A stretch of DNA of 11,176 bases from a virus. The position numbers were made by a program, and so were the translations under genes. Location: UHGV virus genome UHGV-1790366; one strand, given 5' to 3'. The first letter of the stretch is position 1, and every line of letters begins with the position of its first letter. The notes beneath the pieces were generated by a model. The model made no database searches. It worked only from the letters and a program-made list of their open reading frames with translations, and had not been told where the DNA came from. Shown here piece by piece: positions 1 through 11,176 of the stretch.

Positions 1-2
1 AC

Positions 3-188
3 CGGATCAACAGTCCCATTAACAGGTCAGGCGCTACCTGGGTAGAAGAAAGCGCCATTCACCAATTTTATAAAATTCTGGAAACGGTACTGATGAAGCG
101 CCGTTTTCAGTGTTTTATAACTGTTTTCACTCCCTGCGGTGTCGAGTTTTGCGGGGGTTATATTTTTCAGAATAGGAGATTATTCTGA
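3..188 (+). CDS. Possible 3' end of an upstream gene (partial, hypothetical protein); reading frame open from the window edge to TGA at 186-188
   Basis: Frame 3 has no stop from position 3 to the TGA at 186-188, and that stop overlaps the ATG at 188 (TGATG), a typical translationally coupled junction. The other two + frames have stops within the first 45 nt. No start codon is visible in the window and no motif was recognised; an open frame of this length could be chance. Confidence 0.25.
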   Translation, partial: RINSPINRSGATWVEESAIHQFYKILETVLMKRRFQCFITVFTPCGVEFCGGYIFQNRRLF

Positions 189-730
189 TGGCTAAGGCTA
201 AAGGCATTAAATTGCCTCAATTTAAGATCCCACTCTTTGAGCATACAACCGTTTTCTTTTGCCCGACCCGCGAGATGTTCTATGAATTTTGCGAAAAGGC
301 AGGAATTCCGATTGAACCTGATTTCGAGTTGGCTGGAGGATTAACGCTTACTTGCACTGGCGAGAATGGTGGTAACTTCTACGTGATCGCAGTATTCAAC
401 AATGAGTTGGGAACGCTGGTCCATGAATGCGCCCACACTACATTCCACGTTTTAAGTGATGTAGGCGTCGTGGCTACCACGGATCCTACCCATCCGGCGA
501 ATGAGACTTACGCTTACATGGTAGGCCGTATCTTCGATGCGTTTTTCCCTATCCTAGCAGAATCAAACGAAGCACAGGTTGCAGCAATGCAGGCGGCAGA
601 AGTCGTCGATCAGGCGCTGGAACAGGCAGAACAGCCGAAGGAAGAAGAAAAGCCAGCAAAGAAAGGCAAACGTAAGCCTAAAGCAAAAGAAGCGTATGTG
701 CCGCGTGTTATGAGCTTTAAACGGGGCTGA
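188..730 (+). CDS. Hypothetical protein with an HExxH motif (HECAH) and a lysine/glutamate-rich basic C-terminal tail
   Basis: 180-codon ORF with ATG at 188 preceded by AGGAG (174-178, 9-nt spacer). The translation contains LVHECAHTTFH (HExxH with an extra His 4 residues downstream) and ends in EQPKEEEKPAKKGKRKPKAKE. Function is not assignable from sequence alone. Confidence 0.7.
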   Translation: MAKAKGIKLPQFKIPLFEHTTVFFCPTREMFYEFCEKAGIPIEPDFELAGGLTLTCTGENGGNFYVIAVFNNELGTLVHECAHTTFHVLSDVGVVATTDPTHPANETYAYMVGRIFDAFFPILAESNEAQVAAMQAAEVVDQALEQAEQPKEEEKPAKKGKRKPKAKEAYVPRVMSFKRG

Positions 731-732
731 TT

Positions 733-801
733 ATGGTTACTTTTCTGTTGGGTTTATTTATCGGAATGGCTGCCGCTGTAATATTACTGGTCGGTGAATA
801 A
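733..801 (+). CDS. Miniprotein 1 (22 aa, MVTFLLGLFIGMAAAVILLVGE), predicted single transmembrane helix
   Basis: ATG at 733 lies 2 nt after the stop of the upstream gene, with GGGG at 723-726. About 20 consecutive hydrophobic residues. First member of a same-strand array of tiny hydrophobic ORFs. Confidence 0.45.
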   Translation: MVTFLLGLFIGMAAAVILLVGE

Positions 802-805
802 TGTT

Positions 806-901
806 ATGGACGATTATATCATCGCCGGATTAATCGGCGTTTCTGTATTTCTGGTAGGTTTTATTATAGCCGTACTGATAACCGTAATGAGCAAGTATTA
901 G
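806..901 (+). CDS. Miniprotein 2 (31 aa, MDDYIIAGLIGVSVFLVGFIIAVLITVMSKY), predicted single transmembrane helix
   Basis: ATG at 806 with GGTGA at 793-797 (8-nt spacer). Acidic N-terminus, about 25-residue hydrophobic core, polar C-terminus SKY. Confidence 0.5.
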   Translation: MDDYIIAGLIGVSVFLVGFIIAVLITVMSKY

Positions 902-914
902 GTGGGGTGGCAAG

Positions 915-989
915 ATGATTGACCCGCTAATTATCCTTTCTGCCTGCGTCGCTGTATGGCTGGCGATAATGATATTCATTGAAAGCTGA
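915..989 (+). CDS. Miniprotein 3 (24 aa, MIDPLIILSACVAVWLAIMIFIES), predicted single transmembrane helix
   Basis: ATG at 915 preceded by the G-rich SD-like GGTGGGGTGG (901-910). Hydrophobic core of about 19 residues. Confidence 0.5.
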   Translation: MIDPLIILSACVAVWLAIMIFIES

Positions 990-1000
990 AGGTATCCACA

Positions 1001-1081
1001 ATGAACGCATACGAAATGCTATTGCTGGTGGCTGTTATTACAGTCATTGCCGTAGATGTTTATCGGGAGTTTAAAAAATGA
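1001..1081 (+). CDS. Miniprotein 4 (26 aa, MNAYEMLLLVAVITVIAVDVYREFKK), hydrophobic core with basic C-terminus
   Basis: ATG at 1001 with GAAGGT at 988-993 (7-nt spacer). Its TGA stop at 1079-1081 overlaps the ATG of the next miniORF (ATGA). Confidence 0.5.
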   Translation: MNAYEMLLLVAVITVIAVDVYREFKK

Positions 1082-1146
1082 AATGGCTTGATTTCCTTTT
1101 CCTGATCGTTGCGATTGTTCTTACCATGACCGCGTTAACTCAATAG
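1078..1146 (+). CDS. Miniprotein 5 (22 aa, MKWLDFLFLIVAIVLTMTALTQ), predicted single transmembrane helix
   Basis: ATG at 1078 overlaps the stop of miniprotein 4; GGGAG at 1065-1069 (8-nt spacer). Hydrophobic core of about 19 residues. Confidence 0.5.
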   Translation: MKWLDFLFLIVAIVLTMTALTQ

Positions 1147-1154
1147 GTGAACGC

Positions 1155-1229
1155 ATGAATGCTATTGATATTATGTTGATCGTGTGTACCTTTGCGTTAA
1201 TTATTATTGGGGTGATTATCAACGTCTGA
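1155..1229 (+). CDS. Miniprotein 6 (24 aa, MNAIDIMLIVCTFALIIIGVIINV), predicted single transmembrane helix
   Basis: ATG at 1155 with AGGTGA at 1145-1150 (4-nt spacer). Same N-polar/hydrophobic-core layout as miniproteins 3 and 4. Confidence 0.5.
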   Translation: MNAIDIMLIVCTFALIIIGVIINV

Positions 1230-1245
1230 CAGTGACTTCTTAATT

Positions 1246-1290
1246 ATGGCTATATGCACGTTGTTAGTCGTTATCGTTTTCTTCGCATAA
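1246..1290 (+). CDS. Miniprotein 7 (14 aa, MAICTLLVVIVFFA), very short hydrophobic peptide; weakest member
   Basis: ATG at 1246 with no convincing SD. Only 14 codons, though entirely hydrophobic and in the gap between miniORFs 6 and 8. It may be a non-coding spacer. Confidence 0.25.
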   Translation: MAICTLLVVIVFFA

Positions 1291-1299
1291 AGGTAAACA

Positions 1300-1383
1300 A
1301 TGAAAGAGCTATTCGACTGGTTGGAAGTATTAACATACTGCGCAAGTTTTGTGGCTTGCGTATATATCATCAATAAATATTAA
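1300..1383 (+). CDS. Miniprotein 8 (27 aa, MKELFDWLEVLTYCASFVACVYIINKY), hydrophobic/amphipathic
   Basis: ATG at 1300 with AGGT at 1291-1294 (5-nt spacer). Hydrophobic core contains two Cys; polar C-terminus NKY. Confidence 0.45.
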   Translation: MKELFDWLEVLTYCASFVACVYIINKY

Positions 1384-1392
1384 AGGGGTGAC

Positions 1393-1539
1393 ATGGTGAG
1401 CAATGAAGAACTAAAAATGGCTGATGAAATCAGAAAGGCACTTGACGCGGCAGAAAACAATGAAACCGTCTACTTTTCCGAACGGGAAGTAGAAAAGATG
1501 ATGGATGAATTTAAATTAAAATTTGAAAAAGATAATTGA
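1393..1539 (+). CDS. Small acidic hydrophilic protein (48 aa, MVSNEELKMADEIRKALDAAENNETVYFSEREVEKMMDEFKLKFEKDN), function unknown
   Basis: ATG at 1393 preceded by AGGGG (1384-1388). The ORF ends 10 nt before the terminase small subunit start. Charged composition looks helical. Below the length cutoff of the ORF track. Confidence 0.45.
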   Translation: MVSNEELKMADEIRKALDAAENNETVYFSEREVEKMMDEFKLKFEKDN

Positions 1540-1549
1540 GAGGTGAAAT

Positions 1550-2035
1550 ATGGCCCGCACTAAAAAGGCAAATGCTGACGATAAAAAGCCAGCAGCTAGA
1601 AAGGTGGGCCGTCCGCATGGTTATACCGAAGAAAAGGCATTAGAGATCTGTGAACTGGTGGCGGACGGTCATAGCGTTAATAAAATTTCGAAGATGCCAG
1701 GTATGCCAACACGTTCAACAATCCTTAAGTGGTTCCGTGATGTGCCGGAATTTTCGGACATGTATGTGAGAGCGAAGGAAATAGGTTTTGAGGTATTAGC
1801 TGATGAGATCATCGATATAGCTGATGCGGCGGAGAACATTGATAAAGATGAATTACGCCGCCACCAACTAATGATTGAAACGCGTAAATGGTTACTGGCA
1901 AAACTGCAACCGCGTAAATACGGTGAACGCGTCACACAGGAGATCGTCGGCAACAGGGAGGAAGCGCCCGTACAGGTAGAAGTCACAAAAGAAGAGATCG
2001 CCCGCATCGTCCAGGAAGTAGAAGACGAGGTGTGA
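1550..2035 (+). CDS. Terminase small subunit (DNA-packaging protein), putative
   Basis: 161-aa ORF with ATG at 1550 and AGGTGA at 1541-1546. Basic N-terminus with a likely helix-turn-helix region (GRPHGYTEEKALEICELVADGHSVNKISKM). Sits immediately upstream of, and 4 nt overlapping, the large terminase gene, the canonical position. Confidence 0.65.
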   Translation: MARTKKANADDKKPAARKVGRPHGYTEEKALEICELVADGHSVNKISKMPGMPTRSTILKWFRDVPEFSDMYVRAKEIGFEVLADEIIDIADAAENIDKDELRRHQLMIETRKWLLAKLQPRKYGERVTQEIVGNREEAPVQVEVTKEEIARIVQEVEDEV

Positions 2036-2037
2036 TT

Positions 2038-3516
2038 ATGTTGACAATCAAAGAACGAGTTATTCAGTCCAAATGTGAAAACGACGGCCTGTTTTTCAAT
2101 CGCTATTTCTACAAGCAAGCGAACGGAACGAAGATGTTAATCTCAGGCCATCATTTAGCCATCCGTGATGCACTGCAACGCGTTATTAATGGTGAGATAA
2201 CCCGACTCATCATTAACATTCCTCCAGGGTACGGTAAAACCATGATCGCAACCATCAATATGATGGCGCGGTCCCTCGCAATAAATCCCCGCACACGCTT
2301 CCTTCACGTTTCCTATTCCAACAACCTGGCATTACTCAATTCCTCTACTGTAAGAAACATGATCTGTACGCCTGACTATCAGGCAATGTGGCCCATGAAG
2401 ATCCGCAACGATGCAAACTCAAAATCGATGTGGTGGACCGAATACGGTGGCGGCGTGTATGCGACGTCATCACTTGGTCAGGTGACTGGGTTCCGTGCGG
2501 GGTACATGGAATCAGGATTTAACGGCGCGTTAATCATAGACGACCCATTAAAACCCGCTGACGCTTACTCCGACGTGGTGAGAAAGCAGGTAAACACCAA
2601 CTATAACGATACGCTTGCTTCACGTCTGGCAGTGCAAACAACGCCTGTTATCGTCATCATGCAGCGCATCCACTATGATGATTTGTCCGGCTACCTGCTA
2701 CGCGGTGGCAGTGGCGAGAAGTGGCATCACCTTAACCTGCCAGTGAAGATAGACAATAGCCTGGGCTACTGGGATCTGTACCCTGAAAACGAGTTCGCTA
2801 TCCCTATTCCTCACAACCTGCCAGATGGCTGGCTATGGCCTAAAAAGCACAATGATATCCATGAAGCTGGACTGAAAGCACACAGACGGTCATTTGAAGC
2901 CCAGTACATGCAGCGCCCGCGTAAATTCGACGAAGAGGGTGCGTTATGGACTGAAGCGATGATAACCGCCGCGCACCGGATGCAGATAACGCAGGACAAG
3001 ATCCGCACCGTGATAGCTATTGACCCGGCGACAACATCATCTGATGAATCTGACGAAACCGGGATTGTGGCGTGTTCCGCTTATGGTGGCGGTAAGAATG
3101 CTCAGTATTCTGTTGATGGTGACTATTCGGGCCGCATGTCGCCTAACGACTGGGCGCACGCATCAATGAAAGCATATGACATCCATGAAGCTGACGCGAT
3201 AGTTATCGAAACCAACCAGGGCGGGGAAATGGCAGAGGCCACGTTGCGTAATGCCGGATTCAAAGGCCGCATTGTTAAGGTGCACGCAAGCAAAGGTAAA
3301 TTCGCCCGCGCCGAGCCAATATCAGCACTGTATGCACAAGGAAGGGTGGCCCACACAGGCAGCCTGTACACGCTGGAAAATCAAATGATGGAATACGTGC
3401 CAGCTACCGCCAAAAAATCCCCTGACCGTATGGATGCGATGGTATGGGGGATCACTGAATTAAGCCAACCACAGGCGATGGGTCTTATGTTACCTAAACG
3501 CCTGCGCGGATTTTAA
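2038..3516 (+). CDS. Terminase large subunit (ATPase plus nuclease)
   Basis: Walker A-like IPPGYGKT and Walker B-like ALIIDDP in the N-terminal half; C-terminal acidic nuclease-like motifs (VIAIDPATT, DAIVIETNQGGE). Start moved to ATG 2038 (GAGGTG SD at 2027-2032, 5-nt spacer) from the ORF-track GTG at 2032. Followed by the portal gene. Confidence 0.88.
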   Translation: MLTIKERVIQSKCENDGLFFNRYFYKQANGTKMLISGHHLAIRDALQRVINGEITRLIINIPPGYGKTMIATINMMARSLAINPRTRFLHVSYSNNLALLNSSTVRNMICTPDYQAMWPMKIRNDANSKSMWWTEYGGGVYATSSLGQVTGFRAGYMESGFNGALIIDDPLKPADAYSDVVRKQVNTNYNDTLASRLAVQTTPVIVIMQRIHYDDLSGYLLRGGSGEKWHHLNLPVKIDNSLGYWDLYPENEFAIPIPHNLPDGWLWPKKHNDIHEAGLKAHRRSFEAQYMQRPRKFDEEGALWTEAMITAAHRMQITQDKIRTVIAIDPATTSSDESDETGIVACSAYGGGKNAQYSVDGDYSGRMSPNDWAHASMKAYDIHEADAIVIETNQGGEMAEATLRNAGFKGRIVKVHASKGKFARAEPISALYAQGRVAHTGSLYTLENQMMEYVPATAKKSPDRMDAMVWGITELSQPQAMGLMLPKRLRGF

Positions 3517-3534
3517 GTTATTGATTATTATCAA

Positions 3535-3553
3535 CTTCGAAAAATTTTCGAAG
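3535..3553. repeat. Perfect 19-bp palindrome (9-1-9 inverted repeat CTTCGAAAA-A-TTTTCGAAG) in the terminase-portal intergenic region
   Basis: Read directly from the sequence. Positioned 18 nt after the large terminase stop and about 110 nt upstream of the portal start. No downstream T-run, so it is unlikely to be an intrinsic terminator. Confidence 0.6.
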
Positions 3554-3664
3554 ATGAACAAGAATAATTCTCAATTGGCTACATAAAATCTGTCTCACAA
3601 TCCCCCACAAGTTTTTCTATTTTTCGCGTAGCAACGCGTAAACATGTATTCAGGAGTAAATATT

Positions 3665-5044
3665 ATGCCATCCAATTTAGAATTGGCGGTTAATGCTGCC
3701 TTGTCACAACGCCAGGCGGCCTTTGCCCGCTATGCAGCCGCTAACCCATTCTCAATGGGTATTGATGCAAAACGTGATGCTGCGTGGAGTGAATACGGAT
3801 TCAAAGAAGAAATCACCTATGCCGATTTATACAAACTGTATCGTCGCGGTGGTATCGCTCACGGTGCTATTGAGAAGATCATTACTACGTGCTGGCGCAC
3901 CAGGCCAACGCTGATTGAAGGTACGGAAGACGAGAAAGCGAAAAAGGAAACTTCGTGGGAAAGAGAAATCAAAAAACGATTCGACAATAGATTCTGGCGC
4001 GTAATTGCTGAATGCGATCGCCGCCGCCTCATCGGTCGTTATGCTGGACTGTTAATTCACGTCAGGGATAACAAGCCGTGGGATCAGCCAGTAACAAAAG
4101 GCGTAGGCATTGCCAAATTTACCCCCGTATGGGCTGGTGCTCTTACACCGAAGGACTTCGAAGAAAACCCGGATAAAGAAAACTATGGCCTGCCTACATG
4201 GTGGGAATACAAGGAGCGCATTAACAGTAAGACCATAGCAAGAAAGATACATCCAGATCGCATATTTATCTTCGGTGATTATTCTGATGATGCCATCGCT
4301 TTCCTTGAACCGTCCTATAACGCATTCGTTTCGCTGGAGAAAGTGGAAGGCGGCAGCGGTGAATCATTCCTGAAAAACGCAGCACGTCAACTGGCTATCT
4401 CGTTCGATAAAGAAATTGATTTCCGTTCTCTGGCTGCAACATACGGTTGCGACGTTACAGAGCTACGCGAAAAATTCAATGAAGCGGCAGAGGATATAAA
4501 TAAAGGTAATGATGTGATGATGGCATTACAGGGAGCTACCGTTAGCCCGCTGGTTACTGCCGTAGCAGATCCTTCCGCTACCTATGACGTCAACCTGCAA
4601 ACCGCAGCCGCTGGTATCGATATTCCAACGCGTATCCTGGTTGGGAATCAGCAGGGCGAACGCGCATCAACCGAAGACCTCCGCTACTTCAATAACCGCT
4701 GCATGACCCGCCGTGAGGAAATAGGAGGTGAGCTTGAGGAGCTATTCCGCAAGATGGCAGATCTCCGCCTTATCAGTATGCCAGTCGATGTATCAGTTTT
4801 ATGGGATGACCTTAACGCCATGACAAAAGCCGAACTACTGGAAGCGGCACACAAGATGGCGCAAATCAATCAGGCATGTCTCGCTACTGGTGAGGAAATA
4901 TTTAGCGGCGATGAGATCCGCGAAGCTGCCGGATATGAAGGGCCAACGCAGGAAGTAGAAGTGGAAGACGAGGACGATAAAGATGAAGATGAAAGTAAAG
5001 AGAATAATCAAAAAGATTCCGCCGTCCGCGATAATGCCATCTAA
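3665..5044 (+). CDS. Portal protein
   Basis: About 459 aa, directly downstream of the large terminase, with a strongly acidic C-terminal tail (EVEVEDEDDKDEDESKENNQKD). Start set to ATG 3665 (AGGAG at 3653-3657, 7-nt spacer) rather than the upstream in-frame ATG 3644, which lacks an SD. Confidence 0.8.
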   Translation: MPSNLELAVNAALSQRQAAFARYAAANPFSMGIDAKRDAAWSEYGFKEEITYADLYKLYRRGGIAHGAIEKIITTCWRTRPTLIEGTEDEKAKKETSWEREIKKRFDNRFWRVIAECDRRRLIGRYAGLLIHVRDNKPWDQPVTKGVGIAKFTPVWAGALTPKDFEENPDKENYGLPTWWEYKERINSKTIARKIHPDRIFIFGDYSDDAIAFLEPSYNAFVSLEKVEGGSGESFLKNAARQLAISFDKEIDFRSLAATYGCDVTELREKFNEAAEDINKGNDVMMALQGATVSPLVTAVADPSATYDVNLQTAAAGIDIPTRILVGNQQGERASTEDLRYFNNRCMTRREEIGGELEELFRKMADLRLISMPVDVSVLWDDLNAMTKAELLEAAHKMAQINQACLATGEEIFSGDEIREAAGYEGPTQEVEVEDEDDKDEDESKENNQKDSAVRDNAI

Positions 5045-5060
5045 CACCGAAGACCCGACC

Positions 5061-5930
5061 ATGACAGGTAAGTTGCGGTCTGGAGCTATTAAGCGTTTTA
5101 AATCCTGCCTGAAGAAAATAGCCGATCCATATATCGCCATACTGGACAAAATACAATATAGCCTGGCTGTTAATAAGAAATATACCTTCCAGATTTACAT
5201 GGATGAATTGCACGACATGCTGGAGGACGCCAGCGACATGATTGATGAGATATTCGAGCTAACCGACCCGGAAAGTTTTTGGTTCTGGCAGGAATACGTG
5301 AAGGTCGCGTATCTGCGAGGCACGGCACAGGAATACGCCAACCTTGCTAACCAGTCTGTCACGTACTCAAGCGTTTATCCCGATGTATCTGCCGTACTAT
5401 CAAGCACAACCTACCGCACGCGCCTTGCCCTGGTCCGTACCCGTGTATTTGAGGAAATGCGCGGGCTGACAGCACAGATCAAAAAGGATATGGCCCGCCG
5501 ACTAACTGAAGGCATGGCCCGTGGTTTAAACCCACTGGAAATAGCGCGCACATTGAATCAGGAGACGCAATTACCGCTATACAGATGCAAACGTATTGCT
5601 CGAACTGAAATATGCACAGCGTTACGCACAGCGCGTATGGATGAGGCAGAAGCGGCGACAGAGGAATTTAATCTCCGCACTATGCAAATGCACATTTCGG
5701 CATTATCGCCGACAACCAGGCTATCACACGCGCAGCGGCACGGGAAAACATACACCATAGATGAGCAGCGCGAATGGTGGAGCAGATCACCAAATTCAAT
5801 TAACTGCAAATGTAGCACGATTACCGTATTAGTTGACGAAGACGGTAACATATTAAACGAAAGAATATTAGATCGGGCGCAAGAAAACTATAAAGTTGCG
5901 CACGCTAAATATGGCGAAGATTGGGAGTAA
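5061..5930 (+). CDS. Head morphogenesis protein (Mu gpF / SPP1 gp7-like minor head protein)
   Basis: C-terminal region contains the NCKCS motif that I recognise as the conserved CxC signature of Mu F-like proteins, and the gene follows the portal as in Mu- and SPP1-like head modules. Start is ambiguous: ATG 5061 avoids overlap with the portal, while ATG 4983 (GAGGA SD at 4970-4974) would give a 62-nt overlap. Confidence 0.65.
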   Translation: MTGKLRSGAIKRFKSCLKKIADPYIAILDKIQYSLAVNKKYTFQIYMDELHDMLEDASDMIDEIFELTDPESFWFWQEYVKVAYLRGTAQEYANLANQSVTYSSVYPDVSAVLSSTTYRTRLALVRTRVFEEMRGLTAQIKKDMARRLTEGMARGLNPLEIARTLNQETQLPLYRCKRIARTEICTALRTARMDEAEAATEEFNLRTMQMHISALSPTTRLSHAQRHGKTYTIDEQREWWSRSPNSINCKCSTITVLVDEDGNILNERILDRAQENYKVAHAKYGEDWE

Positions 5931-5935
5931 AAACC

Positions 5936-7228
5936 GTGAGTAAAGAATTGATTCAGGTTAATACCAAATTAACCGCTAATACAATCCGCCGTGAAACGTA
6001 TAACGGGCGGGAACATATTGTTGTTCCGTCCTACACGTTACCCTTTAACATCGTAATGAACCGGGAATATTACCCGGAAGCTGAAATTATCGCTAATTAC
6101 CAGTCACTGGAGGGTACGCTTGCCCCGCTGGGCCATCCTACCGTTGACGGTAAATTTGTTTCCGCATTTAGCCCGGAAGGATTAAACACGGGTTTTTGTG
6201 GAGCGTGGAACAGAAACGTTGAATTACGCGGCAATCGTGTTTATGTGGAAAAATGGGTGGACGTGGAAACCGCCAGCCATTCAGAGCAGGGCCGGGAATT
6301 GTTAAGCCGACTGGAAGCGCTGGAGAAGGGAGAGAGCAAAGATCCTATCTGGTCGTCCGTCGCTGTATATCGCCAGCGTATGCCAGCCACCGAAGACATG
6401 AAAGCCCAGGGCGCTGACCATGTAGTGAAAATCATGTCGATCGACCATGACGCTATTTTGCTGCATGAGCCTCCAGCCGCTTCACCGGAACAAGGTGTAG
6501 GCCTGATGGTTAATACTGACCAGGCAAAACCGTTAATGTCGGTGGCGATGAAAGAAAACAGCTACAGAACACTTGAGAAACAATTAACAGACGCGGCGCG
6601 GGATTTATTCCCTGATGCTGATTATGTGTATGTGGTGGACTTCACTGATAAAGAGGTGACGATCGCCACTAATGCGGAAAGTGCTCAAGTTTGCGCATAT
6701 GAAAAACAGGCTGATAAAATTATTCTCAATAATGGCGAGCTTGCAACCAACGAGGAAAGTAAATCATGGTTTGCTCAGTTCGCTGAACACCTTTCTAATC
6801 TTTTCTCCCTGAATGAAAAAATTAAGGCCAATAAATCGGAGGACGATCCCATGCCTTTGACCAAAGAAGAACGCGCCGAACTGGTAAAAGAAATTAACGA
6901 AGGCTTAGCCGCCAATATCGCTAATGCAGTAGCAGAGGCATTAAAACCAGTACAGGCAAGCGTAGAAGAATTACAGACCAACCAAGAAGAATTACAGACC
7001 AACCAGAAAGCAATTAAAGAAGAAATTGCAGCAAACGCAGATAAAGAAGTAGCAGAAAAACGCGCCGCAGTAGCAAAAGTTCACGGCGAAATTGTTGCTA
7101 ACGCATTAAGCGGTGAAGCGTTAGACGCAATGTTTAAATCCCTGGGTAAAGCAGCACCAATGGCAGCAAACTCAGCCGCTGGTGGAAATAAACCTGCCAC
7201 CCCTGACATTAACAACTATTTCGCATAA
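5936..7228 (+). CDS. Capsid scaffold-like protein with a globular N-terminal domain (possibly a prohead protease/scaffold fusion) and an Ala/Glu/Lys-rich helical C-terminal half
   Basis: Lies between the head morphogenesis gene and the decoration/major capsid genes. The C-terminal half is low-complexity and helical, including the tandem heptad EELQTNQ EELQTNQ. Likely start is GTG 5936 (GGGAG at 5923-5927, 8-nt spacer); the ORF-track TTG at 5921 overlaps the upstream gene's last codons and stop (5928-5930). Confidence 0.55.
   Translation: MSKELIQVNTKLTANTIRRETYNGREHIVVPSYTLPFNIVMNREYYPEAEIIANYQSLEGTLAPLGHPTVDGKFVSAFSPEGLNTGFCGAWNRNVELRGNRVYVEKWVDVETASHSEQGRELLSRLEALEKGESKDPIWSSVAVYRQRMPATEDMKAQGADHVVKIMSIDHDAILLHEPPAASPEQGVGLMVNTDQAKPLMSVAMKENSYRTLEKQLTDAARDLFPDADYVYVVDFTDKEVTIATNAESAQVCAYEKQADKIILNNGELATNEESKSWFAQFAEHLSNLFSLNEKIKANKSEDDPMPLTKEERAELVKEINEGLAANIANAVAEALKPVQASVEELQTNQEELQTNQKAIKEEIAANADKEVAEKRAAVAKVHGEIVANALSGEALDAMFKSLGKAAPMAANSAAGGNKPATPDINNYFA
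6965..7006 (+). repeat. In-frame 21-bp tandem duplication (2 copies, 20/21 identical) inside the scaffold-like gene
   Basis: GAAGAATTACAGACCAACCAA (6965-6985) is followed directly by GAAGAATTACAGACCAACCAG (6986-7006). Both copies are codon-aligned and encode EELQTNQ EELQTNQ. Confidence 0.9.
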
Positions 7229-7238
7229 GAGGTGAATT

Positions 7239-7640
7239 ATGGCCCGTTTTCGTCGTGTAAATATTGACGGCAAATCCGTTACTGAAACAGCAGTATCTGC
7301 CGCAGCACTTAAGCCGGGTACTCCGGTAAAAATGGCGTCTGGTAAATTCGCTGCCGCAACTGATACCACAGGACGTATTTATGTTGTTAACCCGGCATAC
7401 CATGAAGGTTTAGGCATTGAAGATGCGATCCCGGTTGGTCATTCCGTGGTTGCTGACTACGCAGAAGAAGGACGTGAATTTGCGATTCTGCTTCCTGAAG
7501 GTGCTTACACCAAAGACGCTGCCATCACCATTGGTGAAGGTGGCTTTAAATTGGTTACATCTGATGAACCTGTTTTCGCTTTCTGCCAGGAAACTGTAAC
7601 CCTTGAAGCGGCTGATTTTGTACGTGTCCGCGTTGCATAA
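7239..7640 (+). CDS. Putative head decoration / capsid-associated small protein
   Basis: 133-aa ORF with ATG 7239 and SD AGAGGTGA (7228-7235), immediately upstream of the major capsid gene. Gly/Ala/Thr-rich composition. Assignment rests on position and size only. Confidence 0.45.
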   Translation: MARFRRVNIDGKSVTETAVSAAALKPGTPVKMASGKFAAATDTTGRIYVVNPAYHEGLGIEDAIPVGHSVVADYAEEGREFAILLPEGAYTKDAAITIGEGGFKLVTSDEPVFAFCQETVTLEAADFVRVRVA

Positions 7641-7659
7641 TAATAAGAGGTGAAAAACT

Positions 7660-8712
7660 ATGTTGTTTAATAAACACAACCTTGCTACCAACAGCCGCAT
7701 TCGTGCCCAGTGGGATCACCTTTGGGCGCAGCGCAACATGTTCAATGATCAGGACGGCGCTCTTATTGCCGCAAATATGGCAAACATGACCGCTGACATC
7801 CTGGCATGTAATGCCGTTGGCGGCTTCGATCAGGAGTTCTGGAAAGCTGTCGATAACCAGATTATCGAAATGAGCACCGAAGAGACTGGTATTGAAATCG
7901 TAAACGATTTGATGGCTGTGCAAACCGTATTGCCAATCGGTAAAACCGAGAAAATGTACAGCGTATCCGGTGATATTAACGATGAAGTTGTCGTTAGTAT
8001 CGATGGTCAAGCCCCGCATGGCTTCGATCACACTGAATATGGCAGCGATGGCGACCCGATCCCGATGTTCGCAGCGGGTTACGGTGTCAGCTGGCGTCAT
8101 TCCGAAGGTCTGAAAACTGTTGGTATTGACCTTGCACTGGATAGCCAGCGCCTGAAACTGCAAAAATTCAACAAGGCCCGCGTTGATTATTACCTTAACG
8201 GTAACGCAAAAATCAACGTCAACGGTAAACCTGGCCAGGGTATTAAAAATCACCGCAATACCCAGCAACTAGTCATGACCTCCGAAGATCTCACCACTGA
8301 CGGATTCGATGCTCTCATCAAATTCTTCACCACTGGTGCATTCGGTGTTATGGCCCGCAACAACCGCGTTGACCAGTATGATCTCATGTGGGTGTCACCT
8401 GAAATTATGGCTAACCTGGCAGCGCCGCACATTGCAAACGGGACTGTCGTAGGCAGTGTTCTGAATATCGTTAAACCGTTCATTCCGGTTAAAGAAATCC
8501 GTCAGACCTATGCACTGAAAGGCAACGAGTTCATTGCCTATCAACGCCGCCGCAACGTCATTACCCCGCTGGTTGGTATGACTACTGGCGTAGTGCCTCT
8601 GCCGCGCACCATGCCTACCGATAACTACAACTTCAAAATCATGTCTGCCGAAGGCTTACAAATCACCTGCGACATGCTGGGCCGTTCCGGTGTTGTTTAC
8701 GGTCACAAATAA
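7660..8712 (+). CDS. Major capsid protein
   Basis: 350-aa ORF with ATG 7660 and strong SD AGAGGTGA (7647-7654, 5-nt spacer). It follows the scaffold and decoration genes and is followed by a strong intrinsic terminator, as expected for the most highly expressed head gene. Confidence 0.75.
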   Translation: MLFNKHNLATNSRIRAQWDHLWAQRNMFNDQDGALIAANMANMTADILACNAVGGFDQEFWKAVDNQIIEMSTEETGIEIVNDLMAVQTVLPIGKTEKMYSVSGDINDEVVVSIDGQAPHGFDHTEYGSDGDPIPMFAAGYGVSWRHSEGLKTVGIDLALDSQRLKLQKFNKARVDYYLNGNAKINVNGKPGQGIKNHRNTQQLVMTSEDLTTDGFDALIKFFTTGAFGVMARNNRVDQYDLMWVSPEIMANLAAPHIANGTVVGSVLNIVKPFIPVKEIRQTYALKGNEFIAYQRRRNVITPLVGMTTGVVPLPRTMPTDNYNFKIMSAEGLQITCDMLGRSGVVYGHK

Positions 8713-8730
8713 TTTCGTATTTCCTGTAAC

Positions 8731-8759
8731 TCCCCGGCGCGATGCCGGGGATTTTTTTT
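8731..8759 (+). terminator. Rho-independent terminator downstream of the major capsid gene
   Basis: Hairpin with an 8-bp GC-rich stem (TCCCCGGC 8731-8738 pairing with GCCGGGGA 8744-8751) and loop GCGAT, followed by eight T residues (8752-8759). Confidence 0.85.
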
Positions 8760-8777
8760 GTATGTGGAGCAAACAAA

Positions 8778-9164
8778 ATGGTCACTACAGAACAGGCGCG
8801 GGAATATCTTGAAAGCCAGGGTATTGACCTGCCAGACATTATCTTATCTTTGCTGGTGGAGCAGGCAAATAGCGTTAATGAATGCCTTGATGCCAACTAT
8901 CCGGCCTCCACTGCAACATTGATTCAGCTTTATCTGATTGGCCTGTTAGGACTAAGCCAGGCTGATAAATACGTTTCCTCGCAGACTGGGCCGAACGGTG
9001 CGAGTCAGTCATACCGCTATGTCGATTTCAACAAACGATGGAAGGCGGCCTATTCGTTGCTTTACTCCATTGATAAACATCACTGTACAGCCGAACTGAT
9101 TCCAGCAGATCCAGAAAACACCGCGCACGCAGGGCTTTGGATAGGTAAAAGTGGGAGGATGTAA
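8778..9164 (+). CDS. Putative head-tail connector / head completion protein
   Basis: 128-aa ORF. Start set to ATG 8778 (GGAG at 8766-8769, 8-nt spacer); the ORF-track ATG at 8742 lies inside the terminator loop. First gene after the capsid gene, where siphovirus connector/adaptor genes usually sit. Function inferred from position only. Confidence 0.45.
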   Translation: MVTTEQAREYLESQGIDLPDIILSLLVEQANSVNECLDANYPASTATLIQLYLIGLLGLSQADKYVSSQTGPNGASQSYRYVDFNKRWKAAYSLLYSIDKHHCTAELIPADPENTAHAGLWIGKSGRM

Positions 9165-9166
9165 CA

Positions 9167-9352
9167 ATGTGGAACGACCTGACATTACCGGATCCGTTAT
9201 TGCCGAAACTGTTTACCCGCGTATGGGTGAAGACAGACACCGGGCGACAGGTAGCCGCCTACCTCAATGATGCTGGCGAATGGGTAATTCTTTGCCCGCG
9301 CGTGGCGAAAACCCATCCGAAAATTGTTAAATGGAGCTATGGCTATGAGTAA
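9167..9352 (+). CDS. Small hypothetical protein (61 aa) in the head-tail joining cluster
   Basis: ATG 9167 with GGGAGG at 9153-9158 (8-nt spacer), starting 3 nt after the upstream stop. Its stop overlaps the next gene's start (ATGAGTAA). Confidence 0.5.
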   Translation: MWNDLTLPDPLLPKLFTRVWVKTDTGRQVAAYLNDAGEWVILCPRVAKTHPKIVKWSYGYE

Positions 9353-9713
9353 GATCGCGAGATTCAGTTACAAGGCATTAGCCACCATTTACCCCGTAAC
9401 GCGTGACGACTGGACAAACTCCGACGTATACGGTGCGCCATACCTGGTAGATTGTGCATGGGAGCGTACTGACGGAACCGCAACAGACGCAAACGGGAAT
9501 GAGGTTAGCAACACGATAACCGTATATACCGAACTGCTTCACAAGATGCAGCCAGTGCAGCTCCCTGAAAAAGGATGGATGCTTGCCACTGGTGACACTA
9601 CTGCTATTTCCGACCCGCTGGCGGCTGGGGCCAACGTTATTACCGGGATCGTTGAATGGGATATGAGCATGTTTAACGACACGCCGGATTATAAGATCGT
9701 GACAGGGGGTTAA
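9345..9713 (+). CDS. Putative head closure / head-tail joining protein
   Basis: 122-aa ORF. Start set to ATG 9345 (GGAG at 9333-9336, 8-nt spacer) rather than the ORF-track TTG at 9324. Size and position fit head-tail adaptor proteins. Confidence 0.45.
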   Translation: MSKIARFSYKALATIYPVTRDDWTNSDVYGAPYLVDCAWERTDGTATDANGNEVSNTITVYTELLHKMQPVQLPEKGWMLATGDTTAISDPLAAGANVITGIVEWDMSMFNDTPDYKIVTGG

Positions 9714-9715
9714 TC

Positions 9716-10180
9716 ATGCCTATCAAGGGGGTTAAACGCGTCCGTGAGAGATTAAAGCAGGAACTAAAGGAAATCACCGATAAAAAGACGCACGAAGTTT
9801 TATGGCGCGTCGGTATGCTGGCTGGTGGCTTCGCGGCTAATATGACGCCAGTCGATACGGGCTTCTTAATTAACAGTCAGTTCCAGTACATAGGGAACAC
9901 GGCGGACGGTATGCAATTACGCCTGGGATATACGGCCCGCTACGCTGAATGGGTGCACAATATGCCGGGTACATTAAAAGGCCAGCCGCGCGAAGATTTC
10001 GGCAAAACGAATAACCTTTCAGATTTCGGACCGAAACAGGTAATTAGTTTTGGTGGTGGTACTGGAAAGGGTAATTATTGGGATCCAAATGCGGAGCCTG
10101 GATTCTTGCGTAAGGCATTCGAAGATCCTAACCACGCCGATGATATTTATAAAGAAATTGTAGAAGGTTACAAAGTATGA
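9716..10180 (+). CDS. HK97 gp10-like neck / tail-completion family protein
   Basis: 154-aa ORF with ATG 9716 and SD AGGGGG (9704-9709). Contains MTPVDTGFLINS, which matches the DTG-x-L signature I associate with the HK97 gp10 family, and sits in the expected neck position. Confidence 0.55.
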   Translation: MPIKGVKRVRERLKQELKEITDKKTHEVLWRVGMLAGGFAANMTPVDTGFLINSQFQYIGNTADGMQLRLGYTARYAEWVHNMPGTLKGQPREDFGKTNNLSDFGPKQVISFGGGTGKGNYWDPNAEPGFLRKAFEDPNHADDIYKEIVEGYKV

Positions 10181-10563
10181 AACGCAGCGAAGTTTACGAC
10201 GAAATAAGGGATTGGATTCAATCCCACGGATACGATGAAGGCTATATTTTGCAGGCCCGTTTCTGGAATGAGCGAAGTAATTCGAATAATGACAGATACA
10301 TCGTGATCCAGCAAAACGGCGGCGCGGCTGGTGAGGAAGCAATAACCCGTGATTATTTCCGCATCCTGGTTATTTCAGCGCGTAATGATGCAAATATCAG
10401 TGAGGTGGAAGACCTTGCCGATACCATCCGTCAAAGTATGTTAACAGAATATAAAACTGATAAAATTACACACATGAAGCCAGTTGGCGCTATTCCTGCA
10501 ATACAGACAAGAGAAGGGCGCTTTATTTTTACCGTAGCCTTTCAAACCATCATATCAAGATAA
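10177..10563 (+). CDS. Putative tail terminator / tail completion protein
   Basis: 128-aa ORF whose ATG 10177 overlaps the upstream stop (ATGA), with GAAGGT at 10164-10169. Lies immediately upstream of the probable major tail protein. Function inferred from position. Confidence 0.4.
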   Translation: MKRSEVYDEIRDWIQSHGYDEGYILQARFWNERSNSNNDRYIVIQQNGGAAGEEAITRDYFRILVISARNDANISEVEDLADTIRQSMLTEYKTDKITHMKPVGAIPAIQTREGRFIFTVAFQTIISR

Positions 10564-10576
10564 GAGGTAAATTAAC

Positions 10577-11053
10577 ATGTCTCAGACTTGCGAAAAAGGC
10601 ACGTTTACAGGCCGTGACGTTGCTGTATTCTTCGCTATCGCTTGTCCAAATGCGAAGCCGGAAGCTGAAGCGTACAAAGCGTTAGGCATGATGCGTGGTA
10701 AAACACTTTCCGTTGAATGGGAAACCGCTGACGCCACCGCCGATAAATCAGCCGATTACACGAAAGAATCAATGGTTACTTACAAATCCGTTTCTTTCTC
10801 CGGCGACGGTGTGTCCCGCACTGAAGAAATCCATAATCAGAAAGCGCTGAAACGCCACGTAATTACGCCAGGTGAAACCACCGGATCACAACCTTATGTA
10901 TGGCTGAAGATCGTTTCTCCTGTAGACGTAACTGAAGGCCCATTCCTTTGCACTTCCTTTAAAGAAGAAGATCCACACGATGATGTTTCCACCTGGTCCA
11001 TTGAGTGCGAAAGCGCTGGCAAGGTAACGGTAGGCGACGTTCCGCCAGCATAA
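10577..11053 (+). CDS. Probable major tail (tube) protein
   Basis: 158-aa ORF with ATG 10577 and SD AGAGGT (10564-10569). Thr/Ser/Gly/Val-rich composition and position after the neck genes; followed by a strong intrinsic terminator, typical of the abundant tail tube protein. Confidence 0.5.
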   Translation: MSQTCEKGTFTGRDVAVFFAIACPNAKPEAEAYKALGMMRGKTLSVEWETADATADKSADYTKESMVTYKSVSFSGDGVSRTEEIHNQKALKRHVITPGETTGSQPYVWLKIVSPVDVTEGPFLCTSFKEEDPHDDVSTWSIECESAGKVTVGDVPPA

Positions 11054-11071
11054 CAGCCAATATTAACAATC

Positions 11072-11096
11072 GGGGCCATTTGGCCCCTTTTCTTTT
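11072..11096 (+). terminator. Rho-independent terminator downstream of the probable major tail protein gene
   Basis: Stem GGGGCC (11072-11077), loop ATTT, stem GGCCCC (11082-11087), followed by TTTTCTTTT (11088-11096). Confidence 0.8.
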
Positions 11097-11109
11097 AAGG
11101 TGAATACTA

Positions 11110-11176
11110 TGATCCATGTTCGTACAGGACAATTTGCGGCTGTGGTGAACGGTAAGCGCTATGAGTTTAATCCTTG
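11110..11176 (+). CDS. 5' end of a downstream gene (partial; possibly a tail assembly chaperone or another tail gene)
   Basis: ATG 11110 preceded by AGGTGA (11098-11103, 6-nt spacer); the frame is open to the window edge (MIHVRTGQFAAVVNGKRYEFNP...). Only 22 codons are visible. Confidence 0.4.

Follow-up and report, generated by a model that had tools for sequence, protein, structure and literature searches.

The 180-aa protein encoded at positions 188-730 of the window, i.e., the entire 11,176-nucleotide stretch of the UHGV virus genome UHGV-1790366 analyzed here, is, on the basis of its sequence, a member of the zincin/gluzincin superfamily and of the phage protein family PHROG 1365, and lies outside every curated zincin family. 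PHROG 1365 is a new, uncurated family within this well-known superfamily. With a probability of roughly 0.55, we favor the reading that the protein is a cytoplasmic accessory gluzincin which is tethered by its tail in the mEp021 clade and which neutralizes a host protein. As such, it would be transcribed with the late genes of the phage and would comprise three parts, namely a minimal gluzincin-type zinc metallopeptidase domain (approximately 125 residues), a helical spacer of acidic character whose length varies, and a lysine-rich tail predicted to be disordered. In the predicted active site, the metal would be coordinated by H79 and H83, both on the active-site helix, together with E106 from the beginning of the following helix, and E80 would activate the water, with the nearly invariant Y110 probably helping to stabilize the substrate or the reaction intermediate. 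The protein would thus be an active endopeptidase with one or a few specific protein substrates inside the infected cell, and its favored role would be the neutralization of a host protein, in counter-defence or host takeover, rather than a part in virion assembly. The features on which this reading draws are the following:

70-118, plus strand: terminator-like hairpin plus U-rich tract, separating the gene from the lysis cassette, which is located upstream of the window
174-178, plus strand: Shine-Dalgarno sequence AGGAG, 9 nt before the ATG, read from the sequence and conserved in relatives
188-730, plus strand: coding sequence of the 180-aa protein with an ATG start; ortholog of mEp021 gp49 and member of PHROG 1365
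188-562, plus strand: predicted minimal zincin (gluzincin-type) domain, residues 1-125, from the AlphaFold2 model and PHROG 1365
422-436, plus strand: HECAH on the active-site helix, with H79 and H83 as predicted metal ligands and E80 as predicted catalytic base
500-517, plus strand: NETYAY (N105-Y110), with E106 as predicted third metal ligand, on the 'glutamate helix'
563-637, plus strand: acidic spacer rich in Ala/Glu/Gln, helical and variable in length (residues 126-150), from the AlphaFold2 model and relatives
638-727, plus strand: disordered Lys/Arg-rich tail (pLDDT below 50, residues 150-180)
733-1383, plus strand: eight tiny hydrophobic ORFs (14-31 aa), directly downstream and linked to the gene in the mEp021 clade only
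1550-2035, plus strand: Sf6-type small terminase (TerS; Pfam Sf6_terminase, E = 1e-36), a conserved downstream neighbor
2032-3516, plus strand: large terminase (TerL; Pfam Terminase_6C, E = 1e-13), a conserved downstream neighbor

The window covers late genes of a temperate E. coli phage or prophage of the mEp021-like type (mEpimmI group) and shows 87-91% DNA identity to the phages MagusPhagus, mEp010, mEp554, mEp044, mEp013, mEp021 and mEp515. In these relatives, genes for a holin, an endolysin and an Rz-type spanin lie directly upstream of the window-equivalent region, and the gene under study is present in all seven of the sequenced mEp021-group phages found. Its close relatives make up more than 120 clusters with 77-99% identity, nearly all from E. 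coli (prophages) and all named 'hypothetical'. The sequence-only reading had described a 180-aa ORF with an HExxH motif and a basic tail, whose stop lies 2 nt before the first of a series of miniproteins. This description is correct: the ORF has a good ribosome-binding site, HECAH occupies residues 79-83, and the TGA stop at 728-730 is separated by 2 nt from the next ATG at 733. The upstream hairpin folds with a predicted energy of -21.9 kcal/mol (z = -4.9; equally stable in 0 of 200 shuffles), is kept in mEp021, MagusPhagus and the E. coli N25 prophage, and is annotated as the terminator TERM_6 in mEp021. Given this terminator-like element, and with no sigma-70-like promoter found on the plus strand of window positions 1-2100, the gene is most simply read as part of an antiterminated late transcript. 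An ORF at 93-188 (31 aa), which is annotated in MagusPhagus, overlaps the hairpin and is probably not a gene. A 44-aa ORF that overlaps the coding sequence in the +1 frame (579-713) also specifies a highly basic peptide, and one database protein (P0116) is a frameshift variant switching into that frame, most likely as a by-product of the A/G-rich sequence coding for the tail.

The motif resides in the context LVHECAHTTFH and is by itself weak evidence, since 1.1% of shuffles of the 180-aa protein contain an HExxH. An exhaustive HMMER search of 1.84 billion representative proteins (E <= 1e-3) recovered 270 clusters, nearly all of them standalone proteins of 100-200 aa that match query residues 1-126 only. 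Among the distant representatives, 144 of 147 keep the HExxH, and one of the three exceptions (P0187) is a 70-aa fragment which ends before the motif. Conservation in homologs had been set beforehand as a check on the motif, and in an alignment of 133 sequences (20-63% identity to the query) H79, E80 and H83, together with E106, are the only invariant columns, with G51, G93 and Y110 each conserved in more than 90%. When members are tallied individually, the catalytic base E80 is found in 147 of 148, E106 in 146, Y110 in 143 and N105 in 96. These observations bear directly on the explanation that the HExxH arose by chance in a protein whose function is unrelated, an alternative which the sequence-only reading had also raised. 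The frequency of the motif in shuffles and the lack of a match to any curated family would be in keeping with such a coincidence; however, the H, E, H and downstream E are invariant in sequences with identities down to 20%, and the structure prediction places the HExxH on the active-site helix of a fold resembling zincins (see below). Hence, this alternative is rejected and can be considered practically refuted.

The earlier pairing of the HExxH with a further histidine fared differently in its two parts, the first of which is borne out by the above conservation. H87, four residues past H83, is present in the query, but most members have F, Y or D at this position, indicating that it is not a ligand, and it is E106 that is conserved instead. 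With E106 as the third predicted ligand, the pattern is that of gluzincins and not HExxHxxxH. In gluzincins, two histidines on the active-site helix are combined with a glutamate on the next 'glutamate helix' in the form Exx(A/F/T/S/G) (PMC7213743), and this arrangement has been described for zincins of mobile elements (PMC5512222). The E-T-Y-A of the query agrees with the motif (E,H)xx(A,F,T,S,G) of gluzincins as quoted in PMC7213743, most PHROG 1365 members having E-x-F-C around this glutamate. Counting from the second histidine, the glutamate follows after 19-20 residues in 127 of 142 scored members; the query carries a short insertion here and has a spacing of 23. Thermolysin-type gluzincins (MEROPS clan MA(E)) likewise possess an HExxH followed, about 20 residues on, by an N-E-A/T on the next helix. 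In a weak, ungapped HMMER alignment, H79, E80, H83 and E106 are paired with thermolysin residues which we take to be H142, E143, H146 and E166.

An AlphaFold2 run on the 133-sequence alignment yielded a model of minimal zincin topology with a pLDDT of 94.9 and a pTM of 0.89. The predicted strands span residues 11-13, 21-25, 51-57 and 63-69, and the predicted helices residues 28-38, 74-91 and 103-130, with the HExxH situated in helix 74-91 and E106 in the first turn of helix 103-130. The core domain is close in size to the archaeal minigluzincins, which have about 100 aa. In the model, a β-sheet and an N-terminal helix are packed before the two catalytic helices, a topology which matches the zincin core described in PMC5512222. 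Structure prediction, proposed earlier as a check on the motif, thus places it on the predicted active-site helix of a confidently predicted minimal zincin. This, along with the family-wide invariance of the HExxH and the downstream glutamate, supports the initial suggestion of a small metallopeptidase-like protein. We infer metal binding and catalysis from the sequence and the model, and consider it highly probable that the protein is a catalytically competent metallopeptidase.

The same fold might alternatively be used as a metal-binding adaptor or pseudo-protease, i.e., as a binding scaffold for which hydrolysis of peptide bonds is irrelevant; it could then, for instance, inhibit a host protein, act as a decoy for one, or bind nucleic acid. 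The small size of the protein, with no substrate-binding subdomains evident in the AlphaFold2 model, would accommodate such a function. Further, in ArdC the conserved protease site need not account for the known phenotype, and an E229A mutant still supported conjugation (PMC7213743). However, scaffolds usually lose the catalytic base first, whereas E80 is retained in nearly every member, as in an active enzyme, and is as invariant as the metal ligands. This favors an enzyme over a scaffold and renders the pseudo-protease explanation quite improbable.

With respect to its closer affinities, the query matches the PHROG 1365 profile with E = 2.2e-31 (query residues 1-131 aligned with positions 3-124 of the 127 in the profile), as do 132 of the 133 aligned relatives, and no match was obtained with the Pfam, NCBIfam and PADLOC models. 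PHROG 1365 is listed as having no known function. Its named members include mEp021 gp49, Orf129 of ST64T/L, ORF47 of ST104, gp70 of epsilon34 and hkcC of HK620 and P22, which show 37-96% identity, have the HExxH and NExxxY motifs and the size of the core domain in common, and are all read in the late-operon direction. The function of the named relatives, including hkcC, is given as 'unknown' in the literature (PMC2629481, PMC4837284). Unlike the protein under study, the P22-type members (~120-129 aa) are without the spacer and the basic tail.

By count, SprT-like (PF10263) comes closest among the Pfam families, with a weak match in 19 of the 133 relatives (best E = 1e-4), and the named structural matches in BFVD are SprT-like only. 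The query has no match to this family at E <= 10. Among ten members scanned singly, four weak matches reach 12-15 bits against a gathering threshold of 25.6 and cover only about 18 residues around the HExxH (profile positions 60-79 of 108), and hhalign against E. coli SprT returned a probability of 5%. Spartan possesses a third histidine and a Zn-binding subdomain (PMC7213743), whereas in PHROG 1365 the conserved ligand is a glutamate and neither a third-ligand histidine nor a Cys-rich segment of the SprT/Spartan type is present. The SprT/WLM-like fold proposed earlier is therefore unsupported, and an SprT-like identity was rejected on account of the sub-threshold scores, the glutamate ligand and the missing subdomain. 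What the SprT/Spartan/Wss1 proteins would have in common with the present protein is the concept of a small zincin tethered to DNA.

Membership of the MPTase-PolyVal family (PF18818) was likewise rejected. This family is absent among the 25 Pfam families listed at E <= 0.1 for the 133 members (32 families are matched in all, and the seven unlisted ones match at most one member each), and hhalign against the ArdC protease domain gave a probability of only 18.6% over 32 columns. The protein is also standalone: the 150 representatives listed measure 67-201 aa and have a single matched stretch each, with no multidomain proteins among them. The only positive evidence for a PolyVal affinity is the name 'PolyVal Metallopeptidase superfamily domain' given by the source to one relative (P0118). 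In ArdC, on the other hand, the protease domain is fused to ArdC-N, and nucleic acid is bound by a folded ssDNA-binding domain as opposed to a disordered basic tail.

An assignment to ImmA/IrrE was rejected as no match to Peptidase_M78 (ImmA/IrrE, COG2856) was seen in the query or among the families listed for its relatives, and the neighbors are lysis and terminase genes. ImmA/IrrE (M78) and CapP are zincins of immunity or regulatory regions, whereas the present gene lies in a late operon and has no adjoining Xre-type repressor or CBASS operon. Another rejected candidate, the aKG-HExxH peptide β-hydroxylase (TIGR04267), scored 11.8 bits against a cutoff of 40 (E = 0.17) over 25 residues around the motif.

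Downstream of the core, the helix of the spacer runs to about residue 147 with falling confidence, and the mEp021-type alleles contain a 14-residue repeat-like insertion in this region. The C-terminal 33 residues (EQPKEEEKPAKKGKRKPKAKEAYVPRVMSFKRG) include 12 lysines or arginines, with KKGKRKPKAK at residues 158-167 (nucleotides 659-688), and the tail terminates in a conserved VPRVMSFKRG. The Lys/Arg-rich tail is conserved in the mEp021 clade as well as in the relatives P0118 and P0121, and the P0113-type allele carries a different, equally basic one. Of 146 diverged members, about 8 possess a charged tail of a similar kind, several of these tails finishing in KRG or RRG, and P0250, a close relative within the lineage of some tailed members, has none; this distribution indicates that the tail is an optional add-on. 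Its composition suggests binding of a polyanion, to which it might tether the enzyme in the mEp021 clade. By analogy with the DNA-bound ArdC, Spartan and IrrE, this polyanion would most plausibly be DNA, and we put forward the binding of nucleic acid by the tail as a tentative proposal.

The tail, which resembles those of histone H1, and the late expression of the gene could also be accommodated by an effector that is packaged in the virion and injected. Under such a scenario, a solo 'polyvalent protein' metallopeptidase module (cf. P1 DdrB, N4 vRNAP and ArdC) would be loaded into the head by way of its basic tail and would hit host restriction or defence proteins early in the next infection. 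The label of P0118 is compatible with this, as is the presence, in one lineage, of ParB_N genes in the same block as the PHROG 1365 gene, P1 DdrB being a protein that combines ParB and MPTase (PMC5512222). However, the protein was never found fused among the 150 representatives listed, and the families listed for the 133 members yielded no MPTase-PolyVal match. Further, mEp021 gp49 is annotated as 'hypothetical protein', whereas the virion proteins of this phage detected by mass spectrometry are annotated as 'virion structural protein'. It is not annotated among these 16 proteins (PMC11893012), which were identified from excised gel bands, such that a low-copy protein could be missed. Moreover, the only virion proteins described as encoded outside the main cluster lie upstream of the lysis genes (PMC11893012). 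An injected effector consequently appears an outside prospect, on a par with the pseudo-protease.

The sequence-only reading had further portrayed the gene as heading an operon of miniORFs. This holds locally in the mEp021 clade: peptides of the array are also encoded in mEp021 (about five, unannotated) and MagusPhagus (about 12), some with identical sequences, and the miniORFs are conserved and real, with a copy number that varies among the mEp021-group phages. Seven of the eight in the window have a Shine-Dalgarno sequence, and a 48-aa acidic ORF follows at 1393-1539. Judging from the sequence, translational coupling across the 2-nt gap is possible. The array is absent, however, from the locus (L019) of P0121, a 53%-identical ortholog which adjoins an Sf6-type TerS with a gap of 3 nt. 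Thus, the gene does not head the array in any conserved sense, and the order conserved across the family is lysis cassette, gene and terminase. The array and the tail are both lineage-specific.

Comparison with the E. coli N25 prophage revealed 86.8% identity over window positions 1-1285 and 99.4% over 1289-3516, indicating that most of the gene/miniORF segment was swapped independently of the terminase genes. The mosaic joint at about 1285-1289 has the gene and most of the array on its left, and the end of the array and the terminase genes on its right. Further downstream, the ORF at 3644-5044 is a portal protein according to Pfam Phage_portal_3 (E = 1e-17) and phage annotations; its orthologs in E. 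coli N25 and RM9245 bear the RefSeq/PGAP name 'anti-CBASS protein Acb1 family protein', which looks like a naming artefact.

The order of lysis cassette, PHROG 1365 gene and terminase recurs in very different phages, including P22-like phages with a GP3_package TerS, a lambdoid prophage and a Kosakonia prophage with a Terminase_2 TerS. In the T7-like Ralstonia phage RSB3, the gene is located at the end of the genome, after those for maturase and lysozyme. Among 75 IMG/VR loci with enough downstream sequence to look for TerL, a recognizable TerL starts downstream on the same strand at a median distance of 838 nt (403-2316) in 51, another six have a Terminase_3 TerL, and in the other 18 an unclassified ORF (474-523 aa) is located at 0.7-1.3 kb. 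The commonest immediate neighbor upstream is DUF2560, and the commonest immediate neighbors downstream are an Orf134-like protein or PF18894. The latter family ('Putative phage metallopeptidase') is directly downstream in 14 of 83 IMG/VR loci, e.g., at 2045-2683 of locus L033 (E = 1.6e-42), suggesting that the slot upstream of the terminase genes repeatedly houses zincin-like genes. PF18894 resembles PHROG 1365 in being an uncharacterized phage zincin-like protein from this slot, but its protein (212 aa) belongs to a different family, one that does not appear in the list of 25 Pfam families matched by the 133 members.

This placement is the chief argument for a helper of packaging or morphogenesis, i.e., a protease which works with the terminase or the procapsid and which the tail places on the DNA, for instance stripping DNA-bound proteins off concatemers before packaging or processing a component of the terminase or the virion. 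In loci of at least six terminase types, the gene is found a short distance ahead of TerS/TerL, at the above median distance from TerL and with only 3 nt separating it from TerS in the P0121 locus; it is also on the late-operon strand and specifies a basic tail. However, HK620 and P22 have their hkcC within the ant moron, remote from the terminase genes (PMC2629481) and thus unlike the gene under study, and other members are found beside a dNMP kinase gene or ParB/NTPase genes. Additionally, the gene/miniORF segment recombines apart from the terminase genes, most PHROG 1365 members are tailless, and the family amounts to only about 270 clusters as compared with the far wider spread of those terminase families. 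To our knowledge, P22 packaging has been reconstituted without such a factor, which also counts against a helper. On balance, this explanation is unlikely, albeit less so than the injected effector or the pseudo-protease. The initial remark that the protein is not a standard packaging component is in turn supported by the family-wide conservation of the zincin motif and the confidently predicted fold.

The position of hkcC, the other neighbors and the mosaicism instead point to a mobile accessory late gene and not to a fixed part of the packaging machine. PHROG 1365 would accordingly travel as an accessory gene whose usual slot is between the lysis cassette and the terminase genes. In the P22 record BK000583, an intact 125-aa hkcC homolog (with HECAH and NETYCY) is without annotation; it lies at 2489-2866 on the plus strand of locus L003, corresponding to about 13849-14226 of BK000583, and overlaps the feature annotated as the sieA promoter; in other P22-like records it is entered as hypothetical. 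Two matching places each were found in the P22-like phages ST160, Phi75, UAB_Phi20 and SE1, with at least UAB_Phi20 having one Orf129-type copy and one hkcC-type copy in the ant moron (gene table, PMC4837284).

A cytoplasmic accessory gluzincin that neutralizes a host protein thus remains our preferred reading, and a few loci hint at the nature of its target. In the lineage with ParB_N genes, a block of two ParB_N genes, an NTPase gene, the PHROG 1365 gene and a gene for an unknown protein of about 300 aa lies upstream of TerL, and a Tad2-like gene is directly upstream of the PHROG 1365 gene in two loci (6729-7004 in L016 and 5739-5999 in L022). In a second, unrelated lineage, the gene directly upstream (147-749 in L008) encodes a 200-aa protein with a C-terminal Sequestin domain. 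Tad2 and Sequestin are families of anti-Thoeris signal sponges, of which Sequestin has been validated experimentally. On the basis of the accessory-slot location and these three sponge-adjacent loci, a role in counter-defence is mildly favored, albeit tentative. As between the processing enzyme and the anti-defence factor that had been suggested at the outset, the context leans slightly toward the latter.

A more speculative and rather doubtful extension is that PHROG 1365 constitutes a widespread and so far unrecognized class of solo phage 'mini-zincin' counter-defence proteases. Such an enzyme would be made late or carried into the next infection and would cut, and thereby inactivate, a specific immune or DNA-bound protein of the host, with the lysine-rich tail of the mEp021 clade making it DNA-dependent in the manner of Spartan. 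This would account for the occurrence of family members in accessory-gene slots and next to sponges of the Tad2 and Sequestin types. With P22 and HK620 carrying hkcC, the counter-defence idea is directly testable in classical model phages.

In more general terms, proteolytic counter-defence is well known in eukaryotic viruses, with few documented cases in phages. The family described above is compact (about 125 aa), has an intact gluzincin catalytic set and is found in hundreds of phage lineages, its carriers including P22, HK620, epsilon34 and the gut-prevalent mEp021 group, and it has had no Pfam model, no name and no phenotype; its definition gives annotators a family to label. Should it prove to be merely another accessory zincin, the gain would be one of better annotation, which is what the present result provides. 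As a small and tractable putative enzyme, however, it is easily tested, and its substrate could point to a previously unknown target in the host or to an unrecognized step at the lysis-packaging boundary, and may uncover proteolytic counter-defence in these phages.

Follow-up and report, generated by a model that had tools for sequence, protein, structure and literature searches.

In the window analyzed here, a stretch of 11,176 nucleotides from an E. coli temperate phage (UHGV virus genome UHGV-1790366), an array of miniature hydrophobic genes lies at positions 733–1383, with the lysis genes on one side and the DNA-packaging genes on the other. A preliminary description of this DNA had reported eight consecutive + strand ORFs in all three frames at this place, and both coordinates and frames were confirmed. 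Its statement that ORFs of at least 60 codons are absent between the HExxH protein gene and the terminase small subunit gene (TerS) also held for both strands of 731–1549, where the longest ORF encodes 58 aa on the minus strand. The array comprises seven intact + strand genes for predicted single-helix hydrophobic peptides of 22–31 aa, together with one gene that has lost its start codon. The comparison set consists of 66 related loci from mEp021-like ('mEpimmI') E. coli phages and prophages, and the features of the window are as follows.

68–118, + strand: terminator-like hairpin, then TGTTTTAT, upstream of the operon segment with the array
188–730, + strand: HExxH protein gene, 180 aa, phrog_1365; its stop codon lies 2 nt 5′ of the first miniORF
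733–801, + strand: miniORF A, 22 aa, MVTFLLGLFIGMAAAVILLVGE; Kyte-Doolittle window 2.96; 31 of 66 loci; pN/pS 0.26
806–901, + strand: miniORF B, 31 aa, MDDYIIAGLIGVSVFLVGFIIAVLITVMSKY; Kyte-Doolittle window 3.08; 48 of 66 loci; pN/pS 0.24
915–989, + strand: miniORF C, 24 aa, MIDPLIILSACVAVWLAIMIFIES; at least 57 of 66 loci; pN/pS 0.26
1001–1081, + strand: miniORF F, 26 aa, MNAYEMLLLVAVITVIAVDVYREFKK; C-terminus basic; 63 of 66 loci; pN/pS 0.24
1078–1146, + strand: miniORF H, 22 aa, MKWLDFLFLIVAIVLTMTALTQ; 59 of 66 loci; pN/pS 0.12
1155–1229, + strand: miniORF I, 24 aa, MNAIDIMLIVCTFALIIIGVIINV; 50 of 66 loci; pN/pS 0.38
1222–1290, + strand: family J gene with the start lost (ATG to ACG at 1222–1224) and the frame intact (T-SDSDFLIMAICTLLVVIVFFA)
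1300–1383, + strand: miniORF M, 27 aa, MKELFDWLEVLTYCASFVACVYIINKY; 58 of 66 loci; pN/pS 0.08
1393–1539, + strand: ORF N, 48 aa, acidic and hydrophilic, net charge -6; a non-membrane, optional cassette
1550–2035, + strand: terminase small subunit gene, Sf6 type (PF20901, E = 1e-36), the downstream border of the array

The gaps in the window measure 2, 4, 13, 11, -4 (ATGA), 8, 16, and 9 nt; thus the ATGA overlap of the preliminary description stands, while its gap range of 2–17 nt is corrected to 2–16 nt. The overlap, formed by the start of H and the stop of F, is kept in relatives. Duplexes with the anti-Shine-Dalgarno (anti-SD) sequence at seven starts have energies between -3.7 and -8.4 kcal/mol, whereas the background averages -2.4 kcal/mol, roughly supporting the earlier assignment of an SD to seven of the eight ORFs. 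The best SD of the array, GGTGGGGTGG (-8.4 kcal/mol), belongs to miniORF C, which is nearly universal and nearly invariant (23 DNA alleles, 11 protein alleles). Relatives have cassettes D and E inserted between C and F, and miniORF I represents one of two allelic forms whose allele groups, q and r, are mutually exclusive across loci. MiniORF M is always the final membrane gene of the array and is the most conserved, with 30 DNA alleles and 7 protein alleles. An alternative GTG start for miniORF B lies at 794. The C peptide begins MIDPLII, and those of I and F begin MNAID and MNAYE. ORF N is a ninth small gene, outside the 733–1383 interval first described, and occurs in some relatives only (L007, L008, and L013), where PGAP calls a hypothetical protein.

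The eighth of the ORFs first described (1246–1290) did not hold up as a separate gene. Family J has 22 codons at full length in relatives (MSDSDFLI...; the J gene of locus L001 starts ATGTCTGAC), and the 14-codon ORF in the window is the 3′ part of a gene of this family. Its internal ATG at 1246, in the J frame, has no SD (duplex -0.2 kcal/mol). The ACG at the position of the J start arose through a change that leaves the peptide encoded by gene I, which overlaps there, unaltered, and the start-less allele is present in six loci.

Hydrophobicity, selection and gene content

A 13-residue Kyte-Doolittle window of at least 2.8 (up to 3.3) was found in seven of the eight ORFs, M (1300–1383) being the one with a lower value (1.9); no minus-strand ORF of the array region reached such hydrophobicity. 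By Eisenberg analysis all eight fall in the transmembrane class and are not amphipathic (<H> 0.64–0.96, muH 0.05–0.18). Small-xxx-small motifs number 13 vs. 7.9 expected (p = 0.026). The strongly hydrophobic miniORFs of the whole 11-kb window all lie within 733–1290. The + strand is T-rich (36% T); nevertheless, 2000 dinucleotide-preserving shuffles gave a mean of 0.095 such ORFs and a maximum of 2, compared to 7 observed, and a chance origin of the hydrophobic ORFs is thereby excluded.

Across the 66 loci, pooled pN/pS was 0.22 in the proposed frames vs. 0.92 and 1.40 in the shifted frames, with synonymous divergence (pS) of about 0.14–0.45 and values of 0.06–0.38 for the individual families, all 15 of them. 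Polymorphic sites were distributed over the codon positions as 113/74/228 (chi-square p = 7e-21), and start, stop, and length are kept within each family. C, F, H, and M occur in nearly all loci and hardly vary; in locus L065, the C, F, and M peptides are 100% identical to those of the window while the adjoining HExxH protein is only 61% identical. Judged by comparative sequence evidence, the miniORFs are real protein-coding genes and not pseudogene debris, and the selection signal is as clear as that for ordinary genes. The view that they are separate genes and not a single frameshifted membrane-protein gene is borne out by the own start, stop, and length of each across the loci and by purifying selection confined to its own frame. 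A single intact longer gene in relatives, named in the preliminary description as the sign of an eroded pseudogene, was found neither in the 66 loci nor in the P22-like phages that share the HExxH gene. In these phages, whose HExxH homologs have 37–46% identity and, in ST64T and ST160, lie between the lysis and terminase genes, the slot between HExxH gene and TerS is taken by a 134-aa gene whose product is unrelated and soluble, not a membrane protein.

The same peptides recur in the related loci in colinear order, and always between the HExxH gene and TerS. The content of the array is extremely variable beside its conserved flanks: relatives carry 3–13 such genes each, drawn from about 15–20 partly paralogous families with peptides of up to 47 aa, and 45 arrangements occur among 64 loci. 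The breakpoints of indels and cassettes fall exactly at gene borders, i.e., at SD/ATG junctions, and whole genes come and go as precise cassettes. Most members are freely gained or lost, down to three genes in one locus, which shows that each is dispensable by itself; accessory genes for host interaction would explain this no less well than lysis control. Single-linkage clustering at 55% identity merged nearly all peptides into one cluster, which was taken as a hint of paralogy; the families were therefore set by stricter thresholds and regular-expression definitions. Against segment-preserving shuffles, 19% of 210 family pairs had a similarity z-score above 2, the highest being h-F (7.9), D-m (7.5), G-K (5.8), H-K (5.4), and F-I (4.9). 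DNA repeats were absent within the array, and the one weak 18-nt pair detected lies outside it.

The array seems confined to the mEp021-like group, within the detection limits for 22-aa peptides, because only close relatives were recovered by several searches. A TerS-anchored scan of GTDB species representatives gave no relatives, a degenerate DNA pattern for peptide M found nothing in the same genomes, low-stringency blastn against 50,697 phage records matched only seven mEp-type phages, and family L (47 aa) had homologs only in relatives of at least 70% identity. In family searches, PHROGs gave no match for the seven window peptides, NCBIfam gave none at E <= 1 for eight peptides (the seven window genes and full-length J from relatives), and Pfam, searched with B, E, and L only, gave matches only far below gathering scores. 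The nearest approach to any holin family was a weak match of family L, which is absent from the window, to phrog_920 (E = 0.04).

Expression signals and predicted topology

A Q-like antiterminator gene and the lysis cassette, with holin, lysozyme, and Rz, lie upstream of the array on the same strand, the cassette at a distance of ~0.8 kb; about 280 nt, the terminator hairpin, and the HExxH gene intervene between cassette and array. The hairpin corresponds to TERM_6 annotated in phage mEp021 (window 78–110), and RNAfold gave -24.1 kcal/mol for the region 61–135. A consensus scan of window positions 1–2100, blind to weak or non-sigma-70 promoters, found no sigma-70-like promoter on the + strand, and terminator-like sites were no commoner than in shuffles, with no clear internal terminator. 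Of 529 gaps among relatives, 98% do not exceed 20 nt and 36% are overlaps; coding sequence makes up 92% of the interval. Given no detectable promoter of its own, the hairpin and Q-like gene upstream, and gaps of 2–16 nt or ATGA overlaps, the array is probably transcribed within a late lytic operon comprising the lysis genes, the HExxH gene, the array, terminase, and head genes, and its genes are probably translated by coupling. Expression from the prophage may still occur, as consensus-only scans miss weak or non-sigma-70 promoters.

The N-terminal flanks of the helices are acidic, and the C-terminal flanks, of 2–6 residues with 0–3 basic residues, are neutral or basic. The acidic residue before the helix is invariant within families, and charge rules therefore predict an N-out/C-in topology. 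Proteins under 45–50 aa are inserted post-translationally (review PMC12648545); the array peptides are too short for co-translational targeting, and therefore insertion after translation by the SRP/YidC/SecYEG route would be expected. Neither the window nor the annotation of the MagusPhagus genome contains a transporter or exporter gene.

Possible roles of the array

The preliminary description had offered host membrane depolarization or takeover, superinfection exclusion, modulation of lysis timing, and anti-defence as candidate roles, and the present evidence narrows these towards a late-lytic, membrane-located role. We infer that the peptides are late-acting inner-membrane microproteins that would most plausibly modulate membrane state or lysis timing, or else be aimed at host-membrane targets. 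In the reading we prefer, the peptides would build up in the inner membrane during the late phase of infection and work through contacts between helices; the helix is under strong purifying selection in its own frame only, which suggests specific partners, not generic hydrophobicity. Their most plausible effect would be on membrane integrity or energization and, through it, on the trigger time of the phage's own class II holin (PF16080), and the variable gene content may be a means of tuning this triggering. Taken as a whole, that these are coupled late-operon micropeptides of the inner membrane, most plausibly tuning membrane state or lysis timing, has in our estimate about an even chance of being right, the function being the least certain part. 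Against a lysis role, the array stands apart from the lysis cassette, the phage already carries a complete holin, endolysin, and spanin set, and the peptides matched no holin family.

Described systems close to the array include holin-like transmembrane proteins found beside actinophage lysis cassettes, which are expressed late and in F1 phages have been shown to regulate lysis (PMC13056207, PMC11385102). LysF1a and LysF1b of cluster F1 mycobacteriophages and four proteins of the Gordonia phage Xenia2 resemble the array as sets of several small transmembrane proteins near lysis genes, and differ from it in being larger where a size is given (LysF1a has 88 aa and two transmembrane domains) and only two to four in number. 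The array, in contrast, lies a terminator and another gene away from the lysis cassette, and its peptides, unlike typical holins, have no charged C-terminal tail and no holin family match. Cluster AU Arthrobacter phages encode many small transmembrane proteins, mostly single-domain and averaging 137 aa; these actinobacteriophage sets are not described as contiguous and their mutual relatedness is not stated (PMC5679793), whereas the array genes encode 22–31 aa (up to 47 in relatives) and are contiguous, partly paralogous, and variable by cassette.

The S. aureus PSM-alpha peptides and leaderless multi-peptide bacteriocins, of ~20–44 aa, are encoded in tandem operons with their own SDs. They share with the array the arrangement of several peptides of roughly 20–30 aa head to tail in one operon; PSM-alpha and bacteriocin peptides are amphipathic or cationic and exported, whereas the array peptides, neutral or acidic in charge, have an uninterrupted hydrophobic core, and no exporter gene lies nearby. 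In bacteria, AcrZ, MgtS, MgrB, CydX, and YohP are small membrane proteins that regulate larger ones. Such proteins have fewer than 50 aa and one transmembrane helix, are inserted post-translationally through SRP/YidC/SecYEG, and bind by helix-helix contacts (PMC12648545). The array genes show the in-frame purifying selection, conserved start codon, and SD looked for in this class; unlike them, the bacterial genes are single, chromosomal, and individually regulated, with no paralogous phage late-operon array among them.

A different function for the same peptides is possible, if clearly less probable than lysis or membrane tuning: an accessory host-interaction battery in which every micropeptide would have its own binding partner among the inner-membrane proteins of the host and the turnover of cassettes would reflect an arms race. 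Such partners could be a transporter or DNA-entry route that rival phages use, a protease, or an effector of abortive infection or defence that is bound to the membrane. The 45 arrangements in 64 loci, with 3–13 genes between conserved flanks, agree with this, as does the purifying selection on each kept member, which points to specific partners; the other accessory gene that P22-like phages hold between the HExxH gene and TerS marks a variable accessory slot, and bacterial small membrane proteins commonly bind larger membrane proteins (PMC12648545). However, the near-universal and invariant C, F, H, and M are unlike products of an arms race, genes placed in the late operon would come late for counter-defence, and the searches of Pfam, PHROGs, and NCBIfam described above were negative. 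Without a predicted promoter, the prophage expression needed for classical superinfection exclusion also remains unsupported: the own or early promoter of the T4 Imm, HK97 gp15, and P22 SieA type was not found in the consensus scan, and the array genes are coupled to late genes. Another reading, which we consider unlikely, would make the array a novel kind of phage module, a recombining 'cassette library' of paralogous single-helix ligands, each inactivating or hijacking a different inner-membrane protein and swapped at SD/ATG junctions for host match. Targets under this reading could include the holin, a protease, a route of DNA entry, or an effector of host defence. If this holds, the array would parallel anti-defence gene hotspots at the level of the membrane, with proteins of the smallest possible size.

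The earlier comparison with type I toxins was not sustained beyond a resemblance in shape. Some type I toxin genes, such as ldr and ibs, occur as tandem chromosomal copies. The toxins of this class (TisB, DinQ, Ibs, Ldr, ShoB, and Hok) are, like the array products, single-helix inner-membrane peptides (19–50 aa) with few polar end residues; DinQ, a 27-aa inner-membrane peptide, depolarizes the membrane and lowers ATP (PMC3567139). The array could accordingly be pictured as depolarizing peptides curbed by antisense RNAs and serving as prophage addiction or abortive-infection modules, and the size (below 60 aa), the one hydrophobic transmembrane helix, the short polar ends, and the lack of any other domain would suit such a picture (PMC12648545, PMC3567139). 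We nonetheless regard it as highly improbable. Type I toxin genes are transcribed independently, each behind a structured leader and each paired with an antisense RNA as antitoxin, whereas the array consists of 8–13 different genes 2–16 nt apart in a single phage operon, colinear and coupled with phage late genes, and units of 70–110 nt leave no space for a promoter, a long 5′ UTR, and an antitoxin gene. No antisense RNA signal above chance emerged: promoter-like sites on the minus strand numbered 3 vs. 4.8 ± 2.3 in shuffles (by a consensus scan, which a novel sRNA could escape), and Rfam gave no match at E <= 1 on either strand of 1–2100. NCBIfam likewise had no family matching any of the eight peptides searched, and Pfam had none at gathering scores for B, E, and L.

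Sf6-type terminases recognize a pac site near terS. The idea that the peptides are irrelevant, i.e., that the array is debris of a multi-pass gene, chance ORFs, a means of ribosome delivery to terminase, or a DNA-level packaging signal, could draw on T-richness that favors hydrophobic codons, on the position directly 5′ of TerS, near where a pac site might lie, and on the decay of one member (J) in the window, but it is the least probable of all and appears already largely refuted by amino-acid selection in the proposed frame only, at the pS given above, together with the conserved starts, stops, and lengths, the lack of a long gene at this position in any relative, the two such ORFs at most in shuffles that keep the T-richness, and the absence of internal DNA repeats.

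Annotation gap and significance

Array genes are almost never annotated and are shorter than the usual reporting length of gene callers. Six of the seven intact peptides were absent from a collection of 15 billion proteins; RefSeq (PGAP) records leave about 700–900 bp blank at the array in every prophage inspected, and in PHANOTATE-based records some of them are called in the wrong frame. The terms 'small ORF,' 'transmembrane,' and 'terminase' do not appear in the mEpimmI genome paper (PMC11893012), and literature searches on the peptide sequences and on comparable arrays found no description, in agreement with the earlier remark that no described system of this kind was known.

The phage group carrying the array is common in the human gut. 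Members of the group use E. coli K-12 as host, and isolates are in hand (PMC11893012). The array is thus an unusually tractable system, in which micropeptides under selection occur in a common, culturable phage group. It may inform the roles of phage 'dark-matter' microproteins, the way in which proteins of ~22 residues insert into the membrane and find partners, and the expansion and shuffling of multigene microprotein families. Should the peptides turn out to time lysis or to act as specific inhibitors that bind helices, they would be ready-made minimal tools against bacterial membrane proteins.

Gene order and excess of hydrophobic miniORFs

The window represents the late gene region of a temperate phage that infects E. 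coli and belongs to the mEp021 ('mEpimmI') group, and megablast searches with positions 600-1600 matched seven phages (MagusPhagus, mEp554, mEp010, mEp044, mEp013, mEp021 and mEp515) as well as prophages, these in 35 of the 5426 complete genomes of E. coli. Genes and other features occur in the order listed below.

Features of the window
68-118: terminator hairpin, conserved, about 70 nt 5' of the HExxH gene
188-730: gene for the HExxH protein, 180 aa
733-1383, + strand: array of small ORFs
1393-1539: 48-aa ORF, strongly acidic and hydrophilic (net charge -6), with a good SD
1550-2035: terminase small subunit (TerS) gene, Sf6-type (PF20901)
3' of the TerS gene: large subunit, portal and head genes

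The acidic 48-aa ORF, which separates TerS from the final membrane miniORF and has its stop 10 nt 5' of TerS, is an optional cassette carried by only some relatives, and is the sole gene of the interval annotated by PGAP (as a hypothetical protein). The insertion sites of HNH endonuclease genes vary across this late region: in mEp013 (locus L005, 1498-1983) such a gene lies between the HExxH gene, whose C-terminal part is also replaced, and the array, while in the metagenomic relative L065 (2752-3273) it lies within the lysis cassette at the lysozyme/Rz junction. L065 also carries, from 8491-8534 onward, a gene overlapping the portal gene end whose Pfam matches (Phage_Mu_F and Intein_splicing) suggest a head-morphogenesis gene with an intein.

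All eight hydrophobic ORFs of the preliminary description were found on the + strand, spread over three frames, in an interval whose ORFs are all shorter than 60 codons. In seven of the eight peptides, and in no ORF of the minus strand, a 13-residue Kyte-Doolittle window reached at least 2.8, and dinucleotide-preserving shuffles of the region (n = 2000) yielded a mean of 0.095 such ORFs, with a maximum of 2. When the whole 11-kb window was scanned, every strongly hydrophobic ORF of 14-50 codons fell within 733-1290; in the 50 kb of MagusPhagus, 7 of 12 sit in the homologous 1-kb stretch. By Eisenberg values, all eight peptides are of transmembrane class and not amphipathic (<H> 0.64-0.96, muH 0.05-0.18). 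The second codon positions of the miniORFs are T in 57% of cases, versus 26% in the window's large genes, and miniORF third positions resemble those of ordinary genes.

Coding evidence across related loci

We assembled 66 related loci, comprising, from annotated records, 6 loci of phages and 10 of prophages, then 48 IMG/VR contigs for which TerS served as anchor, and 2 metagenomic contigs located via distant HExxH protein homologs. Wherever a locus had both the HExxH gene and TerS, the interval between these two anchors (318-1154 bp) was filled throughout with hydrophobic miniORFs, which occupy 92% of it and total 593 in 64 loci (median 9 per locus, range 3-13); 98% of intercistronic gaps do not exceed 20 nt, and overlaps, for the most part ATGA, make up 36%. 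Recurring families of invariant order can be recognised among the peptides, namely A/A2/A3, B, C, (h), D, E, F, G, H, I, J, K, L and M, of which the window has A, B, C, F, H, I, J and M. Pooled pN/pS (Nei-Gojobori) was 0.22 in the proposed frames versus 0.92 and 1.40 in the two shifted frames of identical DNA, with all 15 families within 0.06-0.38, and polymorphic sites were distributed 113/74/228 over the three codon positions (chi-square p = 7e-21). Family M has 7 protein alleles from 30 DNA alleles, and peptides C, F and M are unchanged in a contig whose HExxH protein is 61% identical to that of the window. Since selection is frame-specific, families recur and amino acids are conserved, the ORFs can be neither products of chance nor fragments of an eroded pseudogene, a signal acting only at the DNA level is likewise excluded, and non-coding explanations are unlikely. 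The observation is real, statistically robust and evolutionarily validated, and the ORFs had been correctly read as separate miniature membrane-protein genes.

The count of eight needs one amendment, in that seven are intact genes while the 14-codon ORF at 1246-1290 is the tail of family J. In relatives, J has 22 codons (MSDSDFLI...) and its start ATG overlaps the terminal codons of gene I (..AAT GTC TGA). At 1222-1224 of the window, ACG replaces this ATG through a substitution silent in gene I (AAT to AAC); the stretch from the upstream stop to the ACG offers no alternative start codon, and the internal ATG at 1246 lacks an SD (-0.2 kcal/mol versus -3.7 to -8.4 at the other seven starts). The window therefore carries seven intact genes and one that is probably inactive; the start-lost allele is shared by six loci.

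Public annotations across the array appear to be wrong. PGAP left the interval blank in all RefSeq prophages inspected, except for a probably spurious antisense ORF in one genome; in E. coli O157:H7 LSU61 (L012 1318-1707, minus strand) the PGAP call is a 129-aa antisense 'hypothetical protein' that spans miniORFs A-D. PHANOTATE-type annotations call some miniORFs, partly in the wrong frame or as TTG-start fusions, and such ORFs replace conserved miniORFs in the MagusPhagus record (L001 1892-2095, 2073-2165 and 2359-2484). An exact-sequence search of a 15-billion-protein collection lacked six of the seven intact window peptides and held peptide F as a single entry, 'MAG: hypothetical protein'. 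The arrangement was undescribed in the literature searched, as had been proposed: the terms 'small ORF', 'transmembrane', 'terminase' and 'small protein' are all missing from the text of a 2025 paper describing genomes and proteomes of these phages (PMC11893012), a survey of Enterobacteriaceae microproteins (PMC11188072) mentions neither prophages nor tandem arrays, and four of the peptide sequences gave no literature mention. The array was not found outside the mEp021-type group, similarity detection of 22-aa peptides being inherently limited.

Expression context and evolution of the array

TERM_6, annotated in mEp021, maps to window 78-110 and forms a strong hairpin (-24 kcal/mol); the hairpin at 68-118 is followed by TGTTTTAT and was missed by a simple terminator scan. 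This correspondence with TERM_6 implies that expression of the terminase genes, the array and the HExxH gene requires antitermination. The holin, lysozyme and Rz genes lie upstream on the same strand, with a Q-like antiterminator gene still farther away, and the first miniORF starts 2 nt past the HExxH stop codon. A consensus-based scan, which a weak or atypical promoter could escape, detected no + strand sigma-70-like promoter in 1-2100. The sole + strand terminator-like match within the array (823-839) is within chance (3 matches in 1-2100 versus 2.1 in shuffles), no Rfam family matched, and the array has no DNA repeats. We infer that its transcription is late, antiterminated and polycistronic, with translational coupling. 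On what would be the same late transcript, MagusPhagus (L067 38382-44381, minus strand) has a second block of small genes, about 25 consecutive and co-directional ones (~37-120 aa), all hypothetical, flanked by the Q-like antiterminator and holin genes; none scored as strongly hydrophobic in a scan limited to ORFs of 14-50 aa.

The 64 loci display 45 distinct arrangements. When the window was aligned with MagusPhagus, mEp044 and mEp021, the differences proved to be exact indels of entire genes, in that each of the cassettes D, D+E and G is either there or missing and the breakpoints coincide with the SD/ATG(AA) junction. Against shuffles keeping the polar-core-polar layout, 19% of 210 family pairs exceeded z = 2, indicating relatedness beyond composition (h-F 7.9, D-m 7.5, G-K 5.8, H-K 5.4, F-I 4.9, F-L 4.4, h-D 4.3); family h resembles a D/F hybrid and family m has the C-terminus of D. 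The most economical interpretation is a multigene family that grew by tandem duplication and is reshuffled by recombination between similar gene starts. HExxH homologs occur in P22-like phages at 37-46% identity (e.g., ST64T orf-129), and there the slot 5' of TerS holds one unrelated soluble 134-aa gene, which makes it a variable accessory position, with no sign of a long membrane-gene ancestor.

Peptide properties, known systems and function

Each peptide has 2-8 polar residues, a hydrophobic core of 15-20 residues and 2-6 C-terminal residues. The segment before the core has at least one acidic and at most one basic residue in 19 of 21 family representatives, the acidic residue being invariant inside almost every family, and the C-terminal ends are neutral or basic (e.g., YREFKK, SKY, NKY, KNVV); by the positive-inside rule, this charge distribution predicts an N-out/C-in topology. 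For proteins below about 45-50 aa, co-translational targeting is not possible, and membrane insertion follows their release, by way of SRP with YidC or SecYEG (PMC12648545).

The peptides tested matched no family in PHROGs, NCBIfam or Pfam. Holins and antiholins are compatible with the site near the lysis genes and the inferred late expression, but the peptides match no such family and have no charged domain at the C-terminus, and a full lysis cassette is already present in the phage. In actinophages, several holin-like transmembrane proteins encoded beside lysis cassettes are known to regulate lysis; these are fewer than the peptides of the array and, where size is given, larger. Exclusion proteins require prophage expression, whereas the consensus-based scan detected no promoter for the array, and PSM-like or bacteriocin-like peptides, besides being exported, are amphipathic, a property that the peptides described here lack.

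Our preferred reading is that late-expressed inner-membrane micropeptides would modulate membrane state and lysis timing. A serious rival is that they form a battery binding host membrane proteins. Replacements within families are scarce relative to synonymous change, 167 of 204 replacement types swap one hydrophobic or small residue for another, and small-xxx-small motifs are modestly enriched, chiefly in A, A2, B, C and E (13 versus an expected 7.9, p = 0.026); this pattern may fit specific helix-helix contacts somewhat better than an unspecific loading of the membrane. A type I toxin system, whose likeness had been noted in the preliminary description, is unlikely: the shape is alike, but the defining regulatory architecture is absent, the array showing no antisense RNA in the consensus-based and Rfam scans and no separate unit or leader.

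The array is best filed under generic small single-pass membrane proteins, a class in which its organisation is unusual, with many distinct microgenes that are contiguous, coupled, partly paralogous and cassette-variable.
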